A stretch of DNA of 64,000 nt, from NCBI GenBank assembly GCA_030649735.1, contig JAUSFL010000023.1, forward strand, positions 1 through 64,000, in the 5' to 3' direction. The translations under genes and the position numbers were made by a program. The notes under the pieces were generated by a model. That model was not told the origin of the DNA, made no database searches, and saw only the letters and a program-made list of their open reading frames with translations. Below, piece by piece: positions 1 through 64,000 of the stretch (its first letter is position 1; each line of letters begins with the position of its first letter). The stretch comes from Candidatus Iainarchaeum sp. Its GTDB lineage: Archaea; Iainarchaeota; Iainarchaeia; Iainarchaeales; UBA10191.

Positions 1-35
1 CCAAAACAAACCAATCCTTTCAATTGAGTTTAAAG

Positions 36-109
36 CGAGCTCGGAGGGATTTGAACCCTCGACCATCGGATTAAAAGTCCGGTGCTCTACCAAGCTGAGC
101 TACGAGCCC
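36..109 (-). tRNA. tRNA-Lys (anticodon TTT)
   Basis: Reverse complement GGGCTCG...CT-TTT-AA...GGTTCAAATCC...CGAGCTC-G folds as a cloverleaf; no encoded CCA. Confidence 0.96.
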
Positions 110-332
110 GTAATTAAAAAAACCTCGCAAAAAAACCTTGACAATTCCTTGATTGCTGAGAAAAAATCAGCCGAGTTTGGGTAAATCCCTTCTTTGCATA
201 TCAAACAACCAATAAGTAAAATTCATGAAGAAAACATTAAAAATAAACCCCAGAATCTGGGGGAAATAACGGCAATTGCCAAAGATTGCGCATTTTAATT
301 CTTTTCCAGCAAGAAATTGCTTGAGTGTTTCA

Positions 333-875
333 ATGAAAGTCCATGTTTTAAGGTTTGGCCACAGGAAAAAAAGAGACATTAGGGTAACAAGCCACTGCGC
401 TTTGGTTGCCAGGGCGTTAGGCGCTGAAAGAATAATCATTGATGGGGACAAGGACGACAAGGCGGAAAAAACACTGAAAGGAGTCAATGAACGGTTTGGG
501 CAAGGAATCAAAGTAGAGCAAAAAGCATGGAAAAAAACGCTTAAAGAATACAAAAACAAGGGCTGGAAAATAGCGCATTTGACAATGTATGGAGAAACTC
601 TGGCGAAAGCAATGCCGGCAGTCAGAAAAGAAAAAAGAATCCTGGTTTTTGTCGGCGCTGAAAAAGTGCCTGGAGAAGTTTACAAAATAGCTGACTGGAA
701 TATTGGAATTGGAAATCAGCCGCATTCAGAAATTGCGGCATTGGCGATATTTCTCCATGAGTTGTTTGAAGGCAAAGAATTAGAAAGAAAATTCCCAAAA
801 GCAAAAGTGGAAATAATCCCTTGCCAAAAAGGAAAAAATGTAAGGCAATTGCAAAAAAGCAAGGGAAAATCCTAG
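333..875 (+). CDS. trm56: tRNA (cytidine(56)-2'-O)-methyltransferase aTrm56 (SPOUT)
   Basis: LRFGHRKKRDIRVTSHCALVARALGA, HLTMYG, VGAEKVP, GNQPHSEIAALAIFL motifs; ATG 333 preferred over the ORF-track start at 276. Confidence 0.93.
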   Translation: MKVHVLRFGHRKKRDIRVTSHCALVARALGAERIIIDGDKDDKAEKTLKGVNERFGQGIKVEQKAWKKTLKEYKNKGWKIAHLTMYGETLAKAMPAVRKEKRILVFVGAEKVPGEVYKIADWNIGIGNQPHSEIAALAIFLHELFEGKELERKFPKAKVEIIPCQKGKNVRQLQKSKGKS

Positions 876-888
876 GTTTAAAAAACAA

Positions 889-1452
889 TTGCTTTACAAA
901 ATACAATGCAGAGGGAGTTCTTTGAAGGAAAAAATCCTTAACCTAAACATAACTAAAGATTTTTTAACAACAATTGGCGGACAAAACGCGCCAGAAGTCG
1001 TCAAAGTTTGTTTGGAAAAAAACAAAGACATCACTGATGAAGAAATCAGCAAAAAAATCCCGCTAAAAATCACAGAAATCAGGACAATACTAAACCAACT
1101 GCACTATAGGGGAATAGCCTGCTATAACAAGGCAAAAACCAAAAGGAGCGGGTGGTACAACTACACTTGGACCATCAAAACAAAAAGAATTGCAGAACTC
1201 CTGCTGGAACAAAAAGCAGAAGAAATAAACAGAATGGAAAAAAGGCAAGAGTTAGAAAAAAATTATGAACAATTTGCATGCCCAGGAAAATGCACGCAAA
1301 TGGCCTTTGAAATAGCTGCAGAATACCAATTCAAATGTCCAGAATGCGGCAAGCAAATGAACATAATAGATAATAGGAAAATTGCAAGAGAAAGTAAGCA
1401 AAAAATAGAAAGCATCAAAAGAGAAGTAAATGTCCTGAAAAAAGTAGTATAA
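889..1452 (+). CDS. tfe: Transcription factor E (TFE alpha)
   Basis: wHTH (ITDEEIS...EIRTILNQL...GWYNYTW) plus Zn ribbon CPGKC...FKCPECG; true start may be TTG 922. Confidence 0.9.
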   Translation: MLYKIQCRGSSLKEKILNLNITKDFLTTIGGQNAPEVVKVCLEKNKDITDEEISKKIPLKITEIRTILNQLHYRGIACYNKAKTKRSGWYNYTWTIKTKRIAELLLEQKAEEINRMEKRQELEKNYEQFACPGKCTQMAFEIAAEYQFKCPECGKQMNIIDNRKIARESKQKIESIKREVNVLKKVV

Positions 1453-1522
1453 AAACACTAAAATTAGGACAACTAAGAATAAACAACCCAACCAAAAAAT
1501 ACTAATTAAAAAAGCACAAAAT

Positions 1523-1597
1523 AGCGCGGTAGGGCAGCCAGGAGTGCCCGTCGGGCTCATAACCCGGAGGTCGGAGGTTCAAATCCTTCCCGCGCTA
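1523..1597 (+). tRNA. Initiator tRNA-Met (CAT)
   Basis: AGCGCGG...CCGCGCT-A with A1-U72 pair and GGG-CTCATAA-CCC anticodon arm, both initiator hallmarks. Confidence 0.96.
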
Positions 1598-1736
1598 AAA
1601 AAACTATAAAAACTACTCCTAATCTTATTTAAAGTAAAAAAAAGCAATTTGAGCTAAAATAAAGCAATAAAACAACCTAGATTGTGAATTTTTAACAAAA
1701 ACCACTAATTCTATATAATAAATTAATGAGTATTAT

Positions 1737-1750
1737 AGTTAGGCACTACA
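1737..1750 (+). repeat. AGTTAGGCACTACA motif copy 1
   Basis: Exact 14-mer in the AT-rich intergenic region. Confidence 0.9.
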
Positions 1751-1919
1751 CTGTGAGCCATTATAAATTTGCAGCCAACAGCTAAAAATAGAAAAAAAAT
1801 AAACACTTAAAAAAACAACTAAAAACAACAAAAGTGAAAAAGACAAAAAAACACAAACTCAAAAAAGAAACAAAATTAAAAAAATAAAACTACAACCACT
1901 CATTGTTTTACAACTTAAT

Positions 1920-1933
1920 AGTTAGGCACTACA
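1920..1933 (+). repeat. AGTTAGGCACTACA motif copy 2
   Basis: Exact 14-mer; 16 bp identical to copy 1 (ATAGTTAGGCACTACA). Confidence 0.9.
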
Positions 1934-1984
1934 ACCACACAAAATACTAAGCCTCAAAACAACACTAATAAAACAATACTAGTA

Positions 1985-2047
1985 ATTACTATAATGACGA
2001 GTAATGAGCGTAAACTATTTAAGTAAGTACAATCATTACTATAATGA
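1985..2047 (+). promoter_or_regulatory. Putative operator: 13-bp direct repeat ATTACTATAATGA (1985, 2035); second copy lies in the palindrome TCATTA-CTA-TAATGA
   Basis: Seen directly; the copies flank a TATA-like TATTTAAG and overlap the first ATG of the wHTH gene. Confidence 0.45.
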
Positions 2048-2466
2048 GATCAAAAATGGGCTTTTTAGATAAAATTTTAAATATTTTTCGAAAAAAAGAG
2101 TTAGGCACTACAAAAATAGAAAAAACAATATATGAAATCCAAAAAGAAGAATTTGAAGAAATCCATAGTGTTTGGGATTACTTAAAATTTGTTGAAAACA
2201 CGCAGGCATTCCACCTTACTAGCGTAATTGGGTTTGAAGAATGGATTACAATGGGTGAAATAAAACGAAGAATTAAGGAATTATTTACTGTAGAATATGA
2301 GAATGAAAGAAGCCTTTACCCATACATAAAAACCCTAGTAGATTGCGGCCTTTTTGAAGTTTCAAATGTCGGTGGAAAAAGAAAATGGAGAAGAAAAGAG
2401 CTTTTGATTATTGTGAAAAAGAAAAAAAAAGAGACTGAGCAAATCAGAGAAATCAGGGAGAATTAG
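2044..2466 (+). CDS. Winged-helix DNA-binding protein with N-terminal amphipathic helix
   Basis: WITMGEIKRRIKELF...SLYPYIKTLVDCGLFEVSNVGGKRKWR resembles a wHTH with wing; MGFLDKILNIFRKK from the alternative ATG 2056. Confidence 0.7.
   Translation: MRSKMGFLDKILNIFRKKELGTTKIEKTIYEIQKEEFEEIHSVWDYLKFVENTQAFHLTSVIGFEEWITMGEIKRRIKELFTVEYENERSLYPYIKTLVDCGLFEVSNVGGKRKWRRKELLIIVKKKKKETEQIREIREN
2099..2112 (+). repeat. AGTTAGGCACTACA motif copy 3 (inside wHTH CDS, encodes ELGTT)
   Basis: Exact 14-mer. Confidence 0.9.
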
Positions 2467-2502
2467 TTAATTTACGAGCAAAAATTAATTGATTTTTAAT
2501 TT

Positions 2503-3099
2503 TCAAAGATTGCGTAATGCATTATAATTTTTGTTAAAGTTCATTAATCTTTCAGATTTGGAATAATTCTGTTTAAACCAGGGGAAAGAAATGACTTTTT
2601 GCGCTGTTTCAAGCAAAACCCGCCTGTAATTTTCGTCAATTTTTTGGTTTTGCTGGATTAAATTAAGCAAGTTTTTTATTTCCTCTTCAATCTTTTCATG
2701 GCTTTCAGAAGTTGAAAGAATGAAAGTCCTGTCAATTAATTCCTCTAAAGACTTTACAACCAAATGGTCTTCAACGTCTTTTTCATTAAGGTAATAGACT
2801 GCTTTCCAATCCCCTTTAGTTTGCCATTTATGGGTTGGGTTATTTCCTGTAAGAAAAAAATTTTTTAAATTTGAAAAAATTTCCGGGGGAATGATAACAC
2901 AATTTTTGCCTTGTTTAATATATGGTACTTTTGAAAGTATTCCATTTCTATGATATGCGTAAGTTTTGCCATTGCTTTTAGTCACTCTTTGAGTGTACCC
3001 ATAAATTGCGCGGAATAGTTTTTGATAAGTATATGTTGAATGGCTCATTGTTTCTGGAATTATGAATTTATATTGAATAAAATAGCTCTTTTCTGCCAC
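2503..3099 (-). CDS. Hypothetical protein, possible Cas2-like/ferredoxin-fold N-terminal domain
   Basis: Long ORF; GTG 3099 follows an SD-like GGGTGTG (ORF-track start 3144); pattern FIQYKF...QKLFRAIYGY...GILSKVPYIKQGKNCVIIP. Confidence 0.6.
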   Translation of the reverse strand: MAEKSYFIQYKFIIPETMSHSTYTYQKLFRAIYGYTQRVTKSNGKTYAYHRNGILSKVPYIKQGKNCVIIPPEIFSNLKNFFLTGNNPTHKWQTKGDWKAVYYLNEKDVEDHLVVKSLEELIDRTFILSTSESHEKIEEEIKNLLNLIQQNQKIDENYRRVLLETAQKVISFPWFKQNYSKSERLMNFNKNYNALRNL

Positions 3100-3229
3100 T
3101 AAAGCACACCCTTGAATTCCAGTATTATGTTTTTTATAATACAAAAGAAATTACTTATGTATAATATAAATACATAAATAAATACTTTTGCTTTTCTTTA
3201 AAAAAAATTAAAAAATGAGAAGAAATTGG

Positions 3230-3541
3230 TTATTTTCTTCTCTGATATCTATATTGTGGAGCTGGTTGTCTAGCTGGCGCTTCTTCTTCCTCAATTTCTA
3301 AGGCTTTAGAAGGGCAAGTTATTACAATATCTTTTACAGATTTTACAGTCCTATACGGAATGCTTTTTTCGCTGATTATTTTTTTGGCCTCTTGCTTGCT
3401 TCGCACTCTTAAAGGCTCTGTTGTGATAGTTTCAATTCTTCCTTTTTCAAGGTTTATTACCAAATCGAAGACTTTTCCCTTATATTCAGCATTATCTGTG
3501 TAGATATCCATTCCAAAAAGCTTTGAGATTCTTGCTGTCAT
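3230..3541 (-). CDS. PRC-barrel domain protein (CdpB2-like cell-division protein)
   Basis: SKLFGMDIYTDNAEYKGKVFDLVINLEKGRI...IPYRTVKSVKDIVI PRC-barrel signature. Confidence 0.85.
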   Translation of the reverse strand: MTARISKLFGMDIYTDNAEYKGKVFDLVINLEKGRIETITTEPLRVRSKQEAKKIISEKSIPYRTVKSVKDIVITCPSKALEIEEEEAPARQPAPQYRYQRRK

Positions 3542-3742
3542 TAAATTCACCCCATTAATATTGATATTAGGTTTTGAAAACCATTATACTGAAGTCAAGA
3601 AACTATTTAAATCTTACTAATTTTTTTCAAAACCAGTATTTTTCAATAATAGTGGAACTAAACCCACCCCAAAACTACATAATTATTGCTTTGTTTCATT
3701 AATTCTCTCTTGTCCTAATATCGTGTGCTTTTTATCCTAATT

Positions 3743-3756
3743 TGTAGTGCCTAACT
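3743..3756 (-). repeat. AGTTAGGCACTACA motif copy 4 (contains the xerA TAG stop)
   Basis: Plus strand TGTAGTGCCTAACT. Confidence 0.9.
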
Positions 3757-4725
3757 TTGCTCTTTTATCGCTTCTTTTTCAATTATTTTCTTTTTTTGCA
3801 TTGTGTCAAAAGGGCTGACTACTTTTTTCAGCTCGTCTGTTGTGACTTGGGTGTAAATTTGGGTTGTGCTTAGGTTTGAATGGCCTAGCAGTTCCTGGAT
3901 TTTTCGGATATTTTCTCCGCTTTCCAGTAAATGCGTTGCGAAGCTGTGGCGTAGTTTGTGTGGCGTGATGTCTTTTGTTATTTTTGCCTTTGCTGCTGAT
4001 TCTTTGATCATTCTTTCGATTGTGTCAGTGCTTATTGGGGTTGCGTTTTTTTTGCTGAATACAAATGCGCTTTTGTTTTTTTTCTTTTTTAAGTATTTTT
4101 TTATTTCACTAATCCATTGTTTTGAAAGGATTATTATCCTGTCTTTGTTTCCTTTCCCGCCTTTTACGCGGGCTATTCCTTCTTCTAGTTCCAGGTCTTC
4201 GGTTTTTAGCTTGCTGGCTTCTGAAACCCTGCAGCCAGTGCTGTAAAGGAATTCTAAGATTAGCCTGTTGCGTCCTGCTTTTGTTGCTTTGAAGAGGAGT
4301 TTTAATTCTTCTTTTGTCAGTGTTATTGGAAGTTTTTTGGCTTTTTTTGGGGTTTTTATTTCTTCAATTATTTTTAAGTGCAGCAGCGTGTGGTAAAAGT
4401 ATTTTAGCGCTGAGAGCGCTAGTGCTATTGTTGAATTGCTTGTTTGCCTTTTTTCTTTCATTTCTGCCATGAATGAGATTATGTCTTCTCTTTGCGCTTC
4501 TTTGGCTGGTTTTTTGAAGAATTGCAAAAACATTTCAACATATAATTCATACATGGTCAAGGTTTTTTGTGAATAGCCGGCGACTAGCAGTTCTTGCCTG
4601 AATTTTTTTACAATCGCTTGGTTTTCTTCGCTTAATTCTGGCTTTGCGGTTTTTCTTTTTTCAAATTCCGAATTTGTAGTGCCTAATTCACCAATCGTAG
4701 TGCCTAACTCTTCTATTGTCCCCAT
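3751..4725 (-). CDS. xerA: XerA-like tyrosine recombinase
   Basis: SAM-like N-domain; catalytic R (TGCRVSE), K (GKGNKDR), HKLRHSFATHLL, LLGHS, TTQIYT. Confidence 0.9.
   Translation of the reverse strand: MGTIEELGTTIGELGTTNSEFEKRKTAKPELSEENQAIVKKFRQELLVAGYSQKTLTMYELYVEMFLQFFKKPAKEAQREDIISFMAEMKEKRQTSNSTIALALSALKYFYHTLLHLKIIEEIKTPKKAKKLPITLTKEELKLLFKATKAGRNRLILEFLYSTGCRVSEASKLKTEDLELEEGIARVKGGKGNKDRIIILSKQWISEIKKYLKKKKNKSAFVFSKKNATPISTDTIERMIKESAAKAKITKDITPHKLRHSFATHLLESGENIRKIQELLGHSNLSTTQIYTQVTTDELKKVVSPFDTMQKKKIIEKEAIKEQS
4675..4709 (-). repeat. Motif copies 5 and 6 (AATTAGGCACTACA 4675-4688; AGTTAGGCACTACG 4696-4709)
   Basis: One mismatch each, 21 bp apart; encode ELGTT twice in the XerA N-terminus. 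Confidence 0.9.
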
Positions 4726-4760
4726 ACAATAATTACTCTCTTCCGCTTTAAATTTTTAGG

Positions 4761-5003
4761 CTAATTTTCTAGTTTTGCAAAGTGGAATAGCTCTTTTGCC
4801 TGGATGTAGTTGTATATTGCAGCAATTCCTGCAAGGAATGCCAGGAAATAGAATCCAAAAGACATTGTGTGGTTATTGGCAATTTGTTCCAGCAGGCCTT
4901 CAATCATTGTCCAAAAGAATAATGTGGCTAAAATAACCCCTATTATGAATTGGATTGCTGATTTTGCAAATATTTTTTTTGTTTTGTTTGTTGTTTGTGG
5001 CAT
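4761..5003 (-). CDS. Small two-TM membrane protein
   Basis: Two hydrophobic segments; ATG start. Confidence 0.7.
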   Translation of the reverse strand: MPQTTNKTKKIFAKSAIQFIIGVILATLFFWTMIEGLLEQIANNHTMSFGFYFLAFLAGIAAIYNYIQAKELFHFAKLEN

Positions 5004-5123
5004 TATTTTATGATATTTTTTGCATTATTAAATCAAATCCATCATATACATAATTGCTTTTCGCTTTTTTCCCAAAAAATATGTTTAAATTTTATTAGTT
5101 TTATTCTGTTATTGGGTGTTTGA

Positions 5124-5303
5124 ATGGTTGTGGATAGTAAGAATTTTCAGCGCAGGGGTTCAATGGCGCAGTATGGCTTGCCTAAGTCTAGAAAGTGCAT
5201 GAATTGCCAAAAGGACACTGTTGATGATGGATCTCATGCTTGGCTTAGGGGCTTTTGCACTGAAAAATGCCATGATGATTACATTGAAAAATTAAGAAAG
5301 TGA
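5124..5303 (+). CDS. 59-aa TRASH/treble-clef-like zinc-finger protein (absent from ORF track)
   Basis: MVVDSKNFQRRGSMAQYGLPKSRKCMNCQKDTVDDGSHAWLRGFCTEKCHDDYIEKLRK; CxxC...FCxxxC; SD-like GGGTG upstream. Confidence 0.7.
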   Translation: MVVDSKNFQRRGSMAQYGLPKSRKCMNCQKDTVDDGSHAWLRGFCTEKCHDDYIEKLRK

Positions 5304-5307
5304 TTTT

Positions 5308-8300
5308 TTATTCGCTTTCTTTTCTTAATATTTTTTTAATTCTCTCTTGCTTTTGGATTTCGCTTTTTTCCCTCTTTTTTTTCAAAAGCAGTGCAATTGC
5401 TATTAGCCCGGCCAATGGAATTAGCGCCATTGGCAAGTCTGGCAGTTCGATTCCATGGTTTAATGAAACTAGCGCGTTTGCAAATCCAGCATATTGTATT
5501 GATTTTATGTAATTTTTGTTTTCCAGCTCTTTGGCGGCTTTTTCAAGCAGGAATTTTGCTTTTTCATTGCCGTTGGCTTTTTCTTGAAGTTTTTGGCTTT
5601 CTTTTTCCAGGATTGTTTGGGCGTCAATTTTTAGCTCGCTTGCTTTGGATTCTAGCGCTTGTTTGATTTCGTTTATTTTTTCCACGGCATCCAGCGCTTT
5701 TTGGCTTTCTTCAATTGTTTTTTCTACTTCACTGCTGTTAATTATTCCATTACTGTTTAAATCCTTGATTTTTTGCAGGCTTTCCCCAATTTTTGAAAAA
5801 TTCATTTTTTGAATGTCGAGCTTTGCTTTTTCAATTTCTTCTTTGGTTATTGGGGGCAAGTATTTGCTTTCCAGCATTTCTTGCGCTCCAAAATTTTGCA
5901 GGTTTTTTGAAAGCAGTTCTGCAATGCTTAACGCGTTTTCCCTGTTTTTGATTGCAAGTTCTGCCCTTTTAATGAATTCTGTCATTCTTGCTAGTTGCGC
6001 TTTGCTTATACTGTTTTGGTCGTTTTGCCTGGCTTCTTGTTTTGGAAGCTCTTCAGTTTTTGCGGCTTGCTGTTGTGCTCTTTCTTTTGGGATTTCTTGC
6101 CTTTTTTGCTCTGCTTCCAGTTCTTTGGCTTTTTGGTAGTAGTTTAGCGCTTCTTGCTTGTCTTGCTTGTTTTGCTCGCTGAAGTTTTCGCTCAAAAAAT
6201 TTGTTTTTTCAAGCAGTTCTCTTGCTTTTTGCGAAATCTCCCAGATTTCGGATTTTGAAAGCCCGGTTGTAATTTGCTTTGTTTGGGAAATGATTGTTTT
6301 CCAGTCAAAGCTGTCTTTTGCAAACTCCGCGCGCAATTTGTACCTTTTTTCTTGAATTGGCGGGAGTTGTTCTTCAACTAGTTCTGTAGAATAGTTTTTT
6401 TTCACTTTTTTTTCGCGTCCAAACTCGTCAACTGCGGTTATTTTATCCGCGTTTTCAAGAAAGTCAAGGTTTATCCGGGCATTTTTTAGCACTGTGCCCG
6501 ACCTGTTTTTTACAGTGAGTGAGTATTCTTGGATTGTTTTTTGCATTTCGTCTTTTTCCATAATCAATTCAATGGTTTTTTCTATTGGCGCGTCTATTTG
6601 GAACCAGACGCTTGATGATTGGTTGTTTTTTGCGTTCTTTAATTCCAGCGTGATTTCGTCGTTTTCTTTTTTTGCAGGGATTTCTTTTTGTTCGCTTTCT
6701 GCGAAAAGCAGGCTTGAATTCTCGGGAAGCGTTGTTTTGATTTTTAAGTCCGGTATTTCTGCGCTTTCTTTTGTGTGAATTGTTATTTTTCTTTCAAAGA
6801 TTGCCTTCTCTTCGTTGCAGAATGTGTTTTCTGTTTTTTCATCGGTTGTTGCGGGCATTGAAAATTCTTCAAATTCAATAATTGTAGTTCCTTTCGGGAT
6901 TTTTTTGAAAAAAAGCAATGTTTGGTTTTTGTCTTTTTCAACTTTTTCCAGCAATTCATTGGGTTTTATTTTTCCTTCAATTGCTTGGCTGATTTTTATT
7001 TGCTGGTTTTGCAAATTTTCATCGCTTTCCAGAATCAGGGAATATGCTGTTTTTTGCTGCTTGTTTGCTTCTATTGGGCGTTCGGAGATTGCTTCGATTT
7101 TTGCGCTGTCCTGGATTTTTTCAACTGCCTCGTTTTCTATTGCCGCGTTCAATTGATTGATTAGTTCTTCCAGGTTTTCTTTGATTTGCTCTTTTAGGCT
7201 TGCCTTAAGCATTGTGTTTTCCAAGTCTTGCTTGAAGTATTTTTCCAATTCTTTGATTTTTGCGCTTGTTTCCTTGCCTGGGTTGTTTAATGCTGCTTGT
7301 TTTTGCTTTGCGTTTGCAAAAAGTTCTTGCTCTTCTCTTGTTTTTTCATTTGCTTCCTGCATTGCCTGCTCTTTTAGCTTTTCGCATTCAATGCTGGCTT
7401 TTTCCATTGCAATTCCTGCAGCCATTAGTTTTTGCAGTACTTCAAATTTTTCGCTAATGCTTTGCATTTTGCTTGCCTTTGTTCTTTCCAGTTCTTCCAT
7501 GCAGTTTTTTGCGCTTGTTTCCTTGCTTGTGAGGAATTTTTCTTGATTTGCGCTTTTTTCTTGAATTTCATTCAGGTCGGCCAGCATTTTTCCGCAGGCT
7601 TGCAATGCTGGCTTTCCTTGGCTTTCTTTTGTTTTGAGGGCGTTGTTTTGCAAGTCTTGCAGCAGGAATTCATCCTGGTTTTTCAGTATTGCCGCGTTTT
7701 TGGTGATTGAGCCGGCTTTTTCCTTGCAGGCGCTTATTGTTTTTTCGAAGCTTTCTTTTTCAAGGAGTTCAATTTCTTTTGAAATGCTGTTTGCCTGCTT
7801 TTCAAGCTCTTTTGCGCTTTTTGTTTTTTCCCCAATTGTTTTTTTTAGAGTTTTTTCTTTTTTTATCAGCTCTTCCAGTTCCTGATTTTTTTCAAGAGCG
7901 TTTTTTTGGAAGTCTGAAATGTTTTGGAACTCGTTTTTTCGAAGCTGGATTTTTGATTCAATGCCCAATTCTTGCATTATTTTTTCCAGCAATCCAGTGT
8001 CTGTTTCCAGCAAGTTGCTGGCAAGCATTTTTTGGATTTTTTCAGAATTGTTTTTCAGAAGTTCTTCGGTGTTTTGAAGCCTTTGGGAGTTTTCTTTTTC
8101 AAGCTGTAATTCTTCGTTTTTTTGCTCTTGCATTAGCTTTTGGAATTCTGCCGCCGTGCTGTTTTCGAGCCCGATGAAGCTTTCTATTGCTTTTGAGGTT
8201 TTTTCCGCACTAATTATGCCCATTTCTTGCAGGCTGTCCTGCAGTTTTTCTGAATTGTTCAGTTTTTCTGATGCTTTTTTTGCGGCTTGCTTTCCTAAAG

Positions 8301-8982
8301 TGATCAGTATTGTCGTTGGCCTGATGTCTTTCAGGACTTCTGGGAGCATTTCTTCCAGCAAGTCTCTTTCTGTGATTTCTGCCCGGAATTTCCACGATTC
8401 GCTGCCTAAAAAGAGCCCGTTTAGTTCTGAATTTGCATGTCTTGTTTTTTTTAGGAACTGGTTTTGCGAGTTTGGGCTTTGGTTTAGTATTTCGTTCAAT
8501 TCAGTTAGTTTGCTGTAGAGTTTTTCTTCTTTGATTTGCCCGATTTTTTCTTTTCTTAGCCTTGCTTCCTGCAGGCTTATTTCTGCGTACTGGTTTTTTT
8601 GGGCTTCTTGCAGGTATTCGATGGTTTTTTCAAGGTAGAATCCGAGCTCGTTTGTTTTTTGCACTAAATTTGCCTGGCTGCTGCTTTGGCAGGACTGGCT
8701 TATTTCTTTAAGCGTGTTTTTTGCCTTGCCGTAGTAAGTCCAGCTCATTGAGACTGAATTTTCCCATTTTTTCAATTCTTCGTCAACGAATGGTTCTCCA
8801 AACTTTTCGATTTTTAGTTTTTCTTCAAGAATTTTTTTGCAAGAATCCGGGTTTTGGCAGTCTGGAATGCTTGCTTGTGGGATTGTCGCCAGGGAAGCGC
8901 ATTCTAGTTTTTGTTCGCTTGAAAGCATTGCGCAGCCGCTTAGGAAAAAAAGCAAGAGTATGGCTGGAATGATTGGCTTCAT
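5308..8982 (-). CDS. Large (1224 aa) surface lipoprotein, coiled-coil rich, C-terminal TM anchor
   Basis: Signal peptide with lipobox LSGC; paired Cys; central beta-rich region; C-terminal hydrophobic helix followed by KKKR. Confidence 0.8.
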   Translation of the reverse strand: MKPIIPAILLLFFLSGCAMLSSEQKLECASLATIPQASIPDCQNPDSCKKILEEKLKIEKFGEPFVDEELKKWENSVSMSWTYYGKAKNTLKEISQSCQSSSQANLVQKTNELGFYLEKTIEYLQEAQKNQYAEISLQEARLRKEKIGQIKEEKLYSKLTELNEILNQSPNSQNQFLKKTRHANSELNGLFLGSESWKFRAEITERDLLEEMLPEVLKDIRPTTILITLGKQAAKKASEKLNNSEKLQDSLQEMGIISAEKTSKAIESFIGLENSTAAEFQKLMQEQKNEELQLEKENSQRLQNTEELLKNNSEKIQKMLASNLLETDTGLLEKIMQELGIESKIQLRKNEFQNISDFQKNALEKNQELEELIKKEKTLKKTIGEKTKSAKELEKQANSISKEIELLEKESFEKTISACKEKAGSITKNAAILKNQDEFLLQDLQNNALKTKESQGKPALQACGKMLADLNEIQEKSANQEKFLTSKETSAKNCMEELERTKASKMQSISEKFEVLQKLMAAGIAMEKASIECEKLKEQAMQEANEKTREEQELFANAKQKQAALNNPGKETSAKIKELEKYFKQDLENTMLKASLKEQIKENLEELINQLNAAIENEAVEKIQDSAKIEAISERPIEANKQQKTAYSLILESDENLQNQQIKISQAIEGKIKPNELLEKVEKDKNQTLLFFKKIPKGTTIIEFEEFSMPATTDEKTENTFCNEEKAIFERKITIHTKESAEIPDLKIKTTLPENSSLLFAESEQKEIPAKKENDEITLELKNAKNNQSSSVWFQIDAPIEKTIELIMEKDEMQKTIQEYSLTVKNRSGTVLKNARINLDFLENADKITAVDEFGREKKVKKNYSTELVEEQLPPIQEKRYKLRAEFAKDSFDWKTIISQTKQITTGLSKSEIWEISQKARELLEKTNFLSENFSEQNKQDKQEALNYYQKAKELEAEQKRQEIPKERAQQQAAKTEELPKQEARQNDQNSISKAQLARMTEFIKRAELAIKNRENALSIAELLSKNLQNFGAQEMLESKYLPPITKEEIEKAKLDIQKMNFSKIGESLQKIKDLNSNGIINSSEVEKTIEESQKALDAVEKINEIKQALESKASELKIDAQTILEKESQKLQEKANGNEKAKFLLEKAAKELENKNYIKSIQYAGFANALVSLNHGIELPDLPMALIPLAGLIAIALLLKKKREKSEIQKQERIKKILRKESE

Positions 8983-9087
8983 TTTTGCTTTGCATTTGGC
9001 TGGTTTTAAAAAGTCTTTTTCAATTTCGGGGTTTGTCGATTGATGATTGAAGGCAGGTTTTTTAAGCCGTGAACCCTTTTTTTTATC

Positions 9088-9792
9088 ATGGGCTTTGATT
9101 TTTCGGCTGTTAAGGAAGAGGCTGTCCTTTTTTTCAACAGGCTTTCTCTCAAAACTTGGCTTTTGGTTGGATTGTTTGTTGTTTGCTTTTTGCTTGTTGT
9201 TTTTTTCCAGCTTTTAGGATTGGCTTTCGGGATTTTTTTGATTTTTGCTGTCGTCGCTTTCTTGATTTTGCAGAAGAGCCATGTTTCTTTGCAGGAGCAT
9301 AAGGAAGTTTTGGTTCGCGAGAATAGGGCTGCTGAAAAGCGCTTTTTGAAGCATTTGATTGATGAGAAGACTTTCAAGAAGATTGTTTCGGATAATGAAA
9401 GGCGCATTATTGGAATTGACGCCAACTTGAAGGCAAGGGAGGAGGTTGCTGACTTTTCAGTTGCTGAAAACTCCGCATTAAGCATTAGGAAACGCCATAA
9501 GTTGAAGGAATTGCTTGAGGAAAAGAAGCGGGTTGTTTCAGAATTTGAGTTTGCCAAGGCAAAGTTTTACAAGCGCAAGATTGACGAGAAGACGTTTCAG
9601 GAGATTTCAATGGAAAAGCAGACCAGGCTTGTGGAATTGGATACTTTCATTGCCGAGCTTTACAGGACTGAAGCCCAGGAAATAATGCTTGATACAGCCA
9701 GGAAATTGAAGAGCGTAAAAAACAATTCTCCACAGCAAGGTTCTTCAGAAACTGGCCAGCATATTCAAAAACCCAGGCTTAGGCAAAGGTAG
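9088..9792 (+). CDS. Membrane protein with cytoplasmic coiled-coil and two SHOCT-like repeats
   Basis: Two N-terminal TMs; repeats FLKHLIDEKTFKKI and FYKRKIDEKTFQEI. Confidence 0.7.
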   Translation: MGFDFSAVKEEAVLFFNRLSLKTWLLVGLFVVCFLLVVFFQLLGLAFGIFLIFAVVAFLILQKSHVSLQEHKEVLVRENRAAEKRFLKHLIDEKTFKKIVSDNERRIIGIDANLKAREEVADFSVAENSALSIRKRHKLKELLEEKKRVVSEFEFAKAKFYKRKIDEKTFQEISMEKQTRLVELDTFIAELYRTEAQEIMLDTARKLKSVKNNSPQQGSSETGQHIQKPRLRQR

Positions 9793-9796
9793 TTTT

Positions 9797-10396
9797 ATGC
9801 TTTCTTTAAAGCGGGCTGAAGTTTTGGTGGCGCTTTCCAGAAAAAGCATTTCTTTCTTTTTTGAAAAGCGTTCTTTGCGTTCTGAAATTCCTTCAAATTC
9901 TTTTCTTAATGAAAAACTCGGGGTTTTTGTTACTTTGAGTTCTTTTCCTGAAAAAGAGCTTAGGGGTTGCATTGGCTTTGCAATGCCTGTAATTCCTTTG
10001 GGAAAGGCTGTTGTAACTGCTGCTTTGGCCGCGGCTTTTGAAGACCCTCGTTTTGAGCCTTTGCAAAAGCAAGAGCTTTCAAGGATTGTGGTTGAGGTTT
10101 CTGTTCTTTCAAAGCCGCAAAAATTCAATGCTCCAAATTCTCAATTGCCTTTGCGAATCATTGTTGGAAAGCACGGCTTGATTGTTAGTGATGGGTTTCA
10201 AAGCGGGTTGCTTTTGCCGCAAGTTCCTGTAGAGTGGGGTTGGAGTTCTTTGCAGTTTTTGGAGCAGTGCTGCCTTAAGGCTGGCTTGCCAAAGAATGCC
10301 TGGAAGTCTGAAAGCGTTAAAGTGGAGTTTTTTGAGGCTCAAGTTTTCGGGGAAGAACGGCCTGAAGGCAAGGTTGTTGAAGAAAAGTTGGTTTAA
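9797..10396 (+). CDS. AMMECR1-domain protein (TIGR00296 family)
   Basis: GVFVTL...LRGCIG, AAFEDPRF, EVSVLS, GLLLPQV, KAGL motifs. Confidence 0.95.
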   Translation: MLSLKRAEVLVALSRKSISFFFEKRSLRSEIPSNSFLNEKLGVFVTLSSFPEKELRGCIGFAMPVIPLGKAVVTAALAAAFEDPRFEPLQKQELSRIVVEVSVLSKPQKFNAPNSQLPLRIIVGKHGLIVSDGFQSGLLLPQVPVEWGWSSLQFLEQCCLKAGLPKNAWKSESVKVEFFEAQVFGEERPEGKVVEEKLV

Positions 10397-10420
10397 AATT
10401 CGCGCTTATTTTCTGATTTG

Positions 10421-10678
10421 TCATTTGCATTCTTGGTAATAGTTCACGCCTTTCTTTTGCATGCAGTTCACTAAAGAGTCTGCCGCTTTTTCAAGAATTG
10501 AGTTTTTTTCCTTTAATGCCGCGTTGTCTTTCAGTACTGCCTTTTCCATTTCTGGAAAAACCAGGTACATTGAAAGCAGTCCGCCGATTATTATCCCTAA
10601 AACCAGCATTAGAACAAGCAGGTTTCTTTCGCTGTTGTGTTTTTTTCCGCCGCCGAGTTCCTGGTCTTCTTTGCTCAT
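10421..10678 (-). CDS. Small single-TM protein with short coiled coil
   Basis: One TM, then a heptad segment and a Cys pair; directly downstream of taw1. Confidence 0.65.
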   Translation of the reverse strand: MSKEDQELGGGKKHNSERNLLVLMLVLGIIIGGLLSMYLVFPEMEKAVLKDNAALKEKNSILEKAADSLVNCMQKKGVNYYQECK

Positions 10679-10684
10679 TATTTT

Positions 10685-11665
10685 TCACTTTCCAATTTTT
10701 TTGAAGTCGATTTTCAGTTTTGTTTTTTTATTCCATAAAAGCGCCACGCGGCTTTTTTTGTCTTCTGCTTTGAGTACATAATGTTTTAGGTGCTTTAAAA
10801 CCTTTTTGGAAAATGCGCGGACTTCCCGCATTGAAAGCATGTTTTCCTTTTCCAGTCTTTGCTGGGAATAGCCGACGTGCATGTAGCTTTTCAATTCGAC
10901 AAAGCTTGGCCTTGCCTTTGCAATCAATTCAGCAAGCTTTTTTTCGTGATTGTCATTGATGCCTTTCACTAGCGTGACTCTAATGCAGGTGCGTGGGAAT
11001 TTTTTCAAGAGCGCAAGGCTTTTTTGCATTCTTTTCCAAGAGTCTTTGAGCATTGGCTTGTTGAGCTTTTTGTGAATTTCTTCAACTCCGGTGTCAATGC
11101 TTAGGTAAAGCTGGGTTGGCTTTGCCTTTTTTTTAAGCAGCAATTCAAGCATTTCTGGGTGCAATGCGTTGCTTACAAGGAATGTTGAAATTTTGCGTTT
11201 GTGAAAGCCGCGGATTAGTTCTGGGAGTTTTTTATAGAGTGTTGGCTCTCCGCTCAAGGAGATTGCCGCATGCATTGGGGAGAGCGCTTCTTCGAGCTTT
11301 TTTTTGCTTGTGAGGCCTTGTTTTACCAGGCTTCCGAAGCCTGAAAGCAATTGTTTTTGCTCTTCCAGCGCTTTTTCTATGATTTCTTCAGGCTTGTCAA
11401 ATGCTTTTAGCTTTTTTTCTTTTGAAGTTATTGGCCGCCAGCAGTAAGTGCATTTTTGGTCGCAAAAGCTGCTTGTCGGAGTCATTTGCAGGCAGCGGTG
11501 GGAGTTAATGCCGTAAAACTTTTGCTTATAGCAAACATCGCTTTCTTTAAGGCTGGTTTTCAAGTAGTGGCATAGTTTTGCTGCCGAATGCCCGAATAAG
11601 GCATAATGCTGCCTTTGCAGCATTGAAATTACTTCTTTAGGAAGATAAAATTCAGTCTTTTTCAT
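10685..11665 (-). CDS. taw1: 4-demethylwyosine synthase Taw1/TYW1 (radical SAM)
   Basis: HSAAKLCHY, CYKQKFYGINSHRCLQMTP, CDQKCTYCWR, AISLSGEPT. Confidence 0.95.
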   Translation of the reverse strand: MKKTEFYLPKEVISMLQRQHYALFGHSAAKLCHYLKTSLKESDVCYKQKFYGINSHRCLQMTPTSSFCDQKCTYCWRPITSKEKKLKAFDKPEEIIEKALEEQKQLLSGFGSLVKQGLTSKKKLEEALSPMHAAISLSGEPTLYKKLPELIRGFHKRKISTFLVSNALHPEMLELLLKKKAKPTQLYLSIDTGVEEIHKKLNKPMLKDSWKRMQKSLALLKKFPRTCIRVTLVKGINDNHEKKLAELIAKARPSFVELKSYMHVGYSQQRLEKENMLSMREVRAFSKKVLKHLKHYVLKAEDKKSRVALLWNKKTKLKIDFKKIGK

Positions 11666-11829
11666 GCTTAAACATAACCGCCTTTTTTCTTTACTAAACT
11701 TGCTCCAGAAAATTCTTTAAAAACATCACTTATATATAATAAACTTGTTTTTTGGCAAAGAAAACAAAAGTTTAAAAACAAGTTTAGCGTCATTACTACA
11801 GATTTTGATTATCATTGGGGTGAAGAATA

Positions 11830-12099
11830 ATGTACAAATACACAATTGCTCGACAGCTTGCAACAAAACGTGTCATAACAAACCGCGGTGACGAAGTGGG
11901 CCGGTTAACCGACCTTTTAGTCAACGAAAATACTGGGGAACTTGAAACCTTGTTGGTTGAAGTTGACCGTGACAGCAAAGTTATCAGGAAAATCGGCGCA
12001 AAAGACAAGATTTTGCATATTCCTTTTAGCGCAGTAACTGCTGTTTCTGACGTTTTCATTGTTGACGAGCGCGAATTGGCAAATGTCGAATCGGATTGA
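11830..12099 (+). CDS. PRC-barrel domain protein (CdpB1-like)
   Basis: KRVITNRGDEVGRLTDLLVNENTGEL...IPFSAVTAVSDVFIV. Confidence 0.88.
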   Translation: MYKYTIARQLATKRVITNRGDEVGRLTDLLVNENTGELETLLVEVDRDSKVIRKIGAKDKILHIPFSAVTAVSDVFIVDERELANVESD

Positions 12100-12136
12100 A
12101 GCGCTCGCTTTTTTCCTATTTCTTCTTTAAATGAAA

Positions 12137-13009
12137 TTATAGTCGTAAGACTATTTTTTTCTCTTTTAAGCTGATTTCTTTGACCAGCCTTGCGCCCAAA
12201 TTTCCTTTCTTTCCAGCATCGATGATTTTTGCCTCAATTTCTTTTTCAGGCAATTCTTTTGCTTTTCCTTTCTTGATCGCATTCAGCAGTTCTTCAATCT
12301 CTTGCGCGTTAGCGTAAATCAATTCTGCTTTTTTCTGGTTTTCCAAAATCTCGTTTTGGAATTTTTCTTTTGCCTTTTCCTGCTCTTTAATGCTGTGCAG
12401 CAGCTTTGCCCTTTTTTTCTCGCTTTGGCTTTCTTTTTCAACAGCTTCCGGAGTCTGGCTTATTTTTTTTGAGAATTCCTCGTCCAATTGTTCCATTAAT
12501 CCTTCAATTTTTTTCCAGCCCGTGCGTTTTTTCTCGAGCTCTTGCCTTTTTTGCTCATTGATGTTTTGGGGAAACTTGTAAGTTTCGCCTTTTGCGAGCT
12601 TTCTGTCTTTCCATTCTCCCCTTCGGAATGGCTGCAAGATTTTCCACTCTTTGTCGCAAAGCACTATGTTTCCTTCGTCAAAGAATTCGCAGGCAAGGAA
12701 GAATTTTTCCATTTCTAAAACAATAACTCTGTCTAGGTCTTTTTGCCAAACTTTCATTATTTTTTTGTTGCTTAGGTATTTTTTCAAGAATCCGGCGAAT
12801 CCTTTGGGGTTTGAAAGCGTTGAAAGCTTGAATTGTGAAACCCAAATTGCCTCTGGGCTGATGATTAGATCCAAACTTCCTTCTTTGGAATGCAGTCTTA
12901 TCTTTAGGCTGTTGCCTTCGAGCTCTTGGATTTTGTTGATGTGGCTTTCTTCAATCAATGGTTTTAGTTCTTCCACTAATTGCGCTATGACTAAACTGTC
13001 GGCTTGCAT
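12137..13009 (-). CDS. Short NFACT/Rqc2 (RqcH/FbpA)-family protein
   Basis: NFACT-N motifs INKIQE, FAGFLKKYL, QKDLDRVI, EFFDEGNIVLCD, DRKL..GETYKFP, then coiled coil with KAELIYAN. Confidence 0.85.
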   Translation of the reverse strand: MQADSLVIAQLVEELKPLIEESHINKIQELEGNSLKIRLHSKEGSLDLIISPEAIWVSQFKLSTLSNPKGFAGFLKKYLSNKKIMKVWQKDLDRVIVLEMEKFFLACEFFDEGNIVLCDKEWKILQPFRRGEWKDRKLAKGETYKFPQNINEQKRQELEKKRTGWKKIEGLMEQLDEEFSKKISQTPEAVEKESQSEKKRAKLLHSIKEQEKAKEKFQNEILENQKKAELIYANAQEIEELLNAIKKGKAKELPEKEIEAKIIDAGKKGNLGARLVKEISLKEKKIVLRL

Positions 13010-13049
13010 GAAAGAATTAAATGTGTGTTTTTTCTTAAAAAACCAGTTG

Positions 13050-14255
13050 CTACAAGTACTTGCTTAGTATTGCTATTAGGCCCGGGCGTTGCATGAGTTT
13101 TTTTCCGAAAAGCATTATTTTTTCCTTGCCGTTCATTTCTCCGCCGGCAATTTTGAGGCAGTCTTCCACTGTAAGGCTTTCTGCCAGGTAGTTGAAGTCT
13201 GCGTCTGAAAGCTTTTCAAGCAAGAGCCTTGCCTTTAGGCGTTTTTTCAATTGGTTTCCGCGCCTTTCAAACCATTCTTTTGTGAATTGCTGCAGGAATT
13301 CGTGCGAGTAATTTTTTGCTTTGTGGGCTTTGATTGCTGTTTCGACTGCTATTGCTCCGCCTTCCATTGCAATGCCTATTCCGCCGCCGTGAATTGGGTC
13401 TGTCATATGCCCCGCATCCCCAACAACAAGCAAATTATCGCTTGTCAGGTCTTCCAAGAATCCGCCTACTGGGATTGCTCCCGCGTTTACTTCAATGATG
13501 CTGGCATTCTCGAAGATTTTTGGGTTTGCTTCAATGAATTTGTCCAAGTAGTGTTTTGCTGTTTTTTCTTGCATTGCGCTAATTCCAATTCCAACGTTTG
13601 CTGTTGCTTTTCTTTTTGGAAATATCCATAAATAGCCGCGGGGGCTTATTTCTGTCCCAAAGTACATGTTGAGGTCTTTTTCTTCGTAGTGTTTTGTGTT
13701 CAGGTTTGTCATTTCGTACTGGAATCCAGAGTCCATGTCGTAAGGCTTGTTTGCCGTGTTTTTTCCAAGCATTCTTGCTACTCTGCTGTCCACTCCGTCT
13801 GCAGCCATTATTAGCGGCGCAGTGTATTTTTTTATTTCTGTATACTCATTAACAGTAACTTCAACTATTCCATTCTTGCGTTCGCAGTTTTCCACGTTTG
13901 CTTTAACTATAATTTTTGCGCCTTTTTTTGCTGCAGCGATTGCCAGGTGTTTTTCAAAGACTTTTCTTTCAAGCACATAGCCCGCGACTTTTTTCGTGCG
14001 CATTTGGATTGATTTTCCGCTTGGCGCAATTAGTGTTGCTCCGTAGATTGGCTGTACTGCCCATTCCTTGTTTGGCTTTAAGCCGAGCCTTTTGAACCAT
14101 CCTAGGCCCAGGCCTTCGGCGCATCTTTTTGGCGGGCCTATTTCTTGCTTTCTGTCAAGAACTAAAACCTTGAGTTTTGCACTTGCCGCTTTTTCTGCAG
14201 CCCATAGTCCTGAAGGCCCTGCGCCGACAATTATCAAATCATACTGATTGTCCAT
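13050..14255 (-). CDS. Digeranylgeranylglycerophospholipid reductase (GGR)
   Basis: GAGPSG, PKRCAEG, AADGVDS, PRGYLWIFPK, GDAGHMTDPIHGGGI. Confidence 0.92.
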   Translation of the reverse strand: MDNQYDLIIVGAGPSGLWAAEKAASAKLKVLVLDRKQEIGPPKRCAEGLGLGWFKRLGLKPNKEWAVQPIYGATLIAPSGKSIQMRTKKVAGYVLERKVFEKHLAIAAAKKGAKIIVKANVENCERKNGIVEVTVNEYTEIKKYTAPLIMAADGVDSRVARMLGKNTANKPYDMDSGFQYEMTNLNTKHYEEKDLNMYFGTEISPRGYLWIFPKRKATANVGIGISAMQEKTAKHYLDKFIEANPKIFENASIIEVNAGAIPVGGFLEDLTSDNLLVVGDAGHMTDPIHGGGIGIAMEGGAIAVETAIKAHKAKNYSHEFLQQFTKEWFERRGNQLKKRLKARLLLEKLSDADFNYLAESLTVEDCLKIAGGEMNGKEKIMLFGKKLMQRPGLIAILSKYL

Positions 14256-14259
14256 TTTT

Positions 14260-14457
14260 TCACTCTTCTTTTGCCTTGAGCTCTTTTTGCAGGGCTATTG
14301 CGCCTACTGGGCACATTCTGACGCATGCTTGGCAATTAATGCAGGTGTTATTGTCTACAGTTAGCCTGGTTTCTTTTAATTCCATGCAGTTTACAGGGCA
14401 TATTGAAACGCATGCTCCGCAGTAGCAGCATTTTGTCCTGTCTATTTTTACTCCCAT
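14260..14457 (-). CDS. 2x[4Fe-4S] ferredoxin
   Basis: Two CxxCxxCxxxCP motifs; immediately upstream of GGR. Confidence 0.93.
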   Translation of the reverse strand: MGVKIDRTKCCYCGACVSICPVNCMELKETRLTVDNNTCINCQACVRMCPVGAIALQKELKAKEE

Positions 14458-14521
14458 TTTTTGCTCACTTGCTATAATTTGATTTTTGGTAATCTATAAA
14501 AAGAAATCCGTTTGCCGGCGT

Positions 14522-15472
14522 TTAAAGGAATTGCTCGTAGTTTTCGGCGTTGAATTTGTACAAAAAGCGCTTTATTTTGGCGTTTTTGAACTCGAATTCC
14601 GCGAGCGCTGTTTCTTTTTTGCCCGCGAATTTTTCAACATGGTGCTTTTGGCTTGGGTCTAGAATGTAAAAGTTTCCTTTGTGCTCTGTGATCACTATGG
14701 CGTGCGTTGTCAAGTTGTCCAATTCTGTGATTACCACTTGTGCCTTGTCGTCTCCTAATTCAAACAGCGCGCTGCAGAGCATTACTGCCAGGTCTTCGTC
14801 ATCGCTTACTCCAGCTTCAAGGATTTCTTTTGGCTCTAGCCAGAAGTTTATTCCAAAGTCTGCTTTTGCGTATTCTATTTCTTCATTCAGGTATTCGAGG
14901 ACTTTTTCCGCTGTTTGCAAGTAGTCTTTTTCGAAATTGTAGTTTTCCGGCTTTAAGTCTTGGATTATTGCCTGTATTGTCAGGTCTTTTTTGTTCACTA
15001 ATTCTTTTATTTCCCCGACTGTTTTTGTTTCTTTTTCGTTGATTGTTTGCGCGTATTTGCGCAGGAGCATTTTTGCGAGCTTGCTTTCGTTTTCTGTTTT
15101 TGCTTCTGTTTTTTTTTGGTCTCCAATCCCAAGGCTTCCGAAGACTTTCCTTAATTCGGCGTATCTTTTTCTCAAGTCCAGCAGTTCTTTTTCCTGGGCG
15201 ATTGCTTTTTTTCTAAGCGTGATGTTTTCTGCCTCGATTGCTGTAATGTCTTTTCCTTGAATTGCGGAAATTTCGCATTCGAGCTTGTCTATTCTTTTCT
15301 CCAAGTCCGGGTTTTGGGTTTTTTCCTGCTTTTCCTTGAGGTTTTGCAGTTCTTTCCAGAGCTTTTGCTCTTGTTCTGTTGCCGTCAGTTTTTTTTCCCT
15401 AAAAGCAATCACCTTACTACATAATGTGCTTTTTTCTTTAAAACCAATTGGTATTTGCTCGGAAAAAAGCAT
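14522..15472 (-). CDS. Coiled-coil plus transglutaminase-like domain protein (catalytic Cys apparently replaced by Asp)
   Basis: FWLEPKEILEAGVSDDEDLAVMLCS...THAIV...YILDPS; ATG 15472 preferred. Confidence 0.75.
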   Translation of the reverse strand: MLFSEQIPIGFKEKSTLCSKVIAFREKKLTATEQEQKLWKELQNLKEKQEKTQNPDLEKRIDKLECEISAIQGKDITAIEAENITLRKKAIAQEKELLDLRKRYAELRKVFGSLGIGDQKKTEAKTENESKLAKMLLRKYAQTINEKETKTVGEIKELVNKKDLTIQAIIQDLKPENYNFEKDYLQTAEKVLEYLNEEIEYAKADFGINFWLEPKEILEAGVSDDEDLAVMLCSALFELGDDKAQVVITELDNLTTHAIVITEHKGNFYILDPSQKHHVEKFAGKKETALAEFEFKNAKIKRFLYKFNAENYEQFL

Positions 15473-15504
15473 GATTTTTAACTCCAATCTTCCTTTTTTA
15501 AGGC

Positions 15505-16860
15505 ATGGCTGCAAAGAATTCTGCATCTTCGATTTTTAGGCTTTCTTTTTTTGGCGCTGCTGAAGAGGTAGGCAGGAGCAGCATTTTGCTTGAGTTTAAC
15601 GGAACGGCTGTTTTGCTTGATGCCGGCATTAAGGTCGGCAGGGAAAAGAACGAGTTTCCTGAAATTCCTTTGGAGCTTCCGGCAAAGCTTTTCGCGATTG
15701 TTTTGTCGCATGCGCATTTGGACCATATTGGCTTTGTTCCTGCTTTAATCAAGCATGGCTTTAAGGGAAAAATTTACTGCACTAAGCCGACAAGGGATTT
15801 GATGCACGTTTTATTGGCTGACGCTTTTGCTATTTCCAAAGAGCGCGGCCAAGAGCTTTATTCAGCGAAAGACATTGAGAAGACAATGCGGCTTGTTGAG
15901 GTTGTCCCTTTTGAAAAATCAGTGAAAATTTCAAGGAATTTTTCCTTCAAGCTTTTTTCTTCTGGCCATATTATTGGCTCTGCAATGATTTTGATGAATT
16001 GCGCTGGCAAGCATTTGCTTTACACTGGGGATTTTAACACTCGGGAATCAAATCTTTTGGAAGGCTGTAAGATTCCTAAGGAGAAAGTTGATTTTTTAAT
16101 TATGGAAGCGACTTATGGCTCCAAGAAAGACATGCTGCCTTCATTGAAGTCTGTGAGCAAGGAATTTGCTGACGCTGTGAACGGGACTTTTCTTTTGGGC
16201 GGCAAGGTTTTAGTGCCTGTTTTTGCTGTTGGAAGAGGGCAGGAGTTGATGTTTGTTTTGGAGAATTACATTCGCTCTGGTTATCTTCCTTGCGACACTG
16301 TTGTTTTTGTTGATGGAATGATTAATTCTGTGAACAAGATTTGCAGGCATAATGTCGTTTTTTTGAGGCCTGAAATTCCTGCAAGGATTTTGAATTCTGA
16401 TGATGATCCTTTCAAGAGCCCTTTTTTCAAGATTCCGGAATCTAAAAGCAAGTCTGAAGTTTACGCTGCGGAGAACGCGGTTATTTTGGCCACTAGTGGA
16501 ATGCTTACTGGCGGGCCTTCTGTTTCATACTTCAAAAGGCTTGCGAGGAACGAGCGCAATTTGATTGCTTTGGTTGGCTTTCAAGGAAAGGACAGTTTGG
16601 GCAGGGAATTATTGAATGGGGCCAAAGAAGTCAAAATAAAGGAAAGCAGGGTTCCTGTCAAGGCAATGGTTAGAAAATTCGGCTTTTCAGGCCATGCGGA
16701 TTTTTTGGGGCTGTTTGAGTTTGTCCGAAAGATTGCGCCTTCAAAGATTTTCATTGTTCACGGCGAGCATTCAAAGCAGTTGGAGTTTGTTGCCGTGGTT
16801 AAGAATAAATTGAAGAAAGAGGCTATTGTTCCAAAGGCTTTGGAAGTGTTTGACTTATGA
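15505..16860 (+). CDS. beta-CASP metallo-beta-lactamase ribonuclease (aCPSF-like, no KH domains)
   Basis: GAAEEVGRS, SHAHLDHIG, GHIIG, YTGD, MEATYG, FAVGRGQE, FSGHAD, VHGE. Confidence 0.93.
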   Translation: MAAKNSASSIFRLSFFGAAEEVGRSSILLEFNGTAVLLDAGIKVGREKNEFPEIPLELPAKLFAIVLSHAHLDHIGFVPALIKHGFKGKIYCTKPTRDLMHVLLADAFAISKERGQELYSAKDIEKTMRLVEVVPFEKSVKISRNFSFKLFSSGHIIGSAMILMNCAGKHLLYTGDFNTRESNLLEGCKIPKEKVDFLIMEATYGSKKDMLPSLKSVSKEFADAVNGTFLLGGKVLVPVFAVGRGQELMFVLENYIRSGYLPCDTVVFVDGMINSVNKICRHNVVFLRPEIPARILNSDDDPFKSPFFKIPESKSKSEVYAAENAVILATSGMLTGGPSVSYFKRLARNERNLIALVGFQGKDSLGRELLNGAKEVKIKESRVPVKAMVRKFGFSGHADFLGLFEFVRKIAPSKIFIVHGEHSKQLEFVAVVKNKLKKEAIVPKALEVFDL

Positions 16861-17267
16861 GTGAGAAGAAAGCCCAGGTTGCCGCGGAGTACCTTATAAT
16901 AAGCGGTTTTTTGCTGTTGGCAGTGATTGTTTTTTTCATTTACTCGATTTCAAGCTATAATGATTCTGTTTCTTTCACCAAGGCAAAGAATGTCGTTGAT
17001 TCATTGTCTAATACTGCATCGCAGCTTTCCGGCCTTGGGAATGGCAGTTCTTTGGTTGTTGACTTGGAGTTTCCTGAAAACATCCAGTCTTTTCAGGTTT
17101 CTGGAAAGACATTCAGGCTTTTTTTGACTACTGGCTCAGGAACGCAAGAGTATTATGCGGAGTCAAGGCTTGACTTGAATTCTGCTGTTCTTCCATTGAC
17201 TTCTGGATTTCATTCAATCAAGGTTTCGCGCTTGAACAACAAGGTTGACTTTGTAGAGGTAAAATGA
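16857..17267 (+). CDS. Type IV pilin-like protein
   Basis: Class III signal peptide KKA|QVAAEYLII followed by a hydrophobic helix. Confidence 0.85.
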   Translation: MSEKKAQVAAEYLIISGFLLLAVIVFFIYSISSYNDSVSFTKAKNVVDSLSNTASQLSGLGNGSSLVVDLEFPENIQSFQVSGKTFRLFLTTGSGTQEYYAESRLDLNSAVLPLTSGFHSIKVSRLNNKVDFVEVK

Positions 17268-17642
17268 ATGATTTCTGGCTTTAGGGCGCAGATTTCCACA
17301 GAGGCTTTGTTCGCTGTTGTCATTATCTTGATCATTGGGCTTGTAATAAGCGTTTTTGCTTCTTTGAAAAGCTCTGAGTCTTCAGGCTTGTTCACTGCTT
17401 TTTCTGAAAAGGCGGAGTGCGAAAAGGTTTCTTCAATAATTTATTCCCTTTCCAATTCCAGCGCAAAGCCAAGCGTTGTTTTTGACTTGGACTTGAATGC
17501 TTCGGTTCTGAACGGCTTTGTTTATGTCGGGGAGTATTATTGCGATTTTTTGGGTTCTGCTTCTGACGCGAATATTTCTTCAGGCACTTGGATTGCTTCA
17601 AAGAATTCTCAAGGGGTTGTTGTTTTTGCCAAAGTCGCTTGA
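17268..17642 (+). CDS. Type IV pilin-like protein
   Basis: RA|QISTEALFAV class III signal peptide. Confidence 0.82.
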   Translation: MISGFRAQISTEALFAVVIILIIGLVISVFASLKSSESSGLFTAFSEKAECEKVSSIIYSLSNSSAKPSVVFDLDLNASVLNGFVYVGEYYCDFLGSASDANISSGTWIASKNSQGVVVFAKVA

Positions 17643-18129
17643 CTCTAAAGGCCAGTCGATTTTTCTTGACCTGGCTTTTGGGGTTTTTTTGTTCTTGCTG
17701 TTGTTTGCCTTCATTTACTCGCAGTGGCAAACTAATATTTCTGTGGCAAGCCAGGAGTCTGATTTTGAAGAGCTTTCTTCAAGGGCCTTGATGTCTTGCG
17801 ATTCTTTGGTTTCTTCGGCCGGAACTCCTGCAAACTGGTTCTTGCTTTCAAGCGCGGATGACATTAACACAATTGGAATCGCAAGGAAAAAGCGTTCTCT
17901 TGACGACAGGAAGCTCTCAAGGTTTTTGTCATTGGATTATAATGTTTCCCAGCAAAAGCTGAAGCTTTCCGGCTTTGACTTTTACTTTCACTTGTTCAAT
18001 TCCAATGGAATCGATTTCAATTATGGCGTTTCTCCAGACTCAAACAAGGTTGTTGTTTCCTTGAGGAGAATTGTCGACTATCAAGGGGTGGAAAGCATTG
18101 TCGATTGCTCAGTCTACAGGCAAGAATAG
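17626..18129 (+). CDS. Type IV minor pilin-like protein
   Basis: KG|QSIFLDL signal; DSLVSSAGTPANW...IGIA motif seen in archaeal minor pilins; TTG 17626 after an SD (ORF-track start 17518). Confidence 0.8.
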   Translation: MPKSLDSKGQSIFLDLAFGVFLFLLLFAFIYSQWQTNISVASQESDFEELSSRALMSCDSLVSSAGTPANWFLLSSADDINTIGIARKKRSLDDRKLSRFLSLDYNVSQQKLKLSGFDFYFHLFNSNGIDFNYGVSPDSNKVVVSLRRIVDYQGVESIVDCSVYRQE

Positions 18130-20509
18130 CCTGAAAGGGTTTGTTTTCAGCATTGACGCTGTTTTGGCCGTGATTCTAGTAAGCTCTGCAATTCTTGCAA
18201 CGCAAACAAGCTTTTTCCAGTATTCCCATTCGTCAATCAATGTTCTTGCAAAGTCTGCTGATGACGTTTTTTCGACTTTGCAGGACACTGGGTTTTTGTT
18301 TCAGGAAACAGACAGGAATTCACTGGACAATGCCGCGCTTTCCTTTTACTTCAAGGCGAAGGGGCTTTTGCCTTCAAACTCTGGCCTTCAAGTCAGGCTT
18401 TCACAATATAATTTGAATAAGGAATCCTGCAGGCAATTCAAGGATTTTAACAACTGTTTTGCTTTGGCTGGAGAAGTCATTGTCGGTGATGCAATTGACA
18501 GCAATGAAATTGCTTTTGGAAAGCGGTTGATTGTTAAAAAGCAAAGCCCCGGAGACTGCAATATTTCCGCGCAGTTTTCAGACTTGCCGCTAAATCAGTT
18601 TCCAAAAGAGTTTGGCAGTGCTTTTTTTGACACTGCTTTTTTTGCTTCTGGCGGCGATTTGAACATCGGAGTTGCCGCAAGCTATAACAGCCTTCCTTTA
18701 ATGTCTGGAAGTTCAATACAGTGTGATGAGAACATTCATGTTGACTTGAATGCTTATTTTCCAACCACTGGAAGGCCTCCAATAAACATGATTTTTGGAT
18801 CTGACAAGAGCTTGAGCATGGGGGAATGCACCATTGCCAAAGGAATTGTTTTGGACTCAAATAAAGGAACAACCTCTTCAACTTTCGTCAAAATTCACGA
18901 GTTTTCTTTAAGCGACAATAATGCTTTTGATGTCTTGCTTGAATGGTCTGCCACTTGTTCTTCAAACTGTCCTGAAATGTACGTTGTCGCGCCTAATGGC
19001 ACTACAAAGTATGGCCTTGGTTTTCCTTCAACTACTGACTTGAATGTCAAAACTTGCAATTCTGGAGACTCTTTGAATTCCAAGGCTTATTATTTGGGCA
19101 AGTCCACTTTTGACTATTTGGCAGTTAACTCTAATGTCGGAAATTCTAAGTCCGGAACTTGGCAGGTTTGGGCAAGAAAGTCCGGAAGCGCGATTGATTA
19201 CAACTTGACTGTCAAAAGAATAAGGAATGATTATTTTTCCTCAAGCACTCTGACTGTTTTGCCTTGGAATAATCCAATTTCAAAGATTGAACTGGCCCAG
19301 GTTTTTATTGCAAGGTTTAATGAAAATGCTTTGTGGGATCCTGTTGCTGACGAGTATGCTTATGCTGAAATTGGCACTGACAAGAAAAGTGGCGGTAATG
19401 GTTCTTCAATACAACCTAGCAGTGGCTTAAGGCCTATTGGAGACCAGGCCTTCAAAAGCCAGTTGAAGAATCTTTCCCCAGTAAGCGTTGATTCTTCGGC
19501 TTATGGGTTTGCAATGTCTGGCGACGACATGATGAATGATATTCTTGCAGACCAGCCGTCTGCCGAAGTCCGGGCAGAAATTATTTTTGGAGATGCAAAT
19601 AGTTATGGAACTCCAAATGCGGTCGCTGCCGCGCAGGATGCAAAGGATAGGAACATTGTTGTTTTCACTGTTGGCTTTGGAAGAGACCATAATTTCACTG
19701 ACTTGAAAATGATTTCCGCAATTACTGGTGGGACTTTTTACAATGCTTCTGACGAGAATGCTTTGCTTTCAATTTTTGATACTATTGCGCAGAGGATTTT
19801 TGCGCTTTCGGGCTACGCCTACGGAATTGGAATTCCTGACTTGAATATTACAATTCCAGTCCTTGCTGGCAGTGAAATTAACACTCCAGCAAGCAATTTT
19901 CAGGGAACTTTTGAGCTTTCTTCAAGTTCTTTGCGATTTTTCATCACAGACATTAATATTTTGAGTCCTTGGTATGGATCTTATAATATTTCGTTCCCCT
20001 GCACAATGTCTTGCGCTTCGGAAAAAAAATACCTTCCGGAATTTGGAACAAATTACTCTTACACAGACACTAATGGAAATTATTACGCGAATAATTTTGA
20101 CATAAACAAGTACATTGACGTTAATTTTTTGTATAGGGACTTAAGGCTTTCTTTTATGAATGCCGAATTGTTTGATATTAACCATTTGACTGTCACTGCA
20201 CAGCTTTCTAATGTCGGCGACTTGAACACTTTAAGTTATCCTTCAGGAATGACTGACTTGAACTTTTCAGTAAATGGCTCTTTTGCCGGAACCAAGACAA
20301 TTCAAGGGCTTTGTGGGCATTTGAATCCTTTATGCGGCCTTTGGTTTGACTTAAACAGCGTGGAATTGTTTCGGGAGGGTGAAATTGAGGTTTCTATTGA
20401 CGCAAATAAGGCGCGTGATTGTCCTTTGGGGAATTCTGTAAAAATAATCTGCAATTCTCAATTAATCACCCAATTTTATGTTGTTGAGTTTGGAGTGTGG
20501 GAAAAATGA
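18071..20509 (+). CDS. Large pilin-like adhesin with split vWA domain
   Basis: KG|FVFSIDA class III signal; MIDAS-like DKSLS; AQDAKDRNIVVFTVGFG...ITGGTFYNA; start may be TTG 18098. Confidence 0.82.
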   Translation: MSTIKGWKALSIAQSTGKNSLKGFVFSIDAVLAVILVSSAILATQTSFFQYSHSSINVLAKSADDVFSTLQDTGFLFQETDRNSLDNAALSFYFKAKGLLPSNSGLQVRLSQYNLNKESCRQFKDFNNCFALAGEVIVGDAIDSNEIAFGKRLIVKKQSPGDCNISAQFSDLPLNQFPKEFGSAFFDTAFFASGGDLNIGVAASYNSLPLMSGSSIQCDENIHVDLNAYFPTTGRPPINMIFGSDKSLSMGECTIAKGIVLDSNKGTTSSTFVKIHEFSLSDNNAFDVLLEWSATCSSNCPEMYVVAPNGTTKYGLGFPSTTDLNVKTCNSGDSLNSKAYYLGKSTFDYLAVNSNVGNSKSGTWQVWARKSGSAIDYNLTVKRIRNDYFSSSTLTVLPWNNPISKIELAQVFIARFNENALWDPVADEYAYAEIGTDKKSGGNGSSIQPSSGLRPIGDQAFKSQLKNLSPVSVDSSAYGFAMSGDDMMNDILADQPSAEVRAEIIFGDANSYGTPNAVAAAQDAKDRNIVVFTVGFGRDHNFTDLKMISAITGGTFYNASDENALLSIFDTIAQRIFALSGYAYGIGIPDLNITIPVLAGSEINTPASNFQGTFELSSSSLRFFITDINILSPWYGSYNISFPCTMSCASEKKYLPEFGTNYSYTDTNGNYYANNFDINKYIDVNFLYRDLRLSFMNAELFDINHLTVTAQLSNVGDLNTLSYPSGMTDLNFSVNGSFAGTKTIQGLCGHLNPLCGLWFDLNSVELFREGEIEVSIDANKARDCPLGNSVKIICNSQLITQFYVVEFGVWEK

Positions 20510-21462
20510 GCCTGCGAATTTCCCGGAAGGGAATTTTGTTCACTTTCATGTCCTTGCTTTTGATTCTTTCACTGCTTTCATTGGTTGATTCTTTGAATTC
20601 GCAAAGGTCAAGCCTTAAGGCAAACGCGGCTTTAGTTTATTCCCTGAATTCCACTAGTTCTCGCTTTGACAACGTATATTCCGACTTTGTTTTTTTGGAC
20701 AAGGACGCCAATGCAAGGCTTGTTGACCAAAGGAACCTGCCTTTTTCATACTCTATGGATTATAATTCTTTGAGCATTGTTCAAGAGCTTCCTTTGAGGA
20801 TTAGTGTTTGGAACAATTACTTTGACCTTGTAAACGCTTATGTTATTTTTTTGAAGGACTCTAACACCGGGTTTTCAAGCGAATTTGCAGTTGATGCAAA
20901 CACTGTGAAAAACGCGATTTGGGGCGGCAGCGTTCAAGACTTGAATTTCGTGCTTTTGCCCCAGTGCCTTTTTTATGACGTGAATTCTTCGCTTTACTCG
21001 GCCGGGTTTTATTCAGCATCTTTTTCTGGCTGTTCTTTTGACTCTTCAAAAATCGGCAAGTATTCGGTAATTGTTTCCTTGAAAAGCCCTGCTGTTGAAG
21101 ACTATAATTCAATAACTTACAATATTCCCGGCTTTTCAAATCCGGCAAATCCGGCTTTTGAATTCCTGCTTTTGGACAATAACTGCGCCAAATGCTCTCT
21201 TTCCCAGGCAAGCAAGAGCATTATTGGCTATTTTGACCCGACGCAAAGCGGCTGGATTACTGTAAAGTGCGTTGGGGCTTTGTGCCATTCCAAAGACATT
21301 AATATTTTCGTCAGTTCCGGCTTGCAGGCATTTCATTCTGGAGAGCGCGTGGACGTGAATTTCACTGTAAAATTCAAGAATTTCATTGATTCCTTTTATT
21401 TCAAGGACTTTAATGCGTCAGTGACAAACAATGATTTTAACATTGTCTATTCGAATGCCTAA
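20506..21462 (+). CDS. Pilin-like secreted protein
   Basis: RKG|ILFTFMSLLL class III-like signal; Cys-containing beta-rich ectodomain. Confidence 0.75.
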   Translation: MSLRISRKGILFTFMSLLLILSLLSLVDSLNSQRSSLKANAALVYSLNSTSSRFDNVYSDFVFLDKDANARLVDQRNLPFSYSMDYNSLSIVQELPLRISVWNNYFDLVNAYVIFLKDSNTGFSSEFAVDANTVKNAIWGGSVQDLNFVLLPQCLFYDVNSSLYSAGFYSASFSGCSFDSSKIGKYSVIVSLKSPAVEDYNSITYNIPGFSNPANPAFEFLLLDNNCAKCSLSQASKSIIGYFDPTQSGWITVKCVGALCHSKDINIFVSSGLQAFHSGERVDVNFTVKFKNFIDSFYFKDFNASVTNNDFNIVYSNA

Positions 21463-21508
21463 CCGTCAGTAATTAAAAGCCAAAATGCATTATATTTAAC
21501 GTGGTTTA

Positions 21509-23365
21509 ATGGGTTTTTTCCAAAGCATAATGGAGCTTTTTGGCCTGAGAAAGAAGAAAATTCTAGATTCTTCCAGCAAGGCTGCAATCCCTGTCCAGCC
21601 TGTCCCAAGGCTTGCTGAAAAAGCCCTGCCAAAAAATTCCTTGCTTGAGGAAAAGTTTGATTCGCCTTCTTCAAGTTCTTCAAGGAAAAAGTTCGCTTTC
21701 GGGAAAAACAAGCCTGTTTTGAAGCGGGCAAAGCAAAAGTCGGTTAATCCCTTGCAGTTTGAGGTAGAGCAGATTTTGACTGCCGCGCTTTCATTGAAAA
21801 AAAAGATTGAAGCCAGGAAAAGGAAAAAGCATTCTAAATCAAAGAAAAAAAAGCCAAAAAAGCTTTCAAAAAAGCAGCAAAGGCGGCTTTTAATCAAGGA
21901 ATTGAAGGAAACTTTGACTCCATTGTCTCCCGAAGTGCTTAATAAAATGAAAAACAAGGTTTCCCGGGCAAATCCTTTGACTGCCGTTGAAATCCAGCGC
22001 TTGAGGTTTAATTTGAACAGCGGCCTTGCTGCCAAAAACCCCGAAGAGGCCGAAATCCGCACTGAAGAGCTTGACCGCATTAGAAAAACCCTTTTGGAAA
22101 AGCCCGCGGCAAGCATTACTGAAAAAGAATTGCGCACTGAAGAATTGGAAAGAATCCGCAAGTCTCTTGCAGAGCCTGGAGGAAATGGCCGCGACCGGCC
22201 TTTTCAATCAGCAGAAACACAGTCTCAAGCCTCGCAAAATAACTTTCAAGCCATTCCTAAATCTCAAAGTCTTCAACAGCAGGATTCAATGCCTTCTGTT
22301 CGGCAGCAGAATTCACAGCCGCAATTTTCCGGAATTCAAGGAACTGTTGTCCAAGTGCCTGAAGGCGCGAGCGTTTTCATAGGAAGCCAGCCGCCGCAAG
22401 TCCAGCAGGCTGTTCAGCAAAAAAAGTCTGAAGAGTCCCAATTAAGCATTGATGATGACATTTCAGCGACTGAAAGGCTGCTTAAGGCCTTGGAGCAGGA
22501 TTATTTGAAGCGCAGGATTTCAGAGCAAGAGTACAGGCAAAGGGTTTTGGACCTGAACCAAAGATTGCGCGAATTGAAAATCAAGAAGAAAATTCAGGGA
22601 GAAAAGCCTGTTGAAATAAAGCTTCCTGATTCTGAAAAACCCCTGGAAGATCCGGAACAAAAAATTCCAGCGCCCGCGCCAGCCTCAAAGCCTTTAAGAT
22701 CAAAATTTCAGTTTTCCAGGCCTTCAGTGCATTATGCTGTTCCGCAAGGCAATGATTCCTTGACTCCGGAAATGCAGAAGTTTTTGCAGGAACGGCTTGG
22801 CAAAAGCGATGACGCAAAGCTTTCAGAGCTTGAAGCGAACGTGCAAAAGCTAATGAAAAAATACAATCTTTCAGAATCAGAGGCAGAGGAAAAAATAGCG
22901 AAAATTGACAGCCCGAAGGTCTTGCAAAGCTTTGACAAGCTTGTTGACTTGATTGAGCTTGAGCAGCGCACCCAGAAATTAATGCAGGAGCAATTGCAGA
23001 TTGCAAAAGACCGTTCTCCAAAGCAGGAGGAAAAGTCCGAGTTTGGAAGCGGGTTTGAGGCAGGGGTTCCAAAAAAGAAAATTGAAGAAGTGAAGGCAAT
23101 TGTTGTTGAATTGCAAAAGCACCGCATTGTGACAGACTTTGACAAGCTTTTGGAGCTGGTTCAAAGTAAGGGAAAAGTGAGTGAAAGCGACGCATTTAAG
23201 GAATTGAAGATTTCCAAGGACAAATTAAAGGATTGCATTAATGTTTTGGAGCAGAACAATCTTGTGAGGGTTGAGTTTCCGCCGATTGGAACGTCAGTCA
23301 TTTTTGACGTTAATTACATCCCTCCAGTGAAGCTATCCAAGCAGGAAAAGAATGAAAAAAAGTGA
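21509..23365 (+). CDS. Low-complexity cytoplasmic protein with SHOCT-like segment and C-terminal winged helix
   Basis: Lys-, Gln- and Pro-rich tracts; DFDKLLELVQSKGKVS...INVLEQNNLVRVEFP; 7 bp upstream of the pilus ATPase. Confidence 0.7.
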   Translation: MGFFQSIMELFGLRKKKILDSSSKAAIPVQPVPRLAEKALPKNSLLEEKFDSPSSSSSRKKFAFGKNKPVLKRAKQKSVNPLQFEVEQILTAALSLKKKIEARKRKKHSKSKKKKPKKLSKKQQRRLLIKELKETLTPLSPEVLNKMKNKVSRANPLTAVEIQRLRFNLNSGLAAKNPEEAEIRTEELDRIRKTLLEKPAASITEKELRTEELERIRKSLAEPGGNGRDRPFQSAETQSQASQNNFQAIPKSQSLQQQDSMPSVRQQNSQPQFSGIQGTVVQVPEGASVFIGSQPPQVQQAVQQKKSEESQLSIDDDISATERLLKALEQDYLKRRISEQEYRQRVLDLNQRLRELKIKKKIQGEKPVEIKLPDSEKPLEDPEQKIPAPAPASKPLRSKFQFSRPSVHYAVPQGNDSLTPEMQKFLQERLGKSDDAKLSELEANVQKLMKKYNLSESEAEEKIAKIDSPKVLQSFDKLVDLIELEQRTQKLMQEQLQIAKDRSPKQEEKSEFGSGFEAGVPKKKIEEVKAIVVELQKHRIVTDFDKLLELVQSKGKVSESDAFKELKISKDKLKDCINVLEQNNLVRVEFPPIGTSVIFDVNYIPPVKLSKQEKNEKK

Positions 23366-23372
23366 TTTGTGA

Positions 23373-24905
23373 ATGTCGGCAAAGATTTTGGAAAATTATG
23401 ACGTGAAGGCAGACAATGTCGCCGTTGAAGTGCAGGTTGTCGAGGCAGAGAACGAGTTTGTAAGGCAGTACTTGCTCAGCATTCCAGAATACGGCCTTGG
23501 GACAAAGGCGCTTTTGGAAAACTTGAAAGCGTCAATAATAACCGATGCGGGCATCAATGCGGAGAAAATGCTCAACCCAAAATTCATGAAAGAATTAAAG
23601 GACAGGTTTGCAGAAAAAGCCGGCAAATTATTGCAGAGGGAATTGCCTGACTCAAAGCCTGAAATAAGGAACACTTTGATTGGGCTTTTGATCCATGAAA
23701 TGCTTGGCTTGGGAAAAATAGAGTTTTTGCTTGCTGACGGGAATTTGGAAGAAATTGTCATTAATTCTGCAGCAGAGCCAATTTGGGTTTATCACAAGAA
23801 GTTCGGCTGGCTGAAATCCAATGTTTTTGTCGAGCCAGAGGCTGAAATCCAGAATTTTGCAAACATCATTGCAAGAAGGGTTGGAAAGCAAATAACCACT
23901 TTGAATCCATTGCTTGACGCGCACTTGATTACTGGAGACCGCGCAAACGCGACTTTATTCCCGATTTCCACGCGCGGAAACACAATCACAATAAGGCGCT
24001 TTAGGAGAGACCCTTGGACTGTTACAGACATTATTGACAACAAGACGGCGTCTGCGGAATTAATGTCTTTGGTGTGGCTTGCAATACAGTATGAAATGAA
24101 CATTTTGATTTCCGGCGGAACTGGCTCTGGAAAAACCTCAATGCTGAACGTATGCATGCCTTTCATTGAAGCAAACAATCGAATAATATCTATTGAGGAC
24201 ACCAGGGAAATCCAATTGCCCGAGTTTTTGCACTGGGTTCCTTTGACAACGCGCGAGCCGAATTCTGAAGGCAAGGGAGAAATCTCAATGCTTGACTTGC
24301 TTGTCAATAGCTTGAGAATGCGGCCTGACAGGATAATTGTCGGAGAAGTCAGGAGGCAAAGGGAAGCCGAAGTGATGTTTGAGGCAATGCACACAGGCCA
24401 TTCAGTGTACACTACAGTGCACGCCAACACTGCCGATGAAACAATCCGCCGCTTGGTCAGCCCCCCAATAAGCATTCCGATAACAATGCTTGATTCAGTG
24501 CATTTGAACCTTGTAATGTTCAGGAACAGGCGCGTTGGCGCAAGAAGGGTTTTGCAGCTTGCCGAATACATCAGTGAAAAGCGCTCTGAAAATGAAGAGC
24601 GCGTGCGCGCGAACATTTTGTACCGCTGGAAGCCAGCCTCTGACGAAATTTCAAAGCATTCTGAAAGCATTCGATTTTATGATGAGCTTGCAATGCACAC
24701 TGGCTTCACGCCTGATGAAATGCAGGCTGACTTGAAGCAAAAGAAGGAAATCCTCGAATGGCTTGTGAAAAACAAGATTCGCGACATTTCAAGCGTTGGA
24801 AGAGTGATTGCCGAATATTATCTGGACACTTCAAGCATTACTTCGCTTGTTGAAAAAAACAAGGTTCCTTCATGGTTTGTTGAGAAGAGGGCGGTTGTAG
24901 AGTGA
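23373..24905 (+). CDS. Type IV pilus assembly ATPase (CpaF/VirB11/ArlI family)
   Basis: GGTGSGKTS, SIEDTREI, LRMRPDRIIVGEVR, AMHTGHSVYTTVHA. Confidence 0.95.
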   Translation: MSAKILENYDVKADNVAVEVQVVEAENEFVRQYLLSIPEYGLGTKALLENLKASIITDAGINAEKMLNPKFMKELKDRFAEKAGKLLQRELPDSKPEIRNTLIGLLIHEMLGLGKIEFLLADGNLEEIVINSAAEPIWVYHKKFGWLKSNVFVEPEAEIQNFANIIARRVGKQITTLNPLLDAHLITGDRANATLFPISTRGNTITIRRFRRDPWTVTDIIDNKTASAELMSLVWLAIQYEMNILISGGTGSGKTSMLNVCMPFIEANNRIISIEDTREIQLPEFLHWVPLTTREPNSEGKGEISMLDLLVNSLRMRPDRIIVGEVRRQREAEVMFEAMHTGHSVYTTVHANTADETIRRLVSPPISIPITMLDSVHLNLVMFRNRRVGARRVLQLAEYISEKRSENEERVRANILYRWKPASDEISKHSESIRFYDELAMHTGFTPDEMQADLKQKKEILEWLVKNKIRDISSVGRVIAEYYLDTSSITSLVEKNKVPSWFVEKRAVVE

Positions 24906-25810
24906 AAGCCAAGCCAAAGGCAAAAAAGAAGATTTCAATTCCTTTCGCGCCTTTTCCACTGCCTGTCTTGAAGAACATTGCGCAAAATTTTTTAGGAATC
25001 GGGGAAATGATAGCGCATGCCTTTCCATACCTTGAGCTTCAGCTAAAGCAGGCTGAAATTGAATTGAAGAAGGAAGAGTACGGCGCGATAATGTTCTTGA
25101 TGTTTGTTTTTTACTTTTTGCTTTTTGGGCTGCTTGTTTACTTTGTGGCATTAAGGCTTGCGCCAAAGCAGGCGTTGCCAATGGCTTTCACTATTGGCGG
25201 AGTTTTAGGGCTTTTGATTCTTGTTCAATTAAGCGCTTATCCAGCAATCCTTGTCAAAAAGAAAGTTCGCGACATTGAAAGGAACTTGGTTTTTGCCTTG
25301 CGCACAATGCTCATTGAAATAAAGTCCGGGGTTTCCTTGTTTGATACATTGAATGTCATTGCGCAAGGCGATTATGGGATTTTGAGCGATGAATTCAAGC
25401 AGGCAATTGATGAGATAGAGACTGGCACTGCGGAAGAGGACGCTTTGCAGAAGATTGCAATGCAAAATCCTTCATTGTTTTTCAGGAAGGCATTGTGGCA
25501 ATTGGTTAATGGAATGAAGGCCGGCGCTGATGTCGCGACTGTAATGACAGAGCTTGTCAATTCAATTGGAAAAGAGCAGGTCATTGAAATAAACCGTTAC
25601 GGCGGCTCGCTACGACTGCTTTCATTGATTTACATGATGATGGGGGTCATTATTCCTTCAATGGGCTTGACTTTGCTCATTGTGCTGTCTTCTTTTCCGC
25701 AAATCAAGATTGTGGATGAAATGTTTTGGGGACTGCTTGCATTGGTTGTTTTAATGCAGTTCATGTTTTTGGGGTTTATGAAAAGCAAGAGGCCGAATCT
25801 TATCGGGTGA
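24902..25810 (+). CDS. TadB/TadC (T2SS F) membrane platform protein
   Basis: IERNLVFALRTMLIEIKSGVSL...YGILSDEF; multiple TMs. Confidence 0.9.
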   Translation: MKAKPKAKKKISIPFAPFPLPVLKNIAQNFLGIGEMIAHAFPYLELQLKQAEIELKKEEYGAIMFLMFVFYFLLFGLLVYFVALRLAPKQALPMAFTIGGVLGLLILVQLSAYPAILVKKKVRDIERNLVFALRTMLIEIKSGVSLFDTLNVIAQGDYGILSDEFKQAIDEIETGTAEEDALQKIAMQNPSLFFRKALWQLVNGMKAGADVATVMTELVNSIGKEQVIEINRYGGSLRLLSLIYMMMGVIIPSMGLTLLIVLSSFPQIKIVDEMFWGLLALVVLMQFMFLGFMKSKRPNLIG

Positions 25811-25817
25811 ATAAAGA

Positions 25818-26801
25818 ATGGTTTACAGCAGGATTTCAGCGTTTATTCCTTCAGGCATCAGGGAAGCCTTTGCGAAAGAAATAGATTATTTAGGAATTAA
25901 TATCGAGTCCGGAAAGTTTGTCGGATTCATTTTTTCATTCGGGCTTGCCTTAAGCCTTGGCATTGCATTAAATCTTCAATTGTTTTACCAAATTCCTTTC
26001 CTGCTTTCATTCGCGCTTTTTGCGAGCCTTTTCATTGGCGGAATTTATGTCTGGCTTAGCATTACTGCGGAAAGCAAGGGAAAGTTTGTCGAAAAAATCT
26101 TGCCCGATGCCTTGCAGTTGATTGCAAGCAACATTCGCTCTGGCTTGACGACTGAAAGGGCATTATTGGTTTCTGCAAGGCCTGAATTCGGGCCTTTGGA
26201 GGAAGAGTTGAGAAAAGCATCCAAGCGCATTCTTACAGGAACTCCAATACAGGAGGCATTGTCAGACATTCCAAAGCGCATTAATTCCAAGACTGTCGAG
26301 AAAACAATTTGGCTTGTGAATAAGGGAGTTTCTTCAGGCGGCCAGATTGCGGATGTCTTGACACAGCTTTCTGACGACTTGCGGGAGCAGAATTCATTGC
26401 AGGATGAAATTCGCGCGAACATCAGCATTTATGTGATGCTCATTTTCTTTTCCGCAGCAATTGGGTCTCCAATAATGCTTGGAATTTCCTCTTTTATAGT
26501 GCAGATTCTGCACAAGCAGATTTCAGGCATTCAGACTGTTGACACTTCAAGGATTTCTGCGCATTCCAAAAGCCCGTTTTCTGGAATTCCAAAATCAAGC
26601 ATTGACCCTGACTTTGTGCTGGTTTTTGCAGAATTGTCCTTGCTTGTCACGACGATTTTTGCCTCAATGACAATGGGAATAATCAATACTGGCAATGAAA
26701 AGAACGGCTTGAAGTACTTTCCTGCCTTGCTGATTGTTTCTTTCGGGATTTTCCTGGCAATACGGTTTGTGCTTTTCACAATGTTCAAGGCAATGGTCTA
26801 G
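25818..26801 (+). CDS. TadC (T2SS F) membrane platform protein
   Basis: LPDALQLIASNIRSGLT...EFGPLEEEL; multiple TMs. Confidence 0.9.
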   Translation: MVYSRISAFIPSGIREAFAKEIDYLGINIESGKFVGFIFSFGLALSLGIALNLQLFYQIPFLLSFALFASLFIGGIYVWLSITAESKGKFVEKILPDALQLIASNIRSGLTTERALLVSARPEFGPLEEELRKASKRILTGTPIQEALSDIPKRINSKTVEKTIWLVNKGVSSGGQIADVLTQLSDDLREQNSLQDEIRANISIYVMLIFFSAAIGSPIMLGISSFIVQILHKQISGIQTVDTSRISAHSKSPFSGIPKSSIDPDFVLVFAELSLLVTTIFASMTMGIINTGNEKNGLKYFPALLIVSFGIFLAIRFVLFTMFKAMV

Positions 26802-26896
26802 TTCTATCCAAGTTTGGATTTCAGAGTCAAAGTTTGCTTTGAGCCTTTCGGCTTTTAAAAAAAAGAAAAAAGAAAGGAAGAATTATTTCCTTTCAA

Positions 26897-27310
26897 TTAA
26901 ACAGTTCCTGCAACGCAAGTTGTTGATTCAGTGTGTGAAATTCCGTTGGCAGTGTATGAGATGCTCATTACATACGTTGACCCTGCCGCTATTGGACTTG
27001 TGAAGACAGCGTTAGTGTCTGCGCTTCTTGATAAGCTAGTGCTTCCCATTAATCCCGCGCCTAAGTCTCCGCTTGCGTTAAGGTCGCTCATTGTGCCTGA
27101 AGAGCCGTTTTGGATTGCTAGGCTGATTCCTGTTGCTTGAATTGCGTAATCCTTCAACAGCAGTCTTCCGCCGAACTGCGTGCAGTTTGCTGGAGTGTTG
27201 AAAACACCGAAAGCGAACAAGGCTGCGACAACAATTACTATTACTACCAAGGCCCACCCGTAAGTCATGAGGTATTCCAAGGCTGATTGTCCCTTACTGT
27301 TCAATTGCAT
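26897..27310 (-). CDS. Type IV pilin (probable major pilin)
   Basis: KG|QSALEYLMTYGWALVVIVIV; strong SD GGAGG before ATG 27310; T-rich tract downstream. Confidence 0.9.
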   Translation of the reverse strand: MQLNSKGQSALEYLMTYGWALVVIVIVVAALFAFGVFNTPANCTQFGGRLLLKDYAIQATGISLAIQNGSSGTMSDLNASGDLGAGLMGSTSLSRSADTNAVFTSPIAAGSTYVMSISYTANGISHTESTTCVAGTV

Positions 27311-27421
27311 TCCTCCTTTTAATTTTATGAATGTAATAGTTTCTATTATGCTTTGGCAGTATTTAAACCTAATGCTGGCTTTTGTTTTTCGGAAAACTTT
27401 AAATTGTCGCATTGAGTCATT

Positions 27422-28174
27422 ATGTTTGTAATTATGGCTGCAGCTTCAAAAAAGCAGGAATTGGCCGGCGCCTCTTTAGATTCCGTAAAGCGAATTCAAA
27501 CAGGAATTCAAGGCTTTGATGAATTGGTTGAGGGTGGAATTCCCGCAAACTCATTGGTTGTCTTGACTGGCTCTTGCGGCACTGGAAAAAGCACTTTTGC
27601 AATGAATTTTCTGGTGCAGGGCGCGTTGAATGGCGAGCCAGGATTGTACATTAGCCTGGAAGAGAATGTTGACGACAACATTCAAGAAATGACTTTGTTT
27701 GGCTGGCCAATCAAGAAATTGATTGAAGAAAAAAAGCTTGCCATAACACAGCCTGAACTGTATGATTTTGACAAGCTTGTAACCCACATTGAGGATTTTG
27801 TCTCAAAATTGAAGGCAAAGCGGATCGTAATTGACTCTTCCTCATTGATTGGCTTGTATTTTAAGGACGCTTTCAAGGTAAGAAAGGCAATGGTTGACCT
27901 TGAGACAATGCTCAAGCGATTGAATTGCACTGCGATGGTGATTAATGAAGTCAAGGAAGGCGATGCCGGGCTTTCAACTTACGGCGTTGAAGAATTCATT
28001 GCCGACGGCGTCATTGTATTGTACTGCCAGAAGAAGGAAAACCTGTACACTAGGGCAATAAACATCAGGAAAATGCGTTCCACAAACCATTCAATGAAAA
28101 TCCACCCAATCCACATTAAAAGGCCCGGGGGCATTACGGTTTTTGCTTCTGAGGAAGTTTTCACTGAATTTTAG
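27422..28174 (+). CDS. Single-domain KaiC/RecA-family ATPase
   Basis: TGIQGFDELVEGGIP, GSCGTGKS, SLEE, IVIDS, EEFIADGVI, RKMRST. Confidence 0.92.
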   Translation: MFVIMAAASKKQELAGASLDSVKRIQTGIQGFDELVEGGIPANSLVVLTGSCGTGKSTFAMNFLVQGALNGEPGLYISLEENVDDNIQEMTLFGWPIKKLIEEKKLAITQPELYDFDKLVTHIEDFVSKLKAKRIVIDSSSLIGLYFKDAFKVRKAMVDLETMLKRLNCTAMVINEVKEGDAGLSTYGVEEFIADGVIVLYCQKKENLYTRAINIRKMRSTNHSMKIHPIHIKRPGGITVFASEEVFTEF

Positions 28175-28220
28175 AATTGGTTTTTATACTTGTTTTTTTC
28201 TAAGTCTTAGTTGATAATGA

Positions 28221-28925
28221 ATGGTTACAATGGAATTTGAGAGGACAAAGTCCGGAATTCCCGGCTTTGATGAATTATTGTATGGGGGCATTCCGAAAGG
28301 AAACCTTGTAGTGCTTTCAGGAGACCCCGGCTCTGGAAAGACTGTTTTTTGCTTCATGTTTTTGTATGAGGGCGTTTTGCGCTTTGACGAGCCCGGAATT
28401 TACGTCAGCCTGGAAGAAAGCGCTGACGATCTTTTGAGCAATTCATTGGAGTTTGGAATGGACCTGGCCCCGTTGATCAAGGCAAACAAGCTGAAAATAA
28501 TAACAATCGAGCTTTATGACTTTGACAAGCTGAAAAGCTCGATTGAGGATGCCGTGCAAAGCATTGGCGCAAAGCGCGTTGTCGTTGATCCAGGCGTTGT
28601 TTTCAGGCTTTTCTTTGAGAAAGAGCTTGACGCCAGAAAGCGCATTCTTTCGCTTGGAAAAATGCTCAAGCATTTGGGCTGCACCAGCGTCGTGACAAAC
28701 GAGCTTTCGCTGGATGATAGCAAGAGCCTTTTTGGATTGGAAGAGTATGTTGCTGACGGCGTGGTTTTAATGTATCACACCAAGTCCCAAAATCGCTTCA
28801 TTCGAAGCATTGCCGTAGTGAAAATGCGCGGCACAAAGATTTCGGAAAACCTGCATCCTTTGCAGATTGCAAAGAATGGATTGAAGGTTTTGTCAACGCA
28901 GGAATTGTTTGAGGATGTTGAGTAA
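28221..28925 (+). CDS. Single-domain KaiC/RecA-family ATPase
   Basis: SGIPGFDELLYGGIP, GDPGSGKT, SLEE, EEYVADGVV, KMRGT. Confidence 0.92.
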   Translation: MVTMEFERTKSGIPGFDELLYGGIPKGNLVVLSGDPGSGKTVFCFMFLYEGVLRFDEPGIYVSLEESADDLLSNSLEFGMDLAPLIKANKLKIITIELYDFDKLKSSIEDAVQSIGAKRVVVDPGVVFRLFFEKELDARKRILSLGKMLKHLGCTSVVTNELSLDDSKSLFGLEEYVADGVVLMYHTKSQNRFIRSIAVVKMRGTKISENLHPLQIAKNGLKVLSTQELFEDVE

Positions 28926-28926
28926 G

Positions 28927-29538
28927 ATGCCTTTAAAGCCTTCTGGTTTTTCTGATTTTGACTTTGAGCAATTGCTTAGCCCGAACCGCGCGATAAACTC
29001 AAAGATTTCCTTGGCTTTGGATGGCATTCCCAATGATTTTGTGGTTTTGTTCATTGTTGACTTGAAGAATTATGCGGGAACTGTTGTTGAATTATTGCGT
29101 GTGCTTCAATTGGAAAATAATACTGGGGTTTACTTGACAATAAACAAGCCGGTTGAGGATTTAATCCGCACTTTCAAAGCCCAAAGGCTTGACACTGAAA
29201 AGATTTTTTTCATTGACGCAATAAGCGCTCTTTCTGAAAGGAAGACTTTGGAGTCCCAAAACATTATTTTGCTTGACAGTCCCACGGACTTGATTGAAAT
29301 AAACAATATTGTTTCGAAAAAAATCGCGTTGGAAGAGAGCAAGTTTGTTGTTTTTGACTCATTGAGCACTTTGCTTTTGTACAATAAGCCAATGGCTGTT
29401 GAGAAATTCCTGCATGTTTTGGTCGGCAAAATGCGCGGCTCCAGGGTCAAGGGCTTTTTGATTACTGTAAAAAGCTCTGAGCATGCCGGATTGATTGAAA
29501 CAATCAGCCAGTTTGTCGACAAGATTGTTGAAATTTAA
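28927..29538 (+). CDS. Degenerate KaiC-like (P-loop-less) ATPase-fold protein
   Basis: GVYLTINKP, FFIDAIS, VVFDSLSTLLLYN, FVDKIVEI; no Walker A. Confidence 0.75.
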   Translation: MPLKPSGFSDFDFEQLLSPNRAINSKISLALDGIPNDFVVLFIVDLKNYAGTVVELLRVLQLENNTGVYLTINKPVEDLIRTFKAQRLDTEKIFFIDAISALSERKTLESQNIILLDSPTDLIEINNIVSKKIALEESKFVVFDSLSTLLLYNKPMAVEKFLHVLVGKMRGSRVKGFLITVKSSEHAGLIETISQFVDKIVEI

Positions 29539-30845
29539 GGCTGGCTTTTCACTTCAATTTCCTGCCCCAGGATTTCTTTGGCTTTTTCCTGCAGTTTGAT
29601 GATTTCTTCCCTTATTTTCATTTTTTGAGTTTCCTTGATTGTCTTTACTGCCGAAAGTTCGTTGGTTTTTTGGACGGCTTCCCTTTCAATGCTTTCTTCC
29701 CTTGCTTTAAGGCCGTTTATTTGCCTGAACAGCGTGCTTTTTTCCAATGCTTCGTGGACTTTGGGCAATTCCTTGTCTATTTCATTAAGCCGCCAGAAAA
29801 AAGTGCTGAAGAAATCGAAATTTTTCAATTCTTCAATTGCCTGGATTTTCCTGTTTTTTTCTTTCTCGTCCTTGAATGAGATTTTCCCTTTATTTATCGC
29901 GTTTTCCATTTCTTGCAGGCATTGCTTTAGGATTTCTCCCTTTGGGTCCTGCCTTAATGCGTTAAAGCTGTCTTCCAAGTATGATGAAAGCATTCTTTCC
30001 TGCTCTTTTTCCAGAATCCATTCCTTGTTTGACGACAGGGTTTGCATTTTTCTCAGTTGCTTTTCCAAAGGCATAAGTAAATTTGCGGCTTTTTCCCGAA
30101 GGTCTTTTTTTTCGCCCAGCAGTTTTTCTTTTGATTTCTCGTTTTTTTCAAATTCCTGGAATGCTTCGCCATTTTTCAGCCCGTCCGCGTCTTTCAAAAC
30201 CCCGCTTTTTTCAGCGTCAAGCTCCTGGATTTCTTTTTCCCTGTCCTTGATTTCATTCTCTTTTTCCGCAACTTGCCTTTCTTTTCCTCGAATGCCGCCA
30301 ATTATTTCCAGGACTCTTTGCATTTGCGCTGTTTTGGAGCTTTTTGAAAGCTCGAATAATTCAATCAATTGCTTTTCCAATTCTTCAATTGTTTTTCCAA
30401 GCTCGTTCATTTCTTTTTTCGCCAAAAGCCCGGTGTACGCGATGTTTTTCCTGAAGGACATTATGTCTTGCTGGAATTCCCTCGCGGAATTTTGGCAGTA
30501 CGCAAAGTTTTGCTCAAACGATTTTCTTTCAGGCGGCCTTGTTTTTTCCAGAAGAGTCTGCATTTTTCCTGAAAAGCTTTCCTTGCTTGACTGGACGATT
30601 TTCCTGAAGTATTTGTTTTCGCCTTCCTGCTCAAAATCCAGGCCTTCAATGTTTTTTGTGCTGTCTTCAGCCGAGTGGATTGTTTCCTTTATTTTTGCGA
30701 ATTTTGAAAGGCATTCCTTGCCGAATTCTTTCTTTTCCTGCTCGAAGATTTTTTCAACTTCGGCCTTTAGCTCTTCAACGCCAATGGCTCTCTTGCCTTC
30801 TGGCATTTGCTCTTTCTTTCCGAAAATCTTGTCCAAAAAACCCAT
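29535..30845 (-). CDS. Long coiled-coil protein with N-terminal amphipathic helix
   Basis: MGFLDKIFGKK start at ATG 30845; E/K-rich heptads throughout. Confidence 0.75.
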   Translation of the reverse strand: MGFLDKIFGKKEQMPEGKRAIGVEELKAEVEKIFEQEKKEFGKECLSKFAKIKETIHSAEDSTKNIEGLDFEQEGENKYFRKIVQSSKESFSGKMQTLLEKTRPPERKSFEQNFAYCQNSAREFQQDIMSFRKNIAYTGLLAKKEMNELGKTIEELEKQLIELFELSKSSKTAQMQRVLEIIGGIRGKERQVAEKENEIKDREKEIQELDAEKSGVLKDADGLKNGEAFQEFEKNEKSKEKLLGEKKDLREKAANLLMPLEKQLRKMQTLSSNKEWILEKEQERMLSSYLEDSFNALRQDPKGEILKQCLQEMENAINKGKISFKDEKEKNRKIQAIEELKNFDFFSTFFWRLNEIDKELPKVHEALEKSTLFRQINGLKAREESIEREAVQKTNELSAVKTIKETQKMKIREEIIKLQEKAKEILGQEIEVKSQP

Positions 30846-30904
30846 AACGACTGGAATTATGGCTTGAAACTTCTTTAAAACCAATTCTTTCAAAACATTG
30901 TATT

Positions 30905-31789
30905 ATGGCTCCAAGCGTTAGATTGTCACCTTCTGGAATTTCCGCATTCACGCAATGCCCGCGAAAATTCTATTTTCGCCATATTGAAAGGCTTCCTGAA
31001 CCGGCGTCTGTCTTTCAGGTCCGCGGCAAAATAATCCACAAGGTTTTTGAGCTTTTTTTCCAGACAATTGACATTTCAAAAATCGACCAGAAAAAGCACT
31101 GGCATGGCATTTGGGATGATTTTCGGGCAGTTTGCTTTGCATTGCTGGATGAGGAATGGTCAAAGATTGGAAAGCCTGGCGCGGGCTATGATGATATTTT
31201 TGAAAGCGCCGAACAGAAAAAAGGGCTTTTTGAAGAAACGCGGGAGTTTTTGGATTTTTTTTCCGCAAAAATGGCCTATTCGTTCTATAATAAATTGCAC
31301 GAGCTTGAAAAGGACGAGTGGTTTGACGCGAATTTGAAAAAGCACTTTTACCCTAAAGGCCGCGAGTTCAAAATAGAGCTTGTTGAAGAAAACATCATTG
31401 GCTTCATTGACAAGACATTGAATCTTTATGGTGATGGGGTCGCGATTGTCGATTACAAGACTTCAAAATCTTCATTGCCGCATTTCATTTCAGAAGCCGA
31501 CTTGAAGCAGTGCAAGGTTTATGCCTGGCTTTGGAACAAAAAATTCAATGAAATTCCCCGCTTTGTCTCGATTTTTTACGTGAGGGACGGCGAGAGCGTT
31601 TATTACCCGATTTCTGAAAAAGACCTTAAGGAAGTCGATGATTCTATTGAGGAAATTCGCTCTAAAGGCCGTGAGATTTCAAACTTTCGCAAAAAGCCTT
31701 CAAGGCTTTGCGAGTACTGCGCTTTTTTTCCAAAATGCTTTGAAAACAAGGAAGAGTTTGAAGCAGTTCTGCAAAAACTCAAAAATTGA
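30905..31789 (+). CDS. PD-(D/E)xK nuclease, Cas4/AddB-like Fe-S type
   Basis: LSPSGISAFTQCPRKFYF, GFIDK, IVDYKT, QxxxY, CEYCAFFPKC. Confidence 0.88.
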   Translation: MAPSVRLSPSGISAFTQCPRKFYFRHIERLPEPASVFQVRGKIIHKVFELFFQTIDISKIDQKKHWHGIWDDFRAVCFALLDEEWSKIGKPGAGYDDIFESAEQKKGLFEETREFLDFFSAKMAYSFYNKLHELEKDEWFDANLKKHFYPKGREFKIELVEENIIGFIDKTLNLYGDGVAIVDYKTSKSSLPHFISEADLKQCKVYAWLWNKKFNEIPRFVSIFYVRDGESVYYPISEKDLKEVDDSIEEIRSKGREISNFRKKPSRLCEYCAFFPKCFENKEEFEAVLQKLKN

Positions 31790-31894
31790 ATTGTTGATTG
31801 CCTTAAACCAAAAACAACCTTTACGCTAATTGTCTTAAATGAGTTGGCTTTTTGACGTAATGTTTTTATTCTGCCTGTTTCATAAGGACTTTAG

Positions 31895-33292
31895 GTGAGT
31901 CTTTCTTTGTCCAATGGAACCAATGGAAACAGCCATAACAGCAACGGCAATAACGAACGCGTCCAAATCCCGCAATTAGATGCAAGAAAGCGCGTGCACA
32001 ATTTCAAGGAAGTAGAGCTTGGATTCTCTAAAGAGCAGGCATTAAAGGAAGCCTCGCGCTGCCTGCAATGCGCAGAGCCTTCCTGCATTCAAGGCTGTCC
32101 TGCAAAAATCCAAATCAGGGACTTCATCAAGGCATTGCTTGAAGGCAGCAATGGCGAAGCAATTGAAATCATTGAGCAATCCAATTATTTTCCTAAAATC
32201 TGCGGCAGAATTTGCCAGCAAGAATTCCAATGCGAAGGAAATTGCATTCTTGCAAAATCAGGCAAGGCAATAAACATTGGCGGCCTGGAAAGATTTGTCG
32301 GAGACACTCATTCAACAAGCCTGAAGCCAATCAAGGCCAATGGCCAAAAAGTCGCGGTTGTCGGAAGCGGGCCTTCAGGCCTTACAGTCGCAATCCAATT
32401 GAGCCAGCTCGGCTATGACACCACAGTTTTTGACTCAAGCAAGACAATTGGCGGAGTGATAAAGTATGGAGTGCCCGAATTCAGGCTTCCGAAAAAAATC
32501 GTTGAAAGCGAATTGCGCAAAATAAAAAAGCTTGGAGTGAAATTTTCAAGAAAGCAGTTCATTGGCTCAGAACAGTCAGTCATTGACTTACTGCACGATG
32601 GGTTTGACGCTGTCTTTGTCGGAACTGGAGTCGGAGAGGCAAAAATGCTTGAAATGCCAGGCAAGCAATTGACTGGAATAATTCCCGCAGTCAATTTTTT
32701 GATTGCAAAAAACTTGCATGAAAAAAACATGATTGAAAAAGGCGACAAGGTATTGGTAATTGGAGCAGGCTTTGTTGGAATGGACGCGGCAAGGACTGCA
32801 ATGCGCTTAGGCGCAAAAGAAGTCACTGTTGCCGCGTTTGAAAGCCCGAAAAAAATGACTTTAGGAATCAAGGAAATCAAGGAAGCGCAGGATGAAGGAA
32901 TTTCATTCAAGTACTTGCTTCGCGCTGAAGAATTCTTGGGCGAAGGAATCATTGAGGCAGTAAAGCTAAGAAAGCTCCGCGAGCTTGAAGACGGAACAGT
33001 GATTGACACTGACGATTTCGAAACAATTAAATCAAGCAAAGTGCTCATAGCAATTGGCTTAAGGCCAAGCATTGACGACAAGGTAAAGCAGCCTTTAAGG
33101 ACTGAAGGCGGTAAAATCAATGTTGACGAAAACAACATGACCTCAATTGAAGGGATTTTTGCGGCAGGCGACGCAGTCACTGGCCCAAAAACAGTAATTG
33201 CCGCAATTGCAGCAGCAAAAAAAGCCGCTCTTTCAATGCACACTTTTTTGCAAAAGAAAGATTTGGAAAAAAAAGGTGGAAAAAATGCCTAA
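31895..33292 (+). CDS. NAD(P)H-dependent Fe-S flavoprotein, GltD/SudA (NfnB)-like
   Basis: EASRCLQC...CIQGCP, ICGRICQQE.QCEGNC, GSGPSG, YGVPEFRLPK, FAAGDAVTGP. Confidence 0.9.
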   Translation: MSLSLSNGTNGNSHNSNGNNERVQIPQLDARKRVHNFKEVELGFSKEQALKEASRCLQCAEPSCIQGCPAKIQIRDFIKALLEGSNGEAIEIIEQSNYFPKICGRICQQEFQCEGNCILAKSGKAINIGGLERFVGDTHSTSLKPIKANGQKVAVVGSGPSGLTVAIQLSQLGYDTTVFDSSKTIGGVIKYGVPEFRLPKKIVESELRKIKKLGVKFSRKQFIGSEQSVIDLLHDGFDAVFVGTGVGEAKMLEMPGKQLTGIIPAVNFLIAKNLHEKNMIEKGDKVLVIGAGFVGMDAARTAMRLGAKEVTVAAFESPKKMTLGIKEIKEAQDEGISFKYLLRAEEFLGEGIIEAVKLRKLRELEDGTVIDTDDFETIKSSKVLIAIGLRPSIDDKVKQPLRTEGGKINVDENNMTSIEGIFAAGDAVTGPKTVIAAIAAAKKAALSMHTFLQKKDLEKKGGKNA

Positions 33293-34568
33293 GACTTCCG
33301 CACTTCAAGAATTTTACAAGAAAACATTGGATGAGCGTTTGCAAATCCTCAAGGAAACAACTGGGCTTTCAGACGAAGACCTTGCACAGCTCAAAAAGTA
33401 TTCTGCGCTTGATTTCGAAACAGCAAATCGCATGATAGAAAATGTAATTGGAACTTTCGCGCTTCCTTTTGGCATTGCAACAAACTTCATAATCAATGGC
33501 CGCGAGCTTTTGATTCCAATGGCAATTGAAGAGCCAAGCGTTATTGCCGCAGCCTCCAATGCCGCAAAGCTCTCGCGCTCTACCGGCGGCTTCAAAGCAA
33601 AAGCTTCAGATCCAATAATGATTGGTCAAATTCTCTTGGTCAATGCAAAAAACCCTGAAAAGGCAATCAAGGAATTAATGATCAACAAGCAAAAGCTCAT
33701 TGAGTTTGCAAACTCTAAAGACCCAGTGCTTTGCAAAATCACTGGCGGAGCAAAAGACTTACAAGTCCGCAAACTGCACAAAATGCTAGTGGTTCACTTG
33801 CTTGTGAATTGCGGCGACGCAATGGGAGCAAACGCAGTCAACACAATGCTTGAAGGAATTGCGCCAAAAATTGAGGAATTGACTGGCGCAATAGCGCGCG
33901 CTAAAATACTCTCCAACCTTGCAGTCCACAGGACAGTGCATGCAGAATGCATTTGGAGCAAAAAAGAGCTTGAAGAAAGCACCAAAGGGCAAGTGAAAGG
34001 AGAAGACGTTGTTGAAGCAATCCTTCAAATGTTTGACTTTGCAGAGCAAGACCCTTTCCGCGCAACAACTCACAATAAGGGAATAATGAACGGCATTGAC
34101 GCAGTAGTCCTTGCAACTGGAAATGACTGGCGCGCAATAGAAGCCGGAGCGCATTCTTTCGCTTCTTTCGGAAAGCACCAATATTCTTCCCTTACAAAAT
34201 ACTCCAAAACAAAAGAAGGAGACTTGCAGGGAGAAATAAACATTCCAATGGCAGTAGGCCTTGTCGGCGGCGCAACAAAAACCCACCCGATCGCAAAAAT
34301 TTCTTTGAAAATCCTTGACGTGCAAACAGCAAGCGAGCTTGCAGAAATCATTGCCTCTGTTGGCCTGGCGCAAAACTTTGCAGCAATCCGCGCCCTGGCA
34401 ACCGAAGGAATACAGGCAGGCCACATGAAACTTCATGCAAAAAACGTTGCAGTAAACGCCGGGGCTTCCAAGGAAATGGTTGACAAGATTGCAGAGCAAA
34501 TGATTGCTGAAAAAAGCGTTAACGCGCAGCGCGCGCAAGAATTGCTGAAACAATACCAAAACAAATAA
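33285..34568 (+). CDS. mvaA: HMG-CoA reductase, class II
   Basis: MIENVIG, PMAIEEPSVIAAAS, DAMGANAVN, THNKGIMNG, GNDWRAIEAGAH, GIQAGHMKLH. Confidence 0.95.
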   Translation: MPKTSALQEFYKKTLDERLQILKETTGLSDEDLAQLKKYSALDFETANRMIENVIGTFALPFGIATNFIINGRELLIPMAIEEPSVIAAASNAAKLSRSTGGFKAKASDPIMIGQILLVNAKNPEKAIKELMINKQKLIEFANSKDPVLCKITGGAKDLQVRKLHKMLVVHLLVNCGDAMGANAVNTMLEGIAPKIEELTGAIARAKILSNLAVHRTVHAECIWSKKELEESTKGQVKGEDVVEAILQMFDFAEQDPFRATTHNKGIMNGIDAVVLATGNDWRAIEAGAHSFASFGKHQYSSLTKYSKTKEGDLQGEINIPMAVGLVGGATKTHPIAKISLKILDVQTASELAEIIASVGLAQNFAAIRALATEGIQAGHMKLHAKNVAVNAGASKEMVDKIAEQMIAEKSVNAQRAQELLKQYQNK

Positions 34569-34609
34569 TAAGAATCTTTGAGTAAGTTTTAGGAAAATTG
34601 GTGAAATAA

Positions 34610-35656
34610 TTGGAAAAAATAGGAATTGTCGGTTACGGAGCATACATTCCAAAATTCAGGATCAAGGCAGAAGCCATTGCTGAAGTTTGGGGCGAAAACG
34701 CCGATAAAATCAAGGCAGGCCTTGGGCTTACGGAAAAGTCATTGCCTGCAAAAGACGAAGACACTACAACAATCAGCGTTCAAGCAGCACGCAATGCGCT
34801 GCTCCGTGCTGGAATTGTTGGAAAAAAAATTGGCGCATTATACATTGGCTCTGAATCACACCCTTACGCTGTAAAGCCGACTGCTGCAACAGTCGCTGAC
34901 GCAATTCAGGCCGGCTTTGACACAATGGCTGCAGACACTGAATTTGCCTGCAAGGCTGGAAGCGCCGCAATTCAAATGGTTGCTGGCTTAGTAAAGAGTG
35001 AAATGATAGAGTATGGAATGGCAATTGGCTCTGACACTTCACAATCATCCCAAGGAAATGCATTGGAATATTCAGCAGCTTCTGGTGGCGCAGCATTTAT
35101 TTTAGGCCGCGAAAAAAAAGAGATTATTGCAGAATTGGAAAAAACTCTTTCTTTCACTAGTGACACTCCGGACTTTTGGCGCAGAGGTTTGCAGGAAACT
35201 CCAGAGCATGCTGGAAGATTTACTGGAGAACCTGCTTACATGAAGCATGTTTTGGGGGCAACTCAAATGATTCTTTCAGAAACAAACTCAAAGCCGTCAG
35301 ACTTTGACTATGCAGTATTCCACATGCCTAATGGAAAGTTTCCATTACAGGCTGCAAAAAAGCTTGGATTTTCAACAGAGCAAGTAAAGCCTGGATTGGT
35401 TGTTTCAAAAATTGGCAATACTTATTCTGGCTCTTCGCTTTTAGGACTCTCTAGTGTTTTGGACATTGCAAAAGCAGGCCAGAAAATTCTTGTTACAAGT
35501 TATGGTTCTGGCTCTGGAAGCGATTCTTTCATTTTCAAGACAACAAAGCGTTTGGAAGAAGTGCAAGACAAGGCAAAAAAAACAGAAGATTACGTTGCCC
35601 GAAAAGAATATGTTGGATATTCAAAATACAGGCAGCACATGGCAATGGTAGTGTGA
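34610..35656 (+). CDS. HMG-CoA synthase (archaeal type)
   Basis: GSESHPYAVKP, EFACKAG, DTPDFWRR, FHMPNGKFP, IGNTYSG, SYGSG. Confidence 0.95.
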   Translation: MEKIGIVGYGAYIPKFRIKAEAIAEVWGENADKIKAGLGLTEKSLPAKDEDTTTISVQAARNALLRAGIVGKKIGALYIGSESHPYAVKPTAATVADAIQAGFDTMAADTEFACKAGSAAIQMVAGLVKSEMIEYGMAIGSDTSQSSQGNALEYSAASGGAAFILGREKKEIIAELEKTLSFTSDTPDFWRRGLQETPEHAGRFTGEPAYMKHVLGATQMILSETNSKPSDFDYAVFHMPNGKFPLQAAKKLGFSTEQVKPGLVVSKIGNTYSGSSLLGLSSVLDIAKAGQKILVTSYGSGSGSDSFIFKTTKRLEEVQDKAKKTEDYVARKEYVGYSKYRQHMAMVV

Positions 35657-35931
35657 AATTTATGGATAAGAAGAAAATTATTGTTTTTTTGGCTTTGACA
35701 ATTTTGATTCTTATACTCTTTGAAATTATATTTTCGGTTTCAAATTATAGCTTAGTTTCAGGATTTAGTTCACAAAGGGGTTTTCCATTTCCTTACTACG
35801 CAGAATTACCTTGCTCTTCGAGGGAAGATTCCTTAATGTGCAGAGAATATGCATTTCTAGTTGTGGATATTGCAATTGCCGCGATTATTTCTGCTGGCGT
35901 GACTTTTTTAATTATGAGGCATTCTAAATGA
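35653..35931 (+). CDS. Small two-TM membrane protein inserted in the MVA operon
   Basis: Two TMs, RGFPFPYY loop with a Cys pair; 4-bp overlaps with both neighbours. Confidence 0.65.
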   Translation: MKFMDKKKIIVFLALTILILILFEIIFSVSNYSLVSGFSSQRGFPFPYYAELPCSSREDSLMCREYAFLVVDIAIAAIISAGVTFLIMRHSK

Positions 35932-37079
35932 AAATTGGAGTCATTGGAACTGGTTTGACAAAGTTTGGCGAAATTTGGGACAAGTCGCTCCGTGACCTTT
36001 TGGCAGAAGCGCAGCTAAAGTCTTTGGAAGAGGCAGGAATTTCTCCAAAAGACATTGAAATGATTTTTACAGGCAACATGTGCGCTGGCGCTTTAAGCGG
36101 TCAATTGCACATTGGCGCAATGGCTGCAGAAAACCTGCGATTAAATGTTCCGTCAACTCGAGTTGAAGGCGCTTGCGCTTCTGGAGCATTGGCAATAAGG
36201 GCAGGAATTGCTGCAATCGAATCTGGAGCCGCAAAAATAGTTCAAGTGAATGGCGTTGAAAAAATGACTGATGTTTCAACAGAGCAAGTGACCACTGCCT
36301 TGATGGGCGCTGGAGACGAGGAAGTTGAAGGATTTCAAGGAGCGACTTTTCCTGCACTTTACGCTTTAATGGCGCGCGCTTACATGCAAGAGTTTGGCTT
36401 GACTCGCGAAGAGCTTGCTGCAGTTCCTGTGAAAAGCCACAAGCACGGTTCAATGAATCCAATAGCCCAGTACCAGAAAGAGCTTTCAATTGATGACGTG
36501 ATTAATGCCTCAATGGTTTCAGACCCGCTCACGCTAATGGATTGCTCCCCAATAACTGACGGTGCTTCTTCAATAATCCTTGCCACTGAAAGCATTGCAA
36601 AAAAATTGAACAATGATGCTGTCTGGGTTGTGGGAAGCGGACAGGCTTCTGACACTCTTGCTCTTTCAAACCGCGACTCGCTCAGCGAGATTAAGGCAAC
36701 GCGTTTTGCTGCAGAGCATGCTTTCAAGCAGGCTGGAATTACTGCAAGGGATGTTCACTTGGCTGAAGTGCATGATTGCTTTTCAATTGCAGAGCTTTTG
36801 GCAATTGAAGGATTGGGATTGGCAAAGAAGGGAGAGGCTGGAAAGCACGCTGCAGCAGGCCATCATTACTTTGATTCTAAAATGCCAATCAACACTTGCG
36901 GCGGCTTAAAGTCTTGCGGCCATCCAATTGGAGCGACTGGAGTAAAGCAGGCTGTTGAAATAGTGCATCAATTGCAGAATCGCGCTGGAAAACGCCAAGT
37001 GAAAAAGGCAGAAGTTGGAGTTGCACAAAACGTTGGAGGCACAGGCGCTACTGTAGTAGTGAATGTGTTCAAAAGGTGA
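35928..37079 (+). CDS. Acetoacetyl-CoA thiolase (archaeal SCP2-type)
   Basis: VEGACASG, GVEKMTD, DCSPITDGA, AEVHDCF, GGLKSCGHPIGATG. Confidence 0.95.
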   Translation: MKIGVIGTGLTKFGEIWDKSLRDLLAEAQLKSLEEAGISPKDIEMIFTGNMCAGALSGQLHIGAMAAENLRLNVPSTRVEGACASGALAIRAGIAAIESGAAKIVQVNGVEKMTDVSTEQVTTALMGAGDEEVEGFQGATFPALYALMARAYMQEFGLTREELAAVPVKSHKHGSMNPIAQYQKELSIDDVINASMVSDPLTLMDCSPITDGASSIILATESIAKKLNNDAVWVVGSGQASDTLALSNRDSLSEIKATRFAAEHAFKQAGITARDVHLAEVHDCFSIAELLAIEGLGLAKKGEAGKHAAAGHHYFDSKMPINTCGGLKSCGHPIGATGVKQAVEIVHQLQNRAGKRQVKKAEVGVAQNVGGTGATVVVNVFKR

Positions 37080-37465
37080 AATTAATGCCATTATTCAAGA
37101 AAGCAAGATTGACAAGAGGCCGGCTCTTTGAAAAAGTTGGCGCTTTTTCACAGGCTGGGTCAAGGAATTTTGCAAAAGTTTACACTAAGCAATTGTCTGT
37201 AGCCACTGGCAGGCCTGCAATCGCAAAGTCTTTGGCAAATGAACAAGATAGGTTTTCTCCAGATTATGCCCAAATTTTAAGAAATTTGGGAAAAACTAGG
37301 ATTCGTGGGACTAAAAGAGAAAAAGTTGTCCAAAGAAAAAAGATCGTGAGAGCAATTAGTAAAAAGACTGGTTCTCCTCCAAGGCATTTTGGCCTGGCGT
37401 TAAGGGAATCGAGAATAATTGCCGAAGTCCCGCATCCTACATCAGTCAAAAGGAGGGCTAAATAA
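37076..37465 (+). CDS. Highly basic orphan protein
   Basis: R/K-rich ORF that fills the gap with overlapping start and stop codons. Confidence 0.55.
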   Translation: MKLMPLFKKARLTRGRLFEKVGAFSQAGSRNFAKVYTKQLSVATGRPAIAKSLANEQDRFSPDYAQILRNLGKTRIRGTKREKVVQRKKIVRAISKKTGSPPRHFGLALRESRIIAEVPHPTSVKRRAK

Positions 37466-37863
37466 TGTTTCGAAGCACGCCAATAATTCGCTGGAGAAAA
37501 TACCAAGAGCGCTATAATTTGATGGGCGCAAAGTGCGAGAAGTGCGGCAAACTACATTACCCGCAGCCTGCATTATGCACTTGCGGTTCTTCAAAATTCA
37601 TTGCGCACAAGTTCAAGGGAGAAGGCACTTTGCTTTCTTTCACTGACATTGGCTCTGGCCCAGAGGCCTATGCAGAGCATGCGCCTTACTGCCTTGGAAT
37701 AATCCAATTGTCTGAAGGCCCTAAGATTACAAGCCAGCTTTCAGACTGCAAGTTGGAAGACTTGAAGATTGGAATGCAAATGATTGCGACTTTCAGGAAG
37801 TTTTACTCTTCCGGAGAAAAAGGCGCAATTTATTACGGAACAAAATTCACGCCGAAATGGTGA
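37465..37863 (+). CDS. DUF35 Zn-ribbon/OB-fold scaffold of the thiolase-HMGS complex
   Basis: GAKCEKCGKLHYPQ..C.CGS, GEGTLLSFT, IYYGTKF. Confidence 0.93.
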   Translation: MFRSTPIIRWRKYQERYNLMGAKCEKCGKLHYPQPALCTCGSSKFIAHKFKGEGTLLSFTDIGSGPEAYAEHAPYCLGIIQLSEGPKITSQLSDCKLEDLKIGMQMIATFRKFYSSGEKGAIYYGTKFTPKW

Positions 37864-37924
37864 TTTTTCGTTCATTGTCTTTCAAAAAATAGTTTTTAAT
37901 CATTCATTGCAGTAATTGATTATT

Positions 37925-38923
37925 ATGAAACAAGTCAAGGCTTCAGCTCCGGGAAATCTGTTCTTTGCAGGAGAGCACGCAGTGGTTTACAATTATCCAG
38001 CAATTGTCACTTCCATTGGAAAGCGGACTTTTGTCACAGCTTCTTCAAGAGAAGATATTATAGTTGAAATTGAGAGTAGTGCTTTTGGAATTGCGACAGC
38101 AAAAAACCGCAATGGCCAGTTGATTGAGCGCTCCATGGAAAAGAAAGAATTGAATTCTGTAATGGATTTGTGCGAGAAAGTAATTCAAGACTTCAAGATT
38201 TCTGACGGCTTTTCCTTAAAGATTGAGTCCGAAATTCCAGTAGAGTCTGGAATGTCTTCAAGCACTGCTGTTTTGTGCGCTAGTTTTTGCGCAATCACTG
38301 AATTGTTCGGTCAGCACGTAAAGCCTGAAAAGTATTTTGATTCTTTGTATCCTTTGCAGGTGAAAATTCACGGTGGAAAGGCTTCAGGCGCGGAAATTTA
38401 CTCTTCTTCAGTTGGTGGATTCAACAGGATTCAAAAAGTTGAAGAGAACGGAAAAGTCGTGCAGAAAGTAAAGTCTTTGGGAAAGCAAGAGTTTTCAGTG
38501 GTTATTGGGAACACTAAAGTGCGCGGCCCAACAGCACTTGTTGTTGGAGTTCATCACCCAAGTATAATTAAGAGATTTCCAGAATTAGTTCGGGATTCTT
38601 GGAAAAAAATTGAAAAAATCGTGAAGTCAATGCAGTCAGCAATAAAAAAAGGGGATGTGGTAAAAGTTGGAAAGTTAATGACTGCAAACCAGAAAGTTCT
38701 TTCCAAAATTATGCTTTCTCACCCAAAATTGGACGATTGCATTACTGAAGCCTTGAAGGCCGGTGCTTTAGGAGCAAAGCTTTCTGGCGGAGGCTGGGGC
38801 GGAGTAATGTTTGCCTTAGTGCGCAAGGAAGACGAGGATAAAGTTGCAAAGGCAATTGAAAGCACTGGAAGCGAGGCAATAATTACCGAAATTGGCGGAG
38901 AAGGAGTCAGAGTTGAGGAATAA
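37925..38923 (+). CDS. mvk: Mevalonate kinase (GHMP family, atypical motifs)
   Basis: SAPGNLFFAGEHAVVY, IPVESGMSSS, GAKLSGGGWGG; operon context. Confidence 0.85.
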   Translation: MKQVKASAPGNLFFAGEHAVVYNYPAIVTSIGKRTFVTASSREDIIVEIESSAFGIATAKNRNGQLIERSMEKKELNSVMDLCEKVIQDFKISDGFSLKIESEIPVESGMSSSTAVLCASFCAITELFGQHVKPEKYFDSLYPLQVKIHGGKASGAEIYSSSVGGFNRIQKVEENGKVVQKVKSLGKQEFSVVIGNTKVRGPTALVVGVHHPSIIKRFPELVRDSWKKIEKIVKSMQSAIKKGDVVKVGKLMTANQKVLSKIMLSHPKLDDCITEALKAGALGAKLSGGGWGGVMFALVRKEDEDKVAKAIESTGSEAIITEIGGEGVRVEE

Positions 38924-38932
38924 TTTGATATT

Positions 38933-39490
38933 ATGAAAAAGAAAATTATCGTTGGAATTACTGGCGCTTCTGGAATAGAATACGCTATCGAGTTCTTGAA
39001 GGGACTGAAAGAGCGCAAGGAAATAGAGACTCACTTGATAATTAGCGAGGCCGCAAAGAAAGTTCTCGAAATAGAGACCGAATTCAAAAGCAAGGATCTG
39101 GAAAAGCTTGTTGACTTTGTTTACGACAACAAAAACATGGCTGCTTCAGTAAGTTCTTCGAGCTTTAAGATTGATTCAATGATTGTAATTCCAGCTTCTG
39201 TGAAAACCTGCTCTGCAATAGCGAATGCTTACACTGACGAATTGATTGTGCGCTGCGCTGATAACATGTTAAAGTTTAAGAAAAAATTAGTTGTTTGTAT
39301 TAGAGAAACGCCATTAAGTTCCGCTTGCCTGAAAAATTTGCACGAGCTTTCACTGATGGGTGCAGTTGTGATGCCTTTAAGTCCTGGCTTTTATTTGAAT
39401 CCAAAGTCTAAAAAAGACTTAATCTTTTTTATGATTGGTAAGTGCCTTGATTCTTTGGAAATTGACAATGACTTCAAAAGGTGGAAATAA
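38933..39490 (+). CDS. ubiX: Flavin prenyltransferase UbiX
   Basis: VGITGASG, SSSSF, PASVKT, RETPL, PGFY. Confidence 0.93.
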   Translation: MKKKIIVGITGASGIEYAIEFLKGLKERKEIETHLIISEAAKKVLEIETEFKSKDLEKLVDFVYDNKNMAASVSSSSFKIDSMIVIPASVKTCSAIANAYTDELIVRCADNMLKFKKKLVVCIRETPLSSACLKNLHELSLMGAVVMPLSPGFYLNPKSKKDLIFFMIGKCLDSLEIDNDFKRWK

Positions 39491-40794
39491 TGGGTTTTAG
39501 GGATTATTTGCAAAAGCTTGAAAAGTCTCACAAGTTGCAAAAAATTAGCGCGTCTGTTTCAAAGCATTTGGAAGCTTCAGGGATTCTAAAAGCCATTGAG
39601 CCTAAGGCAGTTCTTTTTGAAAAAATCAAAGAAAGCAATTTTAAAGTGGCTGGAAATGTTTTTCCGACAAAAGATTCAATAGCCGATTATGTGGGTTGCG
39701 AGACAAGTGAATTGATTTCAACAATCAATAAAGCAATCTCTAACATGAAAGCCCCTGAGGAAACAAAGAATGCAAAATGCCAGGAAGTCGTTGAAGAAAT
39801 CGTTGACCTTGATAAATTGCCTATTTTATTCCATTGTGCGCATGATGGTGGAAATTACATAAGCTCTGGGATTGTTGTTTCAAAAGACAAAGAATTCGGG
39901 CAAAACCTTGACTTTCACAGGATGATGCAGATTGGAAAGAATAAGTTTTCAGTAAGGATTGTTAAAGAGCGAAATTTTGACACTTTCTTGAAGAAAAACG
40001 GCGAAATGGACATTGCTGTTTGCATAGGAAACGGAGCAAATGTTCTGGTTGCTGCTGCAACTTCAATAGAAATTGGAAAAAACGAGCTTGGAATTGCAAA
40101 TGCGCTAGAGCCTTTGACAGTCACTCGCGCTAAAACTTCGGACTTGCTTATCCCTTCAGACTGCGAGTTTGTGATTGAAGGAAGGATTGTGCTTGAAGAA
40201 AAGGCAAATGAAGGTCCGTTTGTTGACTTGACTGAAACTCTTGATGTTGTAAGGCAAGAGCCAGTTCTTACAGTAAAAAAAATAACCCACAGGAAAGACG
40301 CAATCTGGCAGGCACTGCTTCCAGGTGCATTAGAGCACAAGGTTTTGATGGGAATGCCGCGCGAACCCACAATTTTCAAGAAAGTCAACGAGGCAGGAGT
40401 GAAATGCATTGATGTTAATGTAAATCCTGGAGGCTGCAGCTGGTTGCATGCTATTGTGAAGATCGACAAGCAAAATGAAGACGATGGAAAAAAGGCAATT
40501 GACGCTGCATTTGAAGGCCATAAGAGCTGCAAGCATATTTTTATTGTCGACAAGGACATTGACATTTACAATCCATTGGATGTGGAGTGGGCAATGGCAA
40601 CGCGCTTTCAGGCAGATGTGGACTTTAAAATGAAAGCCAGGGAAAAAGGCTCAAGCCTTGATCCAAGCGCTGATCCTGAAACCCACTTTACCACAAAATG
40701 TGGTTTGGACTGCACTGCATCCTTGCAGGTCAAAGGAAAGAATTTTTCCAAAGAGCCTTTCCCGCAGGTTGACTTGAAAAAGTATTTGAAGTGA
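39490..40794 (+). CDS. UbiD-family decarboxylase (anhydromevalonate phosphate decarboxylase)
   Basis: DGGNYI, EGPFVD, EHKVLMG, GGCSWLH, GSSLDPS; MVA context. Confidence 0.9.
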   Translation: MGFRDYLQKLEKSHKLQKISASVSKHLEASGILKAIEPKAVLFEKIKESNFKVAGNVFPTKDSIADYVGCETSELISTINKAISNMKAPEETKNAKCQEVVEEIVDLDKLPILFHCAHDGGNYISSGIVVSKDKEFGQNLDFHRMMQIGKNKFSVRIVKERNFDTFLKKNGEMDIAVCIGNGANVLVAAATSIEIGKNELGIANALEPLTVTRAKTSDLLIPSDCEFVIEGRIVLEEKANEGPFVDLTETLDVVRQEPVLTVKKITHRKDAIWQALLPGALEHKVLMGMPREPTIFKKVNEAGVKCIDVNVNPGGCSWLHAIVKIDKQNEDDGKKAIDAAFEGHKSCKHIFIVDKDIDIYNPLDVEWAMATRFQADVDFKMKAREKGSSLDPSADPETHFTTKCGLDCTASLQVKGKNFSKEPFPQVDLKKYLK

Positions 40795-40800
40795 TTTGAA

Positions 40801-41979
40801 ATGAAACTGACTGCTGACGAAAAGAAAATGCTTGCAGGCAAGCACGGGAATGCAGTAAAGAAGTCAATGGAAATTCTAGTGGCGCTTGGAGAGATTTTTG
40901 GAGCTAAAAGGCTGATTGATGTTGCAAGCGTTCAGGTTGCTGGAGTAAGCTATCATAATTTGGGCGATGCTGGATTGGAATTCTTGGAAGAGCTTGCAAA
41001 GGATGGCAAAGTCAAAGTATTGACTACTTTGAATCCTGCAGGAATGGACTTGGAAAACTGGAAGAACTTGGGAATTTCCCCAGAGTTTGCCGAAAAGCAA
41101 AAGAAAGTTATTGATGCCTTTGAAAAATTAGGCGTTGTAACAACTTGCACTTGCACTCCTTATTTTGTGGGAAACTTGCCGCGATTTGGAGAGCACATTG
41201 CATGGAGCGAAAGCAGTGCTGTCGCATTTTCAAATTCTATTATTGGGGCGTTCACAAACAAGGAGGGTGGACCAAGTGCTTTGGCTGCTGCATTGACTGG
41301 AAAAACTCCTGAATATGGTCTGCATTTGAAAGAAAACAGACAAGCTCAAGTCTTAGTAAATGTAAAAGCAAGGCTTGAAGGAACGCGGGATTTTGGGGCA
41401 TTAGGTTATGCGATTGGAAAAAAGATTGGCACAAAAATTCCATTGATTAAAGGAATTAAGAAAGCAAGCATTGAAGAACTGAAAAATTTCAGCGCGAGCA
41501 TTGCAACTTACGGCGGAACCGGGCTTTATCATATTGCGGGCATTACTCCTGCAAAAACACAAGCCCCTAAGGAAATAGTTTCAATAGGCGAATCAGACAT
41601 TGAAGCCGCAAAAACAGCATTAAATGACGCGGTTGAAGGTGAAATTGACCTTGTTGCAATAGGCTGCCCGCATTGCTCAATTAAAGAATTGCAAAATATT
41701 GCAAAGCTTTTGAAAGGGAAGAAAGTTAAAAAGGAAATTTGGATTTGCGTTGCAAGACCAGTGAAAAGCATTGCTGACAAAATGGGATATTCAAAAACAA
41801 TTGAAGAGTCAGGGGCAAAATTTGCATGCGACACTTGCATGGCAGTCGCTCCGTTGAAAGGCAGGTTTAAGGGGCTGGCTACAGACTCTGCCAAGGGCTG
41901 TTTTTATGGCAGGGGCAGCAATTCTTTCAAGACAAAATTTTGCACAATGGAAGAATGCATTCAAGAGGCGATTGAATGA
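40801..41979 (+). CDS. Phosphomevalonate dehydratase large subunit (AcnX)
   Basis: GVSYHNLG, TTLNP, TCTCTPY, WSESSA, GCPHCS, DTCMAVAP, TDSAK. Confidence 0.93.
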   Translation: MKLTADEKKMLAGKHGNAVKKSMEILVALGEIFGAKRLIDVASVQVAGVSYHNLGDAGLEFLEELAKDGKVKVLTTLNPAGMDLENWKNLGISPEFAEKQKKVIDAFEKLGVVTTCTCTPYFVGNLPRFGEHIAWSESSAVAFSNSIIGAFTNKEGGPSALAAALTGKTPEYGLHLKENRQAQVLVNVKARLEGTRDFGALGYAIGKKIGTKIPLIKGIKKASIEELKNFSASIATYGGTGLYHIAGITPAKTQAPKEIVSIGESDIEAAKTALNDAVEGEIDLVAIGCPHCSIKELQNIAKLLKGKKVKKEIWICVARPVKSIADKMGYSKTIEESGAKFACDTCMAVAPLKGRFKGLATDSAKGCFYGRGSNSFKTKFCTMEECIQEAIE

Positions 41980-42365
41980 ATCTTAAAGGAAGGAAAATCT
42001 GCGCTGGAAAAGCCAAAGGCGAGGCAATTGTTTCAAATCAAGGAATTTCATTTTATGGCGGCGTAGACCCTAACACTGGAATTGTTGTTGAAAAAGGCCA
42101 CGAGCTTGAAGGCAAAAGCATTGCAGGAAAAATTCTTGTTTTTCCGCAAGGAAAAGGCAGCACTGTAGGGAGCTACACAATGTACCGCCTGAAAAAGAAT
42201 GGAAAAGCGCCTTTAGCAATTATAAACAAGGAATGCGAAACAATAGTTGCTGTTGGGGCAATAATTTCAGAAATTCCCTGCATTGACAAGATTGACATTT
42301 CCCAAATAAAAACCGGCCAAAATTTAGCGGTTGATGCAGAGAACGGAATTGTGGAAGTGCAATAA
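41976..42365 (+). CDS. Phosphomevalonate dehydratase small subunit (AcnX swivel, DUF126)
   Basis: ISFYGGVDP.TG, GKILVFP.GKGSTVGSY. Confidence 0.93.
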   Translation: MNLKGRKICAGKAKGEAIVSNQGISFYGGVDPNTGIVVEKGHELEGKSIAGKILVFPQGKGSTVGSYTMYRLKKNGKAPLAIINKECETIVAVGAIISEIPCIDKIDISQIKTGQNLAVDAENGIVEVQ

Positions 42366-43171
42366 TGCCTGTTCCATTGTATATTATGAAGGTTGGCGGT
42401 TCTGTTTGCACTAAAAAGGCAGAGAACAAATTTGAGGCAAATCGCGAATTAATAGCAAAAGTCGCTTCTGAAATAAAGCGCGCGCAAGCAAATAAAGAAT
42501 TCCAATTAATTTTAGTCCATGGCGCAGGGCCCTTTGGGCACACTAATGTGAAAAATTACGGCATTAATGATGGAATAAAGACAGAACAGCATGTTGAAGG
42601 ATTTATCAAAACTCACTTGGCAATGCAGGAATTAAATTCTGTGTTTTTGCAAGAGTTTGAAAACGCAGGCTTGAAGGCGATTGCAATTGACCCGACAGCT
42701 TGCATTGTTCAAAACAACAAGAAAATCTCAAAGTTTGAAACTTTACCTCTAGAACTTCTTTTGAAAATGAACTCTAAAATAATTTCCATAATGTACGGCG
42801 ACATGGTTGTTGACTTGAAAATTGGCGGCAGTGTAGTGAGCGGCGATGCGATAATTTCTTACCTTGCACACCGATTGAAGGCAAGCAAGATTCTGCTTGG
42901 GACTGATGTTGCCGGAGTTTTTGAGGCAGACCCTAAAAAATTTCCCAACGCCAAACGAATTGAAATAATTGACAAGAAAAATTTCAATCAAATAATAAAA
43001 AACGTGACTGGATCTAATGCAATTGACGTTACGGGGGGAATGAAAGAGAAACTCTTGAAATTACGGCAGCAGCTTTCTGGCTGCAATGCACTGATTTTTG
43101 ACATGCGCATTGCCGAAAACACTATCAAAGCGCTTGTCGGAAGCGTTGAAGGAACTAAAATTCTACTTTGA
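42365..43171 (+). CDS. ipk: Isopentenyl phosphate kinase
   Basis: KVGGSVCTKK, VHGAGPFGH, GDMV, SGDAI, DVTGGMKEK. Confidence 0.93.
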   Translation: MPVPLYIMKVGGSVCTKKAENKFEANRELIAKVASEIKRAQANKEFQLILVHGAGPFGHTNVKNYGINDGIKTEQHVEGFIKTHLAMQELNSVFLQEFENAGLKAIAIDPTACIVQNNKKISKFETLPLELLLKMNSKIISIMYGDMVVDLKIGGSVVSGDAIISYLAHRLKASKILLGTDVAGVFEADPKKFPNAKRIEIIDKKNFNQIIKNVTGSNAIDVTGGMKEKLLKLRQQLSGCNALIFDMRIAENTIKALVGSVEGTKILL

Positions 43172-43975
43172 TTTCTTGAATGCTTTTTCAATTTCGGCAA
43201 TTAACTTAGTTATTGGCTGGGAATTCTCGAATATTTGGTCATAAATTTCTGAAAAATCCTTTAATCCTTTAATGCAAATCCAACAGCTTGAATGCATATT
43301 GGATGGAAGAGTAAATCCAAGCATTAATTCTTTTTCTGTTATTGCCATTGAATTAATGCTTCTTAAGGGGGCATATCTCAATTCCATGTTTTCTAATTTG
43401 GAGAGTTTTTTCAGGTTTTCAAATGCTTGCTTGTCCTTTTTTTCTATTATTGTGGATTTTGTCAAATCCCCAGCAATCAAGTATTTGACAAAAATTTCGT
43501 TTTTTTCTATTTTAGCTATCAAAGCATCCAAATATTTGCCCATATCCGGTTCAAAATAACGTTCACTCTCAAAAATAAGCCCCGGAGTTTTCGAGCTAAG
43601 CTTTATGTTTTTTGCTTTGCTTATAATTTTACAAAGATGATTCCAACTTTCCTTTCGATTAAAGAATATTTTTGCATTGACCCAGTCTTTGCATTCTTTT
43701 CCTGACTCGTAATTTTCTAAAACTCTTCTAGTAAAGGCATTTATTTCTTTGAGCCAAATTGGGTTTAAACTATATTCTCTTTCCTTTTTTGTGATTATGC
43801 CGTCATCCAAAAGCACAGTTAAACACTTGTGAATGGCTTGATATGACAGATTTCTTCCAAGATTCCTTTGAACTTTATGGTAAACTTCTTTTGCATTCAA
43901 AGGCCATTCTTCAGAAAGAACCGCAATTATGTTTTTACTAACTGATTCTTTTTGCATCAAGAAACTTAAAACCAT
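43163..43975 (-). CDS. Winged-helix transcriptional regulator with TrmB-like effector domain
   Basis: WPLNAKEVY...LSYQAIHKCLTVLLDDGII...YSLN; C-terminus resembles the TrmB sensor fold; AT-rich. Confidence 0.75.
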   Translation of the reverse strand: MVLSFLMQKESVSKNIIAVLSEEWPLNAKEVYHKVQRNLGRNLSYQAIHKCLTVLLDDGIITKKEREYSLNPIWLKEINAFTRRVLENYESGKECKDWVNAKIFFNRKESWNHLCKIISKAKNIKLSSKTPGLIFESERYFEPDMGKYLDALIAKIEKNEIFVKYLIAGDLTKSTIIEKKDKQAFENLKKLSKLENMELRYAPLRSINSMAITEKELMLGFTLPSNMHSSCWICIKGLKDFSEIYDQIFENSQPITKLIAEIEKAFKKSK

Positions 43976-44081
43976 AAAATACTCAAGGGTAATAAGCTTA
44001 AAATTAGAGAACTCTGATTTAAATACTATAAATTTAGTGGAATATTCAAATTAGGGTTAAAATGCCTTTAAACTAATTAAC

Positions 44082-44145
44082 CTTTAAAACCTCTAAAAAG
44101 GTTTTAAAGTTTCAAAAACAAGCCAAATTTTTGAAACCTTTAAAA
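44082..44145. promoter_or_regulatory. Nested inverted repeats (putative operator) between the regulator and fni
   Basis: CTTTAAAACCT-N6-AGGTTTTAAAG (44082-44109) and GTTTCAAAAA-N9-TTTTTGAAAC (44109-44137). Confidence 0.55.
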
Positions 44146-44168
44146 ACTCCTTTTTGGATAGTTTTATC

Positions 44169-45224
44169 ATGGCTTTAAAAAAGAAGGAAATCCAGACTGT
44201 TTCTCGAAAGAGAGAGCACATTGACATTTCGTTAAAGCATGACGTGCAGTTCAAGAAAAAGACCACTGGCTTTGAGGATGTAGAGCTGGAGTACTTGGCT
44301 TTGCCTGAATTGGATTTTAAGGAAATTGACACTTCAACAAAGTTTTTGGGCTTTAATTTTTCATTCCCACTGTTTGCCAGTTCTATCACTGGCGGCCATG
44401 CTGATGTTAAGAAAATCAACGAGGAAATAGCAAAGGCCTGCAGCAATGCAGGAATTGGAATGGCTTTGGGAAGCATTCGAGCAATGCTAGAGGACAAGAA
44501 AGTTGCAGATTCTTACAAAGTCCGAAAGTTTTTGCCTAAAGGATTCTTGGCGGGAAATTTAGGAGTTTCCCAATTGAAGGATTATTCTGCACAGCAGATT
44601 GGAAAAGCGCTTGATGAATTGCAGGCTGACGCGTTGTTCATTCATTTGAACGCTGCCCAAGAGGCATTGCAAAAGGATGGAACTCCAAACTTCAAGAACT
44701 GCATCAAGCAATTATATGATTTTTGCGAGGCTTTTGAAAAGCCGGTTATTTTGAAGGAAGTGGGTAATGGAATTTCCGGAACCACTGCCGAAATGCTAAA
44801 GGACGTTGAGTTTGAGGCTTTGGATGTTGCGGGCGCTGGCGGGACTTCCTGGACTGCAATTGATTCTTTAAGGGGCAATAAGGAAATTGCGGAAACTTTT
44901 TGGGATTTTGGAACCCCGACTGCAGTGAGCTTGATTCAGGCAAGAATGGTTTTTGATTCCACTCCAATAATCGCTTCTGGAGGAATCCGCTCCGGGCTTG
45001 ACGTTGCAAAAGCAATCACTTTAGGCGCTGACTTGGCTGGAACTGCAATGCCTGTACTGCATGCGCAGCACAAGGGTGGAGTGAAGGGAATTGAAGAATT
45101 GTTCTCAAAAATGCAGAAAGAATTCAGGATTGGAATGTTTTTGACTGGCGCAAAAAAGCCCGAGGAATTAAAGGGCAGAAAGTATTACTTGTTTGGAAAA
45201 ACCGCGGAATGGGTCGAGCAATAA
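44169..45224 (+). CDS. fni: Type 2 isopentenyl-diphosphate isomerase
   Basis: RKREHI, SITGG, HLNAAQE, KEVGNG, GAGGTSW, ASGGIRSG. Confidence 0.95.
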   Translation: MALKKKEIQTVSRKREHIDISLKHDVQFKKKTTGFEDVELEYLALPELDFKEIDTSTKFLGFNFSFPLFASSITGGHADVKKINEEIAKACSNAGIGMALGSIRAMLEDKKVADSYKVRKFLPKGFLAGNLGVSQLKDYSAQQIGKALDELQADALFIHLNAAQEALQKDGTPNFKNCIKQLYDFCEAFEKPVILKEVGNGISGTTAEMLKDVEFEALDVAGAGGTSWTAIDSLRGNKEIAETFWDFGTPTAVSLIQARMVFDSTPIIASGGIRSGLDVAKAITLGADLAGTAMPVLHAQHKGGVKGIEELFSKMQKEFRIGMFLTGAKKPEELKGRKYYLFGKTAEWVEQ

Positions 45225-45689
45225 ATGCCTGCCAGAAAGCCGGCAAAGCCTGGAAGAAAAGAATTGATAAAGCAGATTAGAATGTTTGGCAGCGACGGCT
45301 ACACTCCTGCTGGTTTAAGGGCTGAAAGCGCAAGTTTTAGGCAATCTGAGAGTCTTTTCAAGAGAACAGATTATCGCCCAGAGTATGCGGAGAATTCCAG
45401 AAGAGCTGCGATTGCCTCAAGGTTTGCTGCAATGCAAAAGTCAGGGGCTTTGGAACGAATTAAATTAAGGGCTGCTGCCGGAAGAAAAAGCAAGGCTTCA
45501 AGAAAAATGGTAGTTGCAAATATTAAAAGTTTGAGGAAGAAAAGTTATTCTCCGGAAGAATTAAGGGCTGCAAGCAGGCAGCTTAGCGCAAGAGGCCATA
45601 AGGAACTGGCTTTGGCCACTCGTTTTTCAGCAATGGAAAAGTCCGGCTCTTTGAAGAGATTGAAAAAAAACTCTAAAGCAAGGCGCTAA
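45225..45689 (+). CDS. Basic orphan protein with internal duplication
   Basis: MPARK start; two YxPxxLRAxS...A(I/L)AxRFxAMxKSGxLxR(I/L)K units. Confidence 0.65.
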   Translation: MPARKPAKPGRKELIKQIRMFGSDGYTPAGLRAESASFRQSESLFKRTDYRPEYAENSRRAAIASRFAAMQKSGALERIKLRAAAGRKSKASRKMVVANIKSLRKKSYSPEELRAASRQLSARGHKELALATRFSAMEKSGSLKRLKKNSKARR

Positions 45690-45795
45690 TTTCTTCATTT
45701 TTCGCTTTTTTCCAAGGGCTTAAATACCAAAAGGCTTTTATTAACTGTAATCAGTAAATAATACAGTTTTGCGTGTTTTTCTAGAGTGATTTTTA

Positions 45796-46557
45796 ATGGC
45801 TGCTGAATCGATTGAATTGCTGGAGCAATTAGGGCTTACAGAATACGAGGCCAAGACTCTTTCCACATTGTTCAGGCTTAAGGAAACAGAGGCTCCGGAA
45901 ATCAGCCGCTTGGCCCAGGTTCCAAAAACAAGGGTTTATGATGTATTGGAGCGCTTGACAAAGCGCGGCCTGGTGATTGAAATTTACGGCAGGCCGAAAA
46001 AATACCGCGTTATGGAGCCGGAAACTGTCTTTGAAGAATTGATTAATGGAAAAAAGGCGGAGATTAAAGGCCTTGAGGAAAAGGCAAGGATTGTCAAAAA
46101 CTTGTTTGGCAATGTGAAGCTTTCTGAAGAAGAGTCCGGGGAAAAAGTCATGAAAGTCAAGGACAAGAATGACTTTTTGCGGATTCTCGCGCAAGAAATT
46201 GATTCCGCAAAAAGCGAGGTTGTGGCTTTCTCAAAGCTTGACGAAAACCAGGCAATCTTGAAGGAAGCATTGCATAATGCCTTGGAAAGGAATGTTAACG
46301 TGAAAATGCTTTCAAAAGTCCCAAAGTCTTTAAGCGCTGAGGCAAAGCTTTTTTCAAAGAATGGAATGTCCTTGAGAGACCATGATCATGGAATGAACGC
46401 TTACATCATTGATGGAAAAAAAGTCATTTTGGCATTGAGCGATTTTTCAAAGGAAAAGCCAGAATACCATTTTACTATCTGGAACAACCACAAGCCAATG
46501 GTCAACACAATCCAGAAATACTTTGACCACTGCTGGGCCCAAGGCAAAGATGTTTGA
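45796..46557 (+). CDS. TrmB-family transcriptional regulator / chromatin protein
   Basis: LGLTEYEAK, EISRLAQVPKTRVYDVLERL, GRPKKYR, IIDGKKV. Confidence 0.92.
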   Translation: MAAESIELLEQLGLTEYEAKTLSTLFRLKETEAPEISRLAQVPKTRVYDVLERLTKRGLVIEIYGRPKKYRVMEPETVFEELINGKKAEIKGLEEKARIVKNLFGNVKLSEEESGEKVMKVKDKNDFLRILAQEIDSAKSEVVAFSKLDENQAILKEALHNALERNVNVKMLSKVPKSLSAEAKLFSKNGMSLRDHDHGMNAYIIDGKKVILALSDFSKEKPEYHFTIWNNHKPMVNTIQKYFDHCWAQGKDV

Positions 46558-46559
46558 AA

Positions 46560-46781
46560 ATGCCCGCCAGAAAAACTCCTTTTTTGAAAAGAAAGAACAA
46601 CAAGCGCGTTGTTCTAAGGCATGCTGAATTCTTCCAAACAAGGCTGCGCGAGGACAACTTGTTTTTTGGAAAAATGGTTCTGGACGCGTCAAAGGCTGCA
46701 ACGGGTAAAAAAAAGTCTTCTTTGCGCAGGATTGCGATTGCAAGGCGTTATGCCTCAATGCTGCAAGGGAAAAAGCAGTGA
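46560..46781 (+). CDS. Small basic orphan protein (possible paralog of 45225)
   Basis: MPARK start; RRIAIARRYASM resembles RRAAIASRFAAM. Confidence 0.55.
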   Translation: MPARKTPFLKRKNNKRVVLRHAEFFQTRLREDNLFFGKMVLDASKAATGKKKSSLRRIAIARRYASMLQGKKQ

Positions 46782-46837
46782 TTAAGTCCGGCAAAGCCGC
46801 AATCTAATTTATTAATTCTCAAGCGCTATTTTTTTGC

Positions 46838-47539
46838 ATGCCTGCAAAAAAGCCAAGGCTTTCCAATACTAGGAATTTTTTGAAGAAAATGCCGCAGCTT
46901 GCATTTCGCGGAACAACGCTAGACCATATTCCTCAAGAAATACATTATGGAAAAAAGCGCGTTGAGGGAATTCCTCACTTTTTCATTACTACTGAAGACT
47001 TGTTTCATGGAAAGACAAGAAACATTGTGCACAGGCTTTACTCCACTGTTGCAGAGTCAATGAACAGCGCGTTCCATTATTCTGGAGCGAAAATTGGGTT
47101 TGAAAACCATTCTTTGACTGTTTCAAAGCCGTCAAAAACTCCAGTCGTTCTTTTGGTAGTCAATCCAAGGAAAGGCAAGGGAGCTCATGTTGAAAGCTGG
47201 AATTTTCCTGAAGAAAGAAGGGCTTTTTCCACAACTAATATTGCCACTGTGAAAAAAGCTAAAGACAACAGAATCCTTAATGTTACTGAAATTCCGCAGT
47301 TTGGAAAGAACGCGAAAGTCTTGCCCATTGAAATTTCAGAAAAAGACTTTGCCGACGCGAATAAAGCTTGGGAAGCTTACAGGCAGAAAAACATTGAATT
47401 GTTCAGCAAAGGCTATGCTGAAGGCCACAGTGCCATCAATTTTGCCTACAATTTTTTGATAAGGCGTGTGACGCAAAAGGCATTGCCTTTAATCAGGCAG
47501 AATGCAATGTTTGGGCGGGCAGTTAGGAAAAAGCCTTAA
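46838..47539 (+). CDS. Basic orphan protein
   Basis: MPAKKPR start; long ORF; TATA-like TTTATTAA upstream. Confidence 0.65.
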   Translation: MPAKKPRLSNTRNFLKKMPQLAFRGTTLDHIPQEIHYGKKRVEGIPHFFITTEDLFHGKTRNIVHRLYSTVAESMNSAFHYSGAKIGFENHSLTVSKPSKTPVVLLVVNPRKGKGAHVESWNFPEERRAFSTTNIATVKKAKDNRILNVTEIPQFGKNAKVLPIEISEKDFADANKAWEAYRQKNIELFSKGYAEGHSAINFAYNFLIRRVTQKALPLIRQNAMFGRAVRKKP

Positions 47540-47584
47540 ATGCCTTTCACCTTTAATTTAATTGATTGAGTTTTAGTGGTAATT

Positions 47585-49294
47585 ATGGGATTTGAGGATG
47601 TTGCTTACAGGTATGCCATAAAGAATGCCTTTTTGCATGCTGGAAAGGCAGACCTTGCGGCAGTTGTTGGAAAAGTCATTGCGTTAAAAAAAGACCTGGA
47701 TTTTGTCTCTGCAATGCCGCGAATTAAGGAAATTGTCGCGCAAGTGAATGCAATGTCTTTTGAGCAAATCAAGGAAGAGTATGAAAAGTTTTCTGAAACA
47801 GGCTACGAGCTAAAGCCAAAAGACAAGGAAGAAGGCCTTCCACCTTTAGACTGGGCAGAGAAAGGCGAGGAATTGGTTGCAAGAATTGCGCCAAACCCTT
47901 CAAGTGTAATGCACTTGGGGCATGCGAGGCAAGTTATTCCAAACTATTACTATGTTGAAAAATATGGCGGAAAATTCATTTTGCGTTTTGACGACACTGA
48001 CCCTAAAGTGAAAAGGCCAATGCCAATGCAAGAGGCAAAAAAATGCTATCTTGAAGATTTGGAATGGCTTGGAGTGAAGAAAATTTCAACAATATTCTTT
48101 GCATCAGATAGGATTGAAAGATATCACGAGATTATTGGAAAGCTTTTTGAAATGGGAAAAGCATATGTTTGTGACTGCGAGCCTGAAAAATGGCGTGAAC
48201 TAACTAAAAACTCCAAGGCTTGTCCTTGCCGCGAGCTTTCAGTGGAAGACCAGATTGCAAAATGGAAGAAAATGCTTTCCCACGAGTTTAAGGAAGGCCA
48301 AGTTGTTGCAAGAGTTAAGACTGACTTGAATGACAAGGACCCGAGCATTAGGGACTGGTGGCTTGCAAAAATTGTTGACAATCCAGACCACCCAAATCCC
48401 GTAACCAAGGGAGTTCATGTTTGGCCGTCTTATAATTTAGCTTCAGTGGTTGATGACCATGATTTTGGAGTCACTTTAATCATTCGCGGACAAGAGCACG
48501 CGCAAAACGCAACAAAGCAAAAATGGGTTGCTGATTATTTTGGCTGGGTTTACCCGCACACTATCACGACTGGTAGAATAAGGCTTGAAGGCTCTTTAAT
48601 GAGCAAGAGCAAAATCAAGGCGGCAATTGAAGCCGGAGAGCTTTCCGGAGTTGATGATCCAAGGGTTGGAACAATCCAGACTTTGCGCAGGCGTGGGATT
48701 ACTCCAGAGTCTTTGCAGAAAGTAATTTTGAATTTGGGAATTAATCCTAATGATTCAGTAATTAGTGTTGACGCTTTGTATGACGCGAATCGCAAAATCA
48801 TTGATCCAATTTCTGACAGAGTAAGCTTTGTTGAAGATCCAATTCAATTGGACGTGCAGTTTTCTCCAAGGTTTGAGGTTAAAGTTCCAATCCATCCTGA
48901 CTTTCCAGAACGCGGGGAAAAAGTTTTTGCGCTTTCTGAAGGCAGCCAAATTTTCACTGTCTCTAAAAAAGAGCTTGAAAAGCTCAAGGTTGGAGAGACT
49001 TTCCGCTTGAGGAATGCGTACAATGCAAAGCTTGTTGACTTGAAAGACAAGGTGGCTTTTGCGCATTTCACTGGCTTTGAAAAGATCAACAAGATAGTTC
49101 TTGTCTGGCTTTTGCCTGAAGAATTGGTTGATGCTGAAGTGACAATGGATGATGCTGAAAAAGTTGAAGGCGTTGCTGAATCTTTCATTCTGGAAAAGAA
49201 AGCCGGCGACCGCGTGCTTTTGGAAAAGTTTGGCTATTGCATTGTTGACGAATGCTCGAAAAAGCTTGTGAAGCTTTGGTATTCGCACAAATAG
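47585..49294 (+). CDS. gltX: Glutamate--tRNA ligase (archaeal, likely non-discriminating)
   Basis: RIAPNPS..MHLGH, RFDDTDP, WPSYN, IRGQEH, LMSKS, DDPRVGT. Confidence 0.95.
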   Translation: MGFEDVAYRYAIKNAFLHAGKADLAAVVGKVIALKKDLDFVSAMPRIKEIVAQVNAMSFEQIKEEYEKFSETGYELKPKDKEEGLPPLDWAEKGEELVARIAPNPSSVMHLGHARQVIPNYYYVEKYGGKFILRFDDTDPKVKRPMPMQEAKKCYLEDLEWLGVKKISTIFFASDRIERYHEIIGKLFEMGKAYVCDCEPEKWRELTKNSKACPCRELSVEDQIAKWKKMLSHEFKEGQVVARVKTDLNDKDPSIRDWWLAKIVDNPDHPNPVTKGVHVWPSYNLASVVDDHDFGVTLIIRGQEHAQNATKQKWVADYFGWVYPHTITTGRIRLEGSLMSKSKIKAAIEAGELSGVDDPRVGTIQTLRRRGITPESLQKVILNLGINPNDSVISVDALYDANRKIIDPISDRVSFVEDPIQLDVQFSPRFEVKVPIHPDFPERGEKVFALSEGSQIFTVSKKELEKLKVGETFRLRNAYNAKLVDLKDKVAFAHFTGFEKINKIVLVWLLPEELVDAEVTMDDAEKVEGVAESFILEKKAGDRVLLEKFGYCIVDECSKKLVKLWYSHK

Positions 49295-49308
49295 AGTTAG
49301 GCACTACA
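49295..49308 (+). repeat. AGTTAGGCACTACA motif copy 7 (distal)
   Basis: Exact 14-mer immediately after the gltX stop. Confidence 0.85.
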
Positions 49309-49431
49309 TGTTTTGAACTCTTGAAAGGAAAACGCTTTCTTTTTTAAAGATTCCCTCGCAAGAGTATTGTATTAATTTAGTTTTAAGCCAATGAAAAAAG
49401 CCCTATTTGCGGCTTTAAGAGGTGATTTAAA

Positions 49432-49794
49432 ATGGCTAATTTTGGTTTTGAAGTCCCGAAAGAATTGCAGGAAAAGCAACTGCAGTTTTTGGAAAAAATC
49501 CACAAGGGCGGGAAAATAAAAGTCGGAGTCAATGAAACAACCAAAATGGTTGAGCGCGGAACAGCAAAATTAGTCATTGTCGCAAAAGACGTTTCGCCTG
49601 CAGAATTGGTAATGCACTTGCCTTTAATCTGCAAGGAAAAGAACATTCCGTGCACTTTTGTCGACACTAAGAAAGAGCTTGGCGAAAGAGCAGGCATTGG
49701 AGTGGGCACTTCAGCAATTGCTGTTGTTGACGAAGGCGAAGCAAAAAAAGACCTTGAAGACATTGTCAAGAAAGTCAAGGAATTGGCAAAGTAG
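49432..49794 (+). CDS. rpl7ae: 50S ribosomal protein L7Ae
   Basis: GKIKVGVNETTKMVERG.AKLV..A.DVSP. Confidence 0.96.
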   Translation: MANFGFEVPKELQEKQLQFLEKIHKGGKIKVGVNETTKMVERGTAKLVIVAKDVSPAELVMHLPLICKEKNIPCTFVDTKKELGERAGIGVGTSAIAVVDEGEAKKDLEDIVKKVKELAK

Positions 49795-49798
49795 GTGA

Positions 49799-50014
49799 AT
49801 GTTTATGGCAGAGCAGGGAACTCCGGCAGAAATTGTTGAAATTGTAAAAAGAACTGGCGCTAATGGAGAAATCATCCAAGTCCTTTGCAGGATTCTTGAA
49901 GGCGAGGAAAAAGGCCGAATCAAAAGGCGAAACGTTAAGGGAAACTGCAAGGTCGGCGACGTTCTTATTTTGCTAAGCGCTGAAAGAGAAGCCAAGGAAA
50001 TCAGGGCAAGGTAA
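49799..50014 (+). CDS. rps28e: 30S ribosomal protein S28e
   Basis: RTGANGEIIQV...GRIKRRNVKG...EREA. Confidence 0.96.
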   Translation: MFMAEQGTPAEIVEIVKRTGANGEIIQVLCRILEGEEKGRIKRRNVKGNCKVGDVLILLSAEREAKEIRAR

Positions 50015-50028
50015 AAGGGTGTGCTTTA

Positions 50029-50238
50029 ATGAACTGTACTTTTTGCGGTAAAGAAATCCTTAAAGGGACTGGAAAAATTTTCGTGACCAAAGAAGGCAAT
50101 GTCAGCTATTTTTGCGCCCAAAAGTGCGAAAAGAATTCCTTAAAGCTGGGAAGGAAAAAGGAAAAAGTCAAGTGGACTGCGGCCTACCAGAAGGAAAAGA
50201 AAGTAAGGCTTATTGCACTGCACAAGAAAGAAAAGTGA
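50029..50238 (+). CDS. rpl24e: 50S ribosomal protein L24e
   Basis: CTFCGKEI..GTG...FCAQKCEK...KWT. Confidence 0.96.
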   Translation: MNCTFCGKEILKGTGKIFVTKEGNVSYFCAQKCEKNSLKLGRKKEKVKWTAAYQKEKKVRLIALHKKEK

Positions 50239-50246
50239 AATTCTGA

Positions 50247-50738
50247 ATGATTGAAAAAACTCTCGTGCTTTTGAAGCCTGATGCTGTCCAAAGAAGCCTT
50301 GCTGGGGAAATCATTTCACGGTTTGAGAGAGCCGGCTTGAAAATCATTGGAATGAAGCTGGTTCACATTGACAAGGAATTTGCAAGAAAGCATTACACTG
50401 AAGATGTTGCGAAAAGGCGCGGCGAGCAAGTGAGGAACTGGCTTATAGAATATATTACTGAAGGCCCTGTTGTTGCATTGGTTTTGGAAGGCGTTGACGC
50501 AATAGACCATGTGAGGAAATTGACTGGGGTTACAGAGCCTAAAAGCGCTGCTCCTGGAACAATCCGCGGAGATTACGCGCACATGAGCTATGGGCATGCT
50601 GACGAAAAGAAAATTCCCATAAAAAATCTCGTTCATGCCTCGGGAAACAAGGAAGACGCTGAATTTGAAGTTCCATTATGGTTTTCTGAAAGCGAATTGT
50701 TTGATTACAAGACAGTGCATCAGCACTTGACGCAATAA
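50247..50738 (+). CDS. ndk: Nucleoside diphosphate kinase
   Basis: LLKPDAVQR, PGTIRGD, NLVHAS. Confidence 0.96.
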   Translation: MIEKTLVLLKPDAVQRSLAGEIISRFERAGLKIIGMKLVHIDKEFARKHYTEDVAKRRGEQVRNWLIEYITEGPVVALVLEGVDAIDHVRKLTGVTEPKSAAPGTIRGDYAHMSYGHADEKKIPIKNLVHASGNKEDAEFEVPLWFSESELFDYKTVHQHLTQ

Positions 50739-50759
50739 TTTTTCCCGCGTTTTCTAATT

Positions 50760-51212
50760 TTACTGTTTTTCCCAAGGGTAAACTATCCAAGCGCTGGTTT
50801 CTTCCATGAAGTAGTCTGGCTTGTGCATTGAGCCTGGCTTTTTGTGCAGTACTGCGGTCTTGATTGATTTTGGCTTTTGCCTTTTGAGGATTTTTTTTAT
50901 CAATTCCAGGCTTTCTCCGGAGTCTGCGACTTCATCAATGACTAAAACCCTTTTTCCCGTGCAGAGTTTTTTTGGAATGTCCTGCTGGAAAACAAGTTCT
51001 GCCTTTTGGTGCTTTAAGTCCTTGTAGTGGATGCATTTTACAGCGTACAATTCCTTGTTGTCGAGCTCGTGGGAAATTATCAATGCGGGAAAAAGCCCTC
51101 CGCGAATCACTGCAACCAAAATTTGAGGCCTGAATTTTGAATTAATCACTTTCCAGGCCAATTGCCTTGAGAGCGAGTCAGTCGCTTTCCAGTTGTAAAA
51201 TTGCTTTTCCAT
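50760..51212 (-). CDS. Purine phosphoribosyltransferase (Gpt/Hpt-like)
   Basis: VIRGGL, VLVIDEVADSGES, WIVYPWE. Confidence 0.9.
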   Translation of the reverse strand: MEKQFYNWKATDSLSRQLAWKVINSKFRPQILVAVIRGGLFPALIISHELDNKELYAVKCIHYKDLKHQKAELVFQQDIPKKLCTGKRVLVIDEVADSGESLELIKKILKRQKPKSIKTAVLHKKPGSMHKPDYFMEETSAWIVYPWEKQ

Positions 51213-51309
51213 AATTACTTAACTTTTCAGGCTTTTTAAATGATTTCCTTTAAGGCGCCTGGAAAAGGCATTGTTTTATTATGGGTTTTTCCCAAATTCA
51301 ATTTAACTT

Positions 51310-51831
51310 ATGACTATTGAAGAAAAACCAAGGCCCGCGGTTCCTGACTGCAAGAGAATTTCCTGGGATGAATACTTTATGGAAATTGCCCGTGCTTCTG
51401 CAAAGCGCGCTTCCTGCTTCAAAAAGCAGGCCGGCGCAGTGATTGTGAAAAACAAGCAGATTCTTTCAACTGGATTTAATGGCGCTCCGCGCGGAGTCAA
51501 GGACTGCTTTGAAAAAGGCGAGTGCATGCGCCAGAAGGACAATGTTCCTTCAGGAACCCGCTTGGAGTATTGCATGGCAACCCATGCAGAGCAGAATGCA
51601 ATTGTTCAGGCAGCGCGTTCTGGAGTTTCAATAGATAATTCAGCGCTTTACACTACTGTCCAGCCTTGCGTTTTGTGCGCAAAGGTAATCATTAATGCTG
51701 GAATTAAGGAAGTTGTTTTTGAAATTCCCCAAAAAGACTTCAACAAAAAGCAGCCATTGCCTGAGTCAGACTTGCTTGCCGCTTCTCTTTTGGAAGAGGC
51801 CGGCGTCAAGGTAAGGCAGTGGAAAAAGTAA
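51310..51831 (+). CDS. dCMP deaminase
   Basis: SWDEYFM, TGFNGAP, HAEQNAI, PCVLC. Confidence 0.93.
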   Translation: MTIEEKPRPAVPDCKRISWDEYFMEIARASAKRASCFKKQAGAVIVKNKQILSTGFNGAPRGVKDCFEKGECMRQKDNVPSGTRLEYCMATHAEQNAIVQAARSGVSIDNSALYTTVQPCVLCAKVIINAGIKEVVFEIPQKDFNKKQPLPESDLLAASLLEEAGVKVRQWKK

Positions 51832-51845
51832 TCCTGGTTTTTTTT

Positions 51846-52370
51846 ATGCGTGAGCTAGAGCTTGAACGGACTTTTCTCGCAAAATTCCTGCCTGAAGGCC
51901 TTAAGGAATGCAAGCGCAAGGAAATAATTGACGTTTACATTCCAAGATCAAGGGAGCATCCTACTTTGAGGATTCGCAAGAATGGCGAAAGCTTTGAAAT
52001 CACAAAGAAAGAGCCAGTGCAAGGCGATGATGCTTCAAAGCAATTGGAGCAGACAATTCATCTTTCCAAGGAAGAATTCGAGTCTCTTGCAAGGCTTGAT
52101 GGAAAAAAAGTCGCAAAACTCAGGCATTATTACAAGTTTGGCGGAAAAACTTTTGAAATTGACGTTTTTTGCGGCGCGCTTGAAGGACTGGTTTTGGTTG
52201 ACATTGAATTTGATGACGAGAATGAAAAAGACTCTTTTGAAATGCCTGAATTCTGCCTTGCTGACGTGACTTTGGAAAAGTTTGCCGCGGGCGGAATGCT
52301 TTGCGGAAAATCATACAAGGACATAGAGCCAGCATTGAAAAAATACGATTATAAAAAATTGTTTTTGTGA
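51846..52370 (+). CDS. CYTH-domain (triphosphate tunnel) protein
   Basis: ELERTFL, LRIRK, KLRHYY, EIDVF, VDIEF. Confidence 0.88.
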   Translation: MRELELERTFLAKFLPEGLKECKRKEIIDVYIPRSREHPTLRIRKNGESFEITKKEPVQGDDASKQLEQTIHLSKEEFESLARLDGKKVAKLRHYYKFGGKTFEIDVFCGALEGLVLVDIEFDDENEKDSFEMPEFCLADVTLEKFAAGGMLCGKSYKDIEPALKKYDYKKLFL

Positions 52371-52849
52371 TTTCGATGTATGAGCCGAAAAAAGAATTCA
52401 TGCTTGCTGCAATCGAGGCTGCTTTGGGGGCAAAAAATATTGGCGATTATGCGATTGGCGCAGCGGTTGTGAAAGATGGAACGATTATTGCAAAGGCGGG
52501 CACAAGCGTCAAGACTGACCAAAACCCTGTAAACCATGGAGAAATGGTCGCCATTCAAAAGGCGGCGAAATTTTTGGGAAACAGGGTTTTGGAAGGTTGC
52601 GTTCTGTACACTACTCACGAGCCTTGCCCAATGTGTGCTTCAGCCGCTGTTTGGGCCAGAATGGATGGGATTGTTTTTGGGGCAACAATGCAGGACATGT
52701 TTGAGTTTGCTTCAAAAAACAGGGGCAAGGAATTCTCTTGGAGGACTATTTCAATTTCTGCAGGAAAAGTTTTGGAAAAAGGAAACCCAAAGCTTTTTTT
52801 AGTCAAGGAATTCATGCGCAAGGAATGTGTTGAATTGTTCCATTGCTAG
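52367..52849 (+). CDS. Zn-dependent nucleoside/nucleobase deaminase (guanine deaminase/TadA-like)
   Basis: HGE and EPCPMC motifs. Confidence 0.88.
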   Translation: MISMYEPKKEFMLAAIEAALGAKNIGDYAIGAAVVKDGTIIAKAGTSVKTDQNPVNHGEMVAIQKAAKFLGNRVLEGCVLYTTHEPCPMCASAAVWARMDGIVFGATMQDMFEFASKNRGKEFSWRTISISAGKVLEKGNPKLFLVKEFMRKECVELFHC

Positions 52850-52893
52850 ATTTTCCCGAGGTTTTATTAACAAAAAAAGCATGATTGTTCCTT

Positions 52894-53709
52894 ATGGGCC
52901 AGAAAGTTGTTGCAGTTATTGCAGCGCATAATGAGGAAGTTTCAATTCAGGACACTTTGGAAATCCTTAATTCTTTCAGGCAAAAAAGGCTGCTTGATGA
53001 AATTGTGGTTGTGAATGACGGCAGCACTGATAGGACTGCTGAGATTGCAAGGCGTTTTGGCGCTGTTGTTGCAAGCCATTCAAGAAACCAGGGAAAGCGG
53101 GCTTGCTTTATTACTGGCGCTTTCAAAGCAAGGGAGCTTGGCGCTTCCACAATGTTTATGCTTGATGCGGACATCATGGAATTCCCGGAACAAACTTTCA
53201 GGAAAATGGTTTCTTCAGTGACTAGTGAGGGAAAGCTGATGGCAATTGCGCAGCAGTTTGAGGAATCGCCCAGCCCTAAGGAAGTCCTTGACGGCGTTTC
53301 GCATTACAAAGTCAATAACTATCATTCTAATGCCCAAAGGGCTTTTAGCATTAGTGCATTGGAGCCATTGTTTAGGAACAACAAGAAGTGGGTTTCTTTG
53401 CTCACTTCAAAGGCTCATAAGTTCTTGACTCGTACTGAAAAGGCTGCTGGCAGCAAGTGGGGCCTTGAGTTTGCGTTGGACTATTTGATTCCCGCAGGAA
53501 AAGCTGTCTTTCTTCAGGAATTTCCTGTTTGCACTAGGCCTGCTTTCAGGAAGAATTCCAACCATGGAATGGTGCAAGAGCAGGGCAGGGGAATTGTGAA
53601 AATGAAAATGGCTGAAAGGAAGAATGCCGCGAAAAAGCTTTGGAGATTAAGGGCGAGAAAAAAATTTGCCAAAAGCCCAAGGCATGTTGTTTTGAAAAGG
53701 CCGCTTTAG
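52894..53709 (+). CDS. GT2-like glycosyltransferase with basic C-terminal tail
   Basis: VIAAHNEE, VVNDGSTDRT, NQGK, LDAD, WGLE. Confidence 0.8.
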   Translation: MGQKVVAVIAAHNEEVSIQDTLEILNSFRQKRLLDEIVVVNDGSTDRTAEIARRFGAVVASHSRNQGKRACFITGAFKARELGASTMFMLDADIMEFPEQTFRKMVSSVTSEGKLMAIAQQFEESPSPKEVLDGVSHYKVNNYHSNAQRAFSISALEPLFRNNKKWVSLLTSKAHKFLTRTEKAAGSKWGLEFALDYLIPAGKAVFLQEFPVCTRPAFRKNSNHGMVQEQGRGIVKMKMAERKNAAKKLWRLRARKKFAKSPRHVVLKRPL

Positions 53710-55373
53710 ATTTTCAATTCCTTGTCTTGCTCGAAAGAAATGCCTTTCTTTAACGCGATTTCTGCCTTTTGCAGTTCTGTTCCAAGGTACATTGCGTGGC
53801 TTCCTTGCATGCTGATGTCGTTTGAGATTCTGGAGTACAGTTCTTTTGCAGTCTTTCCGCCCCACATTCTTAATGCCTGCGAGCTTTCAGGATGCATTAA
53901 AGTGCATGAAATTTCTTCGCCTTTTAATTCCACGAGAAAGTTTCCTTTCGCATCTCTAAAGTCCTTGCGTGGTTTTCTGTAAAGCTTTAGGGCTGTTTCA
54001 ACCTGCTGGTAGTAGTTGTTGTAGATTTGCGCGCTGCTTGAAATTATTATCAATAATCCGCAAGGCACTTTGATTGCTTCCGCAATTTCTTTCTGGATTG
54101 CGGCCATTCCGTAGGCGTTTTCAGGCCAGCCTTGAACCATGTCATGGCTTCTGAAATAAACTGTTAAATTCAATTTTTCGTCCTGGACCATTGCCTGAAT
54201 CATCACTAAGCAAGGAGAGCTCTTGTGCTTTCTTAAAAGCTCGTCTGCGGGATGCCATGTCACTGCAACAATCGCTTTTGAGTAAGGGTCGCGCTTTAAG
54301 GTTTCAATCATGTCTTTCACTTGATTTATTTCCGCTTTTTCCCCGTTGAATTTCACGTTTTCGAGAATGAATTCTCCCTTTCCGAACTCGAAGTTTTGGA
54401 TTGCGTCATTTTCCAAAAGTTCTTTCAGTTCCTTGCTTGAAGGGCTGTAGTAAGCGCGGAGCTTGTTTCCGTAAGTGTATGCCTTTCCTGCTGGCAGTTC
54501 TGGCGAAAGAATTTCTGACTGGTATGCGCGGATTTTTTCAACAGTCAATGGAATCAGGAATGGATTCAATGACAAGTCCATGTTTTGCGCGTCTTCAATA
54601 ACGCACGCCATGTTGTTTATTTCCTTCACCCAGCGGTCAGTATTCGCGTTCATCAGGTTTTTTCTTCCGTAAGTGTAAATTGCGTGAATCATTTCCAGCC
54701 AGGTTTCAGGAATTGTTTTCCCCTGAACCAGTAAAGGCCCGCCTTCGAAAGGCAGGCTTTCACCCATTTCTTCAAACGCAAAAACCACTGGATTTTCCAA
54801 GAATACCTTTTTCTTTTCCAATGTTTTCAAAAGCTCATTTGCTCTTTCAATTTTTTCATCCAATGATGCATTGGGCATTTCAGAGTTCAAATCTATCAAT
54901 TGCACGTTTTCCGAGACTTTTTGAATCATTCCTGTGGGGATGTTCTTGTCAAAGTAAACCGCGCTTTCAAATCCTGGAATTTTTCTTTCGCCAGTAATTC
55001 CTTGCTTGAAAAACGCGCGGATTGCGTTAGCGCTTGTCACTTGCTGCAGGCCTTGGTTGTTTGGGGAAGCGCAGGCATACTCGTTGCCGAGCATTATCAT
55101 ATAGCGTATTTGCGGGTTTGCAAGTAAATTCCTGACCATTCCCGCAAGCCCTGCTGGAGTGTAAAAGTTTGTCGCGATTGCAAGGTTTTCTTTGGAAAGC
55201 TTTGGCATTATTACATCACGCATTGTCCAGAGGAAAGTGACTGAGACTTGCGCGTCATTAAGTTCTGCGTCTTTTCCGACAGCGAACGAGACCCTGTCTT
55301 TCACAACCACTGGCCAGCCTTTGCCTCCAGTGCTGTCTTTCTGGTTTTTTATTTCATCAATCAATCCAGCCAT
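53706..55373 (-). CDS. Thymidylate synthase (ThyA-type) fused to N-terminal MtrA-like and C-terminal DUF4346 domains
   Basis: YTYGNKLR, SPCL, FRSHD...GWPEN, SAQIY; VRNLLANPQIRY; HAMYLGTELQKAE...FEQD. Confidence 0.85.
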   Translation of the reverse strand: MAGLIDEIKNQKDSTGGKGWPVVVKDRVSFAVGKDAELNDAQVSVTFLWTMRDVIMPKLSKENLAIATNFYTPAGLAGMVRNLLANPQIRYMIMLGNEYACASPNNQGLQQVTSANAIRAFFKQGITGERKIPGFESAVYFDKNIPTGMIQKVSENVQLIDLNSEMPNASLDEKIERANELLKTLEKKKVFLENPVVFAFEEMGESLPFEGGPLLVQGKTIPETWLEMIHAIYTYGRKNLMNANTDRWVKEINNMACVIEDAQNMDLSLNPFLIPLTVEKIRAYQSEILSPELPAGKAYTYGNKLRAYYSPSSKELKELLENDAIQNFEFGKGEFILENVKFNGEKAEINQVKDMIETLKRDPYSKAIVAVTWHPADELLRKHKSSPCLVMIQAMVQDEKLNLTVYFRSHDMVQGWPENAYGMAAIQKEIAEAIKVPCGLLIIISSSAQIYNNYYQQVETALKLYRKPRKDFRDAKGNFLVELKGEEISCTLMHPESSQALRMWGGKTAKELYSRISNDISMQGSHAMYLGTELQKAEIALKKGISFEQDKELKI

Positions 55374-55433
55374 TGCTATTCCCTTTTTTTTAAATAGTCT
55401 GCAAAATGATTAAAACCAGAACGTTGGTTTTGT

Positions 55434-56075
55434 TCAGTTTTTAAAAAGCAAGTCCAGCTCTTTTTGCACTTGAATCCAGACTTCTTCAATGCTTTTGCTT
55501 CCGTCAATGACTTTGATATTGTGGTCTGGAAGCAGTTTTGGAAGTTCCAAGTAATTCTGCCTTGCCTTTTCCAAAAAGCCTGTTTTTTCAAACTTTTCAT
55601 TCTTGAAATTTCCCGTAATTTTTTTCCTTTCATTGTCTATTGCAGAGCGCTGCATTGCAAGTTCTGCAGGGCAGTCAATTAACAGCACTAAATCCGGCTT
55701 TTGCACTTTTGCATGAAGCTTGATGATTTTTTGCAAGTCATTGCCTTGGGCTTTTTGGTAAGCGAAAGTAGAGTACATGAACCTGTCGCAAAGCACTATT
55801 GTTCCCTGCTTCAAGTTTGGCAAAATCAGATTCTGCAAGTGGTCTTGCCTGTCCTTTAAATAAAGCTCGAGGTATTTTTCTGCATTGGCTTCTGGCTCTG
55901 TGTCTTTGGATAGCAATTCTCTAATCATTGTCCCATATTTCCTGTATGTAGGCTCGCGCGTCAAGAGAATGTAATTCTTTTTTGATTTTTTGAAAATGTA
56001 ATTTGCTGCCTTCAAGAACTGCGTGCTTTTTCCGCACCCGTCAATGCCTTCCCAAATTATGAATTTTCCTTGCAT
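55434..56075 (-). CDS. tmk: Thymidylate kinase
   Basis: EGIDGCGKST, TREP, CDRFMYSTFAYQ, PDL. Confidence 0.95.
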   Translation of the reverse strand: MQGKFIIWEGIDGCGKSTQFLKAANYIFKKSKKNYILLTREPTYRKYGTMIRELLSKDTEPEANAEKYLELYLKDRQDHLQNLILPNLKQGTIVLCDRFMYSTFAYQKAQGNDLQKIIKLHAKVQKPDLVLLIDCPAELAMQRSAIDNERKKITGNFKNEKFEKTGFLEKARQNYLELPKLLPDHNIKVIDGSKSIEEVWIQVQKELDLLFKN

Positions 56076-56170
56076 TTCAGATTGAATGAATTTACTGTTT
56101 TAAAAGCCTTTAGTGACATTACTTGTTTTACAAAGATGAATTCAAGCAAAATTTCAGAAAGTGTTTTTTT

Positions 56171-57925
56171 ATGCCTACCATCAGGAAGCCAATCATCACA
56201 GTCCTTGGGCATGTTGACCATGGAAAGACCTCTTTTTTGGACGCCATTCGCGGAACCACTGTTGTTGAGAAGGAAGCCGGCAGGATTACGCAGCACATTG
56301 GCGCTACTGAAGTCCCAATAGAAGCAGTTACAAAGATTGCCGGCCCGCTTCTTGAAAAATACAAGTTTAATTTGACAATTCCCGGGCTTTTGTTCATTGA
56401 CACTCCGGGCCATGAGGCTTTTTCAAACTTGCGCAGGAGAGGCGGAAGCATTGCGGACTTGGCTGTTTTGGTCATTGACATAATGCAGGCCTGCCAGCCC
56501 CAGACTTCTGAAAGCATTGAAATCTTGAAGGCTTTCAAGGTTCCTTTTGTGATTGTTGCAAACAAGGTTGACTTGATTCAAGGCTGGGAAAAGCATCCTG
56601 GAATGAGCTTTACTGAAAGCATCAAGCTTCAGGAAGACTATGTTCAAACTGATTTGGATGAGAAAATTTACTGTCTGGTTGGGGAAATGTTCCACAAGGG
56701 CTTTGTGTGCGAGCGCTTTGACAGGATTTCTGATTTTACAAAGCAGGTTGCGATAATTCCTTTAAGCGCGAAAGACGCTGAAGGATTGCCTGAAGTTTTG
56801 CTTTTTCTTGCTGGCTTGAGCCAAAAGTTTTTGGAAAGCCAGTTGAGGATTGAAGTTTCAGGCCAGGGAAAGGGAACAGTGCTTGAAGTGAAGGAAGAGA
56901 AAGGGTTGGGAAAAACAATTGATGTCATTTTGTATGATGGCTCTTTGAAAGTCGGCGATGAGATTATTGTCGGCGCAGTTAATGGGTTTGTGAAAACCAA
57001 GATTCGCGCCTTGCTCCAGCCAAAGCCCTTGGATGAAATTCGCTCTCCAGAGCAAAAGTTTGATTCAGTCAGGGAAGTAAGCGCTGCAGTTGGAATAAAG
57101 ATTGCAGCCCCGAATTTGGAAGGCGTTCTTGCAGGCAGTCCTTTGATTGTTTACCAAAAGCCAGAGGATGAAGAGGAAGTGCTCAAGGAAGTTGTTGGAT
57201 TGAACATTGAGTCAGAGGCTTTGGGGCCTGTTGTGAGGACTGATGCATTGGGCAGTTTGGAGGCCTTGACAATGCTTTTGGACAAGGCCGGAATCAAGCC
57301 GCGCTTTGCGTCAGTTGGCGAGGTTTCAAGAAGGGACATTATTGAGGCTGTCGGCGTTGCCAAAGAAGACAAGTTCAAGGGAGTTGTTTTTGCATTCAAC
57401 ACAAAATTGAATGACGGCGCTGTTGAAGAATTGAAAAAAAATCCAGTGAAAGTTTTTTCAGCAAATGTCATTTACAGGCTCATTGAAGATTATGAAAAGT
57501 GGGTTAGTGATGAAAACGCGGCAGAGAAAAAGTCTGTTTTGGAAAAAATCGTGTTTCCTGCAAGAATCATTGTGGTCCGAAATTGCATTTTTCGCAACGC
57601 AAATCCCGCGATTGTTGGAGTGAAGGTTTTGGGCGGCAAATTAAGGCCTGGCGCCAAATTGTTCAATGGCGAGAAATTGCTTGGCGAAGTCATTGCAATA
57701 CAGGACAAGGGAAGCAATTTGCAGGAATTAAAGCAAGGCCAAGAGGCCGCGATTTCCATAACTGACGCGGTTTGCGGCCGCAATCTTTTCGAAGAGGACG
57801 AGCTTTTGACAGTGCTTTCAGTCAATGATTATGCGGAAATTTTGAAAATAAAGGACGCCTTTACGCAGGCTGAATTGGACTTGGCTGAAGAAATCAGGAA
57901 CAAGTTAAGGAAGCAAAGCAAGTAG
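56171..57925 (+). CDS. infB: Translation initiation factor aIF5B (IF-2)
   Basis: LGHVDHGKT, EAGRITQHIGA, IDTPGHEAF, NKVD; ATG 56171. Confidence 0.96.
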   Translation: MPTIRKPIITVLGHVDHGKTSFLDAIRGTTVVEKEAGRITQHIGATEVPIEAVTKIAGPLLEKYKFNLTIPGLLFIDTPGHEAFSNLRRRGGSIADLAVLVIDIMQACQPQTSESIEILKAFKVPFVIVANKVDLIQGWEKHPGMSFTESIKLQEDYVQTDLDEKIYCLVGEMFHKGFVCERFDRISDFTKQVAIIPLSAKDAEGLPEVLLFLAGLSQKFLESQLRIEVSGQGKGTVLEVKEEKGLGKTIDVILYDGSLKVGDEIIVGAVNGFVKTKIRALLQPKPLDEIRSPEQKFDSVREVSAAVGIKIAAPNLEGVLAGSPLIVYQKPEDEEEVLKEVVGLNIESEALGPVVRTDALGSLEALTMLLDKAGIKPRFASVGEVSRRDIIEAVGVAKEDKFKGVVFAFNTKLNDGAVEELKKNPVKVFSANVIYRLIEDYEKWVSDENAAEKKSVLEKIVFPARIIVVRNCIFRNANPAIVGVKVLGGKLRPGAKLFNGEKLLGEVIAIQDKGSNLQELKQGQEAAISITDAVCGRNLFEEDELLTVLSVNDYAEILKIKDAFTQAELDLAEEIRNKLRKQSK

Positions 57926-57940
57926 TTTTTCCGCACATTT

Positions 57941-57946
57941 TTTAAA
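57941..57946 (+). promoter_or_regulatory. TATA box for the ilv leader transcript
   Basis: TTTAAA 24-29 nt upstream of the leader ATG, consistent with a leaderless start. Confidence 0.5.
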
Positions 57947-57969
57947 TTCCTCGCAAGTTATTTATTGTC

Positions 57970-58047
57970 ATGTTTAGTGCAATGCCATCAAAAGTTCTGC
58001 TGCCAGTCGCTGTTTTGGTAGTCTTGGTTGTTGCACTGGTTGCTTAA
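57970..58047 (+). CDS. Putative ilvB leader peptide MFSAMPSKVLLPVAVLVVLVVALVA
   Basis: 25 codons; 8 Val and 5 Leu among the last 17; 86 bp upstream of ilvB; not in the ORF track. Confidence 0.7.
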   Translation: MFSAMPSKVLLPVAVLVVLVVALVA

Positions 58048-58133
58048 GCATTCCTGAAAAAAATCGAATTCTGGGAGTGCGGGATTAAAAAGTTCAGAAG
58101 TCTTTAGAAAAAAAGGAAAGAAAGTGGAAAAAA

Positions 58134-59837
58134 ATGAATGGTGCTGAGGCAGTGTTGAAGGCATTGCAGGAAGAGAAAGTCAGGCATTCTTTCGGGGTTA
58201 CTGGCGGTTCTGTAATTCCATTGTTTGACGAGTACTTCAAGGACAATCATGAAATCAGGCACATTCCAGTAAGGCATGAGCAGGGCGCTGCGCACGCGGC
58301 TGACGGCTATGCAAGGGCTTCTGGAAAGCCAGGAGTTTGCATTGCGACTTCAGGCCCTGGAGCAACTAATTTGGTCACTGGAATAATGACTGCTTTCATG
58401 GATTCTAGTCCAATGGTTGCTTTGGGCGGGCAGGTTGCTACTTCGCTGATTGGGAATGACGCCTTTCAAGAGTCTGACATGATGGGAATAACTCTTCCAA
58501 TAACAAAGCATAATTTTCAAATCCGCTCTCCGGAAAAAATCAATTCCACAATAAAGAACGCGTTCAAGATTGCGACCACTGGAAGGCCCGGGCCTGTTTA
58601 CATTGACTTGCCTAAAGACACTTTAATGAAGGAAGTTTCTGCTGTGGAGAAAGTTCCATTGCATGGCTATAAGCCGAACTTGAAAGGCCATCCATTGCAG
58701 GTGAAAAAGGCTGCAGAGCTTTTGCTGAATGCCGAAAGGCCTGTCTTGCTTTTGGGCGGCGGAGTCATTCTTGCAAACGCCGCAAAGGAAGCTGCAGAAT
58801 TGGCTTTGGAATTCAACATTCCAGTAATAACCACTTTAATGGGAAAGTCGGCATTTCCTGAAACAAATGCTCTCTCGCTTGGAATGCTTGGCATGCATGG
58901 GAGAAAATGCGCGAATTACGCTATTTCCAATGCTGATGTGGTTTTGGCTGTCGGCTGCAGGTTTAATGACAGGATTACTGGAAAGCTTTCAACATTCTTG
59001 AAGGACGCAAAATTAATCCACATTGACGTTGATAATTCAGAGATTGGAAAAATCGTTCCTTCAGCAATTCCGATTGTTGGGGACGCAAAGCTTGTTTTGC
59101 AAGACTTGCTTTTGGCCGCAAAAAAGTTTTCTTTAGCGAAGAAAACAACTTGGTCTGAAAAATTAAAGGTTTTGGCGAAAGAATGCGACTGTGACTTGAA
59201 TATTTCTTCAAATCCGGCAGACCCTAAAAGAGTGATTTTTGAAATTTCCAAAGTCCTCAAGGAAAATGACATTGTAACCACTGGGGTAGGCCAGCATCAA
59301 ATGTTTGCAGCGCACTTCCTAAAGCGCGATAGGCCAAGGACTTTCATTTCCAGCGGCGGCGCCGGAACAATGGGATTTGGATTTCCTGCCGCGATTGGCG
59401 CAAGGCTTGCAAGGCCGGATTCTGAAGTTTTCAACATTGATGGCGATGGAAGCTTTGGAATGAATGTCCAGGAGCTTGCAACCTGCAGGTTTGAAAACAT
59501 TAAGGTCATTCCGGTAATTTTCAATAATTCTTACTTAGGAATGGTCAGGCAGTGGCTTGAACTGTTTTATGAAAAGCGGTATTCCACTGTTGACTTGGGG
59601 CAAAGCACTGACTTTTCTAAAATTTCTGAAGGCTTTGGAGTGAAGGGATTGAGGGTTGAAAGGCCTTCAGAGCTTGCTGAAGCGTTCCAGGCCGCGTTGA
59701 AGAATGATGAAACAACTGTAATTGATGTTGCAATCGCGCCAGAAGCAAACATCACTCCAATGTTTTCTGCGGGCTCTTCAGTCTTTGAAATGTTCGGACC
59801 TTGCATTACTGAAAATTATTTTAAGAGGGCATTGTAA
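58134..59837 (+). CDS. ilvB: Acetolactate synthase large subunit
   Basis: RHEQGAAHAADGYAR, TSGPGATN, GNDAFQE, GMLGMHG, GVGQHQM, DGDGSF...NN.YLGMVRQW. Confidence 0.96.
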   Translation: MNGAEAVLKALQEEKVRHSFGVTGGSVIPLFDEYFKDNHEIRHIPVRHEQGAAHAADGYARASGKPGVCIATSGPGATNLVTGIMTAFMDSSPMVALGGQVATSLIGNDAFQESDMMGITLPITKHNFQIRSPEKINSTIKNAFKIATTGRPGPVYIDLPKDTLMKEVSAVEKVPLHGYKPNLKGHPLQVKKAAELLLNAERPVLLLGGGVILANAAKEAAELALEFNIPVITTLMGKSAFPETNALSLGMLGMHGRKCANYAISNADVVLAVGCRFNDRITGKLSTFLKDAKLIHIDVDNSEIGKIVPSAIPIVGDAKLVLQDLLLAAKKFSLAKKTTWSEKLKVLAKECDCDLNISSNPADPKRVIFEISKVLKENDIVTTGVGQHQMFAAHFLKRDRPRTFISSGGAGTMGFGFPAAIGARLARPDSEVFNIDGDGSFGMNVQELATCRFENIKVIPVIFNNSYLGMVRQWLELFYEKRYSTVDLGQSTDFSKISEGFGVKGLRVERPSELAEAFQAALKNDETTVIDVAIAPEANITPMFSAGSSVFEMFGPCITENYFKRAL

Positions 59838-60340
59838 TGAGTTTTGAGAAAAAATCCAATGGGTTGAGAAAGCACATTGTTGGAATGCTTGTGAATGACG
59901 AGCCCGGGGTTTTGGCAAAGATTTCCGGAATGTTCACTCGCCGCGGCTTTAACATTGACACTATCATTGTCGGAAAGACAAACATTCCTGATGTTTCCCA
60001 CATTGTAATAAGCCTTTTGGGGAATGACAGGACTATAGAGCAGTTGGACAAGCAATTGTACAAAATGATTGACATTGTAAAGCTTGCTGACTTTAGCGAG
60101 TCAAATGCAGTGGTTCGAGAGCATTGCCTCTTGAAGGTTTCTTCCACTGAAAAAAGCGTTGAGCACTTGAATAATGTATGCAAACTTTTCGAGGCCCGCG
60201 TGCTTCACGTGAACACTGAAAGCGTCATTGTGGAACTCGCAAGCTCTCCTTCAAAAATTGATTCATTGATTGAAACCCTTGCCCCTTTTGGAATCAAGGA
60301 ATTAAGCAGGACCGGAGTCAACGCGCTGCAGAAAGACTGA
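59837..60340 (+). CDS. ilvH: Acetolactate synthase small regulatory subunit
   Basis: VNDEPGVLAKISGMFTRRGFNIDT, QLYKMIDI, ELSRTG. Confidence 0.95.
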   Translation: MSFEKKSNGLRKHIVGMLVNDEPGVLAKISGMFTRRGFNIDTIIVGKTNIPDVSHIVISLLGNDRTIEQLDKQLYKMIDIVKLADFSESNAVVREHCLLKVSSTEKSVEHLNNVCKLFEARVLHVNTESVIVELASSPSKIDSLIETLAPFGIKELSRTGVNALQKD

Positions 60341-60341
60341 C

Positions 60342-60362
60342 TTTTTTTTGGTTTTTGGTTTT
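60342..60362 (+). terminator. Oligo-T tract, putative archaeal intrinsic terminator
   Basis: T8-GG-T5-GG-T4 immediately after the ilvH stop. Confidence 0.45.
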
Positions 60363-60405
60363 AAAAACTGGCATATTTTAAATTCTTGGAATTCTTTATT
60401 GTTTA

Positions 60406-61125
60406 ATGCCTCAAATCATCCGTCAAGGCGTTGCTGCCAAGTGGCGTTCTGAAAGACTGCAGCAAGCGCGGAAAAGCCTTCATGACAAATTAAGGGTTTT
60501 CAAAGGGGCCAGCGCGCATCAGAGGAGAATGTACGCTGACTTGAGGAAAACAATTGTTTTTGGAAAGAAATTCCTTTCAACTTTTCCTGAAATTGAAGTG
60601 CGCGGGAAGAAAAGGAAAAAATTTGCATTATTTCTTTCTAGGACTGATTGGGAGTCTCCGGTTTCAATTGCATTGAATGTCCAGGACGTGCCAAAGGGAA
60701 GCAACTTGCCTGGCGCTTGGCATCCCAGGCTAATGCAAAGCAAGCTTGCTGAAGCCGGCTTGGAATTTGACAAAAATAGTGTAATAATGACTCTTCAAGG
60801 AAGGCAATTAACTGAAAGAGAGCAGAAAGCCAAGCCATTGCTTGACTTGTTCAAAAACTGTTCTGGAAAATCTTGGGCTGACTTTCTTGTTGAAAGAGTT
60901 GAAGAGCACGCAAGGCAATTGGGCTTTAAGCAATGCAAAATCAGGGAGCCAAGCACGCTCGTATTTTACCAAACTCCAGTGGTTTCAAAGCCTGGCAGTT
61001 CCAGAAGGCCTGCAACTGATGGGGAAAAATTGAAAATCAGGCAGCAAATGCACAAGCTGTATGACGGCACTGCATTAAGCCACCATTACAGGAAAGAAGG
61101 AGAATTTTGGGTCAAGGATTTGTAA
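60406..61125 (+). CDS. Basic orphan protein, possible GNAT-like C-terminal half
   Basis: FLVERVEEHARQLGFKQCKI...LYD...HYRKEG resembles GNAT motifs A/B. Confidence 0.6.
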   Translation: MPQIIRQGVAAKWRSERLQQARKSLHDKLRVFKGASAHQRRMYADLRKTIVFGKKFLSTFPEIEVRGKKRKKFALFLSRTDWESPVSIALNVQDVPKGSNLPGAWHPRLMQSKLAEAGLEFDKNSVIMTLQGRQLTEREQKAKPLLDLFKNCSGKSWADFLVERVEEHARQLGFKQCKIREPSTLVFYQTPVVSKPGSSRRPATDGEKLKIRQQMHKLYDGTALSHHYRKEGEFWVKDL

Positions 61126-61238
61126 GTTTAAAAAGCAGGGGCTTTTTAAAGATTTTCCACCAATTTTACTGTATTAATTCCTAATTTTTTGGAATTTCTG
61201 CATTTTCGTCTGGGAAACTGGCGAGGGGGTTGTTTTCA

Positions 61239-61730
61239 ATGCAGTTAATAATCAGCGATCCTAAAAACGCAAAGGCTTTTGCAAAAAAAATCGAGGATTC
61301 AAAGCCTTTTATTGGAAAAAAAGTCGGTGACACTGTCCAGCTTTCAAGCGTTGGCTTGGAAGGCTATGAGGCAAAAATTACTGGCGGCAGTGACAAGACT
61401 GGCACTCCAATGCGCTTTGACATTCCAGGCATTGGCAGAAAGAAAGTTTACATTACAACAGGCCCTGGATTTGTTCCTTTAAGGAAAGGCCAGAGGAGAA
61501 GGGTTTTCGTGCGCGGAAACGCTGTTGCTGAAGACATTCATCAATTGAACCTGAAAGTCACAAAATTCGGCTCAAAATCTTTGGAAGAGTATTTCCCAAA
61601 GGCTGAAAAGAAGGAAGAAGAGCAAAAATTGAGCGTTAAGGAAGAAATGGTAAAGAAGTCCTTGGATTCAGTCGACAAAGTGACTGCTGAAGAAGCGGCT
61701 GCAATGGTCAAGGAAATCAAAAAGCATTAA
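61239..61730 (+). CDS. rps6e: 30S ribosomal protein S6e
   Basis: IISDPK, GKKVGD, ITGGSDKTGTPM, GQRRRVFVRGN, QLNLK. Confidence 0.95.
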   Translation: MQLIISDPKNAKAFAKKIEDSKPFIGKKVGDTVQLSSVGLEGYEAKITGGSDKTGTPMRFDIPGIGRKKVYITTGPGFVPLRKGQRRRVFVRGNAVAEDIHQLNLKVTKFGSKSLEEYFPKAEKKEEEQKLSVKEEMVKKSLDSVDKVTAEEAAAMVKEIKKH

Positions 61731-61746
61731 AGAGTGGTTTTGAATA

Positions 61747-63141
61747 GTGGCTGAAAAAAAAACTAAAGTTCCAAAAAAAGCAAAAGTTCCGGAAACTCCA
61801 ATCGCGGAGATTTCTGAAGCTTCGGCTTTGGCTGAAAAGCCAGTCAAAACAAAATCTTCTGCAAAAAAAGCGAGGGAAAAAGAAATTCCCGCAATTGCTG
61901 AAGCAAAAAAACCTGAAAAAAAGCAGGAGAAAATTTTTGCAGGCGAGCCAGAGCCTTTGCAGGCGGCCTTGAACATTGGAATGGTAGGCCATGTAGATCA
62001 TGGAAAAACTTCTTTGACAAAAGCGTTGACTGGCCGCTGGACTGACACGCACAGTGAAGAGCTCAAGAGGGGAATTTCAATTCGCCTAGGCTATGCTGAC
62101 GCGACTTTCAGGAAATGCCCGAACTGTAAGGGAAGCGAGGCATTCACTTCGCAAAAAACCTGCCCTTCCTGCGGCACAGCAGCAAAAGTCTTGCGGAAAA
62201 TCAGCATTGTTGACGCTCCAGGCCATGAGACTTTAATGGCAACAATGCTTTCAGGCGCGGCTTTAATGCATGGCGCGATTTTGGTCATTGCTGCAAACGA
62301 GCCTTGCCCTCAGCCTCGCACTGCAGAGCATTTGATGGCCTTGATGCTTTCAGGGATCGAGCACATTGTCGTTGCCCAAAACAAGGTTGACCTAGTGCCT
62401 AGGGAGCAGGCAATGCAAAATTATCAGGCAATAAAGAAATTCCTGCAAGAGAACGGATTTGAAAAAGCGCCGATAATCCCGACTGCAGCAAATATTGGGG
62501 CAAACATTGACTTGCTTATTGAGGCAATCCAGGAAGCAATTCCGACTCCAGAGTTTGACACTTCAAAGCCTGCAAAAATGTATGTTGCAAGGAGCTTTGA
62601 CATCAACAAGCCTGGAATTATTCCAGAACAGCTTGTTGGCGGAGTTGTTGGGGGAAGCATTATTGAAGGCAAAATTAAAGTCGGTGATGAAATTGAAATT
62701 TCTCCAGGCATTGAGGGAAAAAAAGTGCTGACCAAGGTTTCAAGCCTTAGCACTTCAAACAACAAGCTTCAAGAGGCAATGCCTGGCGGATTGATTGCAA
62801 TCGGAACTTTGATTGATCCTTCAATTACTCGCAATGACCAATTGCGCGGCCAAGTTGTCGGAATGCCTGGAAAGCTTCCAGAGCCTGTTTCCCGCCTTAA
62901 GCTGGAATTGCATTTAATCAAAAGGCTGATAACGCAGGAATTGCAGGAAATTAAAATGAACGAGCCTGTTGTCTTGACTGTAGGCACAATGACCACTGTC
63001 GGAACAGTTGTTTCAAGCACTAAAGAGAGAATTGATGTTTTATTGAAAGCGAAAGTGATTGCGGAAAAAGGCCAAAAAATCGCAATCAGCAAGAAAGATG
63101 CCGGAAGATGGAGGTTGGCTGCTTTTGGAATCTGCAATTAA
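61747..63141 (+). CDS. eif2g: Translation initiation factor aIF2 gamma subunit, N-terminally extended
   Basis: NIGMVGHVDHGKT, EELKRGISIRLGYA, DAPGHETLMATMLSGA, QNKVD, RSFDINKPG. Confidence 0.96.
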   Translation: MAEKKTKVPKKAKVPETPIAEISEASALAEKPVKTKSSAKKAREKEIPAIAEAKKPEKKQEKIFAGEPEPLQAALNIGMVGHVDHGKTSLTKALTGRWTDTHSEELKRGISIRLGYADATFRKCPNCKGSEAFTSQKTCPSCGTAAKVLRKISIVDAPGHETLMATMLSGAALMHGAILVIAANEPCPQPRTAEHLMALMLSGIEHIVVAQNKVDLVPREQAMQNYQAIKKFLQENGFEKAPIIPTAANIGANIDLLIEAIQEAIPTPEFDTSKPAKMYVARSFDINKPGIIPEQLVGGVVGGSIIEGKIKVGDEIEISPGIEGKKVLTKVSSLSTSNNKLQEAMPGGLIAIGTLIDPSITRNDQLRGQVVGMPGKLPEPVSRLKLELHLIKRLITQELQEIKMNEPVVLTVGTMTTVGTVVSSTKERIDVLLKAKVIAEKGQKIAISKKDAGRWRLAAFGICN

Positions 63142-63508
63142 AATCGCGTTTGACACCAACATGCTTTTGGGCATTGAGCAATTCAAGCTTCACTTGAAGG
63201 AAGAAATCGACAGGGTTTTGCCCAAGGCAGAATTGGCTGTCCCGGACCAGGTTATTGAAGAATTGGGAAAGCTCGCTTTCAAAAGCAAGGCATTGGAAAA
63301 GCAGGTTAAAATCGCGCTTGCGTTTTTGAAGGCTGAGAAAGTCAAAACATTGAAATGGCGTGAAATTAACGCCGACAAAGCCCTTTTAGGGCTTTCGAAG
63401 AATGGTTTTATAATAGCGACTAACGACAAGGAACTGAGGAAAAGCATAAAAAAGAATTCTGGCAAATGCTTAATACTCAGGAAAAAAAAGTACTTAATTT
63501 TGGAATAA
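63125..63508 (+). CDS. PIN-domain protein (Fcf1/Utp24-like)
   Basis: FDTNML, VIEEL, AD, IATNDKELR; conserved position between aIF2gamma and rpoE'. Confidence 0.85.
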   Translation: MESAIKIAFDTNMLLGIEQFKLHLKEEIDRVLPKAELAVPDQVIEELGKLAFKSKALEKQVKIALAFLKAEKVKTLKWREINADKALLGLSKNGFIIATNDKELRKSIKKNSGKCLILRKKKYLILE

Positions 63509-63545
63509 TGGTTTTGAAAAATTTTGAAAAAAAGAGGTTGAAAGA

Positions 63546-64000
63546 ATGTATCAAGTATGCACTGTTCACGACACTGTCAGGGTTCCGCCAAACAAGTTTG
63601 CGGGAGAAATCAACAAGTCAATCTTAAAGATTGTTCAAGAGCAGTATGAAGGGCTCGTGGACGAGGATTTGGGCGTTGTTGTTTCAGTAGTTAGCGCTTC
63701 AAAAACCAGCGAGGGAAAAGTCGTTCCAGGGGACGGCGCGGCATATTATGATGCAGACCTCGAGCTTTTGATGTACAAGCCAATAGTGCAGGAAGTAGTT
63801 GAAGGAAGCATTTCTGAAGTGACTGAATTTGGGGCTTTCATAAAAACAGGGCCTTTGGAAGGCTTGATTCACGTTTCGCAAATAATGGATGATTACATAA
63901 ATCATGACGCAAAGCTTCCTGGCTTTGTCGGAAAAGAGTCCGGGAAAAAATTAACAAAGAACGAGAATGTGCTTGCAAGGATTGTGACTGTTTCATTGAG
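63546..64000 (+). CDS. rpoE1: RNA polymerase subunit E' (Rpo7), truncated by the window end
   Basis: MYQVCTVHDTVRVPP...GKVVPGDGAAY...EFGAFIKTGPLEGLIHVSQIMDD. Confidence 0.93.
   Translation, partial: MYQVCTVHDTVRVPPNKFAGEINKSILKIVQEQYEGLVDEDLGVVVSVVSASKTSEGKVVPGDGAAYYDADLELLMYKPIVQEVVEGSISEVTEFGAFIKTGPLEGLIHVSQIMDDYINHDAKLPGFVGKESGKKLTKNENVLARIVTVSL

Follow-up and report, generated by a model that had tools for sequence, protein, structure and literature searches.

A leucine- and valine-rich leader mini-gene heads the ilvB-ilvH operon of Candidatus Iainarchaeum and resembles the ribosome-read amino-acid sensors of bacteria

The window analysed here, a stretch of 64,000 nucleotides from a Candidatus Iainarchaeum genome, contains the genes for the two subunits of acetolactate synthase, ilvB and ilvH/ilvN, preceded by a short open reading frame (uORF). 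Between the uORF and the ilvB start codon lie 86 nt, in which several candidate RNA pairings are found (Table 1). The original prediction, made from the letters of this DNA alone, had described a TATA box, a Val/Leu-rich uORF and ilvB 86 bp further downstream as a candidate attenuator; all of these elements were confirmed at their positions. Neither ilvC nor ilvD is detectable in the source genome or in its genus mate. The source genome carries a second leader, which is Leu-only and stands at the head of leuA-leuS.

Table 1. Positions of the ilvB leader elements and neighbouring features in the window
Feature	Position	Strand	Description and basis
Two T-runs	57926-57930 and 57938-57943	+	Directly 3' of the stop codon of the aIF5B-like gene (ORF 56123-57925)
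TATA-like box TTTTAAAT	57940-57947	+	Sequence; 28 nt from TTAAAT to the uORF ATG
uORF (leader mini-gene)	57970-58047	+	ATG at 57970, TAA at 58045-58047; 25 codons plus stop; sequence and ORF list, kept in relatives
P0 5' strand (uORF head)	57975-57982	+	Pairs with 58031-58038; minimum-free-energy fold
Sensor tract	57994-58044	+	17 codons: 8 Val, 5 Leu, 3 Ala, 1 Pro
P0 3' strand, within the Val/Leu tract	58031-58038	+	Minimum-free-energy fold, synonymous-recoding test
P1 5' arm	58048-58056	+	9 bp helix; begins at the first base 3' of the stop codon
S2 5' strand, 3' part of the P1 loop	58066-58073	+	Pairs with 58095-58102
P1 3' arm, G-rich, Shine-Dalgarno-like	58072-58080	+	Helix counts, alignment
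S2 3' strand CAGAAGTC	58095-58102	+	Followed by conserved nTTAG; alignment A1
Shine-Dalgarno-like AGTGG	58123-58127	+	6 nt 5' of the ilvB ATG; putative role
ilvB, biosynthetic acetolactate synthase large subunit	58134-59837	+	TIGR00118, 765 bits (cut-off 538)
ilvH/ilvN, acetolactate synthase small (regulatory) subunit	59837-60340	+	TIGR00119, 165.9 bits (cut-off 56.9)

Oligo-T stretches act as terminators in archaea, and the two T-runs behind the aIF5B-like gene are likely to mark where the upstream transcript ends, which makes a separate promoter for the leader probable. Of the relatives' leaders, 25 have an identifiable TATA-like hexamer, and 10 of these share the spacing of 28 nt between the TATA-like box and the uORF ATG. 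This distance would place the uORF at, or adjoining, the 5' end of the transcript, suggesting a leaderless start. In other leader families an AGTGA motif lies 8-10 nt upstream of the uORF ATG. The leaderless spacing or the Shine-Dalgarno-like motif, together with the codon-position pattern and the whole-codon length changes described below, are indirect signs that the leader uORF may be translated. At the other end of the spacer, the AGTGG ahead of ilvB takes part in no conserved pairing, and relatives carry comparable GGTG or AGGTG motifs ahead of their first genes. The A-rich stretch downstream of the hairpin P1 was considered as the site of a second promoter and rejected, as it is without the T-rich TATA form of most relatives' real promoters. 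A scan for bacterial signals returned no promoters and two terminator-like sites (0.8 expected), one of them inside the uORF (57999-58022), and both were taken as chance.

The tail of the uORF is highly unusual in its composition, with Val and Leu making up 13 of the last 17 codons. Among the 8525 short ATG-initiated ORFs of the 1.28-Mb genome (12-45 aa, six frames), it is the most Leu/Val-rich; only two of these ORFs carry at least nine Leu or Val in the last 14 residues, with the uORF at the top. It is also the sole intergenic frame in the genome with at least six Val per 10 residues. The observation is confirmed, and the composition of the tail is more than chance would give. A genome-wide search of short intergenic frames for runs of any one amino acid gave a noisy set of 801 frames, mostly of Leu, Phe, Lys and Ser, in which inspection by eye brought out no leader for His, Trp, Thr or Phe.

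Conservation was analysed across 196 genomes from the order (DPANN; record title Candidatus Iainarchaeum), of which 35 bear ilvB. A uORF was counted if it started with ATG, carried at least eight Leu or Val among its last 14 residues and stood at the head of the gene cluster. Such a uORF heads the ilvB cluster, whether this consists of ilvB, leuA-ilvB or leuA-leuB-leuC-leuD-ilvB, in 30 of the 35 genomes. Three further genomes have a partial or non-ATG uORF: in G109 it is cut by the contig end, and in G021 and G018 the frame is without an ATG. Also outside the count are one ambiguous case (G154) and one record without upstream sequence (G102). The Val/Leu leader described from a single genome is therefore kept upstream of ilvB in relatives, and a search of other amino-acid operons for uORFs rich in the cognate codons, which the original prediction had also proposed, uncovered Leu-only leaders ahead of leuA operons. 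The leaders differ in length by whole codons (17-39 codons in the 29 that start with ATG), their N-terminal halves show no conservation, and the distance from leader to first gene ranges from about 40 to 185 nt.

The amino acids encoded by the tails vary with the genes that follow. In the best 12-residue window, the leaders of 32 ilvB-holding operons contain a mean of 3.12 Val (minimum 2), compared with 0.33 (maximum 2) for 18 leuA-only operons; a rank test on this difference overstates its significance because the compared genomes are kin. In all seven genomes with both kinds of operon, the leader of the ilvB operon is Leu plus Val and that of the leuA-only operon is Leu-only. Within genus g69 a single RNA scaffold is used, and Val is present only where the operon holds ilvB. 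Val-only leaders upstream of ilvB were found in two records from another DPANN lineage. At the codon level, T occupies the second position in 83% of cases, position 3 is nearly free (entropy 1.89 bits), and every Leu and Val codon is used. As read from these sequences, the comparison shows selection acting on the encoded amino acid, which tracks the pathway controlled.

A hydrophobic tail of this kind might also belong to a small peptide, membrane-bound or associated with an enzyme, that acts as a protein and is followed by an ordinary RNA hairpin. Small membrane proteins occur widely and frequently escape annotation. The hydrophobic run of 10-17 residues is short for a membrane span, however, and the absence of conservation in the N-terminal halves and the switching of Val content with the presence of ilvB, even within one genome and within one genus, make a protein function very improbable. 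Furthermore, the interchangeable use of Ile, Phe and Ala that would characterize a plain membrane peptide, an objection that the original prediction had raised against itself, is not what the homologous tails display: they consist of L 54%, V 26%, I 2% and F 0%, whereas the hydrophobic windows of the source genome's proteins contain L 25%, I 17.5% and F 14.6%. The idea of a leader with a dedicated Leu/Val content was not refuted by this comparison.

Immediately after the uORF, the RNA is predicted to form the hairpin P1. The 5' arm starts directly after the stop codon and would thus lie within the footprint of a ribosome positioned on that codon. The fold energy of 57960-58140 is no better than that of shuffled sequences (z = -0.62), indicating that stability by itself is uninformative, and RNAalifold returned no consensus pairs on the MAFFT alignment A1. 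As MAFFT had misaligned the P1 arms, pairs were instead counted for a structure specified by hand, and helices were counted independently of any alignment, with two controls. In an alignment unfitted to the structure, 86% of the P1 cells are paired, compared with 44-56% when the partner is slid; four of the seven pairs change on both sides, and the covariation score exceeds that of 500 out of 500 shuffles. In the alignment-free count, a helix of at least 7 bp begins 0-2 nt past the stop codon in 22 of 32 leaders; shuffles give 17%, and other short ORFs are followed by such a helix in 11.8% of cases. The post-stop hairpin that the original prediction had drawn is thus kept in relatives with compensatory changes.

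A second helix, S2, would connect the P1 loop, at its 3' part, with the downstream strand. Six of its eight pairs can form in the window, and six to eight of eight in 10 of the 12 other class-A leaders; covariation is scant because the 3' strand is nearly invariant. S2 and P1 overlap by 2 nt only, and S2 would either form a pseudoknot with P1 or replace the two innermost pairs of P1. The conserved TTAG that follows the 3' strand was also considered as the end of a second mini-ORF; by eye, this frame is lost among relatives, and the candidate was rejected. An Rfam scan of 57700-58400 yielded best E values of 2.7-4.7, all to unrelated families and far under their gathering scores. In the source genome, a covariance model of the leader, R1, finds only the window's own leader, the four other hits lying at E 0.13-0.72; it does not match the leuA leader, whose sequence differs. 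Weak R1 matches within the window at 37247, 38573 and 23295 (E 0.11-0.23) are taken as chance.

The retention of P1 and of the invariant CAGAAGTC motif at the RNA level raises the question whether the leader is an RNA-only element, a riboswitch or a leader bound by a protein, whose open frame is there by accident. Binding of a ligand or protein would be compatible with a pseudoknot that has A-rich loops. It is hard to reconcile such an element with a frame kept open between start and stop codons in 30 genomes from many families, with length differences of whole codons, or with third positions that are free while second positions stay T, and there is no Rfam match. We therefore give this explanation very little probability.

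Other pairings within the leader were compared with synonymous recodings of the uORF. The two principal pairings of the original prediction, 57975-57982 with 58031-58038 and 58048-58055 with 58073-58080, are present and occur in the minimum-free-energy fold. The second is contained in P1. The first (P0) belongs to a head-tail pairing that is found across the class and favoured by codon choice: it is stronger than in synonymous recodings, with a fraction of 0.09 for the window and of at most 0.1 in 12 of 28 leaders. The proposed alternative to both, GCACT (58033-58037) with AGTGC (58076-58080), is also present in the window. As a conserved feature, this base-pairing between the tail and the 3' arm of P1 was rejected, being no better than synonymous recodings (window fraction 0.495; at most 0.1 in 1 of 28 leaders). 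In the window's class, none of the conserved pairings is a clearly exclusive alternative to P1.

By comparison of related sequences, the mini-gene, its position at the operon head, its Leu/Val-only tail and the stop-adjoining P1 are under selection. We suggest that the 25-codon uORF is probably a gauge, read by the ribosome, of charged Leu-tRNA and Val-tRNA, and that it controls ilvB-ilvH in cis. The transcript would begin at or next to the uORF ATG, and the first ribosome would trail RNA polymerase. With ample Leu and Val, this ribosome would reach the stop codon and cover the P1 5' arm (58048-58056), so that P1 would be barred during transcription of 58057-58133. Under a shortage of Leu or Val, the ribosome would stall in 57994-58030, leaving the P1 5' arm free, and P1 would fold, possibly together with S2 as a pseudoknot.

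For the output of this sensor, we tentatively prefer a conjecture with about one chance in three, in which P1/S2 is the ON (anti-termination) fold and acts against factor-dependent termination by FttA/aCPSF1. In the untranslated 86-nt spacer, P1/S2 would shield the nascent RNA from FttA/aCPSF1. In the E. coli trp leader the segment adjoining the stop codon is the antiterminator strand, and the proposed output borrows this logic. The original prediction was correct in stating that no U-tract follows the hairpin: the window's leader has no T-run of four or more in or 3' of P1, and an intrinsic terminator, that is, a hairpin with a U-tract, is absent ahead of ilvB in the window.

The same sensor could operate with the opposite sign, P1 being the OFF state. 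P1 and a U-tract would then form an intrinsic terminator, and an early stall would leave the last codons available for an antiterminator pairing with the P1 5' arm. Some relatives conform to this arrangement. Among the 25 leaders with a clean P1, runs of at least four T occur in the loop in 12 and within 14 nt after P1 in seven; runs of T6-T9 follow the hairpin in G152, G141 and G159 and in several leuA leaders (G164, G013 and G159). The seven leaders with P1 and a U-tract look terminator-like, opposite in sign to the output that we prefer. In family f21, moreover, the pairing between the last codons and the P1 5' arm beats synonymous recodings, with fractions of 0.01-0.08 in G088, G090, G103, G100 and G101. 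The window and most of its class, in contrast, have neither a U-tract nor a favoured pairing of the tail with the 5' arm; this pairing was rejected for the window's class. The window stands at 0.48, values of at most 0.1 are reached in 7 of 31 leaders, and family f21 is the only one in which it is favoured. In addition, at plenty a ribosome parked on the stop codon would itself keep P1 from forming and allow read-through, the wrong sign unless release were very fast. We consider P1 unlikely to be the OFF state.

Alternatively, the sensor could have a post-transcriptional output, either through protection from 5'-to-3' decay by the stalled ribosome, by the P0/P1 folds or by both, or through access to the ilvB ribosome-binding site. 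Decay protection has a model in the leader-dependent stabilisation known from Bacillus erm. For ribosome-binding-site access, a model is offered by the leaderless Cys short ORFs of mycobacteria, which carry out translational attenuation in the account of 10.1101/834739. The leaderless design of the uORF and the window's lack of a terminator signal agree with an output of this type. We nevertheless hold it to be rather improbable, given that the Shine-Dalgarno-like motif of ilvB is in no conserved pairing and that its distance to the leader varies among relatives over the same range of about 40 to 185 nt.

Leader-peptide attenuation is textbook bacterial gene control and needs coupled transcription and translation. 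Classical leaders of ribosome-mediated transcription attenuation include E. coli ivbL (ilvBN) and ilvL (ilvGMEDA). Like these, the Iainarchaeum uORF belongs to the 5' leader of an operon for acetolactate synthase, uses Val and Leu codons, not Ile, so that the leader amino acids fit the pathway, and has RNA helices adjoining its stop codon. Unlike them, it has an archaeal host, an archaeal promoter and a probable leaderless start, and its sensor codons form a far longer run (13 of 17) that extends to the stop codon. The hairpin-plus-U-tract terminator is missing from the window, no exclusive terminator/antiterminator pair emerged from the comparison, and there is no sequence or Rfam relation to the E. 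coli leaders.

Other bacterial systems share individual features with the leader. The Corynebacterium glutamicum ilvBNC attenuator is described as a leader peptide ahead of ilvB with several hairpins (PMC11857589), and its peptide is reported to be made without a ribosome-binding site (Morbach et al., 2000, cited in PMC13158618), which resembles the leaderless uORF described here; it is bacterial, and its three-hairpin model, as outlined in these sources, includes a terminator, unlike the uORF leader. The mycobacterial polycysteine leaderless short ORFs, termed the 'Cys ribulon', tune several operons by one amino acid (10.1101/834739). As proposed here for Iainarchaeum, leaderless sensory short ORFs with runs of the cognate codon stand at operon heads, and several Iainarchaeum operons would likewise answer to a shared amino acid. 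According to the same account, the stalled ribosome of the Cys system opens a fold that hides the ribosome-binding site belonging to the next gene (10.1101/834739); the Iainarchaeum leader has no conserved pairing that hides such a site, and it concerns other amino acids and another domain of life. The Staphylococcus aureus ilv-leu operon has, as described in PMC5794164, a leucine-rich attenuator peptide, and is thus similar in placing a Leu-rich leader over branched-chain amino-acid synthesis; that attenuator is bacterial and works alongside CodY, unlike the leader studied here.

A full-text literature search, with subscription journals and paper supplements lying outside it, found no report of leader-peptide attenuation in archaea, and the words 'attenuation' and 'leader peptide' are absent from a 2021 review on coupling in archaea. 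The Iainarchaeum leader looks like the ribosome-based amino-acid gauges that are known so far only from bacteria. A wider generalization, which we regard as possible yet doubtful, is that archaea, including genome-reduced DPANN, widely use ribosome-mediated attenuation. In this generalization, a helix or pseudoknot abutting the stop codon and masked by the terminating ribosome would gate the release of uncoupled polymerase by FttA/aCPSF1, and codon swaps would retune the scaffold to Leu, Val or both, giving rise to an ilv/leu/leuS regulon. The natural retuning, with Leu-only leaders at leuA-leuS, Leu plus Val at ilvB and Val-only elsewhere, makes the hypothesis testable by codon swaps.

If the leaders work as they appear to, the coupling of ribosome and polymerase in archaea would be tight enough for gene regulation, and the leaders would provide a compact natural template for how FttA-type termination reads this coupling. 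They would also represent control that responds to amino acids in DPANN archaea, a group usually regarded as poor in regulation and biosynthesis.

The elements that the original prediction had described 5' of ilvB are all present as described, as judged by reading positions 57600-58400 and listing the ORFs. The window is contig C49 of an archaeal genome of 1.28 Mb (51 contigs, 41.6% G+C), and ilvB (TIGR00118, 765 bits) and the overlapping ilvH (TIGR00119, 166 bits) are genuine biosynthetic acetolactate synthase subunits. Directly 3' of ilvH, the position of ilvC in most relatives, lies a 239-aa ORF with no NCBIfam match at E ≤ 1e-5. No match to KARI_C (ilvC) or ILVD_EDD_N (ilvD) was found in the whole genome, nor ilvC in the genus mate G001 (81% complete). 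Either the genes are unassembled, or the genus retains acetolactate synthase minus the remaining valine pathway.

Features of the ilvB leader and of related loci
Feature	Sequence	Position	Remark
aIF5B-like gene	window	end 57925	two T-runs next
TATA-like box, TTTTAAAT	window	57940-57947	
uORF	window	57970-58047	25 codons; 8 Val and 5 Leu in the last 17
P1, 5' arm	window	58048-58056	
S2, 5' arm	window	58066-58073	
P1, 3' arm	window	58072-58080	
S2, 3' arm	window	58095-58102	
ilvB ATG	window	58134	86 nt past the uORF
239-aa ORF	window	60406-61125	(+) strand
Second leader, 5' of leuA, same genome	contig C46	~29822-30075	in a gap of 263 nt; outside the window; locus L129, ~3323-3576
GTG of the leuA leader frame	contig C46	~29889	start uncertain
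Val-only leader	L102	~2440-2533	
Val-only leader	L121	~2400-2496	
Two N bases	L003 (G001)	~386-387	at the expected ilvB start codon

The uORF is extreme as a coding feature, unlike the folding energy of the leader. Among 8525 short ATG ORFs (12-45 codons, six frames, whole genome), only two have at least nine Leu/Val in their last 14 codons, and the uORF ranks first for a Leu/Val-rich tail. The leader fold is no more stable than shuffled sequence (z = -0.62), and an Rfam scan of the leader region gave no match. At a cut-off of E ≤ 1e-150, ilvB is found in 35 of the 196 genomes of the order. In the upstream DNA of these relatives, long ORFs were mapped and leader regions then searched by rule. 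Thirty of the 35 genomes, including the window's own and G001, have an ATG-start uORF, 17-39 codons long, whose last 14 codons include 8-12 Leu/Val; the same tail is truncated by the contig end in G109, G021 and G018 have a Leu/Val-rich frame without ATG, G154 lacks a clear uORF, and G102 has no upstream sequence. The uORF always lies 3' of a TATA-like box and heads the gene cluster, regardless of the first gene. That gene is ilvB itself in ten genomes; most genomes have a ~520-aa leuA (confirmed in G008: NF002086, 702 bits) followed directly by ilvB, and in G152 and G141 the uORF heads leuA-leuB-leuC-leuD-ilvB (the order in G141 coming from the long-ORF map). Because of the two N bases in G001, its spacer comparison was cut just past the conserved hairpin. 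Long T-rich imperfect repeats (units such as TTATTTTT) lie 100-400 nt 5' of the ilvB leaders in L043 (G170) and L044 (G165), and a small conserved ORF lies 5' of the repeats.

Selection on the uORF is for the amino acids encoded. Across the ten final codons of 31 leaders, codon position 2 is T in 83% (entropy 0.90 bits) and position 3 is nearly unconstrained (1.89 bits); each of the six Leu and four Val codons occurs in the tails. The original prediction was to be refuted by homologues resembling a plain membrane peptide, and they differ from one: the best 12-residue windows of the tails contain L 54%, V 26%, A 6%, I 2% and F 0%, versus L 25%, I 17.5%, F 14.6%, A 12.8% and V 11.8% in hydrophobic windows of the genome's own proteins. 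The hydrophobic runs in the leaders span only 10-17 residues, and among relatives the N-terminal halves show no relation.

The amino acids of the leader also track the pathway controlled. In the window's own genome, a second leader lies 5' of leuA. Here a frame 3' of a TATA-like box has nine Leu and no Val in its best 12-residue window, and the 5' arm of an 11-bp hairpin overlaps its last codons. The genes 5' of this leader are purD- and purN-like; leuA follows it and, 47 nt on, a gene for a bacterial-type leucyl-tRNA synthetase (TIGR00396, 970 bits). leuA is present in 50 of the 196 genomes, and 20 upstream regions with leuA outside ilvB loci were compared. Three were dropped: G174 and G119, which have Leu+Val leaders as do their ilvB-bearing kin and lie on contigs that end past leuA, and G007, where leuA is directly 3' of another gene. 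The remaining 17, together with the window's genome, have Leu-rich leaders in which Val is nearly absent: Val per best 12-residue window is 0.33 on average (maximum 2) in these 18, versus 3.12 (minimum 2) in 32 ilvB-holding operons. For G162 the frame that the rule chose, 398 nt upstream, is an unrelated one; no Val occurs in the tail of the TATA-proximal leader. A rank test of Val content gives p ~2e-9, which is overstated, the genomes being kin. Kinship affects two further comparisons less. All seven genomes with both leaders (G000, the window's own, and G159, G162, G021, G018, G150 and G158) have Val in the ilvB leader only. Within genus g69, leaders on the same post-stop RNA scaffold carry 2-3 Val where ilvB is in the operon (G152, G141) and at most one in G148, G147, G144, G149, G151 and G160, in which ilvB was not found at E ≤ 1e-150; five of these six leaders have no Val.

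Outside the order, Leu+Val leaders with stop-abutting hairpins occur ~1.65-1.85 kb 5' of ilvB in five loci (L091, L094, L096, L100 and L126) from records titled Woesearchaeota, Nanoarchaeia or 'Methanosarcinales'. L102 and L121, from Woesearchaeota-titled records, have tails directly 5' of ilvB with five to six consecutive Val and no Leu; with these Val-only leaders, the device exists in three tunings. Leader-scan scores do not exceed 6 in any Thermoplasmata locus or in nine of the ten bacterial ones; the bacterial exception (L107) scores 9 at 1.9 kb upstream.

Downstream of the uORF, the helix P1 is uninterrupted and starts 0-2 nt past the stop codon in most leaders. A helix of at least 7 bp is present in 22 of 32 leaders, versus 17% of dinucleotide shuffles and 11.8% of the regions after 3377 other short ORFs from the same loci; for at least 8 bp the values are 17 of 32, 8% and 5%. 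A MAFFT alignment unfitted to any structure was made from 23 of 34 leaders, excluding 11 with visibly different post-stop sequence (family f11, G021, G018, G154). On this alignment 86% of P1 cells are paired, with both-sided changes in four of seven pairs; the whole named structure is 78.6% paired, versus 44-56% with the partner slid, and its covariation score exceeds that of 500 of 500 shuffles. In a second pairing, S2, the 3' side of the P1 loop pairs with a near-invariant CAGAAGTC ~20 nt downstream. Six of its eight pairs form in the window and six to eight in 10 of 12 other leaders of the window's class (class A), with almost no covariation. S2 and P1 overlap by two pairs only; therefore a pseudoknot could form. 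The 3' arm of P1 is Shine-Dalgarno-like, and its distance of 54 nt to the ilvB start rules it out as the ilvB ribosome-binding site. The 5' arm is presumably similar to the 3' end of 16S rRNA with one C missing.

The three pairings of the original prediction are correctly placed, two being part of the minimum-free-energy fold. Pairings were compared with synonymous recodings, a low fraction meaning that the pairing is favoured. The first joins the uORF head to the Leu/Val tail and is favoured (≤0.1 in 12 of 28 leaders, median 0.11, window 0.09). The proposed alternative, tail with the P1 3' arm, is not (1 of 28, window 0.495), and tail with the P1 5' arm is favoured in family f21 only (7 of 31 at ≤0.1, window 0.48).

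The TATA-like hexamer is 28 nt from the ATG in 10 of the 25 leaders in which it was found, a spacing that fits a leaderless start; in this design the element resembles the mycobacterial Cys short ORFs (10.1101/834739). In families f21 and f11 the TATA box is farther upstream and an AGTGA motif lies 8-10 nt before the ATG. L034 (G021) and L035 (G018), from two different families, share a ~23-nt motif, GGTGTTTT..ATCGTACA..GG, ~30 nt past the TATA box of the ilvB leader, where it opens a long Leu/Val-ending frame without ATG. The motif may serve as a non-canonical start or belong to a separate RNA element at the 5' end.

Scarcity of charged Leu-tRNA or Val-tRNA would slow the ribosome on the 13 Leu/Val codons among the last 17. 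The start of P1 abutting the stop codon is the sole conserved geometric fact. Because P1 adjoins the stop codon, a ribosome there would, given the known ribosome footprint, cover the 5' arm, and one stalled at least four codons earlier would leave it free; thus P1 formation would report starvation. The output we favour, by analogy with the E. coli trp leader and with more doubt than confidence, is that P1 (with S2) is an ON fold that would keep factor-dependent termination from acting on nascent RNA in the untranslated spacer. FttA/aCPSF1 has been proposed to police polymerases that run uncoupled (PMC11616081) and to cooperate with U-tracts (PMC8716108). Of the 25 leaders whose P1 is clean, 12 have a run of four or more T in the loop and seven have one after P1, so that U-tracts are not a general feature. 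In the minority with a U-tract after P1, it is at least as natural to read the two as a terminator, of opposite sign to the ON fold; the window has no such run after P1, as the original prediction noted, or in its loop, which speaks against a terminator there. The output may also be post-transcriptional.

Full-text searches covering the main text of openly accessible papers found no report of leader-peptide attenuation in archaea. The single archaeal paper retrieved (PMC13158618) mentions attenuation with bacterial work cited, and in a review on archaeal coupling neither 'attenuation' nor 'leader peptide' occurs. The archaeal element has no sequence relation to Rfam leaders. It differs from the classical attenuator family, in which an intrinsic terminator is expected, whereas the window has none; an exclusive alternative fold, also a mark of that family, is here at most a candidate. 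In function, the element would be like the bacterial ivbL/ilvL and leuL leaders and the corynebacterial ilvBNC leader, and comparison among relatives supports well that the uORF is a ribosome-read sensor of Leu and Val.
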